DNA of 64,000 nt from a virus. Within the stretch, counting starts at the first letter, position 1; every line of letters begins with the position of its first letter. Positions 1 to 64,000 of the stretch are shown piece by piece. The stretch is taken from the IMG/VR virus record IMGVR_UViG_3300047496_000092, positions 1-64,000 of that record; one strand, given 5' to 3'. Below the pieces are notes generated by a model, which worked only from the letters and a program-made list of their open reading frames with translations, was not told the origin of the DNA and ran no database searches. The position numbers were made by a program, and so were the translations under genes.

Positions 1-412
1 GATTTCCATTCGAGAACGGGTGAATCAGGAAGTCAACGTCGGGGATAGGTGGGAAACCGACCTTACCTGTGCTGTGATCAAGCATCGGCACCATGTGCGT
101 GTACGGCTCTGGCAACGTCGTCACCGTTAGCGGCCGACCATCAGCACCATACGGTGTCGCTAGCGACTGCTTCAGGTACGCATCGACTGGATGCATCGAC
201 CGCCCCATCTCCCCGAGAATGTAGCCCATGTCGAGCCGGAACACTTCAAGGTTCGACCGGCCGGGAAGAGCGCGCATCGTCAATGCGTTCTTCGGGCGCA
301 GCAGCACTTCGACTTCTTTGTTCTTGGTGTTGAGGAAGAACGCTCGGTTCTCTTTAGCCGCTTCGAGTGCGATCACTTGCGCGGCCCACATTGCCATGAG
401 CGCGTCACCCAT
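1..412 (-). CDS. hypothetical protein, truncated by the window edge (N-terminal ~137 aa visible)
   Basis: Hand translation of the minus strand from ATG at 412 (MGDALMAMWAAQVIALEAAKENRAFFLNTKNKEVEV...) stays open to position 1. It is absent from the ORF track because it has no stop in the window. It starts 14 nt after the upstream gene's stop (427-429). Confidence 0.5.
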   Translation of the reverse strand, partial: MGDALMAMWAAQVIALEAAKENRAFFLNTKNKEVEVLLRPKNALTMRALPGRSNLEVFRLDMGYILGEMGRSMHPVDAYLKQSLATPYGADGRPLTVTTLPEPYTHMVPMLDHSTGKVGFPPIPDVDFLIHPFSNGN

Positions 413-426
413 CGGCTGATCTGAAA

Positions 427-894
427 TTAGGACGAGGTAGGCATCCACATTCCACCACGCATCGTGAAGATCAGGAAGAGCGAAAAGACGAGGAGCACGA
501 TCAAAGCGAAAGCGAAGGTTAGACTGACGATCTCTTCCCAGTCGAAGCTAGATTCGCGTTGTCCCGGCCGCGCGTAGTACGCGAGCAGGTCTTTCTCGGG
601 GATGATCAGGTAGGTGTCGTTGTTGACCTTTACCATTGCGCCCGCGTACTTAGAGTACACGACTTCATCGCCGGGACCGACTTTACAGCGCTTGTCGGCA
701 AAGACGACAACGCCTTCCTGCGGTAGCTCTTTCTCGCTGTGCGCGAGCAAGATGCCGCTGCGAGTCCGCAGATCGTGCTTCTCGTCCATCTTGACGATCA
801 CGCGATAGTTCATGGGCCGGATGCGTTGAAAGCGCGCTTCGAGGTCAGCCTCTTCCTTCGCGCCGCCACGCATTTCGTCGTAGAGAATGTTCAC
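427..894 (-). CDS. GroES/Cpn10-like co-chaperonin with a C-terminal transmembrane helix
   Basis: The core IRPMNYRVIVKMDEK...SGILLAHSEKELPQEGVVVFAD...VGPGDEVVYSKYAGAMVKVNNDTYLIIPEKDLLAYY fits the Cpn10 pattern. The tail IVSLTFAFALIVLLVFSLFLIF is strongly hydrophobic. The GTG start overlaps the upstream stop (GTGA). Confidence 0.7.
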   Translation of the reverse strand: MNILYDEMRGGAKEEADLEARFQRIRPMNYRVIVKMDEKHDLRTRSGILLAHSEKELPQEGVVVFADKRCKVGPGDEVVYSKYAGAMVKVNNDTYLIIPEKDLLAYYARPGQRESSFDWEEIVSLTFAFALIVLLVFSLFLIFTMRGGMWMPTSS

Positions 895-1139
895 GTTGGT
901 ATGCCTTTGTGGACGAACTGTAGCTCGGAAGGCTTGTGCATCGTTTCGGTTCCGTTCGGCCAGCGGATTAGCATGATTGCCGTATCACCCGTCGGCTCGC
1001 TCCATGTTGCACAAATACACTCACCAACGTCGCCGCCACTATGCAGCCGAAATAGTTCACCAGGAGAACAGCATACGTTAATGCCGTCCTGAAAGTAGCC
1101 TGGATGCGAGTGTACCCCCTTCACTTCTTCTCTACCCAT
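891..1139 (-). CDS. hypothetical protein
   Basis: An 82-aa ORF that tightly fills the gap between neighbours. Its stop overlaps the downstream GTG start. Confidence 0.5.
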   Translation of the reverse strand: MGREEVKGVHSHPGYFQDGINVCCSPGELFRLHSGGDVGECICATWSEPTGDTAIMLIRWPNGTETMHKPSELQFVHKGIPT

Positions 1140-1552
1140 TCGACGGTCGGATAGATCGGCTGCGCACCTTCGAGACAGTCCCGCAGCGCTTCGGCCGAGA
1201 ACTTCTTTTCTTCGATCAGCGCAGCGACCTTATCTTCATCGGGAACGACTTTGGAGGCGCGCACGAACAACCCAGCCTCTTCAAGTTTCGCTTTCAGCAT
1301 ATCCGGGTTGATCTTGCGCCGGTCCTGGATGATGCGCTTGACGGTGTAGTAGCCCTTCACCCCGTTCCGCGTAGCGTAGAGCCGTTCTTCGGTCTGACCG
1401 CTCGGAACGATGGCGAGCATGCGTGGCTTCATCGACTCTAGTCGTGCGTCGATGCCCTTCGCGTCCTGCTTTAGCGCGTACCACTCTTCAGTGTCTGCGA
1501 GCGGCGTACTAACTGGGACCGGCGCTGATTTTGCGGTGGCTTTAGGCGGCAC
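1121..1552 (-). CDS. hypothetical protein
   Basis: Track ORF 1121..1756 trimmed to the in-frame GTG at 1552, preceded by GGGGAAAG. The upstream part of the ORF overlaps the HTH gene. Confidence 0.5.
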   Translation of the reverse strand: MPPKATAKSAPVPVSTPLADTEEWYALKQDAKGIDARLESMKPRMLAIVPSGQTEERLYATRNGVKGYYTVKRIIQDRRKINPDMLKAKLEEAGLFVRASKVVPDEDKVAALIEEKKFSAEALRDCLEGAQPIYPTVEWVEKK

Positions 1553-1814
1553 TTTTCTTTCCCCGTTTCTTGACGACTTGGCGGCGCAGGCGTGAGATCG
1601 TACCCGGCTGCACGGTGCGGAAGAAGTCGCGCAACTGACGCGCTTCCATGTAAGTGAACATGCGAATCTTGCGTTTCGGAGTGCCAGTCGTGTTGATCGG
1701 GTCGGCGAGCAGTCCTTGGCTATAGTAGAACCGCAAACACTGATAGCCGCGACCACAGTAGTCCGCGACCTGTTCGAGCGTGTACAGTTTGTTCGGAGAC
1801 AGTTCTTTACTCAC
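1542..1814 (-). CDS. small helix-turn-helix DNA-binding protein (MerR/excisionase-like)
   Basis: LYTLEQVADYCGRGYQCLRFYYSQGLL is HTH-like and the C-terminus is basic. The stop of the SNF2 gene overlaps its start. Confidence 0.5.
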   Translation of the reverse strand: MSKELSPNKLYTLEQVADYCGRGYQCLRFYYSQGLLADPINTTGTPKRKIRMFTYMEARQLRDFFRTVQPGTISRLRRQVVKKRGKKSAA

Positions 1815-3370
1815 TTCGTTGCCACCACCACAGCATCAGCCGTCGCCGTCTTACTAGCGAGGGCTCGTTGCACACCCCATTCAACAGTGTGCCGGAACCC
1901 GTCCTTCTCGTTCGGGTCGGGGATGACGGCGTACAGCGAGTAGATGTAGATGGAGTCGGCCATCTGCCCAATGCGCGCGAGCCGGTCGATGGCCTGCTCA
2001 ACGAGCTTCGGGTTCCACGGCCGGTCAACGAGGACAACGACGGACCCGGCAGTCAGTGTCAAGCCGACGCCAGCGGTCTGAATTGTTGCGATCATGGCGC
2101 GACACGTCGGGTCGTTCTGAAACTTGTCCACCATCTTCTGCCGGTCGCTCTTCTCCCCCGGCTTCGCATTGGGCGACATCCCGCCGTAGACGTACGCAAT
2201 GTTGTACTGCTTGAGCCCTCGGTACAGCATCCGTAGCGTGTCTATCCACTGGGTGAAGATCAGAACCTTGCGTCCTTGTGCTTGCATCTCTTCCATGATT
2301 TCCACTACGTCGTTGACCTTGCTCTGGATAGACGACGTTGCTTGCTGCATGCGCATCAGCAGCACGTCGCCGCCAGCTTTGTTTGTAAGCGCTTTCGCGT
2401 GTGCGTGGTCGAGTTCTTTGTACGCGCGCACTTCTGACGGCGACATGTGAACGTAGCGCCGCGAGAAGATTTTCTCGGGCAACTCTTCAAGCACGTCTTC
2501 CTTCAGTCTGCGCAGCATGTAGCGTTCGAGAATCTTACGCAGACGCAACAGTCCGTGCGGTAGCTCTTCGCTGACTTTGTTGCGCACTTGCGTCTTCGTC
2601 ACGCGCTTCTGCTTGATGACGAGTGTGTCGCGCGCAAATTCAGGCCACGTTCGCCGGTCTGCACCGAGCCAGTACAGCGGGTTCCACAGATCAGCGGCGG
2701 AATTCATAACCGGCGTTCCGGTCAGACCGTGCTGTATCTCTGGTTTCAAGTAGTGGATGACTTGCGCGATCTGCGACTGATCGTTGTTGAGCGGGGACGA
2801 GCGAATCTCTTGCATCTCATCCAGCACCGCCCAATCGAATGGAATCCGCGTCAGCGTATCCCAGTCGCTGCGGTACGTCGAATACGAGACGACGAAGAAC
2901 GTCGGGGTTTCCATGTATTCGATGCTAGCGAACCAGTCTTCCGCACGAACGCGGCGATCAGAACCACGATAGGCATGCACCGGCACGTCCGGCCCGCACC
3001 ACTTCGGAATCTCTTCGAGCCAGGTGTCGATGTTGGACGCCTTGCACACGATGATGACGTTCGTGGACTGGTCTTTTACGAACCGGCGGGGCCAACGGTG
3101 CATGACCGCATCGCACAGCATCTTGCACTTGCCAAGGCCCATGTCGTCGCCCAGGATGGCCTTGTCGTTTTCGATCAGGAAGGTCGAGCCGGATGCCTGG
3201 AAGTCGTGGTCCTTGATGCCCCGCGTCTGCGCGTAGGTCGGCCGGAACGGGGCAAAACCTTCGGCTATGCGGCGATACGGCTCTTGGGTGGACTGGAGTG
3301 CCAGCAGCGACTTTAACTGCGATGTACTGTCTGCACTGACAGCAGATCGGAGGCGCGCGGTCATTCTCAT
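1811..3370 (-). CDS. SNF2/RAD54-family helicase
   Basis: DDMGLGKC (motif I), LDEMQE (motif II) and LTGTPVMN (motif III). The C-terminal lobe reads VLIFTQW...GGMS...QTAGVGLTLTAGSVVVLVDRPWNP...QAIDRLARIGQ. Confidence 0.9.
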   Translation of the reverse strand: MRMTARLRSAVSADSTSQLKSLLALQSTQEPYRRIAEGFAPFRPTYAQTRGIKDHDFQASGSTFLIENDKAILGDDMGLGKCKMLCDAVMHRWPRRFVKDQSTNVIIVCKASNIDTWLEEIPKWCGPDVPVHAYRGSDRRVRAEDWFASIEYMETPTFFVVSYSTYRSDWDTLTRIPFDWAVLDEMQEIRSSPLNNDQSQIAQVIHYLKPEIQHGLTGTPVMNSAADLWNPLYWLGADRRTWPEFARDTLVIKQKRVTKTQVRNKVSEELPHGLLRLRKILERYMLRRLKEDVLEELPEKIFSRRYVHMSPSEVRAYKELDHAHAKALTNKAGGDVLLMRMQQATSSIQSKVNDVVEIMEEMQAQGRKVLIFTQWIDTLRMLYRGLKQYNIAYVYGGMSPNAKPGEKSDRQKMVDKFQNDPTCRAMIATIQTAGVGLTLTAGSVVVLVDRPWNPKLVEQAIDRLARIGQMADSIYIYSLYAVIPDPNEKDGFRHTVEWGVQRALASKTATADAVVVATK

Positions 3371-3425
3371 GGAGTGTTAGTGTACCACACGGATACATTA
3401 CGCACAACAACCAAGCCCGCTTGCC

Positions 3426-3710
3426 CTACCTGTTGGCCTCGGCCTGCTTCCTGAACAGTTCCTTCATCTCGGCCCGGTAGTCGATGATCTCCTGATGCGC
3501 CAGCTTCTGAGCTTCATCGAACGCCTCTACGACGATGCTGCGCGCACGTTCGAGATTCGCCTTCGTGATTTCGATGTTGTCGAGCGAATCGAATTCGACG
3601 GTGACGCTCGCCTTCGGCTTGATGTTCGCGTACTTGTGCTTCTCGTTGCCCGAAAGTGTGTCGAGTGGAATCGTGTTCTCGACACTGAAGGTAATAGATC
3701 GGAATCTCAT
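3426..3710 (-). CDS. hypothetical protein
   Basis: A 94-aa ORF. Its start overlaps the upstream stop (ATGA-type packing). Confidence 0.5.
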   Translation of the reverse strand: MRFRSITFSVENTIPLDTLSGNEKHKYANIKPKASVTVEFDSLDNIEITKANLERARSIVVEAFDEAQKLAHQEIIDYRAEMKELFRKQAEANR

Positions 3711-4036
3711 GGCGTATGGGTTCCTTCGACTGCGCGAGCCTCGCGCTTTATTGTACGCGCATGCAGCGCACGTAGCGCATCGTCTAAATAGATGATGGCG
3801 GTGGCGTTTTCAATACACTCAAACTTGCCGTTGTTGGCGATCTGGTAGAACTCAAGTCGTTGCTTCGCTGCAGCGATGACCGTTTCAACGAACGCACCGT
3901 TCGGTTCTTTGCGATCACCGTCGCGCCCGAGCGGACCAGACTGCCATGTTATTTCTAAACCAACACCGGAGACAGTACCGCCGGTCGGATTGCCGTTGTC
4001 GTCTACTGTGTTCGATGCGTCGAATTCGCCGAGCAT
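3707..4036 (-). CDS. Acb2/Tad1-hairpin-domain-like protein (candidate cyclic-nucleotide sponge)
   Basis: Internal ATG at 4036 of track ORF 3707..4198. GLEITWQSGPL...NGAFVETVIAAAKQRLEFYQ...FECIENATAIIYLDDALRALHARTIKREARAVEGT fits my recollection of the phage family pattern: F/WQxGP, NG, RLxF/YQ, CxEN, RxxRxxRxVEGT. Confidence 0.45.
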   Translation of the reverse strand: MLGEFDASNTVDDNGNPTGGTVSGVGLEITWQSGPLGRDGDRKEPNGAFVETVIAAAKQRLEFYQIANNGKFECIENATAIIYLDDALRALHARTIKREARAVEGTHTP

Positions 4037-4061
4037 TTTGAACTCTCTTTCGTCGGGGGAC

Positions 4062-4090
4062 TTGAAAGTGAAGGTGCCCCGGCCTATACT
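4062..4090 (+). promoter_or_regulatory. sigma70-like promoter for the replication operon
   Basis: TTGAAA (4062-4067), 17 nt, TATACT (4085-4090), in the divergent intergenic region. A stem-loop GACCCCGGCAG/CTGCCGAGGTC follows at about 4128-4158. Confidence 0.4.
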
Positions 4091-4196
4091 GTCAGAACCG
4101 TACAGACCCCTGGTCAAAAACAAACGAAGACCCCGGCAGCCGTACTCTGCCGAGGTCTGGAAGATGCAACGTCTCTTGCGAAGGGAGCTTTGCTGC

Positions 4197-5180
4197 ATGC
4201 AAAGTGTAGACTATCAGCCTCAGAGCGTCAACCCCCGTACACTAAAACGTACACCAGTCGTGATCGTCCCGCATGCATGGTTTCGACTGCGCGGCAATGA
4301 GTACCTGATTCTCACACTCTTGGCGTCTTATGGACCCGAGAGTGTTTTCGTGTCTGCGCAGACAGTTTCCATGATCACTGGGATGGCCGAGACGCACGTC
4401 TACGCCGCGATCAGAGCGCTCATCAAGCGCGGTTTCGTGAAGCGCGGGGCGCTGAAAAATGGCCGGTCCACCTACGCTGTAGTGACAGAATCCGTCAGTC
4501 CGACTGACGAAATCCGTCAGTCCGTAGTGACGAAATCCGTCAGTCCCTTAAAGGAACGTGACCAGACCAGTAGATCAGACCATAGAACAGATATGGCCGA
4601 CTCTGCGGAGCCGGTACACACCACCCTAGCCCAGTGCGACCAACCACTGGGGGGAGAACGAGAAATGGCGCGCATCGTCCGCGGTTCCGTTAAGCTAGGA
4701 GGCGAGCAGGCAGACCGACCAGTCCGCACCCCGCGTCCGAAGTCGCCGCTCGAACAGAGCGTAGACCGGCTGATCGCCTACGCCGGACAGAAGACGTTCA
4801 TGCCGCTGATCTACGACGAGTCGCATCGTCGGGTGTGGCGCAAGCTGCTCGCTTCTGAAAACGGCAAAGAGAACGCCGTGCAGCGCATCATCCTAGAAGC
4901 GAACGCGCGTCGCCGGGAACTGTTGACCGAGAAATACCCGGTGTGGTCGGTCCACACGATCTACTTCTACGCGACGTACAAGCGCGTCAAGGCAGAACCG
5001 CTTACCGAAGATCAGATCGTTCACGAACTTAGTTTCTTCGTCACGAACGGGAAAGTGTATGAGTCAGAACTTGCCCCCCTCAGAGAATTCGTTGCACTGC
5101 ATGATGTGTCTGAATCAACCTTGCGTCGAGCGCTCGGAGGGGACGTATTCGAGTCAGTGTATCCGCAAGGTCTACAGTGA
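4197..5180 (+). CDS. winged-helix DNA-binding protein, candidate replication initiator
   Basis: Track ORF 3876..5180 trimmed to ATG 4197. LILTLLASYGPESVFVSAQTVSMITGMAETHVYAAIRALIKRGFVKRG is wHTH-like. It lies directly upstream of the loader-like gene and DnaB, and it carries an internal iteron array. Confidence 0.55.
   Translation: MQSVDYQPQSVNPRTLKRTPVVIVPHAWFRLRGNEYLILTLLASYGPESVFVSAQTVSMITGMAETHVYAAIRALIKRGFVKRGALKNGRSTYAVVTESVSPTDEIRQSVVTKSVSPLKERDQTSRSDHRTDMADSAEPVHTTLAQCDQPLGGEREMARIVRGSVKLGGEQADRPVRTPRPKSPLEQSVDRLIAYAGQKTFMPLIYDESHRRVWRKLLASENGKENAVQRIILEANARRRELLTEKYPVWSVHTIYFYATYKRVKAEPLTEDQIVHELSFFVTNGKVYESELAPLREFVALHDVSESTLRRALGGDVFESVYPQGLQ
4482..4546. repeat. three direct 20-nt repeats (iteron-like), each containing a 5-bp inverted repeat
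   Basis: GTGACAGAATCCGTCAGTCC (4482-4501), CTGACGAAATCCGTCAGTCC (4504-4523), GTGACGAAATCCGTCAGTCC (4527-4546). The period is 22-23 bp. Each unit holds TGACG-n5-CGTCA. Confidence 0.7.
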
Positions 5181-5202
5181 AGGCGCAGCATCGCGAGCAT
5201 CG

Positions 5203-5688
5203 TTGCCAGCGCGCTACCGCGACCCGTTTCCGTTCTCACGGAACATCGAAGAGCGGTGGCCTGCTGTACCGTGGCAGAACGATAGGGCATTCTTGAAATT
5301 CATCCGCGCGTTTCCGACGACGCTTATCCTTGGCGGTTCGCAGGACGAACGCGAACAGCTTGCCGCTGCGCTGCTGAAGTTCATGTTGCGCTTCAACTAC
5401 GAAGTGCCGCGCAACGACTACGCCTACTTCAGCGACGCCTACAAAGAGATGTTCGACTTGAAGGGACCAGATCGCTTTCAGTACATGGCCGACCTCACCA
5501 ACTTCAGCAACATGGTTCTGCTGGAAGTGCAGCATATCGACACGGAATTTATGAAGCCGTTTCGAATGTTGCTGTGGGCGCGCAAAGGGAAAACGACCAT
5601 CTTCACAGCCGACAATGCCGCAGCACTTCGAGCGTTCTCACCCGCAGTCCAAGAACTGCTCGCCAATCGGAACACGCTTCACTTGTGA
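5203..5688 (+). CDS. hypothetical protein, possibly a degenerate AAA-type helicase loader (start uncertain)
   Basis: Track ORF 5059..5688. There is no ATG after the upstream stop; the in-frame TTG at 5203 is proposed as the start. TLILGGSQDEREQLAAALL sits where a Walker A would be, but it is degenerate. The stop overlaps the DnaB GTG. Confidence 0.4.
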   Translation: MPARYRDPFPFSRNIEERWPAVPWQNDRAFLKFIRAFPTTLILGGSQDEREQLAAALLKFMLRFNYEVPRNDYAYFSDAYKEMFDLKGPDRFQYMADLTNFSNMVLLEVQHIDTEFMKPFRMLLWARKGKTTIFTADNAAALRAFSPAVQELLANRNTLHL

Positions 5689-7004
5689 TCGACCAAGAGA
5701 TTGCGGTCATTACCCGCATGGTGCAGTTGGGCAGCGTTCTGAAGTATGATCACCTGCTACGCCCCGAACTGTTCAACGTCACCAACCGCGAAATCTACAC
5801 CGGCTTGCGGCTGTACGAGCAGCAGTACGGCGTCTGCATGGACGAGCCGACGTTTCGCTTTCAGTTTCCAGACTTCGCGTGGTCGCCAAACGACGTGCAG
5901 GTTGAGTGGTTCGCCGACGAGCTAACGCAGAGCTACGTCGCAGCCAAGATGCGAACACTCATCGCCGACATCGACCTCGAAGGCAATCCGAAGCAGGCGG
6001 CGCGCACGTTAGAGCAAGCGCTGATCGACCTTTACCCGTATACCGGGGATGCAGTCGGAGCGCGTGTCAAGCTCCAAGAAAACATCCGCTCACGCATCCG
6101 CCGACTGTTCGAGAAGAAAGTCACCACGACCGGCATCAGCGGAATCACGACCGGCTTCGCCTGCATCGACAAGTACACTAACGGCACACAGCGCGAGGAG
6201 ATTGAGATATGGGCAGCGCGACCTGGAAATACGAAGTCACTGACGCTACTCTATGGAGCGTACATGGCTTCGTTACAAGGGAAGCGCGTGTCATTTATAT
6301 CACCGGAGATGTCGGAGATGGAGCAGGGCATCAGACTCGACGCGATGATGCTGCACTTCCCGATGATGCTGCTGCAGTCGGGGAGAATGAGCGACGATGA
6401 TCGCGCCGACTACCTGGAGCGGGCTAACGAGATGCTAGCCCAGGAGCGCGTTGACATCGACTTCCGAGACACCATCGAACTACGTCGCAAGTTTACGACC
6501 GGCGACATGCACCGTATCATCGAATCGGACAAGCCGGACATTATTATGATCGACGGCCTGCTCCTCATTGAGCCGGTCAAGCAGACCAAGGACATTCGTT
6601 CGCGCGTGACGACCGTCATGGAGGAACTGAAGACGATAGCCTCTTCGACCGGCGTTCCGATTCGGCTGGCGCACCAGATTAACCGCGAGCCCGAGAAGCG
6701 TATGGTGAACACACGCGCGAAAGCTGGGACAACTAAGTCACCGCTCGACGGCATTCCGCGCTTGCACGAACTTGCCGAGGCGGGTGCGACCGAACAGTTT
6801 GCCAGTCGTGTGATCTGCATGCGTTACTTCGAGAGTCGAATCTACTACGCCATCCGCAAAAATCGCAACGGTCCCGAAGGGAAGTTTGTGCGCGTGGACG
6901 TTGACATTAACGTCGGCCGGTTCGACAACGAAGTGGAAGTGTTCGAGAACGACGACAACACGCACAGTGCAGACAGCGAAGTCGCAGACGAGTTTGGCTT
7001 CTGA
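5685..7004 (+). CDS. dnaB: DnaB-family replicative helicase
   Basis: Track ORF 5574..7004 trimmed to GTG 5685 (GTGA overlap). IWAARPGNTKSLTLLYGAY...RVSFISPEMS, IIMIDGLLLI and AHQINREPEKR match the DnaB C-terminal RecA-like domain. Confidence 0.85.
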   Translation: MIDQEIAVITRMVQLGSVLKYDHLLRPELFNVTNREIYTGLRLYEQQYGVCMDEPTFRFQFPDFAWSPNDVQVEWFADELTQSYVAAKMRTLIADIDLEGNPKQAARTLEQALIDLYPYTGDAVGARVKLQENIRSRIRRLFEKKVTTTGISGITTGFACIDKYTNGTQREEIEIWAARPGNTKSLTLLYGAYMASLQGKRVSFISPEMSEMEQGIRLDAMMLHFPMMLLQSGRMSDDDRADYLERANEMLAQERVDIDFRDTIELRRKFTTGDMHRIIESDKPDIIMIDGLLLIEPVKQTKDIRSRVTTVMEELKTIASSTGVPIRLAHQINREPEKRMVNTRAKAGTTKSPLDGIPRLHELAEAGATEQFASRVICMRYFESRIYYAIRKNRNGPEGKFVRVDVDINVGRFDNEVEVFENDDNTHSADSEVADEFGF

Positions 7005-8020
7005 TGCGTCTGCAACAAGAGACGGCTGAAACAACCGCCGACTACACCTACACGCAGACCGCACTTCGACATGCGCTGCGCGAACTTGAGATCGACTTCA
7101 AAGAGGGCCCGAAAGAGTTTGTCATGGACTGCCTCTTCGATGAGTCGTGCATCGGTCACAAGAAGTCGCTGTACATGCTGCATACGCCGCCGTTGAACAG
7201 CAAGCGCGTCAGCGGAACGTACCACTGTTTCAAGTGCAATGCGAAGGGTCTGTTCTACGGATTCGTGCAGCGCGTTACTGGCTGGTCCCCATTCAAGATC
7301 GGTACGTTTGTGCGCAAGTACCGCGCGACCGGCAGCGAGCCGCCGGAAGAACGCGAACCGCCGCGCGAAATGCCGAAAGAGGCGCTGGAGCAGTTTGCGT
7401 TCCGCCATCCGTACTGCTACGAGCGTGGGCTCAACGAAGACACGCTGCGCCGCTACCGCATCGGCTACGACCGCGAAGAGAACGACATCATCTTTCCGTG
7501 GTTTGATCGCGTCGGCAAGCTCGTTGTCATCAAGCGCCGCGCCGTGCTGACGAAGTACTACCGCTACGATGGCGAAGGGTTCTCATTGACGACGCTGCTG
7601 TTCGGTCTGCACCTCGTTCGTCAGCGCAGCATCGTGTGGATTTGCGAGGGTGAGTTTGACGCCATGTACCTCGCTCAAATCTTCCGCGAGTACCATCTTG
7701 ACGGCCACGGAGCGGTCGCCCTCGGAGGCAAATATCTTCACCTCCCGGCCCTGAAGGAACTGTTGAAAAAGGCTCCAAGTCTTATCGTCCTCGCCCTCGA
7801 CGGAGACGAGGATGGTCAAGCCGCTGCGCAAGTTATTGCCCGGCAGCTTGATGAGGTTGGTCTACCTCACTACCGCCTGACCTATCAGGCCGGAGCGAAA
7901 GACCCTAACGAATCCAAACCACAGCACATCATAGATGCGATCACCAACATAACTACACACCTTGACCGTCTCAATGCTTCGAGCGCAGCGCGCTACGAGG
8001 CATGGAAAGAACAACCATGA
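7004..8020 (+). CDS. dnaG: DNA primase (zinc finger + TOPRIM)
   Basis: YHCFKCNAKG is a CHC2-type zinc finger. The TOPRIM motifs are WICEGEFDAMYL and LALDGDEDGQ. Confidence 0.85.
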   Translation: MRLQQETAETTADYTYTQTALRHALRELEIDFKEGPKEFVMDCLFDESCIGHKKSLYMLHTPPLNSKRVSGTYHCFKCNAKGLFYGFVQRVTGWSPFKIGTFVRKYRATGSEPPEEREPPREMPKEALEQFAFRHPYCYERGLNEDTLRRYRIGYDREENDIIFPWFDRVGKLVVIKRRAVLTKYYRYDGEGFSLTTLLFGLHLVRQRSIVWICEGEFDAMYLAQIFREYHLDGHGAVALGGKYLHLPALKELLKKAPSLIVLALDGDEDGQAAAQVIARQLDEVGLPHYRLTYQAGAKDPNESKPQHIIDAITNITTHLDRLNASSAARYEAWKEQP

Positions 8021-8739
8021 GAGGCTTCGCTAAGGCGACCCACTTCAACGAAGAAAACTCTGGCCTGCCGTTCAGCCCGTTTCAGATCAAAGAGAACGGC
8101 CCCGGCGAAACGGTTCGCGTTCTCGCACTGCCAGCGTTCGACCCCGAACGCCCCGACTACCCGGTCATCCAAAGCATCGTCATGCATCGTGCGTGGAAGG
8201 TGCTGAATCCGACACGCTGCGCGTCAACCTACTTCAACGAAGAGGAAGGAATCACCGAGCAGACGACGGAGCCGGGTCCGAGCATGTGCCCGCTGTGCGC
8301 CGTCAAAGCGCCGCGAACGCTGCGCACCTACATTCCGGTGCTGCGGCGCAAGCGTCCCGACGAAACCGGCTACCAACCCAAAGTGCAGGTAGTCGAATAC
8401 GGACGCGAAGGCGTCAACGTCGTGATCGCGCAGATGGAAGAACTGCCGGGGAACGACTTGACGACCATCGACTTCAAAATCAAGCGTCAGGGCAAAGGCA
8501 AGGACACCAAGTATCCGTGGATTGCGGTGCAGGGAACGCACCGTCCGCTCAACGAGATGGAACTTGCAATGCTCGTTGACGTTCCCGACATCGACGCACT
8601 GCTGCCATGCAAAACGCCGGTCGAGATGCAGCGGCGCGCAGACGACTACGTTAAGGCAACCGAGAAGGTGTTAGCCATTGACGAAGGACGGCCGACCGCC
8701 GCTGCAGATGACCTAGACGACGACGAAATCCCATTCTGA
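8017..8739 (+). CDS. single-stranded DNA-binding protein candidate
   Basis: The C-terminus DDLDDDEIPF reproduces the bacterial SSB acidic tip (DDDIPF). CPLC suggests a zinc site. It sits between primase and polymerase. The ATG at 8017 forms an ATGA overlap (alternative ATG at 8002). Confidence 0.6.
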   Translation: MRGFAKATHFNEENSGLPFSPFQIKENGPGETVRVLALPAFDPERPDYPVIQSIVMHRAWKVLNPTRCASTYFNEEEGITEQTTEPGPSMCPLCAVKAPRTLRTYIPVLRRKRPDETGYQPKVQVVEYGREGVNVVIAQMEELPGNDLTTIDFKIKRQGKGKDTKYPWIAVQGTHRPLNEMELAMLVDVPDIDALLPCKTPVEMQRRADDYVKATEKVLAIDEGRPTAAADDLDDDEIPF

Positions 8740-8753
8740 TGTGAGGGAGGAGG

Positions 8754-8786
8754 AGCGGGCGACTGTAGCCCAGTCGCTCGCTTTTT
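8754..8786 (+). terminator. strong stem-loop plus T-run between the SSB and polA genes (terminator or attenuator, or an SD-bridging hairpin)
   Basis: AGCGGGCGACTG (8754-8765), loop TAGCC, CAGTCGCTCGCT (8771-8782): 12 bp with 1 mismatch, followed by TTTTT (8782-8786). Confidence 0.6.
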
Positions 8787-8789
8787 CAC

Positions 8790-10766
8790 ATGCGCGTTCT
8801 GCCGTCCCAAAACCAGATAGCCCTCATAGACGACTTGCCCGAGCATAAGATCGCGGCAAAGACCGGCAACGTCGTCGTGTCCAAAACAGGACTGCGCGGC
8901 CTGCGGGAACGGGACGCCAAACTCGTCCTCAACCCGAACTATGTGCTGGTGCAGACAGACGAGCATCTTGCAGCCTGCGTCGCCGCCATCGAAGCATCCG
9001 ATCAGATCGCTATCGACACCGAGCATCGGAGTAAGAATAAGTGGTGGTGCAAGAAGGCAGTCGGCCTGTCAATCTACACGCCGTCTGACCGCAAAGCGTA
9101 CTTCGTTCCCAATCGCATGCAACACGCCATGCGCAATTTTACAGATGACGAGATTCAGGCAGCATTCGAGGATACATTCTATAGCGAAGACATTCTCAAG
9201 ATAGGCCAAAACTTCAAAGGCGACATCCACTTCTTGCGCGAGACGTACAATCTCTTCGTGCGCGGGGTGTACCACGATACGTTGCTTGCCGGTATCGTGT
9301 TGAACGAGAACGAGCCGCATGATCTTGAAGCGCTTTCCGTACGCTATCTGAAGGCTCCGCCTTGGAAGATTTCGTTCGACGCAGCGCCGGAAACCTGGCC
9401 GATCAAAACGGCAGCGCAGTACGCCTGCAAAGACGCCGAGATGACGTACAAGCTGGCACAGTTTCAACGCATGCACTTCGACAAGCAACAGCATGCGAAA
9501 CTGTCGGCGATCATGTACAACATGGAGATGCCGGTCGCGTCTCGCATCGTCGTAGACATGGAACGTCGGGGGTTCGGATGGGATGCCGACTACCATGCGA
9601 ACGTAATGAAGCCGACCATCGAAGCGGAGAAAGCGTCTGCAGCCCAGCGTGTCTTAGAGCAGACTGGGCCGATCAACCTCGAATCGAACGAGCAGCTAGC
9701 GGTTGCGTTCTTCGAGACGCTCAACATACCGCGCATCCGCGACAACCATCTTGACAAGCCTGTTCTTGAAGAGCTAGGGCGTCAAGGCTACACCGTTGCA
9801 ACGGATATGCTCGACTACCGCAAGTTCGCCACCATCGACAAGATGTTCGTGCGGACGCTGCCCGACTTCGTGTACAACGGGCGCATCCACTGCAACATCA
9901 ACACGATTGGTGCCGAGACTGGGCGCATGTCGGCCAACGACCCGAACCTCATGCAGATACCGAAGCGCATCGGCCCGATCATCCGGCGCGGCTTCATCCC
10001 GTCACCTGGCAAAGTCCTCATCTCGCTCGACTTCAGTCAGATCGAACTGCGTGTTCTGGCCGACCGCTCTGGCGACCCAACGCTGATCGCTGCGTTCGTT
10101 GCTGGTCAGGATGCGCATACCGCCGTCATGTGTAGCATGCTGCACGTTGACTACGCTGACTACGAAGCACACCCTGATCTACCGAAGTACATCCAAGCGC
10201 GCGTAAAGGCGAAAGCCGTCAACTTCGGGGTGCTATACGGACAAGGCGCGGCAGCACTCGCAGCGAGCCTGGGCATTCCTCTTGAAGAAGCCATCGCGTT
10301 CAAAGCGGCCTACTTCAAACGTATGCCGATGGTCAAGCACTTCATCGACGCTACGCACCTGTTTGCCTACAACAACGGCTACGTTGAGACGTGTATGGGC
10401 CGTAAGCGTCGCCTGCCAAACATCAGAAGTCAGGACCGCATGCTTTCATCTGCGGCCGAGCGCGAAGCCGTCAACTCTATCCACCAAGGAAGCGTCGCCG
10501 ACTTCGCCAAGCAGACGATGATCGACCACGACAACCTGATTAAAGGGCAGCACTGGCCCTACGAACTGCTGCTGCAGATTCACGACGAACTGATCTACGA
10601 AGTGCCGCGCGACTGGCTTGCACACAACCGGAAGACGTTAGACGACGGGCTGGTTGCGACCATGCAGAACGTGTACAAACTCAAGGTCCCCATCGTGGCA
10701 AACTACGACATCCTCGAACGCTGGGGCGACAAGATTTACATAGACGACGAAGGAGAGGCAGCGTAA
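8790..10766 (+). CDS. polA: family A DNA polymerase (Pol I-like) with a 3'-5' exonuclease domain
   Basis: IAIDTEH (Exo I), KDAEMTYKL, RMSANDPNLMQIP, ISLDFSQIELRVLA (motif A), KAKAVNFGVLYGQG (motif B) and LQIHDELIYEV (motif C). Confidence 0.95.
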   Translation: MRVLPSQNQIALIDDLPEHKIAAKTGNVVVSKTGLRGLRERDAKLVLNPNYVLVQTDEHLAACVAAIEASDQIAIDTEHRSKNKWWCKKAVGLSIYTPSDRKAYFVPNRMQHAMRNFTDDEIQAAFEDTFYSEDILKIGQNFKGDIHFLRETYNLFVRGVYHDTLLAGIVLNENEPHDLEALSVRYLKAPPWKISFDAAPETWPIKTAAQYACKDAEMTYKLAQFQRMHFDKQQHAKLSAIMYNMEMPVASRIVVDMERRGFGWDADYHANVMKPTIEAEKASAAQRVLEQTGPINLESNEQLAVAFFETLNIPRIRDNHLDKPVLEELGRQGYTVATDMLDYRKFATIDKMFVRTLPDFVYNGRIHCNINTIGAETGRMSANDPNLMQIPKRIGPIIRRGFIPSPGKVLISLDFSQIELRVLADRSGDPTLIAAFVAGQDAHTAVMCSMLHVDYADYEAHPDLPKYIQARVKAKAVNFGVLYGQGAAALAASLGIPLEEAIAFKAAYFKRMPMVKHFIDATHLFAYNNGYVETCMGRKRRLPNIRSQDRMLSSAAEREAVNSIHQGSVADFAKQTMIDHDNLIKGQHWPYELLLQIHDELIYEVPRDWLAHNRKTLDDGLVATMQNVYKLKVPIVANYDILERWGDKIYIDDEGEAA

Positions 10767-10768
10767 AA

Positions 10769-11035
10769 ATGGCATCCGTTCTCGACAAGCTGTTCAAGTT
10801 CACCGCAGAGCGCGGTGGCGTCGAAGTCATCTGCGAAAGCGACACGCAGCACCTCACCAAAGAGTACGTCATCATCGAAGTGCGCTCGCCGTATTTCCAT
10901 GCGCAATCGACGCTTGGCGCAACAGAAGACAGTGGTGAAAAACCGCCAGCGCTCAAACTACGTGTGTGCCCGCTCTGCTTCCATCAGTTGCAGCTTATGG
11001 GTCACAGCGCCCTCGCATCTCTACAGCAGCGGTGA
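10769..11035 (+). CDS. hypothetical protein
   Basis: An 88-aa ORF starting 3 nt after the polA stop. It contains CPLC. Confidence 0.5.
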   Translation: MASVLDKLFKFTAERGGVEVICESDTQHLTKEYVIIEVRSPYFHAQSTLGATEDSGEKPPALKLRVCPLCFHQLQLMGHSALASLQQR

Positions 11036-11916
11036 AGAAGGGCAACCCGCTGAAGGCGTTCGTAGACTCGCTCAAAGCCGAAGACAAGGCCGAGCGAACG
11101 CCGTCAGCCACACTTTTGAAGATCATCGAAGACTACTCCGCATCCGACAGGTTTGATCAGTTCGTTCTGACGCACCGAGCGTCGCTGCCGGACTACATCT
11201 CTGATCACGCTACGTCGCCTCGGCCATTTCGTGCCAGTGCAGCGGGGAAGTGTCAGCAGAGCCAGGTCTACAACGCCGTCAAGCACCCCGAGACGGACAA
11301 GATCAGACGCCCGCCCCGACAGTTCCGCGCGCTGTACAACGGCACGTTCTCGCACTTGCGTTGGCACCTGATGTTCGACGCACTGCATGCAGACGGCATC
11401 GTAACCACGCTCGCAGCCGAAGAACTGCACATCAACGATGATCTCAAACTGTCGGGGTCGATTGACCGGCTGATAGAGTTTCAGTACCTCGAAGAGCCGT
11501 TCCGCACCATCCTCGACTTCAAAACGATCAGAGCGCAGTACTGGAAAGACCTCATCAAGCCGCAATGGGACCACTTCATGTCGGCGCATGCGTACAAGAT
11601 GCTGCACTTCGACGCGAAGAACTACATGCTGCTGTATGAGAACAAGGACACCCAGGAGCTAAAGATTTACGACTTCGCGTTTGACGAAGTGACCGAACGC
11701 AGACTGTCGTCCATGTACTTCAACATGGCGATGTGGCGTGATCAGTACCTGTGCAGGGACCCCATAGAGGTACGCATCAAGTTGCCGCTGATCGTACGTT
11801 GGTGTAGGTACTGTCCTTGGCAGAAGGCGTGTCTCGAAGAGCATCCCGACCTGCACGAACAGCAGCAGCGAATCGGGGAGGAAGAGATGGACGATGGAGA
11901 GGTTGACATCTTCTGA
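11032..11916 (+). CDS. PD-(D/E)XK nuclease with a Cas4-like four-cysteine cluster
   Basis: Track ORF 10966..11916 trimmed to GTG 11032 (GTGA overlap). It has an N-terminal GKCQQSQVY and a C-terminal CRYCPWQKAC (C...CxxCx5C). The nuclease core is GSIDRLIE...ILDFKTI. Confidence 0.65.
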   Translation: MKKGNPLKAFVDSLKAEDKAERTPSATLLKIIEDYSASDRFDQFVLTHRASLPDYISDHATSPRPFRASAAGKCQQSQVYNAVKHPETDKIRRPPRQFRALYNGTFSHLRWHLMFDALHADGIVTTLAAEELHINDDLKLSGSIDRLIEFQYLEEPFRTILDFKTIRAQYWKDLIKPQWDHFMSAHAYKMLHFDAKNYMLLYENKDTQELKIYDFAFDEVTERRLSSMYFNMAMWRDQYLCRDPIEVRIKLPLIVRWCRYCPWQKACLEEHPDLHEQQQRIGEEEMDDGEVDIF

Positions 11917-12433
11917 AGGCATATCGGTCAGAACCAACGAGGGCGCACCAGCACTCGCAACGGTGACATTGGTCATCCCAGGGCTCGTTGTCGCACTCAA
12001 CCGGACCTATCGACCTGGGGTGCGAAATAACGCTCCAACCATCCGCAGAACGTACGAAGGGCAGGAGTACCATGACAGAATCGTCTCGGTCGCAAAGCTC
12101 GCGGCGCTCAACTCCCCCACCTGGCCGAAGGACCCCTGGCAACCAACGCACGTCAAGCTATCGACGTATGCGTTCAACACGCGAACTGATGCGGGTGCGG
12201 CCAACAAGATCGTCGCCGACGCACTCGAAGGCATCTTCTACGTCAACGACGAGATCGTGTCGTGGGGCGAATCGCCGCGACCACAGTTCGATGACAACGG
12301 GCCACGGCTCATCGTCTACCTCGAACTGCTCGCCTTCGAAGACGCAAAGCGCACCGAAATGCGCCGCGCCTACGTTCTAGCGAACCAAGAAAAGCGGCGT
12401 CGTGCTAAACGAACCAAGCGACCGGCAGGATGA
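11894..12433 (+). CDS. rusA: RusA-family Holliday junction resolvase
   Basis: TRTDAGAANKIVADALEGIFYVNDEIV matches the RusA D-x-x-N-x-x-K...D-x-L...Y-x-D/N-D pattern. Confidence 0.65.
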   Translation: MERLTSSEGISVRTNEGAPALATVTLVIPGLVVALNRTYRPGVRNNAPTIRRTYEGQEYHDRIVSVAKLAALNSPTWPKDPWQPTHVKLSTYAFNTRTDAGAANKIVADALEGIFYVNDEIVSWGESPRPQFDDNGPRLIVYLELLAFEDAKRTEMRRAYVLANQEKRRRAKRTKRPAG

Positions 12434-12908
12434 CATCTATGATCAGGTTCGAGTCCTATCGGCGCGCGCTGAAGAGACGGTTAAGCTGGTCGTTGCGAAC
12501 TACGCAAAGCAGCTTGACGATTTCGTTACGGTCGTTGAAGAGACGCTCGACAAGCGTACTGACTTTGACGACAAAACGATGCATCGGTTGGTTCTTCGCC
12601 TACCGATTCTCATGTACCGCATAGTGGACGGTGTAGATAGAGCAGCCATCGAATCAGACATGGCGAAAGCGATCACGAAGCTGGTCTACGCACGACACTA
12701 CCTCGAAGCACACGGCACGATTCAAGCAAAACAGTCACGCGCAGACGTACTGACCGCAGATGAAACGCAGGTAGTCGAGCTAACGAAGCACGTCTACTCC
12801 CGTTTGAAAGGCAAACTCGACAAGGCTGAAGCGCTGTTCGATGCAGTGCGGAAAGTCATTACAGATCGCGGTTCAGAACGCGCTATCTTTGGGAGAGACA
12901 GACGTTGA
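12402..12908 (+). CDS. hypothetical protein
   Basis: A 168-aa ORF with a GTG start, in the operon. No motif recognised. Confidence 0.5.
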   Translation: MLNEPSDRQDDIYDQVRVLSARAEETVKLVVANYAKQLDDFVTVVEETLDKRTDFDDKTMHRLVLRLPILMYRIVDGVDRAAIESDMAKAITKLVYARHYLEAHGTIQAKQSRADVLTADETQVVELTKHVYSRLKGKLDKAEALFDAVRKVITDRGSERAIFGRDRR

Positions 12909-13120
12909 ACATAGAAGACCGTCTCATTGGTGCGGGGATGGATGTAGCAACTGCACGACGCATCCGTCAACGCTATAACACACGCGGGGAAGACGTAAGT
13001 CCACTGACGTTCTTCGCAGACATGTGCCTAGAACAGAAAGACGTTGTGATGAAAGAGAAGCGCAATCTCAACGTCTTGCGGCAGATACTTGGTGATCTGA
13101 CGGTGGAGAACGCCAAGTGA
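12905..13120 (+). CDS. hypothetical protein
   Basis: A 71-aa ORF. The TTGA overlap at its start and the GTGA overlap at its end suggest translational coupling. Confidence 0.5.
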   Translation: MNIEDRLIGAGMDVATARRIRQRYNTRGEDVSPLTFFADMCLEQKDVVMKEKRNLNVLRQILGDLTVENAK

Positions 13121-14307
13121 ACGACGACATGAGGAACGTCACGCCGTGGTCCGTCGATGCGATCATTGAGGAGCTAACCAAAACCTTCGGGCTCGGCACA
13201 GTTGTCAGGGCATCCCAGTTGAAGCAGCGACCGTACCGCACGACCGGCAGCATTGTCATGGACATGGCGCTCGGCGGCGGCTACGGCTACGCCACCATCG
13301 TTGACGTGATCGGCAAACAGTCGGCGGGGAAGACGCTGCTCTTCGAGATGGCCGCAGCGACCGCGCAGCGAGTAGAGAACAAGCCATCCTGCCTGTTCGA
13401 CTTCGAGGGGACGCACGACCCGAAACGCTTCGCTGCACTGGGTGGCGACCCGGACGGTCTGGTGCTAGTGCGCGCCGAAAACTTCGGGGTTGACGTTGGA
13501 CCTATGTTCCTCGAATGGGTGACGGACATGCTCAAGGTGCAGTTGAGCAAGAACATGTTCGCGCTGATCGGGATGGACTCGACGGCAGCGATGGTCAGCA
13601 AAGCCGAGTACGAGATCAAAGCCGAAAAGGGCGAGGAGCAGGCCACGATGGCCTACACGGCGCGAGGCATGGCATCCCAGTTGAAGCAGATCGTCGGAAG
13701 CGGGCTCCTGGGGCGCAGCGACACCACGGTCATGTACATGAGCCAGATGCGCGACAACATCGGCGGCCGAGGCTTCAGAGGAGCCCCACCAGCCGACAAG
13801 CGTACCGGCGGCCGGGCGCTGCCCTTCTTCGCAGCCACGCAGCTTGAGGTGAAGCGCGGGGATGTCTTTACGGCCGACCTCGAACACAGCGAGACGCGGA
13901 CGGAGAAAGGCGTCGAAGTCGGCCACGAAACCAAGGTCATCGTCCGCAAGAACAAGCTGAACGCTGTGCAGGGAAGAGCCTGCGGATTCGAACTCTATAG
14001 CGAGGGCGAAGTGACCGGCCTCGATCACACGGCCGAACTGGTGACGCTGGCCGTCCTGACCGGCAGGGTCGGCCGCGCCGGGAAGTGGTACACGCTGCCG
14101 TTGGACGAGCGCAAGTTCAACGGCAAAGACGCTCTGCTCGACTTCCTACGCGGCAACGCTGCTGTTAGTGCCGCGCTCGAAGTGGAAGTCAGACGCGAAC
14201 TGAACGTCATTCAAGAACGCGACGCGCCACATCTCGAACCAATCATGGGCGACCCCGAAGAGGGAGAGGAGCAGTTTGACACCCCAACAGTTAGCGCAGC
14301 AACATGA
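13117..14307 (+). CDS. recA: RecA-superfamily recombinase
   Basis: Walker A is GKQSAGKT and Walker B is LIGMDSTAAM. The MYMSQMRDNIG loop region is RecA-like. Confidence 0.75.
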   Translation: MNDDMRNVTPWSVDAIIEELTKTFGLGTVVRASQLKQRPYRTTGSIVMDMALGGGYGYATIVDVIGKQSAGKTLLFEMAAATAQRVENKPSCLFDFEGTHDPKRFAALGGDPDGLVLVRAENFGVDVGPMFLEWVTDMLKVQLSKNMFALIGMDSTAAMVSKAEYEIKAEKGEEQATMAYTARGMASQLKQIVGSGLLGRSDTTVMYMSQMRDNIGGRGFRGAPPADKRTGGRALPFFAATQLEVKRGDVFTADLEHSETRTEKGVEVGHETKVIVRKNKLNAVQGRACGFELYSEGEVTGLDHTAELVTLAVLTGRVGRAGKWYTLPLDERKFNGKDALLDFLRGNAAVSAALEVEVRRELNVIQERDAPHLEPIMGDPEEGEEQFDTPTVSAAT

Positions 14308-14656
14308 GTCTGCTGTTGTCAAGCACTTAGGCGATGTGTTCGGCAATGCGAGACTACAGCCCGGTAGCGGAAATCAACCTGGCGCACCAAACGACATCGT
14401 TGCCGGTGAATGGCATGTCGAATGCAAAGCAACCAGTGCAAAGTCGATGTCAGTAAAACACGACTGGCTGCAACGTGCGCGCAAACTCGCACTCGGATTC
14501 GGTAAACGTGCTGTGCTTGCAATCCGATTCGGCAAAGGTTCTACTGCTGAAGACTACTTTGTGATTCGTGCAGGCGATTTTTACGATCTGCTGGCGTCAG
14601 CGCAGCAACGCCGTGCAGTGAAGAACGTCTGTGACGTTGGAAGCCGTCGTGTATAA
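14276..14656 (+). CDS. PD-(D/E)XK-type nuclease (resolvase-like)
   Basis: NDIVAGEWHVECKAT provides a D...E-x-K arrangement. The protein is small and sits next to the RecA-like gene. Confidence 0.5.
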   Translation: MTPQQLAQQHESAVVKHLGDVFGNARLQPGSGNQPGAPNDIVAGEWHVECKATSAKSMSVKHDWLQRARKLALGFGKRAVLAIRFGKGSTAEDYFVIRAGDFYDLLASAQQRRAVKNVCDVGSRRV

Positions 14657-15038
14657 CTCAAACTTCGTTTACGAGTACCGACAGTTCTCGTACAAGCACG
14701 ACGGGACAACGTATGTTCTGCTGCTCGACAACGAACCGCTGATCGCATTCCCCGAACGTGCGCTTATGGAGCAGTTCTGCGATCACATGCACGACATCAT
14801 CCAAGAAGCTATCGTCAAAAAGGGTGGACTTGCGTTACACATTACCGGATGTGCGCGGTGCAGACGAACGTACGAAGGAACCGCACTAAATCCATGTCAA
14901 ACTGGAATCCCGCTGTTCATCAACGCTAAGAACGCGACGGTCGATCTGATGAAAACAGCGGCGGCTTCGTTAATCGAATGGCGTGAGGGAGAGGGCAGGG
15001 AGGAGGCTGAAAAACTAGAACGTGAAAACGTACAATGA
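14631..15038 (+). CDS. hypothetical protein
   Basis: A 135-aa ORF (alternative GTG start at 14649). It contains CARCRR. Confidence 0.5.
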   Translation: MTLEAVVYNSNFVYEYRQFSYKHDGTTYVLLLDNEPLIAFPERALMEQFCDHMHDIIQEAIVKKGGLALHITGCARCRRTYEGTALNPCQTGIPLFINAKNATVDLMKTAAASLIEWREGEGREEAEKLERENVQ

Positions 15039-15522
15039 GTACCGATTCACGACGGTTCGGTCACTCAGAGAGGCGCTCCGTTCGTTCCGTGATCTCGAAA
15101 GCATGGGGGACGGGTTAAGCGCTACCATCCTACTCGACCTCAAACGCGCACTAGGAGACACGCGCGAGCCCGGTGCGGGACTTACGAAGCACCAACGCCA
15201 CGTCATCCAACTGTATCTCATCGAAAATCGCGAACTAGCCGAAGTCGCCCGACTCATCAACCGACACACCAGAGTTGTACAGTACGCATGCGCGCGTGGA
15301 CTCCGCGCACTCATGGAGTACTTCAACAACGGAGAAGATGAATCGGAACGCTGGAAACACTGGATGCTCGAACTGTTGACAAACAGCGACCTTTCAGTAG
15401 ACGAGATAGCGCAGACAACGGGGAAGACGCGACGCGCTGTACAGTGTGCAGTGACGAGGGAAAGGCAGCGTGGCAAAGACATCCCCTATCGACCAACTCG
15501 CAGACGCCCTTCTAGCGGCTAA
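15022..15522 (+). CDS. HTH protein resembling sigma-70 region 4
   Basis: LTKHQRHVIQLYLIENRELAEVARLINRHTRVVQYACARGLRAL is region-4-like. There is a second HTH-like stretch, SVDEIAQTTGKTRRAVQCAV. Confidence 0.5.
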   Translation: MKTYNEYRFTTVRSLREALRSFRDLESMGDGLSATILLDLKRALGDTREPGAGLTKHQRHVIQLYLIENRELAEVARLINRHTRVVQYACARGLRALMEYFNNGEDESERWKHWMLELLTNSDLSVDEIAQTTGKTRRAVQCAVTRERQRGKDIPYRPTRRRPSSG

Positions 15523-15721
15523 CCCGTCAGAGGAGTATCCCGTACTTGGTGATCGCCAGCTTCGGCGCGTGTGGGAGGCAGAGGTTCCTGTCAGTCCAGA
15601 CTGTCTGGATAATGCGGCACTCTTTCTTTCTAAGGAAGAGCGAACTGCTGTACAGCGCATCAAAGATCGCGAACGCAAGAGACGCGCAACTCAACTTGCC
15701 CGGTCTATCGGGGCCGCATGA
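15470..15721 (+). CDS. hypothetical protein
   Basis: An 83-aa ORF with a GTG start. It overlaps the upstream gene by 53 nt, so the start is uncertain. Confidence 0.35.
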   Translation: MAKTSPIDQLADALLAANPSEEYPVLGDRQLRRVWEAEVPVSPDCLDNAALFLSKEERTAVQRIKDRERKRRATQLARSIGAA

Positions 15722-16302
15722 CGGGAAGTACAAACCCTACTGCCCTGGGTATGATGAACCCCAAGCAGCAGCGGGCGTTCGAAATCTACGTCGGCCTAGA
15801 GTCTAAAGAACGCTCCATTGCAAAGCTAGCGCTCGCGCTGGCAGCGATGGATACGCCAATCCCCGAGAGTACGTTGAAGTCGTGGTCTGTTCGCTATGAC
15901 TGGGCAAATCGCCTGATCGCTGCCGATACCGAGATCGCGCGCCGTCTTTCGGATGCAATGGTTGCGATACACGTTGATCGTGTGACGAAGGACCTCACGA
16001 AGCTCGACAAGATCAAAGAGACGATCACTGGCGAAATCGAACGTCAACTTGAAGCCGGTGCAGAGAGTCAACTCAACCTGCTTGAACTGATGGGTGCGTA
16101 CGAGCGCATCATTCGTCTGCAAGGCGGGATGGTGAAAGCACCCCCGTCGAGTCCGACCGACAAACAGCCGGACGGCCCTATGCATCCCAGTGGAATCGTG
16201 TTGACTGACGCGCAGCTTCAAGAGATTCTACAGAAGGACATCCAGGAGCGCCAAGGCTTGCCCGCACCGCGTAACGTGACTCCTGCCGAGGAGGTTGCGT
16301 GA
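15718..16302 (+). CDS. terminase small subunit candidate
   Basis: Assigned by position, immediately upstream of TerL, with ATGA and GTGA overlaps. The N-terminal KQQRAFEIYVGLESKERSIAKLA is HTH-like. Confidence 0.45.
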   Translation: MTGSTNPTALGMMNPKQQRAFEIYVGLESKERSIAKLALALAAMDTPIPESTLKSWSVRYDWANRLIAADTEIARRLSDAMVAIHVDRVTKDLTKLDKIKETITGEIERQLEAGAESQLNLLELMGAYERIIRLQGGMVKAPPSSPTDKQPDGPMHPSGIVLTDAQLQEILQKDIQERQGLPAPRNVTPAEEVA

Positions 16303-17912
16303 ACGCGAACGATGGCCTAGTCGGCGCACTGCTTGCAGATCGAACGCGCTACGGCTACGCCGAGCAGAACATCTATGTTGACGGCAAGAAGTTCTCGTTC
16401 GCAGATCACAAGTACCTTGTCGGCATCTACGGCGACACCCACCCGAACATCGTGATCGAAAAGTCGGCGCAGATGGGTGCGAGCATTTACGCTATCATCA
16501 GCGCGCTGTTCGTCTGCGACAAGATGCAGAAGAACGTAATATACTTCTTCCCGACCGACACCGACGTGACCGACTTCGCAAAGACGCGCGTCGCACCGAT
16601 GGTCAACGACAGTCCGTACCTGCAGACCGTTACGTCTTCGAAGGACGCACTGGGTCTACGGCAAGTGAACAAAGGCTGGCTGTACTTTCGGGGCATGAAG
16701 TCAACCATCGCGATGAAGTCAGTTCCGGCCGACTACCTGATCTTTGACGAGTTGGACGAAGTAACCGACGCACAAGAGGCGCTTGCCGACCAACGGCTCA
16801 ACCACTCTGCGCTCAAGTGGCGGCTGAAGCTATCGACGCCGACGTTCGAAGGCTATGGCATCGACCGTGTATTCCAGAAGAGCGACAAGCGGTACTGGAA
16901 CCTCATCTGTCCGCACTGCGACGCCTTCAACATCGTTGAGGACACGTTCCCCGACTGCATCAAGCGCGAGAGCGAGACGGTCGCGTACCTGATCTGCTAC
17001 AAGTGTCAGAGCAGACTGAACACGCAGTACGGTCAGTGGGTGCCGAAGGCTCCGAAGGTCGAGCGCATTCGCGGCTATCATGTCTGCGGGCTCTACTCCG
17101 AGTTCACGTCGCTTGCCGACTTGATGGACGAGTACGACAGTGGGCGTAGGCGCGACGAGTTCATGCGTTCGAAGCTCGGCTTCCCGTACACGCCAGCCGA
17201 TCAACGCATAACGCCGGGGATGGTTCGAGCCTGCGTCGGCGGCGAAGAGATGCACATCGACACGAACACCTACATGGGTGTCGATCAGAAGGGCGATGAG
17301 CTACATATCGTCATCCGCAAGGGCATCAAGTTCACGCGCCAACACGAAATCATCCACATCAGCAAAGTCCGCGAGTTCGGGGAGCTAGATCGGTTCATGC
17401 GGCAGTACAACGTCAACTGCTGCGTCATCGACGGCACTCCGAACCAGCACAGCGCCCGCGACTTCTCGAAGCGTTTCCCAGGCCGCGTCTTCCTGTGCTA
17501 CTACAGCGACTCCCAAAAGGGTGCCTACGCCTGGTCCGAGCCGCAGTCTTCAGACGCGATGGACAAGGGCCTGCACTGGGAGGTCAAGGTGAACCGTACC
17601 GAAGCCATAGACGACATGTACGACGAGATCAGCCGTCGAACTATCACCTTGCCGAAAGAGACACCCGAAGTCAGCACGTTCATCGACCAGATGTGTTCGC
17701 TCGCCAAGGTGTATGAGGAGGACGACGACGGTGGCCTCGTCAAAGCGTTCTGGAAGCGTCTCGGACCAGATCACTACGCTCATGCGAACACATACAGCAT
17801 GATAGCGTTCTCACGTTACGGACAGTTTAGCTCCCGCAGTTCGATGGTTGTGCAGCCGCACGCTGGGATGAAGATCATTCGCAACCGGATGTACGGAGGC
17901 TCGCAGTTTTGA
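16299..17912 (+). CDS. terL: terminase large subunit, lambda GpA-like
   Basis: KSAQMGAS resembles the GpA Walker A (KSARVGYS). Walker B is DYLIFDELDEV. The size (537 aa) and position fit. Confidence 0.8.
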   Translation: MNANDGLVGALLADRTRYGYAEQNIYVDGKKFSFADHKYLVGIYGDTHPNIVIEKSAQMGASIYAIISALFVCDKMQKNVIYFFPTDTDVTDFAKTRVAPMVNDSPYLQTVTSSKDALGLRQVNKGWLYFRGMKSTIAMKSVPADYLIFDELDEVTDAQEALADQRLNHSALKWRLKLSTPTFEGYGIDRVFQKSDKRYWNLICPHCDAFNIVEDTFPDCIKRESETVAYLICYKCQSRLNTQYGQWVPKAPKVERIRGYHVCGLYSEFTSLADLMDEYDSGRRRDEFMRSKLGFPYTPADQRITPGMVRACVGGEEMHIDTNTYMGVDQKGDELHIVIRKGIKFTRQHEIIHISKVREFGELDRFMRQYNVNCCVIDGTPNQHSARDFSKRFPGRVFLCYYSDSQKGAYAWSEPQSSDAMDKGLHWEVKVNRTEAIDDMYDEISRRTITLPKETPEVSTFIDQMCSLAKVYEEDDDGGLVKAFWKRLGPDHYAHANTYSMIAFSRYGQFSSRSSMVVQPHAGMKIIRNRMYGGSQF

Positions 17913-27027: not shown

Positions 27028-27170
27028 AGCAGATCGCTGCGTCAGCTACAGACCTCACGACCGGCATGGTAGCGACGATCTACGATGACGGCACGACAGA
27101 GGTGAAGCATTTAGAGCCCGACAAAGACGATAAGCCAGCGAAAAAGATGCTGCCAATTCGCCCACAGTAG
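27024..27170 (+). CDS. 48-aa ORF paralogous to the N-terminal leader of the preceding polyvalent gene
   Basis: Hand translation gives MKQIAASATDLTTGMVATIYDDGTTEVKHLEPDKDDKPAKKMLPIRPQ. The ATGA overlaps the stop at 27027. It is below the track's size cut-off. Compare MKQLIASGSNLETGMLVRVYDDGSVEHE at 25066. Confidence 0.45.
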   Translation: MKQIAASATDLTTGMVATIYDDGTTEVKHLEPDKDDKPAKKMLPIRPQ

Positions 27171-27216
27171 TCTCACAGGGTGTAGATTTGACGATCAGCG
27201 GGGTTGAGCATAGAAT
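27165..27216 (+). promoter_or_regulatory. stop-linked conserved promoter element, copy 1
   Basis: CAGTAG-TCTCACAGGGTGTAGAT-TTGACG (27188-27193), 17 nt, TAGAAT (27211-27216). Confidence 0.5.
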
Positions 27217-27223
27217 GGGACGC

Positions 27224-27814
27224 ATGAGCCTTGTCGAGCAGCATGCAAAGCTAATGGAGGGCCTCGCGTATCAGCCAGGCACCATTGGCCCAGTGCAGAT
27301 GGACTCACTTGCGTTCATGGTCGCTCCTGTTGCCGATATTACTACCCCTCCTCGAATCGCTCAAGTGGGACTCGGCTACGGCCGATCAGCGTACGCATTT
27401 CTATCTGGTCATCCGTTCTCTGAAGTTGTCGTGTTTGATGACGGTTACGACACTTACATGAACGGTGGTAGAACGACACCTGTGTTCGATAGACTGCAGA
27501 CTGAATTTGGTCAACGCATTAGTGTCGTGTGGGGTAAAACTAGAAACACACTACCTGAATTTGAGTGCTTAAGTAACTTCAACTACATCCACATTGACGC
27601 TGGTCACGACTACGATAACGCACTACACGACATGCTGGCATTTCGTCACTGTCAAAACGCTATTGTCATAGCTGATGATGTTGTCGAGCATTGGCCTGGT
27701 GTCGTGCAAGCATGGTCAGATTGTGTGTACAATGGTGTCATCAAAGAACTCTATCGCGCTAGAGAGATGCGCGGTAACGAAGTGTGTGCATGGGCTGTAG
27801 GTGAGTATGTCTGA
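27224..27814 (+). CDS. class I SAM-dependent methyltransferase (O-methyltransferase-like)
   Basis: Track ORF 27188..27814; ATG 27224 is preferred because 27188-27216 looks like its promoter. IAQVGLGYGRSAYAF is motif-I-like. IHIDAGHDYDNALHDMLAF is also characteristic. Confidence 0.65.
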   Translation: MSLVEQHAKLMEGLAYQPGTIGPVQMDSLAFMVAPVADITTPPRIAQVGLGYGRSAYAFLSGHPFSEVVVFDDGYDTYMNGGRTTPVFDRLQTEFGQRISVVWGKTRNTLPEFECLSNFNYIHIDAGHDYDNALHDMLAFRHCQNAIVIADDVVEHWPGVVQAWSDCVYNGVIKELYRAREMRGNEVCAWAVGEYV

Positions 27815-28301
27815 AAGCATCGACACCGAACACATCAAGTTTCATCGTTTGACGATTGTGATCAACCGCATCAAGTCGTTGAGTGCAGCCATGCCACAGT
27901 ACATGGAAGATGTTATGATGCGCTGCATGACAGACGACATCATACCGTTTTGGCGTCAACACATCGGCTTGCAAGATCACTCGCTCGAAGAGCTTGCGAA
28001 ACTTGGTCATCCATACTCGCGTCGATTTGCTGTTGACTCGTTCATACACCCCGACTCTGAAGTACACGAACAGAGTGGTTCGGTTATGGAGTCAACACAG
28101 ATCGTTGCAGACTCTGTACCTGGTGGTAGACGTGTTCGACTGATCTGCACCTCACCACACTGGATTTTTCTTCGTTATGGTACACGCACTATGCGTATGC
28201 GTGACCCTGCTGGTGTAACCATGAGAGATGCGCTACCAAAGATCAAAGCGCGCATTCACCGTGAAATCAGAGGTGCCATTGTGGAGTACATGAAGTCGTG
28301 A
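27801..28301 (+). CDS. hypothetical protein, weakly HK97 gp10-like
   Basis: WIFLRYGTRTMRMRDPAG resembles the YAxxxEyGTxxMxARPF region of gp10-family proteins. The match is weak. Confidence 0.35.
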   Translation: MSMSESIDTEHIKFHRLTIVINRIKSLSAAMPQYMEDVMMRCMTDDIIPFWRQHIGLQDHSLEELAKLGHPYSRRFAVDSFIHPDSEVHEQSGSVMESTQIVADSVPGGRRVRLICTSPHWIFLRYGTRTMRMRDPAGVTMRDALPKIKARIHREIRGAIVEYMKS

Positions 28302-28675
28302 GTGACATAGACATCGTTTCATGGTCAAAGCGTTTCTGGCGTCACATTCGTGGTGAGTCTGAACCAAACAGACCATCTAGTTCGGGAACAACGACCAATC
28401 CGAATGACCCTGGACTGCGTAGACGAAAAGCGAGTGGTCAGCAAGAAAAGTACCTGATCTCGGATGACCTTGACAAGTCAAAGTTCGTTCGACCTGTCCG
28501 CACAACGTACGTTCACAAACAATGCGGTGTGCAGACAACGATGAGCATCAAGCTAGCAGAGACGTACGCGCGTGACCCTAAGTTCTACGGTGCGACGTTC
28601 TGCTGTGGATGTCAAACACACTTGCCGGTCAGCGAATTCTTTTGGCACGGAACAAAGGAAACTGTGGGGTCGTAG
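28298..28675 (+). CDS. hypothetical Cys-rich protein
   Basis: A 125-aa ORF with a GTGA overlap. HKQCG...FCCGCQTH suggests a zinc ribbon. Confidence 0.45.
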   Translation: MSDIDIVSWSKRFWRHIRGESEPNRPSSSGTTTNPNDPGLRRRKASGQQEKYLISDDLDKSKFVRPVRTTYVHKQCGVQTTMSIKLAETYARDPKFYGATFCCGCQTHLPVSEFFWHGTKETVGS

Positions 28676-28894
28676 TTGAGTCTTCGTTCAGCCCAGGAAT
28701 CACAGAAGCTACTCGACGTAGCAAACATGGCAACTGACGTGCTGCAACACATTGTACGCGGTGTAGAGACGTATGCGCTATGGCATCATCTCAATCTCGA
28801 AGATGTAGTCATTCATCGCGCGTTCTGGTCATGTGACGACAAGCTCGTCATTGAGTTTGCACACGCTTTACACGAAGAACCGACAGATGAGTGA
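28676..28894 (+). CDS. hypothetical protein
   Basis: A 72-aa ORF with a non-ATG start, packed between its neighbours. Confidence 0.4.
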   Translation: MSLRSAQESQKLLDVANMATDVLQHIVRGVETYALWHHLNLEDVVIHRAFWSCDDKLVIEFAHALHEEPTDE

Positions 28895-29522
28895 CACTTG
28901 CGTCTTCATGCTCGCTAGTGGTGACAACATCAAGCCGATCTTAGAGTATTCTGTGCCAAACAAGCAAGAGTACTGTGAGATTCACGACTACGATTTTAAG
29001 ATGCTACCATTTGAAGATGATTGGCAGCGTTTCAAAGTCATGTTGTCGTTGCTGTCAGAATACCATACTGTCATGTATATGGACACTGACACACTGATCA
29101 CAGACTTGACCGTACCATTGCGTTACAGATACGGATGGAAAGGTTTTGTGATCGCTGCTGATCTGTTCGGCTTCAACAGTGGTGTTATGATCGCGCGACG
29201 TGACCCAATGACGTATGAACTGCTGCATGCGATCAACGAACTTGGACCATACCTTGCACACAACCATCCGTGGAAAGAACAAGAAGTTTTACGTCGTCTA
29301 CTGACTGCACCCCCATACGCTGATCATCCGTTCTGGCATTGCGCATTGCAGACAGAACTGAACGCCTATCCAAACGAATACTACGATGGACGTGCAAACT
29401 TTAGCGGAGGGTGGAAACCAGGAATGTTCGTGTTGCACTTACCTGGGATGTCGAATGAAACACGATTGCAAATCATGTCAGGTGTGCAACAACACATCGT
29501 GCGTCCGAAAGCAGAATGCTAA
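28887..29522 (+). CDS. glycosyltransferase (DxD type, GT8/GT34-like fold)
   Basis: Track ORF 28833..29522 trimmed to ATG 28887. CVFMLASGDN...YCEIHDYDF...VMYMDTDTLITD carries the DxD motif. GFNSGVMIARRDP follows. Confidence 0.55.
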   Translation: MSDTCVFMLASGDNIKPILEYSVPNKQEYCEIHDYDFKMLPFEDDWQRFKVMLSLLSEYHTVMYMDTDTLITDLTVPLRYRYGWKGFVIAADLFGFNSGVMIARRDPMTYELLHAINELGPYLAHNHPWKEQEVLRRLLTAPPYADHPFWHCALQTELNAYPNEYYDGRANFSGGWKPGMFVLHLPGMSNETRLQIMSGVQQHIVRPKAEC

Positions 29523-29971
29523 CGTACAAAATGTCGTTCATGTACGACTTCGAACACGGCATCTACATCATAGAGATACGCTCGAAACACTACGGTAAGT
29601 ATCTCACATTGTCGCGCGAATTGCGTGTTGACCGGCCAGAAATGTTCGTTCAGTACATCGGAGAAGCGATCAAGGAGATCAGATGCAAACAGGAGATCAA
29701 AACAAAGACGCGCCAACTGAACCAGTTCGAGATGGTGAATCTCATCGTACACAACTCACGGAGTACGAAGAGCCCAAGCGTGCGTTCAGATCAGGTCGAA
29801 CTCGCGGAGAGATGCCAGTGCGGCCATCTGATGACGATTCACCGAACGCAACTTGACACGCCAACAAAACACGCTGGAAATCCGAAGTGGATGAAGCGCG
29901 GCAGCAAAAATAACATTCTCGGGGAATGCGGTGCAGACAACTGTAGTTGCATCCTCCCAGTCTCAGAATAG
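29516..29971 (+). CDS. hypothetical protein with C-terminal Cys/His clusters
   Basis: A 151-aa ORF containing CQCGHLMTIH...GECGADNCSC. Confidence 0.45.
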   Translation: MLTYKMSFMYDFEHGIYIIEIRSKHYGKYLTLSRELRVDRPEMFVQYIGEAIKEIRCKQEIKTKTRQLNQFEMVNLIVHNSRSTKSPSVRSDQVELAERCQCGHLMTIHRTQLDTPTKHAGNPKWMKRGSKNNILGECGADNCSCILPVSE

Positions 29972-30114
29972 AAGAAGCGGACTGTTCACGACGCAGCCCG
30001 CTCTTCTCATTGGTTCCGTCTCACGTCGGCCGCGTATCTCATCTCGCGCCGACACCATAGTACCATACCCGCGCAAGCGTACGATCAACCTCGTTCTCAC
30101 ACAGTAGCGCGCAG

Positions 30115-30142
30115 TTGACGAATGATTTGCGTGTATTATAAG
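30115..30142 (+). promoter_or_regulatory. sigma70-like promoter
   Basis: CAGTAG (30102-30107) lies upstream. TTGACG (30115-30120), 16 nt, TATAAG (30137-30142). Confidence 0.4.
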
Positions 30143-30207
30143 ATGGAACGCACACAGCGCAGACAACAGATCATGTGCCAGCAATAGCCTCAAAAGGCGG
30201 GGGAAAA

Positions 30208-30492
30208 ATGGCAAAGTCGAAGATCGTCACAGCTACCGTCAGCGAAGATGGGCAGACGATCATACTGACGAGGTTTGGTGTGGAGCGGCGTGAGTTATCT
30301 GCCGCGTCGATGTACGATGACGCAGAGTTGTTGCAGCGCACCATCATGGAGATGCTGCGTTCACCAGAACCTGAAAAGTCGGGGTTCAGTGTGGAAGTTG
30401 AGATCGTTCAATCACACACTTGCACGATCAACGGTGTCGAGCATACGGTCGTAGACGAAGCGAGCGTCAAAACCCCAAAAGTCGGGGGCTGA
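30208..30492 (+). CDS. hypothetical protein
   Basis: Track ORF 30175..30492 trimmed to ATG 30208, preceded by GGCGGGGGAAAA. Confidence 0.55.
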   Translation: MAKSKIVTATVSEDGQTIILTRFGVERRELSAASMYDDAELLQRTIMEMLRSPEPEKSGFSVEVEIVQSHTCTINGVEHTVVDEASVKTPKVGG

Positions 30493-30518
30493 ACTGAGGT
30501 CGTTTCTCCCAGTGTTCT

Positions 30519-31035
30519 TTGACACACCGTTACACCTAGCGCCTAGTCATCCACTCGCCGTGCGGTGAGCGTAGGCCCAGCGATGACTGTTGTCCAAGCC
30601 TTACACCCAAAGAAGCCCCGGCCCGGCCCCTGTCAAGGTGCCGGATGGTGCTGCGATCATCCACTGACGCCCACAAATCTTGGTTTGTGGGCTTCAGTCA
30701 TTCCACCCCACCATCCTGTGATTGCACGGCTTTGCCGGACAATCACCACGCAAGCGCAGGCATCGACGGGTTCTCTGTACGGCTGATGCCACCATCCAGC
30801 CGGACGATGCTGATCGCCCATCCAGCACTTCCGGCCATCGAAGGGGTGGGGACCGGCCGCCATCCGGGTAACGCAGGAACTCCTGGAAAGGGGACCCCAT
30901 CCACCCGCGCGGTCCCCTCTCCCACCGTCTGAAGCGCCATGAGAGCCCTGCGCGCCTGGGCTATACCCCAGTACGAGTAGGCTCTTGCGAACGTCTATCA
31001 ACAGCCTTTTTCGCGTTCGAGATTTTTTGTAAACC
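30519..31035 (+). other. non-coding, GC-rich, hairpin-dense region (candidate structured RNA or protein-binding array)
   Basis: All overlapping track ORFs are Pro/Trp/Gly/Arg-rich with no protein-like character. There are several perfect 6-9 bp stems and seven same-strand CATCC motifs. T-runs lie at about 31006-31030. Confidence 0.5.
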
Positions 31036-31062
31036 AGGACTCGACTGTATCAACTTGGAACG

Positions 31063-31680
31063 GTGGTCGGCATGGGTGAGCCGGTTGAGTTCGTCAACGT
31101 AGTAAGGGTGCGACTGGAGGCCGTCAAGCGCGAAGCTGATCTGATGAGGGCCGGGTTGAAGCGCTGTGCCGAGGAGATGGACGGCCTGGTGCGGTTGCTG
31201 GAGATGTACGGTGTAGCCGTTGGGGACGAGCCCCCGGCCCAGGAGGTTTTGCCGGACCCGCCGGTTCGAGGCGAGCGATCAACGCAGCCGGTCGGCACGA
31301 CGGTGTACCGCGAGCATCCCAGTCCGAAGTCGGTGCTGACGAAGTTGCCCCGAGGGCGACAACCCATCGACGGCATCGCAGATCGCAACGTGCGCATCAT
31401 GCAGTTGACGGATGATGGGCGAACGGGTGCGGACATTGCCGATCTGCTCGGCGTCTCGCTTCAGACGGTGTACCAAGTGCGCAACAAGATGCGCAAGCTG
31501 CACGACGATGAGCCGTGGAAGATGCCACTGGAACCCGAACTCGCGGTCGCTGTGGAGAAAGCGAACGAAGATGCCCGGCGATTCGCGGATGCAATGTGTG
31601 GAGTGCGCGACCCGAACTACCCCATTCGGCATTGTAGCATTCAAGGCGCGCACGACGGTTTGCACTCATGGGAGAGGTAG
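31063..31680 (+). CDS. HTH DNA-binding protein
   Basis: GADIADLLGVSLQTVYQVRNKMRKL is a clear HTH. The N-terminal half is coiled. An alternative ATG lies at 31072. Confidence 0.55.
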   Translation: MVGMGEPVEFVNVVRVRLEAVKREADLMRAGLKRCAEEMDGLVRLLEMYGVAVGDEPPAQEVLPDPPVRGERSTQPVGTTVYREHPSPKSVLTKLPRGRQPIDGIADRNVRIMQLTDDGRTGADIADLLGVSLQTVYQVRNKMRKLHDDEPWKMPLEPELAVAVEKANEDARRFADAMCGVRDPNYPIRHCSIQGAHDGLHSWER

Positions 31681-32243
31681 AAGACTTCCTCAACGCAACG
31701 GCCGACTTCGAACCTGACAATCTGTATGTGGAGTTGCATGAGCCGACGCAGATAAAGCGGTCGCTGGTGCGCTTTCATTATGAGAAGACCGGCAACGTGT
31801 GTTGGGTGTGCGGCTTGCGTATGCTCTTTCCGCCCAAGGAACGCGACGCTGCGTTCAAGCGCGACGCCAATTCGCCATTAACTGTCTCGCTCGATCATTA
31901 CCCGGTCAAACGTGCGCACGGTGGCAAGCTAACGTCGGACAACACGCGCTTGGCGCACCGCTTTTGCAATTCGGTGCGCGAAGAGTGGTCGCACCCCAAT
32001 CTCACCAAGCACATGTCCGATCTGTTGTTGCGCTGGGAGCAGACGGGTTCGACGGCGATGGTCGGTCAGCCGGTGCAGTGGACGAAGAAGACGCGCAAGG
32101 AAGCAGCGAACGCCAAGCGCCGGTCGCGAGCCGAGAAACGCGCGGCGAAGTTGAAGGCGGTCCTGCGCAAAGGGTGGTCGGCTGACAACGGCCGGTACAA
32201 CCCGGTGTGGGACGATGCGTGTAGGCGAACCAAGCCGGAATGA
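31668..32243 (+). CDS. HNH endonuclease
   Basis: CWVCGLRM...SLDHYPVKRAHGGKLTSDNTRLAHRFCNSVR shows the pattern CxxC...DH...N...H..CN. Confidence 0.8.
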   Translation: MGEVEDFLNATADFEPDNLYVELHEPTQIKRSLVRFHYEKTGNVCWVCGLRMLFPPKERDAAFKRDANSPLTVSLDHYPVKRAHGGKLTSDNTRLAHRFCNSVREEWSHPNLTKHMSDLLLRWEQTGSTAMVGQPVQWTKKTRKEAANAKRRSRAEKRAAKLKAVLRKGWSADNGRYNPVWDDACRRTKPE

Positions 32244-32575
32244 AGCGCCCCGATCTCACCCGTATAAGGAAGAGCGAGTGGAGCGACCGCACCTCGGCCA
32301 CATCCCAGGGGCGGCTTGCGAAACTGCTCGCGGGTCGGCGGCGGCTCGAACGACTCCGCATCCTGCGCCTCCGCGAGCAATTAGAGGAGATATGGCGGCA
32401 GGACACGCCTCTTCCCCTGCATAGAGTTGGGCGAGATCAGCCCTGTCATTGCGTTCGGACATACATACGGAGCCTCCACGATCTTAGCCGCAAAATACAC
32501 GCTGCACAGACTGTAGATTCCCGGCGGTTCGACCCCGACGCTTTGCTGGCCGCGTTCGGCATCGGCATCCTGTAG
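32240..32575 (+). CDS. hypothetical Arg-rich protein
   Basis: A 111-aa ORF with an ATGA overlap on the HNH stop and high GC3 in the first half. Its TAG stop opens the conserved promoter element. Confidence 0.4.
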   Translation: MKRPDLTRIRKSEWSDRTSATSQGRLAKLLAGRRRLERLRILRLREQLEEIWRQDTPLPLHRVGRDQPCHCVRTYIRSLHDLSRKIHAAQTVDSRRFDPDALLAAFGIGIL

Positions 32576-32623
32576 ACTGCGCACCGTGTACGCTTGACAT
32601 CGCCTTTGATCTCGCGCTACGCT
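32570..32623 (+). promoter_or_regulatory. stop-linked conserved promoter element, copy 2
   Basis: CTGTAG-ACTGCGCACCGTGTACGC-TTGACA (32594-32599), 18 nt, TACGCT (32618-32623). Confidence 0.5.
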
Positions 32624-33031
32624 CTGTTGGCAACGGAAACACCGTTATGAAACTGGACGACTGTGTGGGCGGGCGCAAGCCAACTTGACAGCTTTCGGTA
32701 CGCTGACGGAATAACCGATGCGGGCAAGTGCGAGTTCTGTTGAGGTGCCTGCACTTGCTCAACGGTGGGGGATACACAGCGCCCATGCTCTGCATCCCCT
32801 GCCTGCCTAATTTTTGATCAAGCATTCCCATACAACGGCCGGTCCTTCAGACACTTCGACTGATGCCGGGGTTGGGTGAAGAGCTATATGCGTCTTCAAC
32901 TCAGATGGGAACAGAGCGCACCACTGAAGAGTCGAAGCTCGGTGGTGCGTTCGCATATAGTAGCGCGGGTCCGCTTCTGATCTGCCTCGAAGAAGGTGAG
33001 CCAACCAAACTCACCCTTCGGAGGTTCAGTC

Positions 33032-33853
33032 GTGAAGCATTTCTTCGCAGTCACCTTCTTCGCAGTGCTGGGTACATGTGCTGCGATTTTTTCGTCTGCG
33101 CCGGTCCTCGCCGCAGCCGACATCCCCATCCTTACGGTTCAGGATAAGTTCACCGCTCCCGGCGACTACGCGATCACAAAGATGTCGGGTCAGCAGACGT
33201 GCGGCTACACATTGACCGGCACCGGCACCGGCTTGTTTACGACGTTGCAGCTTTCCCCCGACAATCAAATTTCGTGGCAAGTCGCGACGAACGTCACGAC
33301 AAACGGTTACGGCAACGGCATTTGGGGTCCGAACAACATTGTCCAATATGGGCAAACGTACTTCAAATTGCACGTCACCGCGATCAGCGGCGGGGTCGAG
33401 AACTACATCATCGTCTGCAGTTCCGCAAATGTCGGGGCACTGCCGCCGTATGGAATGTACTACGATACGCAGGCAGCGATGCTCAATTCGAACTTCGGCA
33501 TGTCCATGTTCAATGCGACAAGCAGCGAGGTCGATCGCGTACACGGCGACCCGATCTTCGAGATGCTGGTCAACAGCGACTGCTCGCTGAACAAAGTGAT
33601 CACCGGCCCAGTGACCAACACCGTCGTCAAGGCCAGTGCCGGTCGCATCTGCAGCGTCATGGTCACGACCGTTACGTCCGGCGCGATCACGTTCTACGAC
33701 AACGCCACGACGAACAGCGGCAACGTCCTCGACGTAATTCCAAGCGCAACGGCTGTGACCGGCGCGTCACTGCAGGCGCGCATGCCAGCGGTCAACGGCA
33801 TTACGGTCAACGGCCCAGCAACGTCCGGTTCGATCACCATCAGCTATCAGTAG
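33032..33853 (+). CDS. secreted beta-rich protein of unknown function
   Basis: Track ORF 32996..33853 trimmed to GTG 33032, with GGAGG 7 nt upstream. The signal peptide is VKHFFAVTFFAVLGTCAAIFSSAPVLAA/ADIP. The body is rich in Thr, Gly, Asn and Val. Confidence 0.6.
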   Translation: MKHFFAVTFFAVLGTCAAIFSSAPVLAAADIPILTVQDKFTAPGDYAITKMSGQQTCGYTLTGTGTGLFTTLQLSPDNQISWQVATNVTTNGYGNGIWGPNNIVQYGQTYFKLHVTAISGGVENYIIVCSSANVGALPPYGMYYDTQAAMLNSNFGMSMFNATSSEVDRVHGDPIFEMLVNSDCSLNKVITGPVTNTVVKASAGRICSVMVTTVTSGAITFYDNATTNSGNVLDVIPSATAVTGASLQARMPAVNGITVNGPATSGSITISYQ

Positions 33854-33902
33854 TCTGCACACCGTGTACGCTTGACGCGCTGGTGTACGATGAATGTAGC
33901 TT
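33848..33902 (+). promoter_or_regulatory. stop-linked conserved promoter element, copy 3 (-10 ambiguous)
   Basis: CAGTAG-TCTGCACACCGTGTACGC-TTGACG (33872-33877). It matches copy 2 at 25 of 27 positions. The best -10 is TAGCTT at 33897-33902, with 19-nt spacing. Confidence 0.4.
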
Positions 33903-34226
33903 GCTGATGATGGCCGGTGCTAACCGAGCCGTTCAGGCGTCAGCGACGAACGACGACTGTTCGTAGTGGTCGAGCGGGAGTCTATAGAGCGAGTGACCTT
34001 GAAGTTCGGGGAGTAGCTTAAGCTAGAGTACTGCATAGCAGTGGTGGTGGTATCGAATCCACTCTCCAATCCGAACCAACCGGAGCCGAACAAGAAGCAA
34101 GCGCAGCGGAACTACGATGGGCCGACTGCGACCCCGCAGGTCACACGAAGAGCGTACCGATTGCAACGGTAGGCTTTTCGTCATTGGGGAAGAAGGTCCA
34201 CACCTGCTGTGTTTTGGGAGGACTGG

Positions 34227-34682
34227 ATGGACTTCGAGGTACTTAAGAAGTTAAACGAAATTCAGCTTACTCTCAAGTCGCACAGTGAAGCACTTGCAAG
34301 TCTTCAAGAGGGGCAACAACGAATCATGGCAACCATTGCTGATCTCGACGCGGCAATCGCCGCCGAGAAAGCCGATCTCGACTCGTTCGGAACGTCGGTT
34401 CAAGCGCTGACGGCGCTCGCAACGCAACTCGGTGTGGACATCGCCGCGCTGATCGCAAAGGCTCAGAACGGTGAAGACTTCAGTGCCGAACTGACGGCAC
34501 TGCAGGCGAACAAGGCGGAACTCGACTCGACCATCGCTGCCGTCGCGGCGGCGCAGACCTCCATCGCCGCATCCGATGCAGCAGCCGCAGGTGGCGGCGG
34601 GCCGGTCGGCAACGTCCAACCCGCGAGCCCGCAAGGTCCGGGGCCGCAGACCAGTTCCGGCGGGACCACGGTACATACCTAG
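34227..34682 (+). CDS. coiled-coil protein with a Gly/Pro-rich tail
   Basis: Track ORF 34209..34682 trimmed to ATG 34227 (GGGAGGA 4 nt upstream). Heptad-like Ala/Leu/Asp repeats are present. Confidence 0.5.
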   Translation: MDFEVLKKLNEIQLTLKSHSEALASLQEGQQRIMATIADLDAAIAAEKADLDSFGTSVQALTALATQLGVDIAALIAKAQNGEDFSAELTALQANKAELDSTIAAVAAAQTSIAASDAAAAGGGGPVGNVQPASPQGPGPQTSSGGTTVHT

Positions 34683-34721
34683 CGAAGAGCCTGAAATCGG
34701 GTGACAGCCTAGTCAGCGAAG

Positions 34722-34758
34722 AAAAACGGGTCGGTATCACTACCGGCCCGTTTCTCTT
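34722..34758. terminator. bidirectional intrinsic terminator between convergent genes
   Basis: AACGGGTCGGTA (34725-34736), loop TCAC, TACCGGCCCGTT (34741-34752): 12 bp with 1 mismatch. It is flanked by AAAAA on the 5' side and TTTCTCTT on the 3' side. Confidence 0.6.
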
Positions 34759-34872
34759 ACGCCGCGATGGCGAGGGAGGGACGAAGAGCGCGCCGCGCGC
34801 GAGCCGCGTCCAGACTGATCACGTTCTTGATGTTGTTGTTTGTTTTTGGTTTCACGCCCTACAGCGCGTCAA

Positions 34873-35124
34873 CTACGCATCCCGGACATTCTGCCCCGCG
34901 TCCTCGGCTTCCTTTATCAACCGCGCGATCTCGCGGTCGATGTACCACTTCGCCTTCTCAAGATCAGTGACCGGCGACGGCAGACCTTCTTTGAGCCCCG
35001 CGCGCCAAATATACTTGATCGCATTGCCTATATTGAAATTGTGGTGTTCGGCGATGGTGATACACTCGACGCCGCTCGGATGCGAGTTGTAGTGCTTCGG
35101 ATGGTTGATGACCTCTTCGGCCAT
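34873..35124 (-). CDS. DUF3310-family protein
   Basis: HPKHYNSHPSGVECITIAEHHNFNIGNAIKYIWRAGLK...DLEKAKWYI matches the DUF3310 signature as I recall it. Confidence 0.7.
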   Translation of the reverse strand: MAEEVINHPKHYNSHPSGVECITIAEHHNFNIGNAIKYIWRAGLKEGLPSPVTDLEKAKWYIDREIARLIKEAEDAGQNVRDA

Positions 35125-35126
35125 TT

Positions 35127-35288
35127 TTAGATGATGTGTAGAGAAAGCAAGATGACGAGGCCGACGCCGATGATGCAGTCAACCAGGACGTACGGGCGGA
35201 ACGGATTCGGGTTGCTCGTCGGAATCGCACCGATCACAGCGAAAATGAAGCAGATCGCGATGGCGACGAAAGCAATGATGTGTAGCAT
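35127..35288 (-). CDS. small two-TM membrane protein (tentative)
   Basis: Internal ATG of track ORF 35127..35657 gives MLHIIAFVAIAICFIFAVIGAIP...LVDCIIGVGLVILLSLHII. It ends 2 nt before the DUF3310 start. No clear SD. Confidence 0.35.
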   Translation of the reverse strand: MLHIIAFVAIAICFIFAVIGAIPTSNPNPFRPYVLVDCIIGVGLVILLSLHII

Positions 35289-35358
35289 GAAGGAAGACTG
35301 TTGTCTAAGAGCGTAACCCAGTCCTTCCAAACAAACCCGACGAATTGGAGTACACACT

Positions 35359-35598
35359 GTGCAGACAGTAGATAGACCCCCGACAACTTCGGGGTACGGC
35401 GACGATGAGACTGCCGTCGAGTTCAACGGCAAGTACGCACACATCGTGCGCAAGGCTACCGGCCGCGAGTCCACCGTCGTCATCCATACCATGTGCGGCC
35501 TCGCGCGAAACAACAGCGAAGGCCGTTCCGTTGATCTGGCGACGACGCGCTTGCCGCTCTGCGTGAACTGCGACAAAGTAGCAAAGCGAGGCCGATGA
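35359..35598 (+). CDS. hypothetical protein
   Basis: A GTG start with GGAG 8 nt upstream. 79 aa. Contains C...CVNC. Confidence 0.5.
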   Translation: MQTVDRPPTTSGYGDDETAVEFNGKYAHIVRKATGRESTVVIHTMCGLARNNSEGRSVDLATTRLPLCVNCDKVAKRGR

Positions 35599-35903
35599 GC
35601 GCCATCGTCGTCCTCAAGCGTCAGACGTATCTCGACATTTGCGATGGGTTGTACCATGCGAAGGACTCAAGCGGCAATCTCGTCTTTCGGGCTGTAAGGC
35701 GCTGCATGCATGCTGCGACAATGGGAACAGTGACCGACCGGCGGCGCTGCTGGGGAGAGATAATCGTCTTTCAGGAGCCCGCGAGACACGGCGATCTGAC
35801 GCTCTTTGTCTGTGCTGATGGTGCGTGTGCGCACCTGCGCAAAGAGTACGGCATACCGGAAGACGGCAGCGTACTTGAGCAGGGCCTTGTATGGCGGCAA
35901 TGA
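35595..35903 (+). CDS. hypothetical protein
   Basis: An ATGA overlap at the start. 102 aa, Cys/His-rich. Confidence 0.5.
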   Translation: MSAIVVLKRQTYLDICDGLYHAKDSSGNLVFRAVRRCMHAATMGTVTDRRRCWGEIIVFQEPARHGDLTLFVCADGACAHLRKEYGIPEDGSVLEQGLVWRQ

Positions 35904-36229
35904 CCATCTACATCGCTGGGCCGATGAAAGGCTACCCTGACAACAACTACCCCGCATTTGATCGTGCGCGCGATTGGTTGATAGAAAACGGACATGTTGT
36001 CGTTTCACCGGCCGATGTGACACGTCAACTGCGCGAGACGTTGGGGGAAGAGCCAACCATCAGTCAGATTGCAAAGGCCGACATCTTCGCACTCTTGCAG
36101 TGCGACACGCTCTTCATGCTCAACGGCTGGGAGCATTCTCTCGGGGCGAGAACGGAACACGCTATTGCCAACTGGATGCGTCTCGCTATCTACTACCAGC
36201 GCGGCGTCAACAACCTGAAGCTGCAGTGA
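35891..36229 (+). CDS. DUF4406 / nucleoside 2-deoxyribosyltransferase-like protein
   Basis: MTIYIAGPMKGYPDNNYPAFDRARDWLIENGHVVVSPAD is the typical N-terminus of this family. Confidence 0.65.
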   Translation: MAAMTIYIAGPMKGYPDNNYPAFDRARDWLIENGHVVVSPADVTRQLRETLGEEPTISQIAKADIFALLQCDTLFMLNGWEHSLGARTEHAIANWMRLAIYYQRGVNNLKLQ

Positions 36230-36438
36230 TCTTCAACGTCAAGGACGGCAAGTTCGGGTGCTACGCGCACGGCCCCAAGTGCGTGTGGGTGCCGGTCGAA
36301 GAGTACGACACGCACATGGCGCTGCACCCCGACTTAAATCAAGCGGGGCAGCAAGTAGTGAAGTTCACCACAGAGCATTACACGACGAAGCAAGGCCATC
36401 CAGCCAACATCGTCTACCGCCCAGGAGAGAAGCCGTGA
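36226..36438 (+). CDS. hypothetical protein
   Basis: Track ORF 35974..36438 trimmed to GTG 36226 (GTGA overlap). 70 aa. Confidence 0.5.
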   Translation: MIFNVKDGKFGCYAHGPKCVWVPVEEYDTHMALHPDLNQAGQQVVKFTTEHYTTKQGHPANIVYRPGEKP

Positions 36439-36731
36439 AGAACATGTCAGCGTACGATACGGCGTTGGAGGTGCTGAATAAGGACCTTCAGTTCTCTGAT
36501 ACAACGCGCACTCTCGGCAAAGGCATAAACGTTAGTATGGATGCGGCGTTTCTCGCTCGCTGCATTCTGCTGGTTGGTGTTATGATCGTAGACGAGATGG
36601 GCACCCACAAAAAGAAAAACCCGTACGCTCCGCGCGAAGCCTTCTGCGAGGTGTGTGCCAAGTCGCTCGGGCTTTTCCAAAACCAAATCCTTCCGCCCAT
36701 GTACTGTGCGGAGCATAATCCTGATGCCTGA
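36435..36731 (+). CDS. hypothetical protein
   Basis: Track ORF 36258..36731 trimmed to GTG 36435 (GTGA overlap; alternative ATG at 36444). Confidence 0.5.
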   Translation: MKNMSAYDTALEVLNKDLQFSDTTRTLGKGINVSMDAAFLARCILLVGVMIVDEMGTHKKKNPYAPREAFCEVCAKSLGLFQNQILPPMYCAEHNPDA

Positions 36732-36906
36732 TGATGACGACGAGCGGCCGGTCATCATCTGGAAGGCCACGCTGTACATTCGAGTCGCAGCGCGGGGAAA
36801 GATGGCGGCCTCGAACAAAATCAACCTGATGTTCAACTCTAGTGCAGTCGGCTTGCGCGACTACCAGATCACGGACATTCACCCGGCCGACGACGATCAG
36901 CAGTAG
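36724..36906 (+). CDS. hypothetical protein
   Basis: Track ORF 36655..36906 trimmed to ATG 36724. Its TAG stop opens promoter element copy 4. Confidence 0.45.
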   Translation: MPDDDDERPVIIWKATLYIRVAARGKMAASNKINLMFNSSAVGLRDYQITDIHPADDDQQ

Positions 36907-36954
36907 CCTGTACAGACTACACGTTTGACGACCGGCCGACCTCTGTTGTAAGAT
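36901..36954 (+). promoter_or_regulatory. stop-linked conserved promoter element, copy 4
   Basis: CAGTAG-CCTGTACAGACTACACGT-TTGACG (36925-36930), 18 nt, TAAGAT (36949-36954). The ATG follows only 10 nt later. Confidence 0.5.
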
Positions 36955-36963
36955 ACGGATACA

Positions 36964-37899
36964 ATGTCGAAACACAACCACGACGGGGTTCCTAGCTCCA
37001 TCATCGAGCTTCTCAAGAGGCTTGGCGGTGCCGGTCCCTCGTTCGACTACACCAAGCCGTACACCGAGTACGGCCTTACCTTCGACCCGAGCGAGTGCGC
37101 GTCGTGCATGCGACCCAAACTTGCCGAAGAGATGGAACACTACCGTTGCGATTCGTGCTACAAGCGCATGATCTACACCGACGATAAGTCGGAACTGATC
37201 GCACTTTTCACCCCGCGCGGCTCGAAAGAATTCCGCGCGATCTTCGAAAAGTTGCCGATGCACATGGTGGAGTTTCTCGCAATGCGCCGCTACCGTTTCG
37301 TATCGGTGCCGGTGCAAGAGGCTCCCAAAGAAGACGGCGAAGCCGAGAATTGTCTCGGTTGCGGGTATGCTCATGTGAACGATGGGTGCGTTGACGCGCG
37401 CGCCGAACCCCGCATCGTCTTCTGTGCAACGGAGAAGCCGGAACTGATTCTTAGCACGGCGTTCTATCTCTTGGCAGACGACGGTCTTCCGAACGGCGTC
37501 ACGTCGATCTTCGAAGACTTCAAAGCCTGCTACGACGTGCAGAAGCTGATGCTGATGCAGGGCGTCGAAGTTCGCACCGTCGAGAACGAGGACGGCAGCG
37601 CGTTCGGTATTTCGCAGACCGACCCGAACGAAGAGAACGAACGGTTCCTGATCTCGCGGCCGAGTACCAACGACTCCGACCGCTATCTCTCCGAAGTCAT
37701 GCTGGCGTACCACCACCTCAATCCGTGCTGTTCGTTCGAACACATGAAGGCGGTGCAGCCGTGGGTCATTACGCTCTGCCAGGCGCTCGACACGTTCGTG
37801 ATCGCTATCGTCAACGGCTCCCGCAAAACTCTTCGAAAGAAATTCGAAAAGGACGGGGTAGCGCTCGCCAACACCTCTCACGGCGCGAAAGCAAAGTGA
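36964..37899 (+). CDS. hypothetical protein (311 aa, several Cys pairs)
   Basis: Protein-like composition, in contrast to the Arg-rich 433-aa antisense ORF. Contains CASCM...CDSCYKR...CLGCG. Confidence 0.6.
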   Translation: MSKHNHDGVPSSIIELLKRLGGAGPSFDYTKPYTEYGLTFDPSECASCMRPKLAEEMEHYRCDSCYKRMIYTDDKSELIALFTPRGSKEFRAIFEKLPMHMVEFLAMRRYRFVSVPVQEAPKEDGEAENCLGCGYAHVNDGCVDARAEPRIVFCATEKPELILSTAFYLLADDGLPNGVTSIFEDFKACYDVQKLMLMQGVEVRTVENEDGSAFGISQTDPNEENERFLISRPSTNDSDRYLSEVMLAYHHLNPCCSFEHMKAVQPWVITLCQALDTFVIAIVNGSRKTLRKKFEKDGVALANTSHGAKAK

Positions 37900-38003
37900 T
37901 CATGCTGCTGCTCGGCACCTGCACTCTTCTCCTGAAAACGTGGAAGGTGTGGGTGCCGGTCGCCGTCGTCTTCTGGCTCTTGAGTTTGTTCGGTGCGCAC
38001 TGA
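37896..38003 (+). CDS. 35-aa single-TM peptide
   Basis: GTGA overlap at 37896 (alternative ATG at 37902). Sequence VIMLLLGTCTLLLKTWKVWVPVAVVFWLLSLFGAH. Confidence 0.4.
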   Translation: MIMLLLGTCTLLLKTWKVWVPVAVVFWLLSLFGAH

Positions 38004-38185
38004 TGAACGGGGATGTCGGGTACACCAACCCGTTCAAGCGCAAGCGGCGAGCGCACTCGCATTACCATTGCTTGGCGGTCGCTGATGCGCACTACGGCCA
38101 CGATCACTACTGCGAACTCGAATACGTCGAGTGCGACGATGCCGAGTGCTTCGGGAACCGGGACCCGTTCGTACGATGGGACTAA
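38003..38185 (+). CDS. small His/Cys-rich protein
   Basis: Track ORF 37940..38185 trimmed to ATG 38003, which overlaps the upstream TGA by 1 nt. Confidence 0.4.
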   Translation: MNGDVGYTNPFKRKRRAHSHYHCLAVADAHYGHDHYCELEYVECDDAECFGNRDPFVRWD

Positions 38186-38409
38186 GACCGCCGACGTTGA
38201 AAGACGTGGAAGACAGACTGCACCGTCGTCGTATGCTACGCCGCGCTTGGGCGTTTATGGCGGCGTTCTGGTCTTTCTTATTCATCTGTTGCGCAGTGCT
38301 GATTAGGCTAGAGTGGGATGTAGATCGCACGATGGCGTACGTCGATTGCGTCTTCGGATGCGTTCAACTCACGATGCTCTACCTATGTGTGGTGAGGTTG
38401 CAAGAATGA
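38176..38409 (+). CDS. small two-TM membrane protein (holin-like topology)
   Basis: Track ORF 38131..38409 trimmed to ATG 38176. Hydrophobic segments are AWAFMAAFWSFLFICCAVLI and VFGCVQLTMLYLCVV. Confidence 0.45.
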   Translation: MGLRPPTLKDVEDRLHRRRMLRRAWAFMAAFWSFLFICCAVLIRLEWDVDRTMAYVDCVFGCVQLTMLYLCVVRLQE

Positions 38410-38529
38410 CGGATTCAAGTAGCGGGTGCAATTCTTGAAGAGCTACGGCGCATTCGGAAGACGGTAGAGCGAATTGCCGATGCGCTTTCGAAGGCATCTT
38501 GGGATTGGCAGAGAAGGTCAACTCCCAAG

Positions 38530-39492
38530 ATGAAGCGTAGCGTCTTTGCCGCATCTGTAGCCGCTGCATTACTGGCGGGGTGTAACGACGGTAGCCCAGG
38601 TCCAATAGCTTCACCAACTCCGCTGCCGGTCGTTCAACTACCGTTCTATCCCGGCGTCACCACGCGCTTGAGTGTGCAGGCGGAACAGTACGACCCCGAG
38701 CCCGCGATCAACGCTGCACTGACAGCACTTGGGTTCAAGGACTTCCGCGCCGGTTATCCGTGGCAGGCGCTGCACTACAAGGGCGGCGGCGTGTGGGATT
38801 GGGACCGATCAGACAAGTGGTACGCAGCGCTGCCAGCCGGTATGCGCTGCTTGTGCATCATCTCGCCGTTCGGCCCGAACCCGCCGGTCGGCGCTGATCT
38901 CGCGCTGTACGCCTCGTTCTTGCAGCAGTTCGCCACGCGCTACGATGTTGACTTCGAGTGGATGAACGAGCCCGATCTGCCGCAGAATTGGGAGGCGTGT
39001 TTCCCCGGCTGGAACGCCGATTGGGACCTCGACCAAGCACACGCTGCGTACGCTGCCACGGTGCAGACCATCGTGCCGCTCATCCGCGCAGCCAACCCGA
39101 AGGCGAAGATCATCAGCGGCGGAACGTCGGGGGTCAACGTCGATTGGGCAACCTGGCAGATCGCACAAGGTTGGTTCGCTGACGGCACGTTCGACGGCTA
39201 CGGCGTCCACCCGTACGGCCAGAACCCAAGCACCATTGCCGAGGCGTACAACGTCCTCTTCAAGATGCTGCCGACCGGCGCAATGATCTACACGACGGAG
39301 TGGGGCGACGCCGACCTCACCCAACTCAAAGCGATGTACGCTGCACACCAAGCAATGGGAGTGCCGTACGACTGTTGGTATCGGCTTGACGACAACGGCC
39401 AGCAGCCGGATGACTGGGGCATCATCGACCAGAATGATCAGCCGGTGCAGCCTGCATACAACGACGCGCTCGCGATCAACGCCGCGCTATGA
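38530..39492 (+). CDS. lipoprotein glycoside hydrolase (clan GH-A TIM-barrel-like)
   Basis: The signal peptide has a lipobox (AAALLAGC). FEWMNEPDL is the acid/base NEP motif and IYTTEWG is a nucleophile TEWG-type motif. Confidence 0.6.
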   Translation: MKRSVFAASVAAALLAGCNDGSPGPIASPTPLPVVQLPFYPGVTTRLSVQAEQYDPEPAINAALTALGFKDFRAGYPWQALHYKGGGVWDWDRSDKWYAALPAGMRCLCIISPFGPNPPVGADLALYASFLQQFATRYDVDFEWMNEPDLPQNWEACFPGWNADWDLDQAHAAYAATVQTIVPLIRAANPKAKIISGGTSGVNVDWATWQIAQGWFADGTFDGYGVHPYGQNPSTIAEAYNVLFKMLPTGAMIYTTEWGDADLTQLKAMYAAHQAMGVPYDCWYRLDDNGQQPDDWGIIDQNDQPVQPAYNDALAINAAL

Positions 39493-39689
39493 ACGAACAG
39501 ACGTGGAGAGACGGCTTCCTTGCCGGATGCATCTGCGGCTACTTCGGGGCGGTCGTGCTGTACCGTGCATGGCAGCATTACCATTATTGGCGGGCGAAGC
39601 AACGTGCAGCCGCCTACCATCGTGCATACCGTGAACGCACGGAGCGCGCACACACTACCATCCCGACGATTGAAAGGAAACACCCATGA
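39489..39689 (+). CDS. small single-TM protein
   Basis: ATGA overlap at the start. GFLAGCICGYFGAVVLY is followed by a basic tail. Confidence 0.5.
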   Translation: MNEQTWRDGFLAGCICGYFGAVVLYRAWQHYHYWRAKQRAAAYHRAYRERTERAHTTIPTIERKHP

Positions 39690-40081
39690 GCAAAGAAGTC
39701 CATGTCAACATTTCCGAAGCACAGGTAAAGCGCGATGCGAAAGGTGGCTACGAAAAAGGCCGGTCGCGTAAAGTCAAGATGATCGAGTGGACCTACGAGA
39801 TGCAGGTCCAAGAATTGCCCGGCGTCCCAGCAGTTCGTGTCGAGACACTCGAAGAGCTAGCAGCCGAGATCAACCGCGCCCGCAAGAAGTTCCCTCGGAA
39901 CACCCTGCTGTACACGGCACTGGGTGAAGAATTCGGAGAACTAGGGAAGGCACTGCTGCAAGAGGGCAACGGCCCGAGCGCACGGCGTGAGGCGCTGCAG
40001 GTCGCTTGCGTCGCACTGCGAATCCTTGAGGAAGGCGACCCGGTGTACGACAACCTAGATTCGGAGGCTCGACAACCATGA
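39686..40081 (+). CDS. MazG-like nucleotide pyrophosphohydrolase
   Basis: LYTALGEEFGELGKALLQ carries the EExxE-type motif. ALQVACVALRILEE follows. Confidence 0.6.
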   Translation: MSKEVHVNISEAQVKRDAKGGYEKGRSRKVKMIEWTYEMQVQELPGVPAVRVETLEELAAEINRARKKFPRNTLLYTALGEEFGELGKALLQEGNGPSARREALQVACVALRILEEGDPVYDNLDSEARQP

Positions 40082-40467
40082 TCGTCAAGATGCTGCTCGT
40101 AGCGATGATCTCAACGCTGCCGCTCGGTATCATCGTTGCTCGTACCGCAGGTGTGCCGCTGCACCAACAGCGCTACGATCAGGCGGCAACGTCGGTCATC
40201 AACGCCATCGAATCCGACATGGACATCCTGCCGGGTGGGCATAACGGAACCGATGCTGCGGATGTCGGCTACGCGCTCAACCATCCGTACTACGAATCGT
40301 GCGCCGGTCAGTGGCGCAACGCCGCCGGACAAGAGATCGCCCCGACAAATAAGATGGTCGCCGTCTACATGTCGGGGTGCGCTATTGTCGGTTGGAATAC
40401 GAGCAGCAGTGTGCTGTCACCGTACGATACGGCGTTGGTGCTGTCGTCTATTCCGCAGCACCCTTAG
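40078..40467 (+). CDS. membrane-anchored or secreted hypothetical protein
   Basis: The N-terminus MIVKMLLVAMISTLPLGIIVA is hydrophobic. ATGA overlap at the start. Confidence 0.5.
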   Translation: MIVKMLLVAMISTLPLGIIVARTAGVPLHQQRYDQAATSVINAIESDMDILPGGHNGTDAADVGYALNHPYYESCAGQWRNAAGQEIAPTNKMVAVYMSGCAIVGWNTSSSVLSPYDTALVLSSIPQHP

Positions 40468-40607
40468 ATTTTCTCGCGCTCGCGGCGTTCGCCAAGGGCA
40501 ATGGTCGTTCCATCACCCATTCGCCCACGGCCCACAACGCGAGAGGGATGCCAAAGATATTCGTGATGAGGAAGAAGAATCTCACGGCCACCACATCCAA
40601 CCCTGCA

Positions 40608-40964
40608 TCACTTCGGAAACCCTTTCATCCACTCTGCCGCTTCGGGACCATACGACATGCCCATGTCGGTTGCCGCCGCACCCGGCCAGCGCTGACTGTA
40701 CACTTTATTCAGGTGTTCGGCTTCCTCAATCATTTGCTCATTGAATTCTTCTTGTGTGAAGACACCCTTCTCAACGAGCAGACCAACGAGTCCGTTCAGT
40801 TCGGCCCGCATCAAGATCGTTATCTCGCGATGGTCTTTGACTGCCGCACATTCGGGGTCGGTGTTTGACCGTGTACCGAGTTGCCATGCGGCAAAGAGAC
40901 TACGCCATTTCGCAAGCCGGTTGAGCGATTCGTGAAGCTGTACGGCGATCTGTTCCCGCGTCAT
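40608..40964 (-). CDS. hypothetical protein
   Basis: 118 aa. It is the last gene of the long minus-strand block. Confidence 0.5.
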   Translation of the reverse strand: MTREQIAVQLHESLNRLAKWRSLFAAWQLGTRSNTDPECAAVKDHREITILMRAELNGLVGLLVEKGVFTQEEFNEQMIEEAEHLNKVYSQRWPGAAATDMGMSYGPEAAEWMKGFPK

Positions 40965-41389
40965 GGTGCGGTTTCTTCCGCCAGGTTCTGCGCGTTTTCG
41001 TTCGGGGCCGGAACCGATAGTTGAATGACGCGCCCTAAGTGATTGCGCGCGTTCTCAACACCCTTGAGGATGCTGTCGAGCGATTCCATGTAGGCGTTCA
41101 CTTCAGGGGAGAGTGCAGCGACGAACGGATGCTCGCGTAGATCAGCGAATATTTTCTTCGCTTCGTTCGCGCTCTTTTCGATGTTGGCGAGATGCTGGGC
41201 CTGCACTTCGAGGTCAATGTCGATCACAAATAGTCCTTTGTCGCGCGTCATACACGCGCAGCCTAAGTAGCGAATTGGTTGGTAGCGTGTTCGTTCCGCA
41301 GAGTACTTCTCTTCGAGATGGCGGTCTATGGTTGCCCACTTTTCTTTGATCGCAGCCATCTCTTCTTCCGTGTATGGGCGGTTATGCAT
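40961..41389 (-). CDS. hypothetical protein
   Basis: Track ORF 40961..41488 trimmed to ATG 41389 (8-nt overlap with the upstream gene). Confidence 0.5.
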   Translation of the reverse strand: MHNRPYTEEEMAAIKEKWATIDRHLEEKYSAERTRYQPIRYLGCACMTRDKGLFVIDIDLEVQAQHLANIEKSANEAKKIFADLREHPFVAALSPEVNAYMESLDSILKGVENARNHLGRVIQLSVPAPNENAQNLAEETAP

Positions 41390-41612
41390 CAACGCGCTCG
41401 ATCTGGTCGTAACATGGCGGGCATGCGAGTTTGCGTTCTTCGCCTTTCTCCGCAGCCCACTTCGGGTTGCGTTCTTTGAGGTCGGCAACCGAATTGTAGA
41501 CGTGCCCGCACACGATGCATGCGAGCCCGACGTACGTTTCGAGAACGAGGTCGAGCAGTGCTTCCTTATTCTCTGGGGTTATCGGAAAGGCGGCGATGAA
41601 GTGATCGTTCAC
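41382..41612 (-). CDS. small zinc-ribbon protein
   Basis: CIVCGH...CPPC. GTG start in a GTGA overlap. Confidence 0.5.
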   Translation of the reverse strand: MNDHFIAAFPITPENKEALLDLVLETYVGLACIVCGHVYNSVADLKERNPKWAAEKGEERKLACPPCYDQIERVDA

Positions 41613-41773
41613 GCTTCACGCTCCAACAGTATCTTCGCGAGTGCTTCGATGGCGTCGGCGATGATATACACTTTCGTGAACCCATCGCGAGGCTCGTCCG
41701 TGATCTCGCTGTGTTGAATTTTGGACATGTCATCGACAATGCTTGTCAGCATGTCCTTCACGACCTTACTCAT
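41609..41773 (-). CDS. 54-aa hypothetical protein (not in the ORF track)
   Basis: Hand translation gives MSKVVKDMLTSIVDDMSKIQHSEITDEPRDGFTKVYIIADAIEALAKILLEREA. It exactly fills the gap and overlaps both neighbours (ATGAGTAA and GTGA). Confidence 0.4.
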   Translation of the reverse strand: MSKVVKDMLTSIVDDMSKIQHSEITDEPRDGFTKVYIIADAIEALAKILLEREA

Positions 41774-42242
41774 GCCGCATGATCACGTCGCGCTTGGGAA
41801 GCGTGTCGAGTGACACCTCCCGGCCGGTCGTGGCCTTCCAGAAGACGCCGTGTGCGAACGTGAACGCTGCGCGAACTGCATCTTCCGGCATGAATTGCTC
41901 GCGTTGTCCGGCGTCAACAGTGACGGCGCGTTGAACGAGGCCGACTTTATCCTTGGCGCGGATAAGATCAGCGCAGGGTTGACATGCAGCCCAGTTGCCG
42001 ATGCTTTCGTCGGTGTAGATGCCTTGATCGCCGATGAAGCCGATGCCGCTCGCCTGATCGCGCGCTTCGAAGGCGGTCACGACCGGCAGCTTGCCGAGCG
42101 AGGAGCAGAAGTCGCAGACGGTGCCGAGCGACGGGTCTACACCCATCGACAGAACGCCGTCGCCGGTCGCTTCGATGTGGAGCTTGGGGAACGCGCCCTG
42201 CAGTTCTTCGCGGGCGGCTTCCATGTCGAGTTTCTTGGTCAT
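41766..42242 (-). CDS. hypothetical protein
   Basis: Track ORF 41766..42269 trimmed to ATG 42242, which follows the conserved AAAGGAACCTCAAC block. Contains CDFC...CQPC. Confidence 0.55.
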   Translation of the reverse strand: MTKKLDMEAAREELQGAFPKLHIEATGDGVLSMGVDPSLGTVCDFCSSLGKLPVVTAFEARDQASGIGFIGDQGIYTDESIGNWAACQPCADLIRAKDKVGLVQRAVTVDAGQREQFMPEDAVRAAFTFAHGVFWKATTGREVSLDTLPKRDVIMRHE

Positions 42243-42883
42243 GTTGAGGTTCCTTTGCGCAGTGCGCACAGAAGTGCTTCACCAATGTACTTGGTGTAAG
42301 CCGGGGGAATTGCTTGTGTGATCTCGCGCCACGTCATCCAGTTAATACCCATCGCTTCGCTCGCTGTTTCGAGTGACGACGCACGATTATTTTTCCAGTA
42401 GCCGAAGCTGTACTGCGGATGATCACCGTACACACCGATGCTTTTGCCGTCGTGGTAGCCGCACTCAATGGGCGCGACCGGCACGTTGGTTTCGAAGAGT
42501 CGGTGACGTTGTACGCCGAGGCCGAACATCGTGCCGCACAAGCGTATGGGGTTAATGAGCGGAGCGCCGACGACGTTTTCGATCGCAAACGGTAAGCCGC
42601 TGTTGATCAGGCGCTCGCGAACCGGCGCAACGAGGTCGAAGCGTTCCATGTGTTCTTGCTTGCCGAGGGCGCGCAGCGTACTGTACGCCTGACACGGCGG
42701 GGAGGCAGCGATGGCGTCGAAGCCGTCTAGCGGAAACTCTAAGGCGTTCGCCTGGTGAAACTCGAAGGGGTAGTTCGGTTGCGGGGCTAGGTCAACGCCG
42801 ACCACTTCGAACCCTGCGTTGTGATAGCCCATGCTCGCGCCACCGGCACCGCAGAAGAGGTCGAGTAAACGAGGCTTGCTCAC
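42239..42883 (-). CDS. dcm: compact DNA (cytosine-5)-methyltransferase
   Basis: Trimmed to GTG 42883 (GTGA overlap). LLDLFCGAGGASMGY (motif I), SPPCQAYS (IV), FAIENV (VI), QRHRLF (VIII), TQAIPPAYTKYIG (X). Only about 214 aa. Confidence 0.75.
   Translation of the reverse strand: MSKPRLLDLFCGAGGASMGYHNAGFEVVGVDLAPQPNYPFEFHQANALEFPLDGFDAIAASPPCQAYSTLRALGKQEHMERFDLVAPVRERLINSGLPFAIENVVGAPLINPIRLCGTMFGLGVQRHRLFETNVPVAPIECGYHDGKSIGVYGDHPQYSFGYWKNNRASSLETASEAMGINWMTWREITQAIPPAYTKYIGEALLCALRKGTST
42243..42256 (-). promoter_or_regulatory. conserved translation-initiation block (embedded in the 3' end of the C5-MTase gene)
   Basis: The minus strand reads GCAAAGGAACCTCAAC-ATGA. Confidence 0.6.
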
Positions 42884-43152
42884 AGGTCGTATCCCTTTGA
42901 TCGAAGCAGCGAAGCAATCCAGGTGTGACGCCATGCCTGCAGCGCCGCGACTTCACGCGGGAAACCCTGTTCGAGTTTCGCGAGGTTGTCTTCGTCGGCG
43001 CGCAGCATGGCCTGCCACAACGCTTTGTGGAAGTCGCCGTAGTCGTCCAACTGCCAGCGCAGGATGATTCGTTCAACATCAGAGAGGTCGTTCGACTCGT
43101 CCTTCGCGTCGCGCAGGGCCTCGGCTCTAGTCTTTACTTTCGTTGCTTCCAT
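42880..43152 (-). CDS. hypothetical protein
   Basis: Track ORF 42880..43257 trimmed to ATG 43152. Confidence 0.45.
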   Translation of the reverse strand: MEATKVKTRAEALRDAKDESNDLSDVERIILRWQLDDYGDFHKALWQAMLRADEDNLAKLEQGFPREVAALQAWRHTWIASLLRSKGYDL

Positions 43153-43606
43153 AGTCCGGTTCGTCCGTAAGGACGTGTAGGTTCTTGAGTGCTTTGAGGC
43201 CCTTGTCGAGCTTGCCGAAGTCTTCGTTCGGCGTGTTGCGCAGAATGCAATCTGCACTGACAGCAGCGCTGCGCTGATCTTCGAGGTACGCCCCCAACTG
43301 TTCGAGCATCGAAGAGTCGGTGACGATGGTCGCGAGATAGGCTGCGCCGTCGAGACGCCACTTCAGTTGGCGCAGGATGGCCTCTTGATGTTGGTCCGGC
43401 ATGGCGAGTGAACCGCAGTGCTGAAGCAGCATCATCGCGTCGTTGCGCGAGTCGGCCGACAAGATGGCGGCGCACTTCGCGAGCAGATCGGCGGGCTCCG
43501 TCGATTCCGGCTGAATGCGGGGACCGAGGAAGTCGAGCGACTCTTCGCACTTGCGCGCAATCGTTTTGAGCGCCTCGCGGTAGGTTTCCAATTTCTCGGG
43601 GTTCAC
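43127..43606 (-). CDS. hypothetical protein
   Basis: 159 aa. GTG start with GGAGAG upstream. Confidence 0.5.
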   Translation of the reverse strand: MNPEKLETYREALKTIARKCEESLDFLGPRIQPESTEPADLLAKCAAILSADSRNDAMMLLQHCGSLAMPDQHQEAILRQLKWRLDGAAYLATIVTDSSMLEQLGAYLEDQRSAAVSADCILRNTPNEDFGKLDKGLKALKNLHVLTDEPDYGSNESKD

Positions 43607-43983
43607 GTTACACTCTCCGGTCGCGACGGGTATTGCAAGTCTGCGACTTCAGCCAGACAGTCGCGGACGGCGAAGCCAATCCACTCTGTATTCCCCGGCC
43701 GGGTTTTGGCGAAGCAGTCTACGCAGTGTCCACCCATGAGACACAGCGGACACCCTTGGTATCCGGCAAGGAATTTCTCTCGGTTGTTGCCTCGGAGCGC
43801 GTTCAACGAGATCACGTTGAAGCAATAGATCAGTGCGTCGAAGTCGGCGGGGTCGGTCGAACCTTTCATCATCTTAACCGCGCGCTGCGCAGCAATTACA
43901 CCATCGGGGCTGACCGTATGTTCGAGCCCTGCCGCTTTGACGGCGGCGCGTAGCTCATCCCAGTGGGGCTGACACATGGTCAT
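43603..43983 (-). CDS. hypothetical Cys-rich protein
   Basis: Track ORF 43603..44280 trimmed to ATG 43983 (ATGA overlap). Contains GCPLCLMGGHCVDC. Confidence 0.5.
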   Translation of the reverse strand: MTMCQPHWDELRAAVKAAGLEHTVSPDGVIAAQRAVKMMKGSTDPADFDALIYCFNVISLNALRGNNREKFLAGYQGCPLCLMGGHCVDCFAKTRPGNTEWIGFAVRDCLAEVADLQYPSRPESVT

Positions 43984-44405
43984 AGTCCGGCGTCCTCCAA
44001 CAAGTCCAGCATGTGCTGGGCCTTCGATGAGTACTGATACGGGCACGGCTGGTCGATCACGAAGTGGAACGCCTGCTTCGCGAGATTGAATCCGTTGGCA
44101 GACAATTCGGGCTGGCCCTCGCGCTTCGCGTAGATGGCCGACATTTGCATGTTGAGGCCACCGAGGAAGACGTTGATGCAGTACCGAGGTGAATCGGGTC
44201 CGAGCATCCGCGCTCGGTGTAGTTCGGCCGTTGCGACCTTCGCGCATACCGTTGCGTCTTCGACGCCGGTCGTACCGCACAATCGCGATAGCTCCGCGTC
44301 GCTAAGGGTTTTCCAACCCTCGGGGGTCGTGTCGTCAGCGAACGCCGTCGTTGCCGTCGCAAGGACGCATGCAGCGATGAGGCCGACTTTCTTGATGATG
44401 TTCAT
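43980..44405 (-). CDS. secreted protein or lipoprotein
   Basis: MNIIKKVGLIAACVLATATTAFADD is a signal peptide with a possible lipobox (IAAC) or an AFA/DD cleavage site. Confidence 0.55.
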   Translation of the reverse strand: MNIIKKVGLIAACVLATATTAFADDTTPEGWKTLSDAELSRLCGTTGVEDATVCAKVATAELHRARMLGPDSPRYCINVFLGGLNMQMSAIYAKREGQPELSANGFNLAKQAFHFVIDQPCPYQYSSKAQHMLDLLEDAGL

Positions 44406-44827
44406 TGTGCTGTTGCTTCCTTTTCGGCGCGGCGAATGAGTTTGCGCACGATGCGCTTGAGATCAGCAAGGCTGTTCCCGGAAAAGAACAACTCCGATGC
44501 TTCGTAGTTGGTCAAGCCGAGGATATACTGCGCACGGTCGTGCATAACGACGTACGGTCTGTTCTTCTCCCAAGCGTACTTTGGGATAAGTTCAATCGAC
44601 ATATTCTCGTCGGGCCTTCTGAATTTAGCCCCGGCAAGGACCGCAGCCCAACCGCCGAAGCAGTAGGACGTTCCGCAGCGCCACCAACTTTGGTTCCAAT
44701 GCTCCGGTTCTGCTTCGATGCGCGCGAGCGTCTTCTTCAGAAGCGCGACGTTGATCTTGCTCTTTGCGCCGGGAATCCAAGAACCGGCAGTGCGTTCGGC
44801 CGGTGCTAGTACTTTGATGCTAGGCAT
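44402..44827 (-). CDS. hypothetical protein
   Basis: 141 aa, containing EPEHWNQSWWRCGTSYCFGGWAAVLAG. ATGA overlap. Confidence 0.55.
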   Translation of the reverse strand: MPSIKVLAPAERTAGSWIPGAKSKINVALLKKTLARIEAEPEHWNQSWWRCGTSYCFGGWAAVLAGAKFRRPDENMSIELIPKYAWEKNRPYVVMHDRAQYILGLTNYEASELFFSGNSLADLKRIVRKLIRRAEKEATAQ

Positions 44828-44828
44828 T

Positions 44829-45161
44829 TTAGAAGATCACTCCATCGGCAGCGTCGGAACATTCTTCGTCGGTTGCAGGACGCATACGCTCACCACAACC
44901 GGAGCAGATCATAAAGGCACCTTCGGTCGAATTTTCGAACTCGAAGCGCCGCATCGTGTGATCGCACGGCTGCTCCTCCGGGTGCTTGACTGCGAGCGCA
45001 TTGCCAATGGCTTCGGCAACGGCAGCGCCGTCTTCGGGCGTCGGGCAGTCCGTGTGGTCGAGTGCGTCGTCATCTTCCGATTCGCGGGTGCCGACGCAGA
45101 GGCTGCTACACCGCTTGAAGCGGCTCGGCAGCGGGGTGGGGTCGTTGAGGTTTGTATCCAT
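44829..45161 (-). CDS. hypothetical acidic Cys-containing protein
   Basis: 110 aa, containing CSGCGERM. Confidence 0.5.
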   Translation of the reverse strand: MDTNLNDPTPLPSRFKRCSSLCVGTRESEDDDALDHTDCPTPEDGAAVAEAIGNALAVKHPEEQPCDHTMRRFEFENSTEGAFMICSGCGERMRPATDEECSDAADGVIF

Positions 45162-45176
45162 CTATACAACAGTCTA

Positions 45177-45599
45177 TCATGGCTTGGACCCCGACGCAAG
45201 CCTCGCTTTGTGAACGGCCTCCACGTTGGTCCACACGGTGCGGAGGAAGGCGATCAGCAGGCCGAGGCCGACCACACCCCATCCGCCAGTGCGCTGATAG
45301 ACCTCGCAGATCAAGCCGCCGGTCACGATTGCCCACCCGACCGGCCACAGCCGTTTTACTGTCTGCACAGACTGTTGTTGCTTGAGCCCAAGCGGCGGCG
45401 CATCGGAACCTTCGACCCAGCGCACGTCCATAATAGTGAAGCCTGCGCGAACAGTATCGCCCGGCCGAATGGTGCGGATGCCGTCGTTGGTCGCGACGAC
45501 GATCTCAATGTCGGGAACGAGGATTACATCAGCCACGGTTGTAAGTTTCGGCGCATGCAACAGTTCACCCGCCTCGAATGTCGAGAGATACTTGCGCAT
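45177..45599 (-). CDS. membrane protein (two C-terminal TM segments)
   Basis: Track ORF 45177..45641 trimmed to ATG 45599. Hydrophobic segments are LWPVGWAIVTGGLICEV and WGVVGLGLLIAFL. Confidence 0.45.
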   Translation of the reverse strand: MRKYLSTFEAGELLHAPKLTTVADVILVPDIEIVVATNDGIRTIRPGDTVRAGFTIMDVRWVEGSDAPPLGLKQQQSVQTVKRLWPVGWAIVTGGLICEVYQRTGGWGVVGLGLLIAFLRTVWTNVEAVHKARLASGSKP

Positions 45600-45665
45600 C
45601 TCGATGCCGACTGTGACCCGGACGTGATCGCAAAGCTGCAAGAGATTGCACAGAGTGTAGGTACG

Positions 45666-46157
45666 TTGCGCGTTGCTGGCGTCAGTGAAGGTCGAACAAG
45701 CGCACCGACGAGGTTACAAGAAACGGGTGCCACGTTTCCCTATACCTTCAAGCGCGAAGACTTCCAACATCTCAACGATGAAGAGTACGCAGCGTACACC
45801 CAAACGCAGCGTCAACTTTGGGAACGCGATCAGAAGATGCGTGGAGAGATTGCAATGGAGTCGTTGGCTCCCCCCTCATTACCAACCGGCTACGGCAGTG
45901 GAGTCGAGCGCGTCCCGCTTCACGCCAAGAATTCTCTTGGCGATACTTGTATCGCTGTTGATGCTGAGTCTGGCTGTTGTACTTATCAGTGCAGCAAGTG
46001 CGGAGACTCCTACGTCGCCAACAACCCGGCCGTCCGTGGATGCCAGTGCGGCGGGTCGGGCGAACGTCGTCAAGCGAGTGCTGAAGACGACGACGTTGCG
46101 ATCACTCCTGTGCGTACAGATGACGGGGCTATTGAAGGTACTGATAGCAGATGGTAG
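45666..46157 (+). CDS. hypothetical zinc-ribbon protein (start very uncertain)
   Basis: This is the 3' part of track ORF 44718..46157, the only stretch not antisense to better genes. FPYTFKREDFQHLNDEEYAAYTQTQRQLWERD...CCTYQCSKCG...CQCGG. The TTG at 45666 is proposed as the start. Confidence 0.3.
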   Translation: MRVAGVSEGRTSAPTRLQETGATFPYTFKREDFQHLNDEEYAAYTQTQRQLWERDQKMRGEIAMESLAPPSLPTGYGSGVERVPLHAKNSLGDTCIAVDAESGCCTYQCSKCGDSYVANNPAVRGCQCGGSGERRQASAEDDDVAITPVRTDDGAIEGTDSRW

Positions 46158-46181
46158 AAGGTCGGGGTCGGAGGTAAGAGC

Positions 46182-46424
46182 ATGGCAAACGCACTTCTCG
46201 GTAACGCCGCACCCTTCGTCATCGGCGGCCTCAACACCAACGGCGCGAACACTGCGCCGGACCCGCTTCCGAATCAGAATCGTGATCAGCATCTGACCGG
46301 CCCGAACCCGCAGTACACACCCATCATCGCAACGTACGGCAACCCGGCCACGGTCGAACCGGACGGCACGATGATCGCACGGCCGACGCAATCCGGGACG
46401 AGCATCCTGGGTGAAGACGAGTAA
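46182..46424 (+). CDS. hypothetical protein
   Basis: ATG with GGAGG upstream. 80 aa. Confidence 0.55.
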   Translation: MANALLGNAAPFVIGGLNTNGANTAPDPLPNQNRDQHLTGPNPQYTPIIATYGNPATVEPDGTMIARPTQSGTSILGEDE

Positions 46425-46732
46425 TGAACAACGTCGAGGTCCGACTTTCAGACCCCGAGAAAATCAAAGAGGCGTTGACCAACCTTCGTGCAGTTGCAGC
46501 CAACAACAAACTCGTTTCTGAAAAGTCGGACCCCGCGTTCGAGATCGTAAGCGATGTCGTTGTGCCGGTGCTGCTCGACATCCGCACACTCCTGATGCAC
46601 ATGCTCAACGCAACGGGGCAGTGTGCAAACGCACTCTCGGTTCTCGTTACGCTCGTCGCCGAAGAACAGAAGGCGGCGCGAGGAATGACCAGCCCAGTCA
46701 TCGACCCCAAGTTGCTGCGCGTTCGCGAATGA
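46424..46732 (+). CDS. hypothetical protein
   Basis: 102 aa. Its ATG overlaps the upstream TAA by 1 nt. Confidence 0.55.
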   Translation: MNNVEVRLSDPEKIKEALTNLRAVAANNKLVSEKSDPAFEIVSDVVVPVLLDIRTLLMHMLNATGQCANALSVLVTLVAEEQKAARGMTSPVIDPKLLRVRE

Positions 46733-47346
46733 ACTCCGCAACACTCGCCCGATTCAAGGAAGTCACCGCAGGCATCGTCCTGACCGAAGGCAGCATCGGG
46801 GATGAAGAAGCGGAGTACCTCGGCAGTCTCGTTTGGGACCTGGGTACGATATGCATCGCACAGACCGGCCTCGGCATGGGCAAGAGCGCGTGGGCGTTCC
46901 TATCCGCGAATCCCTACTGCACCGTTGTGACGTTCGACAACGCAGCACACGCACAAGCCGGTCGGCTAGAGCAGATCGTTAGCGATGAGTTTCCCGGCAG
47001 GCACCACGTTGTATGGGGCGACTCGAAGCAGACGTTGCCCCGCGCGCTCGCATTACCAAAACCGTGGCCGGTCGATCTGGAATGCCCGCTCGTCTTCATA
47101 GACGGCGGGCACGACTTCGAGACGTGCTACAGCGATCTGAAGGCGTTTCACAAGGCGGGCCGCATCGTAGTGCTGGATGACTGCTACCTCAACGGTACAT
47201 GGAATCCGCCGACCGGCGTTCTCAACGCATGGACGCGCGCGTTCACAGAGGGGCTCGTCAAGCCAATCTCTTACCACGAAGAGGTGCAGCCGTCAGAGAA
47301 CCGCAGTGATCTGCCGTGGGCCTGGGTGAAAGGCGTCTACGTCTGA
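46729..47346 (+). CDS. class I SAM-dependent methyltransferase, paralog of 27224..27814
   Basis: Track ORF 46621..47346 trimmed to ATG 46729 (ATGA overlap). IAQTGLGMGKSAWAF and VFIDGGHDFETCYSDLKAF align with the 27-kb copy. Confidence 0.65.
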   Translation: MNSATLARFKEVTAGIVLTEGSIGDEEAEYLGSLVWDLGTICIAQTGLGMGKSAWAFLSANPYCTVVTFDNAAHAQAGRLEQIVSDEFPGRHHVVWGDSKQTLPRALALPKPWPVDLECPLVFIDGGHDFETCYSDLKAFHKAGRIVVLDDCYLNGTWNPPTGVLNAWTRAFTEGLVKPISYHEEVQPSENRSDLPWAWVKGVYV

Positions 47347-47972
47347 AACCGCCGGTCACACTCATTTCCATTATCCACAACGAGGGCGCTCGGCTCCCCG
47401 GCTTCTTGCTCTACCATGCGTCACTCGTTGACGAGATAATCATCGTAGACCAGGGCTCGACTGACGGTAGTCGTGAGATCATCCGCATGCTCGGCCTCCC
47501 CAACGTGCGCTGCATCGAACACCCGAAGTTTGGAACGCCTGAAGTCTCGCGGCCGTTCGCCATCCGCGAAGCGCGTAACGAGTGGTGCCTGATCTTGGAC
47601 GGTGACGAACTGCTCGACCCGACGTTCGCGCGTACGGTCATGCATCTTGTCGTTGACAAAGAGTACAACTGCGACTTTGTGTACGTCAAACGATACAGCG
47701 CACACGGCGGGGTCGAGAATGAGATCGCTTACAACAACCGGCTCTTCAAGAAGTCGAAGGTCGAGGTAGCGAATTACCCGCATGATCAGATGGGACTGTA
47801 CGCCCACTCACAGGTCATCCCAGTACCTACGGCAACGACGTTCCGCTGCGAGTCCATCGGCATCTGGCACCTGAAGACGGTGGCAGAACAAGAGGACAGC
47901 GTAGGCTACCACGATGCCCTCATGTCCATGCCAGGCCGAGCCTCGCTCAAGCCTGATCGGTTCGGACCCTAG
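47316..47972 (+). CDS. family 2 glycosyltransferase
   Basis: VTLISIIHNEGARLPGFLLYHASLVDEIIIVDQGSTDGSREII is the GT2 N-terminal signature. ILDGDE is the DxD motif. Confidence 0.7.
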   Translation: MGLGERRLRLKPPVTLISIIHNEGARLPGFLLYHASLVDEIIIVDQGSTDGSREIIRMLGLPNVRCIEHPKFGTPEVSRPFAIREARNEWCLILDGDELLDPTFARTVMHLVVDKEYNCDFVYVKRYSAHGGVENEIAYNNRLFKKSKVEVANYPHDQMGLYAHSQVIPVPTATTFRCESIGIWHLKTVAEQEDSVGYHDALMSMPGRASLKPDRFGP

Positions 47973-48212
47973 CTAGTCTAGGAGCGCCTCCATTTTGGAG
48001 ATGAACTGTCGTGCTGCTCCATGCGCTTCAGCCGTTTGACGTATCGTTATCGTAGGTTCGCGTGGAACTATCGGTACGAAGCGCCCTTGGTTCTGTTGAC
48101 GACGGATGGCGTACGGGCACGTCGTTGATCTGTTGAGATGCGAGCGCAACTTGTTGAAGGTTCTGCCGCAGCCTCCGCACTTCTGGTGCGTACGTTGGTA
48201 TCTGGATTGCAT
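47973..48212 (-). CDS. small zinc-finger protein
   Basis: Track ORF 47973..48239 trimmed to ATG 48212, which follows the conserved AAAGGAACCTCAAC block. Contains CGGCGR...H...C. Confidence 0.5.
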   Translation of the reverse strand: MQSRYQRTHQKCGGCGRTFNKLRSHLNRSTTCPYAIRRQQNQGRFVPIVPREPTITIRQTAEAHGAARQFISKMEALLD

Positions 48213-48228
48213 GTTGAGGTTCCTTTCG
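48213..48228 (-). promoter_or_regulatory. conserved translation-initiation block
   Basis: The minus strand reads CGAAAGGAACCTCAAC-ATG. Confidence 0.6.
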
Positions 48229-48248
48229 TGACTGTGCAACCTACATAC

Positions 48249-48257
48249 ATTATACCA
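48249..48257 (-). promoter_or_regulatory. extended -10 promoter
   Basis: The minus strand reads TGGTATAAT, about 37 nt upstream of ATG 48212. Confidence 0.45.
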
Positions 48258-48355
48258 TACGGTACTTTCGCATTAGTCAAAATCGCCGGCACTTTGCTTC
48301 GCAAACGTAGTATCCATCAGATACCTAAAATTATTTGGTGACGACAGCATGCGGG

Positions 48356-48391
48356 TTTGCAAAGCAAAACGAGCGCCTTTCGGCACTCGTT
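48356..48391 (-). terminator. intrinsic terminator ending the GNAT/DUF932 operon
   Basis: The minus strand reads AACGAGTGCC-GAAA-GGCGCTCGTT (10 bp with 1 mismatch), followed by TTTGCTTTG. Confidence 0.55.
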
Positions 48392-48410
48392 GCACTTCGA
48401 CCGGCCGCAT

Positions 48411-48854
48411 TTAGTGCGGGCGAAGATTTAATGTTGGCTGATTTTCCGGGAATGTCACTGTCGGTATTCCGAGTCCGCGCTTCGTTATGTAGCTCTTGAT
48501 GAACGCCCCGCCGAGCGGAGTGAACTTCTGCTGCAAGAGGTTGATCGACCAACGCCGGTTGGCTTCGTCTAGCAACTTCGTTGCGATGCCCTTGCGGCGG
48601 AAACTCGGGTCGATGAAGACTGCGACGTTGCCCGCCTGTTCTAGCCCCATGCGAACGGGGAAGTGGTTGAGGATGCCGCGCACTTTGCCCGACTTGTCGC
48701 GGTAGAGCAGACAGTCTACAGGTGGCATGTCGTCGCCGACATCCCCGGCGAAGTACCCAATACCCTTCGTACCGAGCAGCGGATACTGCTTGACCTGCAC
48801 AGCGAAACTGTATGGGCCGGTCGCGAAGATGTCGGGTATGGTGTTGAGGTTCAC
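48411..48854 (-). CDS. GNAT-family N-acetyltransferase
   Basis: VAVFIDPSFRRKGIATKLLDEA is motif A (R/Q-x-x-G-x-A/G). The GTG start overlaps the upstream TAG. Confidence 0.7.
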   Translation of the reverse strand: MNLNTIPDIFATGPYSFAVQVKQYPLLGTKGIGYFAGDVGDDMPPVDCLLYRDKSGKVRGILNHFPVRMGLEQAGNVAVFIDPSFRRKGIATKLLDEANRRWSINLLQQKFTPLGGAFIKSYITKRGLGIPTVTFPENQPTLNLRPH

Positions 48855-49138
48855 TATGCGTGTCTTTCCGAGCTAGGTGCGCGCTTGATTGCGGCGTGTA
48901 GCTCTGCTTCGTAGTGATCACCACGCCAGCGTTGCGTAACATCTGCAAGGTCGATGACGGCGCAGTTACCGTACTCCATCGGAATCTCGGGGTCGTCGCT
49001 GTAGCCAAAGACGGTGCCGATCATTGTCTGCTTGTTCTTTCCGCGTCCCGATTCGAAGTGGACGACATGGAAGCCGTTGCCACTCACGCCGTTGCGGTGA
49101 AAGCGGACTGACAGAACCTTAGTGACGAGTTTAGCCAT
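48854..49138 (-). CDS. hypothetical protein
   Basis: 94 aa. Overlaps the upstream gene by 8 nt. Confidence 0.5.
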   Translation of the reverse strand: MAKLVTKVLSVRFHRNGVSGNGFHVVHFESGRGKNKQTMIGTVFGYSDDPEIPMEYGNCAVIDLADVTQRWRGDHYEAELHAAIKRAPSSERHA

Positions 49139-49370
49139 TTGCGGGCCTCGGAATCGTGCAGATCACTGCACCGTTGACGCAGGTGTAGTAGCGCGGGTCG
49201 AACCCGCCGTCTTTGAATGCGGCCTCAACATCAGCGACGCGCGCGGCCTGGTCGGCTTTCGGGTTGGTCATTGTACGTTGTACTCTTTCGGTTGCACGGC
49301 ATTTCCAATCTGGCCGCGCAGGTGTGGTTTGACGGGCACGACGAGCCCGCGGCTTGGGGGTCATCGTCAT
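49131..49370 (-). CDS. hypothetical protein
   Basis: Track ORF 49131..49493 trimmed to ATG 49370 (ATGA overlap). Confidence 0.5.
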   Translation of the reverse strand: MTMTPKPRARRARQTTPARPDWKCRATERVQRTMTNPKADQAARVADVEAAFKDGGFDPRYYTCVNGAVICTIPRPANG

Positions 49371-49600
49371 AGCGGTTCCCCCAAAGCCGCAGACAGGTAA
49401 CTGTACGCCGCGTCGTAGTTCGGGAAGTTGGTGCGGACGTGCTTCACGAATTGCTCGGCCTGCGTGGTCGAGTGCGCTTTGAAACGCACCCAACCGCAGC
49501 CTGCACTATCGCGCCGCATCAACCACACGCCGCCGGTTTGCTTACCGGCCTTGTGGCCGCCCTGATCTACATCAGTGACGGCCCAGGCGAGTTTGGTCAT
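49367..49600 (-). CDS. hypothetical protein
   Basis: 77 aa, with a GGGGG tract upstream. Confidence 0.5.
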   Translation of the reverse strand: MTKLAWAVTDVDQGGHKAGKQTGGVWLMRRDSAGCGWVRFKAHSTTQAEQFVKHVRTNFPNYDAAYSYLSAALGEPL

Positions 49601-49601
49601 T

Positions 49602-50105
49602 TTACGGCAGCACCCCCGTCAACTTCGGCTGATTCTCCGTAGCGTGTGCGAGCGCGGCTTCCGCTTGGCGGACTTCCCGCTCGGCTACTTCGAGTTGGTA
49701 CTGCTTCTTTTCGAGCCAACGCTCGGCAGCGGCAATGACGCCCTGCCAGGCCGTTTCGACACTACCGAAGTAGCCGCTCGCCGCGTAGAAGTGCTTCCGG
49801 CCGTAGTCATCGAACGTGATTTCCAAACCGTCCGGGCTGACGCCGACAATCAGCTTGCCGTTGATCGCGCCGTCGTAGATTCTCTCGCCGGTGGAGTCGC
49901 TGTACGGACGCTGCGCACCGAAGACGAGATCACCGATGCCGACTTCCGTGCCGTCCGCGAGTTTCGCTTTGCGGCCCTTCTTGGCGTTGATCTTCTTGAT
50001 GAGACTGTTGATTTGAGATTGGACGGCAAGCCGGATGGGCTCGTTGTCCATGACGGTCGGCAGTTGCTTCTGCAGGTCTGCCAGTTGTCGTTCCATCGTA
50101 GTCAT
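49602..50105 (-). CDS. hypothetical protein
   Basis: Track ORF 49602..50204 trimmed to ATG 50105, which follows the conserved block. Confidence 0.55.
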   Translation of the reverse strand: MTTMERQLADLQKQLPTVMDNEPIRLAVQSQINSLIKKINAKKGRKAKLADGTEVGIGDLVFGAQRPYSDSTGERIYDGAINGKLIVGVSPDGLEITFDDYGRKHFYAASGYFGSVETAWQGVIAAAERWLEKKQYQLEVAEREVRQAEAALAHATENQPKLTGVLP

Positions 50106-50124
50106 GTTGTTGAGGTTCCTTTCG
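50106..50124 (-). promoter_or_regulatory. conserved translation-initiation block
   Basis: The minus strand reads CGAAAGGAACCTCAACAAC-ATG. Confidence 0.6.
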
Positions 50125-50133
50125 TCGGGTGGG

Positions 50134-50247
50134 TTAGTCGTAGTCGTAGATGCCGTTGTCGTCGTGACGATACTCGGCGTAGTCGGCCGAGGATTCGACA
50201 TCATCGAATTCGATTTCGAGAACGGCGTCGGCTTCGGGGTTGAACAT
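50134..50247 (-). CDS. 37-aa highly acidic peptide (not in the ORF track)
   Basis: Hand translation gives MFNPEADAVLEIEFDDVESSADYAEYRHDDNGIYDYD. Its ATG follows a full copy of the conserved block. Confidence 0.45.
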   Translation of the reverse strand: MFNPEADAVLEIEFDDVESSADYAEYRHDDNGIYDYD

Positions 50248-50264
50248 TGTTGAGGTTCCTTTCG
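50248..50264 (-). promoter_or_regulatory. conserved translation-initiation block
   Basis: The minus strand reads CGAAAGGAACCTCAACA-ATG. Confidence 0.6.
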
Positions 50265-50276
50265 TGGCGTACAGCC

Positions 50277-50299
50277 TTGTACTGTACTACACAGTACAA
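50277..50299. other. perfect 9-bp inverted repeat
   Basis: TTGTACTGT-ACTAC-ACAGTACAA. Four GTAC cores lie within 50270-50297. Confidence 0.7.
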
Positions 50300-50342
50300 C
50301 CCCCGAATTGCTCCGAGGGTTGCACTGTTGTGTGGTTTTTAC

Positions 50343-51371
50343 CTATCTGGTCGCCAGGATGATTTCGAGTGCGCGGTCCTTGAGGTCCGTGTCTTCGAAG
50401 GTGCGGAGGAAGGCGTTCGCCTGTTGGTTCTCGCCGCGCAGATTCCGCATGTGGTCGGCGTAGTCCGCAATCGCGTTGTACGCCCCCCAGCCGGTGTCTT
50501 TGATGTTCGCGAGGTCATCGGCCGCAAGGGCTCTGATGCACTTTTCGCGAGCCGTCTCGGCCAGCGTTGCGCCGCGCTTCGATTCGATGATCGCCGGGTC
50601 GCCGAACAGTTGGTCCATCAGGTCGGAGAACTGCTTCTCGCTGAACTTGACTTCGACCAGGCTGTTCGCCTTTTTGCGGAACTGATCGTAGTAGGCGGTC
50701 GTGAACCCCATGATGCGCGCCGCTTCTTTCATGCGCGCCTCGTAGTTCTTGGTGTGCTTCACTTTTTGGAAGCGGGAATCTTGCTTACGGTTTTTCTCGT
50801 CTCCGAGCGCCATGTTCAGCGTGTTCTGACACACGGTGCGCGTCGGCGTCATGCAGAGGATGATCGAGCCGCGTCCGTCGTGCTGAACCTTCAGCAAGAA
50901 GTAGGGCTGGATTTCGTCCCCGGCGATGGTGAAGTTTTCAGCGAGCTTGGCGTTCATCCACGCCGTGCGACCGTCGTACAGCGCACCGGCCGTATCGAAC
51001 TTCGCTTCGGCGTTGCCGATGATGGCGTCAACGATGTTGAACGCATCGGCGTTTTGGCAGATCGTGTACTTGTTGCCGACGATGCCGAACGTCTTGTCCG
51101 GGAAGTCGGCGCGGTAGGTACGCGAGTAGCCTTCGATCTCTTTCATGTCGGGGGTGAAGATCGGACCCATTTTGACTTCGTAGTCCAAGCCGCTCTTCTT
51201 GAGCGCCTCGGCCGAAGTCAAGCAGCCATCGACCGGCTCGCCCAGTTTGTGCCATGGGACATCGTATTTGCTGCCCTTGACGTAGAACATGGCGGCCTCG
51301 GAGGCTTTGGCTGCGTTGCCGTCCGCGTTCAGCACTTGGCCGGTGACGCGGGAGGCGAGATTGCTAGGCAT
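50343..51371 (-). CDS. DUF932-family (phage/plasmid-like, TIGR03299-type) protein
   Basis: GIVGNKYTICQNADAF...GALYDGRTAWMNAKL...FLLKVQHDGRGSIILCMTPTRTVCQNTL fits the family as I recall it. Confidence 0.7.
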   Translation of the reverse strand: MPSNLASRVTGQVLNADGNAAKASEAAMFYVKGSKYDVPWHKLGEPVDGCLTSAEALKKSGLDYEVKMGPIFTPDMKEIEGYSRTYRADFPDKTFGIVGNKYTICQNADAFNIVDAIIGNAEAKFDTAGALYDGRTAWMNAKLAENFTIAGDEIQPYFLLKVQHDGRGSIILCMTPTRTVCQNTLNMALGDEKNRKQDSRFQKVKHTKNYEARMKEAARIMGFTTAYYDQFRKKANSLVEVKFSEKQFSDLMDQLFGDPAIIESKRGATLAETAREKCIRALAADDLANIKDTGWGAYNAIADYADHMRNLRGENQQANAFLRTFEDTDLKDRALEIILATR

Positions 51372-51389
51372 AGTTGAGGTTCCTTTTCG
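51372..51389 (-). promoter_or_regulatory. conserved translation-initiation block
   Basis: The minus strand reads CGAAAAGGAACCTCAACT-ATG. Confidence 0.6.
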
Positions 51390-51478
51390 GTTGGGACCAG
51401 CTTAAAGTATCCGGCCTTGGATACATCGTACTACAGGCTGCACCCGCTGTAAAGGGGGTTGACCAAGAAATCGCCTAC

Positions 51479-51507
51479 TTGACTTGCCTAACGTAGTATG
51501 CTAGCCT
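51479..51507 (+). promoter_or_regulatory. sigma70-like promoter for the morphogenesis operon
   Basis: TTGACT (51479-51484), 17 nt, TAGCCT (51502-51507). Upstream, CTGCACCCGCTGTAAAG resembles the conserved element. Confidence 0.4.
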
Positions 51508-51601
51508 GGGGACGGTGGAGGCCGACCTCACTGGCGGGTCGCTTTCTCGCTTCCTAGCGCCCCTGGCTGGCCTATCCGGCCTACGATTGGTAGGAGGGCA
51601 T

Positions 51602-53554
51602 GTGGCACTGCCGCTACGGAAGAACGACGCGCAGGAGGCTGTCTCAGCGACGGCTAGCGGTCAGCTTTTCCGAGCCCCCGTTGTCGCGAAGCTGCCGGTC
51701 AAGAAGCCGAAGCTGCCGATCACCCCGCGCCTGTCGGAAGACGTGAGCGCAGCGGTTCGGAAGAAGACGGCCACCATCGGCGACGACCGCTACCCGATGC
51801 CGGACAAGAAGCATGCCCGGCTCGCGCTGCAGATGATCAACCGTGGCGACCTCTCACCTGAAGAGAAAGCCAAGGTGCGCGCCCGCGCGAACAAGATGCT
51901 GGGTGAGGCTGATCGCGGTGCAGACGGTAAGTTTCACAACGACTCGCACACCACCGCCGCTCGCGAACATCTTCTCGCCGCGTCGATTGCGGTCAGCAGC
52001 GGGGATACGCAAGAAGCGCAGCGCCGGATGGACTCAGCCGAGATTCACACGTCGCACAGCCAACACGCGAAGGCTCCCGACGCTCTTAAGAAGATCGCGG
52101 CGGCGAAGTCGAATCTGACGGAGCCGGTCGCAGCCCAGGGTCATCTGCAAGGTGCGTACGACGATCTGCAGGGCGAACCCAACCGCCTTCTTATGATGAA
52201 GAAGACGCGCGAGTCCGACACCGGCCGCACGTTCATTCGCGAAACGCTGACGTTCCACCCCAAGTTTATCGAATCGACATTCGACCCCGAGAAGGGGACC
52301 GTTGATGTCATTATCATTGACGAGGGTCAAGGCAACTCGCGCGACAAGAACAACTATCTCGGGAAGACGATCAGCGAAGCCGTCAATCGTGGCGTGTTCG
52401 ACGGGGAACAAGCGTACGCTGATCACCCCAGCAAGTTCGATGATAACAACCGGCCTGAACGTAGCATCCGTGATCTGATCGGGTACTACTACAATTCGCG
52501 TGAGACGAAGACTGACAACGGTGTTGCCTACGGCGCGACGCTGAAGATTCAGGAAGGTCAGGACTGGGTTGTCGGCCTCATCAAAGAGGCGATCAACTTT
52601 CAGAAAAAGTTTCCCGACAAACAGTATGTCGGGATTTCCATTAACGCTGACGGCGACACAGTGCCGACTCAGCGTAATGGCAAAACCGTCAACGACGTTG
52701 TGCGAATCACTGAGGCGTTCAGCGCCGACATTGTAACGAAGCCTGCGCGTGGTGGCAAGTTCCTTAAACTCGTAGAGAACACAAACGGCTCTAAAGGAGA
52801 CGGCATGGACCACACTAAGATTCTCGAAGCTGCTAAGAAGCTCGAAAGCATCGCCGCAGGTGAAGCTGTTGACCCTGCCGATCTGACGGCGATTGCAGCG
52901 ACAATGCGCGAAGAGACGGCGAGCGGCAAAGACACGAAGGCCAACGTCGGCACGGCGCAGATGGAAGCGGCCAAGAACCCGAAGGACGGCGAAGACGACG
53001 CGGACGAAAATCCCGACGAATTCACCGAGGCCGACAAAGCTGCATTCATGCAGTGGAAGAAAGAAAGCGCGAAGCGCGAGGCCGACAAAGTTAAGGTCGG
53101 CACGGCGCAGATGGAAGCCGCTGCTACGACCAGCACCGGCAACCTCACCGAATCGCAGAAGCTCGCCAAGGCGCACCCCACCGTGTGGGCCGCTGCGTTG
53201 AGCGAAGCGCAGGCGCTCGCGAAGACAGGCACCGTCAAGCTCGAAGACGTGCTTGCCGAGAACGCCGCGTTCAAGGCGCAGAACCTGATTCGCGAGTCGA
53301 TGGACATTGCGAAGAAGAAGTTGTCGGAGTCGAAGCTGCCGGAAGGCGCGTTCGCCGACATCCTTCCGCAACTCATCGGCTTGGACGAACCCGAGATCGT
53401 CGCCGTGATCAGCGCCAAAGAGAAATTCATCGAATCGCTCGGGTTCGATATGACGAAGCGCGTTGCCGGGACCGGCGCAAAACTACCGCTGCGTGAAGCA
53501 GCCGACACTGCCGGACTGACGAACGAACTGCTCGTCGGCGTCGTGCAGGACTAA
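51602..53554 (+). CDS. prohead protease (HK97 S78-like) fused to a coiled-coil scaffold
   Basis: Track ORF 51515..53554; GTG 51602 lies behind AGGAGGG (alternative GTG 51515, 8 nt after the -10). AYADHPSKFDD, YVGISINADG and AFSADIVTKPARGG resemble the His, Ser and E-x-S-x-V-x-x-PA blocks of S78. The C-terminal 250 aa are Ala/Glu/Lys coiled-coil. Confidence 0.55.
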   Translation: MALPLRKNDAQEAVSATASGQLFRAPVVAKLPVKKPKLPITPRLSEDVSAAVRKKTATIGDDRYPMPDKKHARLALQMINRGDLSPEEKAKVRARANKMLGEADRGADGKFHNDSHTTAAREHLLAASIAVSSGDTQEAQRRMDSAEIHTSHSQHAKAPDALKKIAAAKSNLTEPVAAQGHLQGAYDDLQGEPNRLLMMKKTRESDTGRTFIRETLTFHPKFIESTFDPEKGTVDVIIIDEGQGNSRDKNNYLGKTISEAVNRGVFDGEQAYADHPSKFDDNNRPERSIRDLIGYYYNSRETKTDNGVAYGATLKIQEGQDWVVGLIKEAINFQKKFPDKQYVGISINADGDTVPTQRNGKTVNDVVRITEAFSADIVTKPARGGKFLKLVENTNGSKGDGMDHTKILEAAKKLESIAAGEAVDPADLTAIAATMREETASGKDTKANVGTAQMEAAKNPKDGEDDADENPDEFTEADKAAFMQWKKESAKREADKVKVGTAQMEAAATTSTGNLTESQKLAKAHPTVWAAALSEAQALAKTGTVKLEDVLAENAAFKAQNLIRESMDIAKKKLSESKLPEGAFADILPQLIGLDEPEIVAVISAKEKFIESLGFDMTKRVAGTGAKLPLREAADTAGLTNELLVGVVQD

Positions 53555-53564
53555 GGGGGACTAG

Positions 53565-54080
53565 ATGAGCCTTACTCCTACCACTTCCCGCAACTCGTTC
53601 GTCAAGCACACGTTCGACGGTTCGCTTGCGGGTATGCCTACGGCGGGTTCGTCGTACCCGATCAACCAGGGCGACATCGTTTGCTGGGACACCACGCTTA
53701 ACTCAGGCGCGGGTGGTCTGCGTACCGTCGCAGTTCAAGCCGACATGGCGAAGTACGTCGGCGTCGCAGCCCAGCAAACCCCGATAGCGTCGCTCGGTGA
53801 CTCGCTGCTTTCGCTCGAAATCTGGCAGTCGGTCATCGTCAAACTCAAAGGTACGTCGGGCGAGACGTATTACCACTTCCAGGAAGTCTACTGGAACGAA
53901 ACCGTCGATGTGCAGACGATCTCGAACAGCACCAACTCGAACGCTCGTACCAACCCGGTCGGGTGGGTGATCATTCCGCAGGACCTGTGCATGAACGGTA
54001 TCTACTCCGTTCTCGCAGGCGCAGCGACCGACGTTGAAGTTTGGTTGAACCCCAAGTACCCCGCATCGTTCCTGGTCTAA
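53565..54080 (+). CDS. head decoration/cement protein candidate
   Basis: Assigned by position, between the scaffold and the MCP. 171 aa. No firm motif. Confidence 0.4.
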   Translation: MSLTPTTSRNSFVKHTFDGSLAGMPTAGSSYPINQGDIVCWDTTLNSGAGGLRTVAVQADMAKYVGVAAQQTPIASLGDSLLSLEIWQSVIVKLKGTSGETYYHFQEVYWNETVDVQTISNSTNSNARTNPVGWVIIPQDLCMNGIYSVLAGAATDVEVWLNPKYPASFLV

Positions 54081-54107
54081 CGGGAAGGGAGCAGAGCAAC
54101 AACAACT

Positions 54108-55220
54108 ATGAGCAAACTTCTGGAGCGTCAGACCGCAGCACTCGACAAGTGTCAGTCCAAGCTGAACGAGTCGATCAAGCGTTGGGGTTTCGACGCCAGC
54201 AAGGTTCCGTTCGGCGCAGACGGGTTCTCCATCAAGGCACTCAAGGAAAACGCGGTGCGCTTGGTCGAGACGAAGCGCGAACTGCGGGAAGCGAATTCCG
54301 AAACGGTGTTCGGCGCGCTGCTCCGCTACGGCGTTCAGAACTTCATGTTCGATGCGTACAAGTCGGTCACGGACTTCGTGTACACCGACTACGTTCGCAT
54401 GCGTACATCGAAGAACCGGCAAGAGTGGTACGCTCCACTCTTCGGTGTCGAGATTCCCAAAGACGTTCCGCTGGGCGGCAAATACGAAGACTCGCGTATC
54501 GCCGGGCTCGACATCGAAGTCATCAACAAGAAGGTCGGTCGCATTCTCTCGTTCGAGCGCGAACTCGTTGACGATGACCAGACCGATCAGATCAGCCAGA
54601 AGTCAACCGAACTCGGTTCGCGCATGCGTTACAAGGAAGAGGCCGACGTAAACGGCGTCGATGTCTATACCTTGGCAACGCTCGGTCGCGGTATCACCGG
54701 GGTGGCGAACACCTCGTACACCACGGCCATCGGCAACAAGGGAACGTACGGTACGCTCTCGCAGCCGTTGCTCGAAGCAGCCGACATCCTCGCGCACAAC
54801 ATGGTGGACCCGCTGAACAACCGCATCATGGTGAAGCCGAGCATCTTGCTCGTCTCGCCTGCGGACAAGTTCAACGCTGCCAAGTTGCTCAACTCGGCGC
54901 TGCAGCCTTCCGTTCCCGGCGCGGCCGGTTCGCAAACGGCAAGCACGGCAGCGGGCGGCCTGACCGGCTGGACGATGACCATGAACCCGTTGCAGGGACT
55001 GTACAACCTCAAGGTTTCGCGGTTCCTACCCTCGGGCTACTGGTACTTGATCGACCCGCAATCGACCGTGTTCCAAGATCGCGACCCGCTCGAACTGCTT
55101 ATGGAAGCACACGATGCAGGCTCGTCCTTCGAACGCGATCAGTATCGGTGGCGCGTTCGTCGTCGTTACCAAACGGCGACGCTCGAATACCGTTACATCA
55201 TCTGCGGCAACGGCCAGTAA
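54108..55220 (+). CDS. major capsid protein
   Basis: 370 aa, in the position after the protease-scaffold gene. Strong RBS GGGAAGGGAG. The N-terminal delta-like helix is followed by an EWYAPLFG...FERELVDDD region. Confidence 0.65.
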   Translation: MSKLLERQTAALDKCQSKLNESIKRWGFDASKVPFGADGFSIKALKENAVRLVETKRELREANSETVFGALLRYGVQNFMFDAYKSVTDFVYTDYVRMRTSKNRQEWYAPLFGVEIPKDVPLGGKYEDSRIAGLDIEVINKKVGRILSFERELVDDDQTDQISQKSTELGSRMRYKEEADVNGVDVYTLATLGRGITGVANTSYTTAIGNKGTYGTLSQPLLEAADILAHNMVDPLNNRIMVKPSILLVSPADKFNAAKLLNSALQPSVPGAAGSQTASTAAGGLTGWTMTMNPLQGLYNLKVSRFLPSGYWYLIDPQSTVFQDRDPLELLMEAHDAGSSFERDQYRWRVRRRYQTATLEYRYIICGNGQ

Positions 55221-55246
55221 ACGGCCGAGTAAAAAAGAAGAAAGGA

Positions 55247-55777
55247 ATGGGGTGTGTGCAGCACCCCAACCCCGACGAAATGAAGACAGATTCGCGCGTT
55301 CTTGGCGGAATGAATCCGACCAAAGAACTCGACAAAGACAAAGCAGAGCGCAACGAACCTCGCAACAACCGCGAGGAAGATCGGCTGTGTTCCATCCTCA
55401 CGCAGCATCTGCGGCAGAGCCCCGGCATTCAGATCGTCAGCGAGACGTTCTACGGTGCGCCGCGTTCAGAGATGCGGTCGAGCTTCGACATTACCTACGA
55501 CCGTTTCTACCCGCAGATCGACCTGCTCGTTCAGAACTTCACGCGGCGGCGCTACTACGAAGACATGGGGTTCGATGAGGAAGCGTTCAACGCCGAACTC
55601 GCGATGTACCGTGACTTCGCGCGCGACACGCTGCACAAACAGTTCTTGCCGGTGATCGACGGCACGGTTGACCCGGAAGACCTAGCGGCCATTACCATTC
55701 CTGTGCGGGGCGTAAAGACGGTAGCCCAGCCCAAAGAGACTTCAGATCGCATCCCTCGGGAGGATGACGCAGCCTAG
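55247..55777 (+). CDS. hypothetical head/connector protein
   Basis: Track ORF 55148..55777 trimmed to the first ATG after the MCP stop. The start is uncertain (other ATGs at 55280 and 55310). Confidence 0.45.
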   Translation: MGCVQHPNPDEMKTDSRVLGGMNPTKELDKDKAERNEPRNNREEDRLCSILTQHLRQSPGIQIVSETFYGAPRSEMRSSFDITYDRFYPQIDLLVQNFTRRRYYEDMGFDEEAFNAELAMYRDFARDTLHKQFLPVIDGTVDPEDLAAITIPVRGVKTVAQPKETSDRIPREDDAA

Positions 55778-55779
55778 AC

Positions 55780-56448
55780 ATGGCGACGACTCTTGCAGCG
55801 GCAATTACTAGTGCCCGCGTTCTCTGTGGTGACTCCACCACGGATAACTTGTCGCGCAATGAGAATCTGGACAACTCGGACATTGGCAACCTGATCAACG
55901 GCTCGAATAAGACGTTCCAGGTTGTCAACTACCCGATTGTTCCTGGCGGCGAAGTCTCCGTGATCGCTGACGGCACCCTACTCGCACTCACGACCGGCTA
56001 CACAGTCAACGAGCCGACCGGCCAGTTCTCGCTCGTCGCCGCACCATCTAGCACGTTGTATGTGACGTACTACTACTACTTGATGCCGGATTCGGTTTGG
56101 ACGGAATTCGTTACCTGGGCAGTGCAGCGTCTGAATCTCTCGACCGGCAATCTCTCGACGGATGTCGGGAACGTCCCCGAAGGTTTACTGTCGGCGCTGA
56201 AGCTGTACTCTGTGGCGGCATGGGCTCGTCGCATCGCTGCGCAGACTGGACTCTGGTACGATCAGAAGCTGCAAGAGCGCAACGAAAGCCGCGACGACAT
56301 TTCCAAAAAGTTCCTCACGCTCGGCGTTCAATGGGAGAAGGACGGCGACAACGCGCGCGACTCGTACTACAATGGTGCCGGGACGCAACTGAAGCCGTCG
56401 TTCCGTGTCAACCAGATGACGCCGCGCGGTTACACGCCGTACAGATAA
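55780..56448 (+). CDS. hypothetical structural protein (head-tail connector region)
   Basis: 222 aa. Assigned by synteny only. Confidence 0.45.
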   Translation: MATTLAAAITSARVLCGDSTTDNLSRNENLDNSDIGNLINGSNKTFQVVNYPIVPGGEVSVIADGTLLALTTGYTVNEPTGQFSLVAAPSSTLYVTYYYYLMPDSVWTEFVTWAVQRLNLSTGNLSTDVGNVPEGLLSALKLYSVAAWARRIAAQTGLWYDQKLQERNESRDDISKKFLTLGVQWEKDGDNARDSYYNGAGTQLKPSFRVNQMTPRGYTPYR

Positions 56449-56451
56449 TGT

Positions 56452-56847
56452 ATGCCGATCAACGCTGGTCCACTGTCCGCGCGTCCGATGATGCAGCTTA
56501 CGTTCGAAGTGATTCGAGCGCGCATGACTACGGTCGCGCCTTCGGGTACGCAGATGTCGCCTGCGCAGACGTGGACGAAAAGCGGGCGACACTTCCGGTG
56601 CGACATCGACCCGTTGCGCGACGAGTTGAAGTTTGCGCAGGCCGGGGCGACGACAATCGCAACGCACATCTGTCACTTCTTCGCGGACGCGGACATACTG
56701 CCCAAGGACCGCATCCAAATCTACTCATCGAAGCGGCTAGCTGGGCCGATTGGTTCCTGGTATCTGATCACCGAGGTGGTCGAGCCAACGGAGACTATCG
56801 CCTATCAGCGCGCGTACGCGATCATTTCGAGCAACCCTGGCGTATGA
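56452..56847 (+). CDS. head-tail adaptor/closure candidate
   Basis: 131 aa. Assigned by synteny only. Confidence 0.4.
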   Translation: MPINAGPLSARPMMQLTFEVIRARMTTVAPSGTQMSPAQTWTKSGRHFRCDIDPLRDELKFAQAGATTIATHICHFFADADILPKDRIQIYSSKRLAGPIGSWYLITEVVEPTETIAYQRAYAIISSNPGV

Positions 56848-57320
56848 GTGCTTCGAGCGCGTCCTTCCAGGCATGGTTCGTTCAGCAGGCGCAGGCCAAC
56901 AGTTCGATTGCGAATCTGCTTGCCAAGGACTCGACCGGCATGCCCATCGTGGTTCCGTATCACGCAACGGACGTAGACGAGAATCTCGGCTTCCCGCACA
57001 TTACCATTGCTCGGTACGGGTCGGCGGTAAGCGATGGTCCCTTCGATGACAGTCCGCTTCATGCGCAGCGCAACGACGGGCTCAAGGTCGGTATCTGCGT
57101 GTGGTCGCAGAAGTCGATAGACGAGTGTGTCACCATCTACGACTTCGTTGATCAGATGTTGCGCGGCCCAGTTGCGAACGTGAGCAGCCCGTACTTTTCA
57201 ACGTATGGTCTGTGGCGCACCGACTATCGCGACGACCTCTTCGATGACGATCTCAAGTGTTACCACCTGCACTCCGAATACACGATGTGGGTTCGGTACA
57301 CGTCCCTACCGGGGAGCTAA
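56844..57320 (+). CDS. tail completion/neck candidate
   Basis: Track ORF 56097..57320 trimmed to ATG 56844 (ATGA overlap). The upstream part of that ORF is out-of-frame overlap with the two preceding genes. Confidence 0.45.
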   Translation: MSASSASFQAWFVQQAQANSSIANLLAKDSTGMPIVVPYHATDVDENLGFPHITIARYGSAVSDGPFDDSPLHAQRNDGLKVGICVWSQKSIDECVTIYDFVDQMLRGPVANVSSPYFSTYGLWRTDYRDDLFDDDLKCYHLHSEYTMWVRYTSLPGS

Positions 57321-57321
57321 C

Positions 57322-57639
57322 GTGGAAATCAAGATCGAAAACGACGTAATGACCCTGCACGGTGCCCCGCCGAAATCGGTTGTCGAGATGCGTTGGCAGA
57401 ACACGCTGAATGGACGCAACTTGATTCAGACGGTTGAGATCAGCGAAGACGGCTCGGCTGCATTACCAATCCCGCCGCATTATGGTGTTCACTATGCAGC
57501 GTCGATTCGGTACGGTCAACGCATCGCACAGTTCATTCGAAATCCTGATGGCACGTCATTGGACTTGGCGACGCCGGTCGAACCCGCAGTTACCGCGCTC
57601 TTTGAGGCGCTCAACCCGTCGTCAGGGGAGGAAGTTTAA
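57322..57639 (+). CDS. hypothetical tail-module protein
   Basis: Track ORF 57205..57639 trimmed to GTG 57322, with GGGGAG upstream. Confidence 0.45.
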   Translation: MEIKIENDVMTLHGAPPKSVVEMRWQNTLNGRNLIQTVEISEDGSAALPIPPHYGVHYAASIRYGQRIAQFIRNPDGTSLDLATPVEPAVTALFEALNPSSGEEV

Positions 57640-58440
57640 GTGTTTGGATTCGGAGCGGGACGCGCCCGCATCATCCCTAGCGGCGGAACACCGTACGAAC
57701 TTGGCGTGGTGCAGAGTGCATCGGCCGAATTCAAGGTGGACCTCAAGGAACTACGCGGCCCCTACCGCTACCCGCAAGCCGTCGCCGATGGCAAGGGCAC
57801 GGCAAGCGGTAAGGTATCGTTCGCCAACCTGTGGCCGCCGACGCTCTCGGAAATTCTCGCAGCCGCTGCACCGACGCAGAATCCAACGGCATCAACGACT
57901 GTCGGGCAGGCTGTCATCAACGAAGTGCAGCCGATCAGCGGTACGCACTGTACCTTGACCAACGCGACTACCTATGTCGTTGGCAGCGAGATCGTCGTTG
58001 TCACGATCTCCGGTGTTCCGTATTACTACACGCGCGGCGGCTCGCCAGCAGTTGCATCGGCGACGGCTCCGCTTGCCGGTGTGTATTCGATCAACACCGG
58101 CACCGGGGTGCTTACGTTTGCATCCGGTGACAACGGCAACAACGCAACGATCACCTATCTGTACAGTCCGACCGGCAACAACGGCAATGCCAGCATCGCA
58201 CTTTCACAGCTTGGCATGAACACGGCTCCGACTTTTCAGTTGACGCTGATCGGAACCGGCAAGAACTACTACTCGAACGCTACCCAGCAGTTCATCATCG
58301 TCTTCAATGCCGTCTTAGCTCCGTCACTCAAGTTCGACTTCAAGCTAGACGACTTCACGATGATGGACTTGGACTATCAAGCCTTCATCGACGGCAGCGG
58401 CAACCTCGGTTCGCTGTACTTCGTAGCACCGGACGCATAA
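57640..58440 (+). CDS. major tail (tube) protein candidate, paralog 1
   Basis: GTG start. 266 aa. The N- and C-terminal thirds are nearly identical to the next gene. It lies upstream of the chaperone and tape measure genes. Confidence 0.55.
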   Translation: MFGFGAGRARIIPSGGTPYELGVVQSASAEFKVDLKELRGPYRYPQAVADGKGTASGKVSFANLWPPTLSEILAAAAPTQNPTASTTVGQAVINEVQPISGTHCTLTNATTYVVGSEIVVVTISGVPYYYTRGGSPAVASATAPLAGVYSINTGTGVLTFASGDNGNNATITYLYSPTGNNGNASIALSQLGMNTAPTFQLTLIGTGKNYYSNATQQFIIVFNAVLAPSLKFDFKLDDFTMMDLDYQAFIDGSGNLGSLYFVAPDA

Positions 58441-58449
58441 GGAGCAGAC

Positions 58450-59235
58450 ATGTTCGGATTCGGAGCGGGTCGAGCCCGCATCATTCCTTTCGGTGGTACG
58501 CCGTACGAACTCGGTGTCGTGCAGAGTGCGTCCGCTGAATTCAAGGTCGATCTCAAAGAGCTTCGTTCGACCTACCGTTACCCTGTTGCCGTCGCGGACG
58601 GGAAGGGCACGGCATCGGGCAAGGTCAGCTTTGCTAATCTCTGGCCGCCGACCCTAGCCGAGATTCTGTCGTCAACCGCACCGACGCAGACCGGCCAGCA
58701 AGCCGCGATCAACGAAGCGCAAACGATTCCCTCGTATCCTGGGCCGTATACCGTTACGTTGACCAATGCGGCTACGATGGTGGCTGGCAGCGAGATCGTC
58801 GTCGTGACGATTGCCGGTGTGCCGTACTACTACTCGCGCAGCGTTATCACGGCACACGCATCGGCAACCAATCCGCTGAACGGCAGCTATACGATCTCAG
58901 CCGGTGTGCTGACGTTTAACGTCCTGGATGCGGGCGAAGCGATCTCGGTGACGTATCTCTACACCCCGGCAGGGACCGCGAACGCTACTATCGCTCTGTC
59001 GCAGCTTGGCATGAACTCGTCGCCGACGTTCCAACTGACGCTGATCGGCACCGGCAAGAACTACTACAGCAACGCGACGCAGCAGTTCATCATCGTCTTC
59101 AACGCTGTGCTGGCACCGAGTTTGAAGTTCGACTTCAAGCTAGACGACTTCACGATGCTGGACTTGGATTACCAAGCCTTCATCGACGGCTCGGGAAATC
59201 TCGGGTCGCTGTACTTCGTCTCGCCAGACGCATAA
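58450..59235 (+). CDS. major tail (tube) protein candidate, paralog 2
   Basis: 261 aa. MFGFGAGRARIIP.GGTPYELGVVQSASAEFKVDLKELR and the last ~80 aa match paralog 1. Confidence 0.55.
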   Translation: MFGFGAGRARIIPFGGTPYELGVVQSASAEFKVDLKELRSTYRYPVAVADGKGTASGKVSFANLWPPTLAEILSSTAPTQTGQQAAINEAQTIPSYPGPYTVTLTNAATMVAGSEIVVVTIAGVPYYYSRSVITAHASATNPLNGSYTISAGVLTFNVLDAGEAISVTYLYTPAGTANATIALSQLGMNSSPTFQLTLIGTGKNYYSNATQQFIIVFNAVLAPSLKFDFKLDDFTMLDLDYQAFIDGSGNLGSLYFVSPDA

Positions 59236-59257
59236 AGTTTCCTTTCGTCGGGAAAAG

Positions 59258-59295
59258 AACGAACCCCAGGCTGCACACCTGGGGTTCTTTCTACT
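59258..59295. terminator. bidirectional intrinsic terminator
   Basis: GAACCCCAGG (59261-59270), loop CTGCACA, CCTGGGGTTC (59278-59287): a perfect 10-bp stem. TTTCT follows on the plus strand and TTCTTTTCCC on the minus strand. Confidence 0.7.
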
Positions 59296-59316
59296 CTGGT
59301 TGCAGGTTCGTCGGGA

Positions 59317-64000: not shown

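Follow-up and report, generated by a model that had tools for sequence, protein, structure and literature searches.

The segment at 30588–30925 of the window (the whole 64-kb stretch of DNA that was analysed) is a non-coding core of 338 nt with excess structure in two phages, in which blocks surpass the neighbouring genes in conservation and the predicted pairs are kept. We consider it, at about even confidence, to be a structured nucleic-acid element that is conserved in a small clade of uncultivated phages and would most likely work as an RNA read from the plus strand; transcription of the element, the strand used and its role are what we infer from the sequence.

Metagenomic phage genomes contain many long uncalled stretches, which are usually ignored. 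This one bears marks of selection: it exceeds the adjacent genes in conservation, its helices survive double substitutions, and Rfam contains no match to it. Should it prove to be an RNA, the few large phage non-coding RNAs described so far would be joined by a new family, with a defined target of 340 nt. Features are given on the plus strand unless indicated otherwise.

Coding status and folding of the gap

The core lies within a gap between genes at 30493–31071, to which no strand is assigned and which, with 0.58 kb, is the largest between 0 and 60 kb of the window. The region is 59% GC. An earlier note on this DNA had described the gap as non-coding, and no coding signal was found in any frame of 30493–31071, nor any protein similarity. 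Codon log-odds did not exceed 0 in any of the six frames over 30475–31000, compared with +0.1 to +0.3 in the flanking genes, and the gap was also left uncalled by an independent gene call on an identical Logan contig. Pfam searches with the gap-internal ORFs gave nothing at E < 1, and tblastn of these ORFs against phage records gave nothing either. The possibility of a decayed protein gene was rejected, since traces of a reading frame and residual protein similarity are both absent. In tblastx against the related contig L123 (see below), only the conserved block A was recovered, in three reading frames, and a 1-nt indel in this block relative to L123 rules out a shared frame.

Folding of the whole gap compared with shuffled sequences gave z = −3.2 for the plus strand and −3.1 to −3.5 for the minus strand, the strongest among the 14 intergenic gaps tested. 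The coding controls (n = 6) ranged from −0.4 to +1.4, and some folding excess over shuffles (z of −1 to −2) is seen in other intergenic gaps of the window as well. The high hairpin density reported previously is well above chance, and by folding z this is the most structured intergenic gap in the window. The signal is stronger in the core, with z = −4.5 (plus) and −4.3 (minus), and 0 of 150 shuffles folded as well. The homologous core of L123, at 12412–12730, gave −4.0 (plus) and −5.1 (minus). The 3′ flanks have no excess structure in either phage (z = −0.05 in the window and +2.3 in L123). Folding energy fails to separate the strands, and block A has −40.8 kcal/mol on the plus strand versus −40.5 kcal/mol on the minus strand.

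A syntenic relative and the search for homologues

One syntenic relative, the JGI contig locus L123, was found through the 1021-aa virion-module protein. Its neighbouring proteins are about 54% identical to those of the window, with 54% amino-acid identity for GT34, and its element is at the same syntenic position, after GT34, the homologue of the 151-aa protein and the upstream-gap block. Genes on the left side are shared between the two phages and those on the right side are unrelated, so that the element is located at a synteny breakpoint. L123 lacks the HTH and HNH genes found after the gap in the window and has a minus-strand gene downstream instead; the distance from its small ORF to block A is only about 38 nt.

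Other searches for homologues were mostly negative. Among 5.8 billion proteins, neither the HTH protein nor the downstream protein of 285 aa matched anything but itself, and the contig index held no record for the 94-aa and HNH proteins. The DNA of the region had no match among INPHARED phages and PLSDB plasmids, and IMG/VR scans with four single proteins gave nothing. A metagenome DNA scan with the palindromic pattern GCCCACAAA-N6-TTTGTGGGC returned more than 120 unrelated hairpins, and a genome-contig scan with the pattern of hairpin P1 returned 49 GC-rich chance hairpins, among which the covariance model R1 found no homologue. Scanning IMG/VR with the GT34 alignment gave one unrelated AT-rich phage only. 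With the 1021-aa alignment, three more contigs of this phage group were obtained (L174–L176), as well as a fourth, L177, with a short N-terminal match only. L174 and L175 stop short of the element position. L176, a more distant relative, covers the equivalent neighbourhood with different genes and no detectable homologue of the element, and its GC-rich uncalled stretch is not structured. Thermus phage Lalka, the best TerL match (29% identity), was discarded as a relative on the basis of its lack of synteny.

Conserved blocks and helices

Over the core, window and L123 are identical in 56% of alignment columns, compared with 48.1 ± 1.3 for shuffles, and the similarity is concentrated in two blocks. 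Block A (30588–30651) consists of an A/C-rich stretch, TACACnCnAAnAAG, followed by hairpin P1. It is 78% identical to 12412–12476 of L123 (E = 9e-9), whereas the flanking genes are 65–66% identical at the DNA level. P1 (30623–30644) has 7 pairs, one of them changed from C-G to G-C, and its tip GTCAAG is conserved, with the loop being GTCA in the window and CGTCAA in L123. The 4-bp mini-hairpin P1b follows at 30646–30659. Two of its pairs are changed on both sides, and two G.U/U.G variants correspond to C.A on the minus strand, so it consists of standard pairs (including G.U) on the plus strand only.

The next hairpin, P2 (30663–30698), had been noted as a perfect 9-bp stem, which in fact extends to 15 bp with a 6-nt loop. 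A P2 of 13–15 bp is found 18 nt past P1 in both phages with a different sequence in each: 8 of the 13 aligned pairs are changed on both sides and pairing is kept in all. Hairpins of this size occur three times in the 64-kb window and once in 13.5 kb of L123, and the P2 pair is at matching positions, although the two hairpins could in principle have arisen independently. P2 has no flanking U-run. It is followed by the imperfect hairpin P3 (30718–30746), with a TTT loop, whose counterpart in L123 is a longer hairpin with an ATT loop (12529–12587); homology of the two is suggested by their order only. The variable middle (30759–30843), which contains the stem GGCATC/GATGCC (30759–30790), the stem GCCGGA/TCCGGC, a local duplication and the fourth and fifth CATCC copies, is not confidently alignable to 12526–12645 of L123.

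Block F (30844–30914) is about 70% identical to 12646–12716 of L123 and holds a conserved long-range helix, PF, in which 30855–30869 (GGCCGCC..CGGGT) is paired with 30903–30914 (ACCCG.GCGGTC). RNAalifold on this block gave −18.9 kcal/mol for the plus strand, with 20 pairs of which 6 are changed on both sides, and −11.7 kcal/mol for the minus strand, with 16 pairs and 2 changed. The sequence CGGGTAAC has a single occurrence in each of the two phage sequences. A switch had been proposed here, with two alternative 5′ partners for one 3′ arm (GGGGACC/GGTCCCC). Its parts are present, AGGGGACC at 30889 and CGGTCCCCT at 30910–30918, but the pairings are specific to the window and the helix that is conserved at this place is PF. 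All hairpins of the earlier list were found in the sequence, with two coordinates shifted by one: the GCCGGA/TCCGGC stem is present at 30799–30835, and GGGGACCG is present with its start at 30848.

Taken over the helices, 27 of 27 predicted pairs are paired in both phages and 11 of the 27 are changed on both sides, two sequences being too few for formal covariation statistics of the R-scape type on the helices. In controls in which the partners were slid by 1–3 columns, 26–43% of positions pair, with 0–2 double changes, and 0 of 500 shuffles matched the pair-conservation values. Together with the conserved blocks and the lack of an Rfam match, these compensatory changes in one relative favour the candidate novel structured RNA put forward in the earlier note.

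Much of this evidence also bears on a DNA-level cis site, such as a secondary origin or single-strand initiation site, or a packaging, recombination or module-boundary site, which we regard as somewhat unlikely. In single-stranded or supercoiled DNA its hairpins would be extruded, with proteins binding to the conserved blocks. Folding is equally good on both strands, and most of the compensatory changes are from Watson–Crick to Watson–Crick, as expected equally of single-stranded DNA hairpins. The location at a synteny breakpoint is also consistent with such a site, as is the presence of phage genes for an initiator-like protein, a helicase, a primase and a polymerase. However, the conserved motifs are found nowhere else in the window, neither as iteron-type repeats nor close to the initiator gene, and the terminase genes are 14 kb away. 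In addition, P1b and PF need G.T pairs on one strand, and a fixed position with changed sequence fits RNA or single-strand folding more easily than a duplex site.

A stretch with no specific function, either a decayed gene or terminator or insulator hairpins between modules, is very improbable. The element does lie between modules, and moderate excess structure is common to other gaps of the window, but the conservation of block A exceeds that of the flanking genes and double changes have left the ordered helices intact. Moreover, no remnant of a frame and no protein similarity is seen, and P2, lacking a U-run, is unlike the two bidirectional terminators of the window.

Proposed transcription unit and strand

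A sigma-70-like promoter at 30102–30144 (CAGTAG box, TTGACG, 18 nt, TAAGAT; equally TTGACG-16-TATAAG) is called by the consensus scan, and its CAGTAG..TTGACG..TA(A/G)(G/A)AT layout recurs at 27165, 33848 and 36901. Just upstream, 30034–30083 is 76% identical to 12104–12150 of L123, where TATAAG also follows. Between this promoter and the element, a 94-aa ORF (30208–30492) has a positive coding score, and its product has no Pfam or PHROG match; in its place, L123 contains an unrelated 33-aa ORF (12272–12373). The promoter probably starts a unit formed by the 94-aa ORF and the element, with the start placed by prediction. In L123, a bidirectional terminator-like hairpin at 12052–12070 precedes the corresponding region, indicating that promoter, small ORF and element make up a separate unit. 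The evidence is compatible with the earlier suggestion of a long structured 3′ UTR of gene 30208–30492.

The window genes around the element and the upstream promoter are all on the plus strand. Since the minus strand would have C.A in place of the G.U pairs in P1b and PF, the plus strand is slightly favoured as the one that folds, and the element is read here as a putative RNA from that strand.

That the structured RNA is a minus-strand transcript, antisense to the genes around it, appears unlikely. The minus-strand z of the L123 core is the stronger one (−5.1 vs −4.0), and the minus-strand gene of L123 ends about 270 nt from the core, from where read-through could yield an RNA; this gene, however, carries a terminator-like hairpin of its own ahead of the element. 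The minus strand of the window has a TTGATA-16-TACAAA site at 31054–31027, and a CCCC..GGGG hairpin followed by TTTT is present at 30487–30465, but the neighbouring genes are all on the plus strand. Minus-strand folding also loses P1b, introduces a C.A mismatch into PF in each sequence and gives a weaker consensus energy for block F.

Flanks of the core

A second promoter had been suggested within the gap, close to its 5′ end. The sequence is present as described (TTGACA at 30519–30524, a 19-nt spacer and TAGTCA at 30544–30549), but the consensus scan makes no call there, and the site is weak as a promoter, with its spacer of 19 nt and a −10 hexamer without the final T. It is followed by the hairpin CTCGCC-GTGC-GGTGAG at 30554–30569, with one G.U pair. 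The promoter-like site and the GTGC-loop hairpin (30519–30569) are window-specific; only TTGACACACCGTTAC resembles L123, in 12 of 15 bases, which alone is not significant.

The 3′ flank (30941–31028), with a hairpin at 30941–30986, a weak hairpin with an 18-nt loop and T-runs at 31007–31011 and 31023–31028, is also window-specific, with no conservation in L123. It may form a weak terminator. As a T-run terminator, it is unconvincing in both phages, the hairpin before the T-run having an 18-nt loop, and the consensus scan called no plus-strand terminator over 29800–31800.

CATCC motif and the HTH and HNH genes

The motif CATCC occurs seven times on the plus strand between 30548 and 30902, at exactly the positions given in the earlier note (30548, 30658, 30712, 30793, 30819, 30861 and 30898), and one inverted copy is located at 30643–30647. 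The chance expectation per 570 nt is 0.85 from the k-mer frequency of the window and 1.1 from dinucleotide shuffles, and seven copies were reached in 0 of 5000 shuffles. After correction for any word, the significance of the enrichment is only borderline: some 5-mer was present at least seven times in 7% of shuffles, and some 6-mer at least five times in 3.7%. The spacing is irregular (26–110 nt) and no tandem repeat or longer repeat unit was found around the copies. Those at 30793 and 30819 sit within a locally duplicated stretch of about 19 nt, GCTGAT..CCATCCAGC, and four copies are 0–1 nt 5′ of a hairpin. The longer CCATCCA occurs seven times in the whole window, three of them within 110 nt here. 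The second gap, at 32244–32995, part of which may be a real ORF, contains four CATCC in another context (GCATCC[T/C]).

In L123, the element has two CATCC in 567 nt, none at an aligned position, with GGATG once on the plus and twice on the minus strand. It carries its own same-strand repeat, GCGGCGA, five times, and short repeats thus seem to arise readily in variable parts. The CATCC array had been proposed as a functional feature, which is not sustained by a homologous element without it. The copies, being window-specific, are probably incidental; they would be a peculiarity of one genome arising from C-rich linkers, hairpin arms and a small duplication, and not a working part. The case calls for caution, as a sevenfold same-strand motif beside an HTH gene failed comparison with a single relative.

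Downstream of the gap, two genes occupy 31072–32243 on the plus strand. The first encodes an HTH protein (31063 or 31072 to 31680) with an HTH_23 match (3e-7), and the second (31668–32243) a 191-aa protein with a match to the PHROG HNH endonuclease (2e-12), in which no RuvC domain was detected. They are probably an inserted free-standing endonuclease cassette, outside the conserved element. The earlier link of the element to these genes was not upheld: both are absent from L123, and the HTH protein matches itself only.

It is consequently quite improbable that the seven copies form an operator, centromere- or pac-like array bound by the adjacent HTH protein, possibly controlling or targeting the HTH-HNH cassette. 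Such an array would account for seven copies on one strand where about one is expected, for the clustering of CCATCCA and for the copies placed immediately 5′ of hairpins. The HTH gene follows directly, and since array and gene are both window-specific, they could have arrived or evolved together. Nevertheless, the family-wise significance is only about 0.04–0.07, the motif is short and irregularly spaced with two copies from a local duplication, and L123 keeps the element without array or HTH gene. The gene of the small terminase subunit is another one, located at 15718–16302.

GGAUG is part of the CsrA SELEX consensus and of the CAGGAUG repeats of CsrB, and the E. coli DnaA box consensus is TTATCCACA. 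A CsrA/RsmA sponge on the minus strand, with seven GGAUG, or a plus-strand cluster resembling DnaA boxes (TCATCCACT vs TTATCCACA) is nonetheless barely probable, as the motif is not conserved in L123. The fit of GGAUG is to part of the CsrA consensus, its mean unpaired probability, 0.38–0.52, is only marginally above the 0.33–0.40 of the minus-strand region, and there is no Csr/Rsm family match even at E = 10. As for DnaA, two copies match the E. coli box in 7 of 9 positions, but the other five match in 4–6 of 9, and there is no AT-rich element in this 59% GC region.

A Rho rut site was rejected, since the plus strand, C-rich in the window, is G-rich in L123. The ideas of an attP and of a cos/pac site were considered and set aside.

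Proposed organization of the element

As a plus-strand RNA, the element would belong to a short unit with the sigma-70-like promoter at 30115, the small variable ORF and then the element itself. The RNA would be made as the long structured 3′ part of the transcript of this unit, or be separately processed from it. Its 5′ part would consist of the conserved single-stranded A/C-rich stretch, P1 with its GTCAAG tip and P1b, followed by the very stable P2, whose sequence would be free to vary, the variable hairpins and PF, which would close a multi-stem domain. The conserved single-stranded and loop sequences could serve in recognition by a protein or by another RNA, with the hairpins serving as a fixed scaffold and as protection against nucleases. 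A more specific proposal, which we make tentatively, is that the core represents an undescribed family of trans-acting phage RNAs (scaffold, sponge or ribozyme-like) with its own small transcription unit, in which the A/C strand and the GTCAAG tip would engage a host or phage factor.

Comparison with known systems

Searches with Rfam 15 (4227 models, including GOLLD, ROOL, HEARO, group I/II introns, CsrB/Rsm, 6S, tmRNA and RNase P) gave no match at the gathering score in the window, L123 or L174–L177. At E ≤ 10, scattered chance matches were obtained, none common to the window and L123. ARAGORN found no tRNA or tmRNA.

With intrinsic terminators, the gap shares GC-rich hairpins and T-runs near its 3′ side, but P1, P2 and PF have no U-tract, and the region of the T-runs is neither conserved nor structured. 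The window hairpins at 34724–34753 and 59256–59292, which resemble bidirectional terminators, are flanked by A- and T-runs, unlike P2.

Short same-strand motifs beside an HTH gene recall HTH-bound arrays such as the cosB R sites, the P1 parS boxes and plasmid iterons. In contrast to these, the CATCC motif is only 5–7 nt long, irregularly spaced, of borderline significance and unconserved, and the element of L123 has no HTH gene beside it.

A structured non-coding stretch directly upstream of an HNH gene is also the arrangement of HEARO, the omega RNA of IscB, and of group I introns with HNH genes. However, there is no HEARO or intron match, no RuvC was detected in the HNH protein, and L123 has the element without any HNH gene.

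Structured 3′ UTRs and small RNAs derived from them are closer. Like them, the element follows a small ORF within a short unit driven by a promoter, its stable hairpins without U-runs could block 3′ exonucleases, and in L123 it is found at a convergent gene junction. It differs in that its single-stranded blocks exceed coding genes in conservation. The blocks are conserved and the upstream ORF is not (94 aa vs an unrelated 33 aa), which points to a function of the RNA's own.

GOLLD and ROOL, carried by phages and prophages, are large structured non-coding RNAs whose function is unknown (Weinberg et al., PMC5737381), and cryo-EM structures of RNAs of this type have been reported (PMC12286853). 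The element matches no Rfam model, those of GOLLD, ROOL and HEARO included. It is much smaller than GOLLD and has no adjacent tRNAs, and, being known from two instances, its fold is far less supported than those of GOLLD and ROOL. As in these two families, it is a phage-borne, multi-hairpin non-coding element of several hundred nucleotides, and it was likewise recognised by conserved blocks and compensatory changes.

Non-coding region and folding

The earlier note had described a hairpin-rich, non-coding region, and all the sequence features that it listed were found, with two coordinates off by one. No coding signal was detected in any of the six frames of 30493–31071, and the ORFs inside this gap gave no match to anything. 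It is the largest intergenic stretch within the first 60 kb and, with a folding z of about −3.2 on both strands against dinucleotide shuffles, the most strongly folded among the 14 gaps tested, coding controls being near 0. For the core, about 340 nt at 30588–30925, z was −4.5 (plus strand) and −4.3 (minus), and for its homologue in the relative phage L123 (12412–12730) it was −4.0 and −5.1, respectively. The 3′ flanks were not better folded than shuffles (z near 0 for the window, roughly +2.3 for L123). A third relative has a GC-rich uncalled stretch without structure; therefore, GC-rich non-coding DNA is not structured as a matter of course among these phages.

Other long stretches of the window without convincing genes are 32244–32995, directly after the HNH gene and perhaps containing a weak 111-aa ORF, 60723–61661 and 62034–63398. 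Their folding z ranges from −0.6 to −1.9, in all cases weaker than that of the gap studied.

Genomic setting and syntenic relative

The window covers most of a 73-kb phage contig, which a Logan assembly contig matches identically across 15 kb. A replication module at 1.8–14 kb (helicases, O-like initiator, primase, family A DNA polymerase and recombinase) is followed by genes for a sigma-like protein (15022), TerS (15718), TerL (16299), the portal protein (17909) and three large proteins up to 27 kb. No close relative was found among cultured phages, the top TerL match being 29% identical and without synteny. GC content is about 57% overall and lower at 25–30 kb; the low-GC stretch (48–51% at 25000–30000) contains methyltransferase and glycosyltransferase genes and stops where the studied gap begins. 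Elsewhere, a GroES/Cpn10-like co-chaperonin gene lies on the minus strand at 427–894 (Pfam Cpn10, 1e-17), and the tandem paralogues at 57640–58440 and 58450–59235, 73–83% identical across repeat segments of 140–255 nt, belong to a virion structural or tail-like family, PHROG 8234.

Homologue searches with the right-hand proteins (HTH and 285-aa) returned only the proteins themselves, and several further scans were empty. The 1021-aa protein encoded 5 kb upstream of the gap has one relative, 34% identical, on the 13.8-kb JGI contig L123, which is syntenic with window 22–30 kb. The GT34 proteins of the two share 54% identity, and conservation extends to the 166-aa and 151-aa proteins. After the 151-aa homologue, L123 presents a terminator-like hairpin, a stretch 76% identical to window 30034–30083, TATAAG and a 33-aa ORF, where the window carries a 94-aa ORF unrelated to it; next come a GC-rich uncalled stretch and a gene on the minus strand that has its own terminator. 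At L123 11348–11837, the homologue of window gene 29516–29971 is divided between two overlapping reading frames; possible causes are a frameshift, a programmed shift and a sequencing error.

The 467-, 1021- and 653-aa proteins encoded after the portal gene together contain seven copies of LREGGAGSGDHGHAGRPGKVGG, a module of about 22 aa (21189–21253, 22808–22872, 23594–23658, 24221–24285, 25162–25226, 25846–25892 and 26374–26420). It is the best-conserved part of the relatives of those proteins in L123 and in L174–L176, further contigs of the same phage group, and could be a repeated signal for cleavage or assembly.

Conservation of the folded core

Block A (30588–30651), which contains hairpin P1 (30623–30644), is 78% identical to L123 12412–12476 (E = 9e-9), and block F (30844–30913) about 70% identical to 12646–12716, while DNA identity in the adjacent protein genes is only 65–66%. 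No reading frame can be shared, given a 1-nt indel within block A and a tblastx signal spread over three frames. Block A is followed directly in both phages by P2 (30663–30698 in the window), a very stable hairpin with a 6-nt loop and a sequence that differs between them. Its stem is 15 bp in the window and 14–17 bp in L123, starting 18 nt and about 16–19 nt after the end of P1, respectively. Hairpins of this size are rare, with three in the whole 64-kb window and one in L123. The window's only others with stems of at least 12 bp (34724–34753 and 59256–59292) have A/T-runs at their flanks, lie between convergent genes and are probably bidirectional terminators.

RNAalifold, applied to an ungapped window/L123 alignment of the part from block A to P2, predicted 27 pairs that form in both phages, with double-sided changes in 11 of them. 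With the 3′ partners shifted by 1–3 columns as a control, 26–43% were paired and double changes numbered 0–2. The long-range helix of block F, PF (30855–30869 with 30903–30914), is maintained; one of its pairs changed on both sides and two are G.U variants. Judged from the comparison of two sequences, the putative functional unit is the conserved folded core of about 340 nt, for which a new structured RNA, belonging to a small clade of uncultivated phages, is the likeliest reading. Its strand, ends and function are inferred.

Strand and nature of the element

Folding energies gave no decision on the strand. A minus-strand RNA is a less likely alternative, as is an element that acts as DNA, its hairpins forming when the molecule is single-stranded. 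All window genes neighbouring the gap are on the plus strand, and a promoter-like site at 30115 was rated good, with no terminator called between it and the element. Plus-strand G.U pairs in PF and in P1b, a 4-bp mini-hairpin (30646–30659), become C.A on the minus strand, and the consensus energies of block F are −18.9 (plus) and −11.7 kcal/mol (minus). Gene orientation, this promoter-like site and the G.U pairs with the block F energy favour an RNA read from the plus strand, on evidence that we rate as modest.

The 30115 site belongs to a set of four similar plus-strand sites (27165–27216, 30102–30144, 33848–33900 and 36901–36954) with the common layout CAGTAG(Y), 6–17 nt, TTGACG. A TA(A/G)(G/A)AT hexamer lies 17–18 nt after TTGACG in three of them (the −10 at 33872 is unclear), and in all four CAGTAG shares bases with the preceding ORF's stop codon. 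They look like a phage-specific promoter class that marks off units of about 3 kb each within 27–37 kb.

Features not conserved in the relative phage

The finding of the earlier note is real and is of more interest than a chance cluster of hairpins, though for another reason than the one it gave. The CATCC count was right, with seven plus-strand copies versus about one expected. Shuffles of the C-rich gap reached such a count with any 5-mer in 7% and any 6-mer in 3.7%, and two copies sit in a small local duplication, so the enrichment is real but borderline in weight. As a functional feature it finds no counterpart in the L123 element, which has only two copies, none at aligned positions, and a plus strand that is G-rich, not C-rich as in the window. 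A different same-strand repeat, GCGGCGA(C/T)C, is present in the L123 element at 12530–12855. Counted over the two strands of the 13.5-kb locus, this word occurs nine times, and five of the copies fall in that stretch; the repeat parallels the CATCC one.

The GGGGACC/GGTCCCC pairings proposed as a switch are likewise window-specific, with no L123 counterpart. The suggested promoter at 30519 is a poor site, whose resemblance to L123 in 12 of 15 bases is alone not significant, and the T-run region is neither structured nor conserved. The HTH and HNH genes overlap by 13 nt, and the pair is specific to the window and resembles a free-standing endonuclease cassette inserted here. The supposed link to them is not supported, since L123 has the element and neither gene at its position. 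Both the CATCC repeats and these two genes are lineage-specific and probably have no bearing on the core.

Comparison with known systems

Soil and peat metagenomes commonly contain the palindrome GCCCACAAA-N6-TTTGTGGGC (contig loci L003–L122). Its contexts often repeat, e.g., TCTTGAC..ATGAGCG or the loop CAGATG, a sign of probable repeat families or operators with no relation to the window phage.

No Rfam family matched in the window phage or L123, and no tRNA or tmRNA was found. The element does not show the hallmarks of an intrinsic terminator, a Csr-type sponge, a DnaA-box cluster, an HNH-associated omega RNA or intron, and an HTH-bound repeat array. It belongs to no described family; its closest likeness is to GOLLD and ROOL, large structured phage RNAs with no known function (PMC5737381, PMC12286853), or, alternatively, to a structured 3′ UTR.
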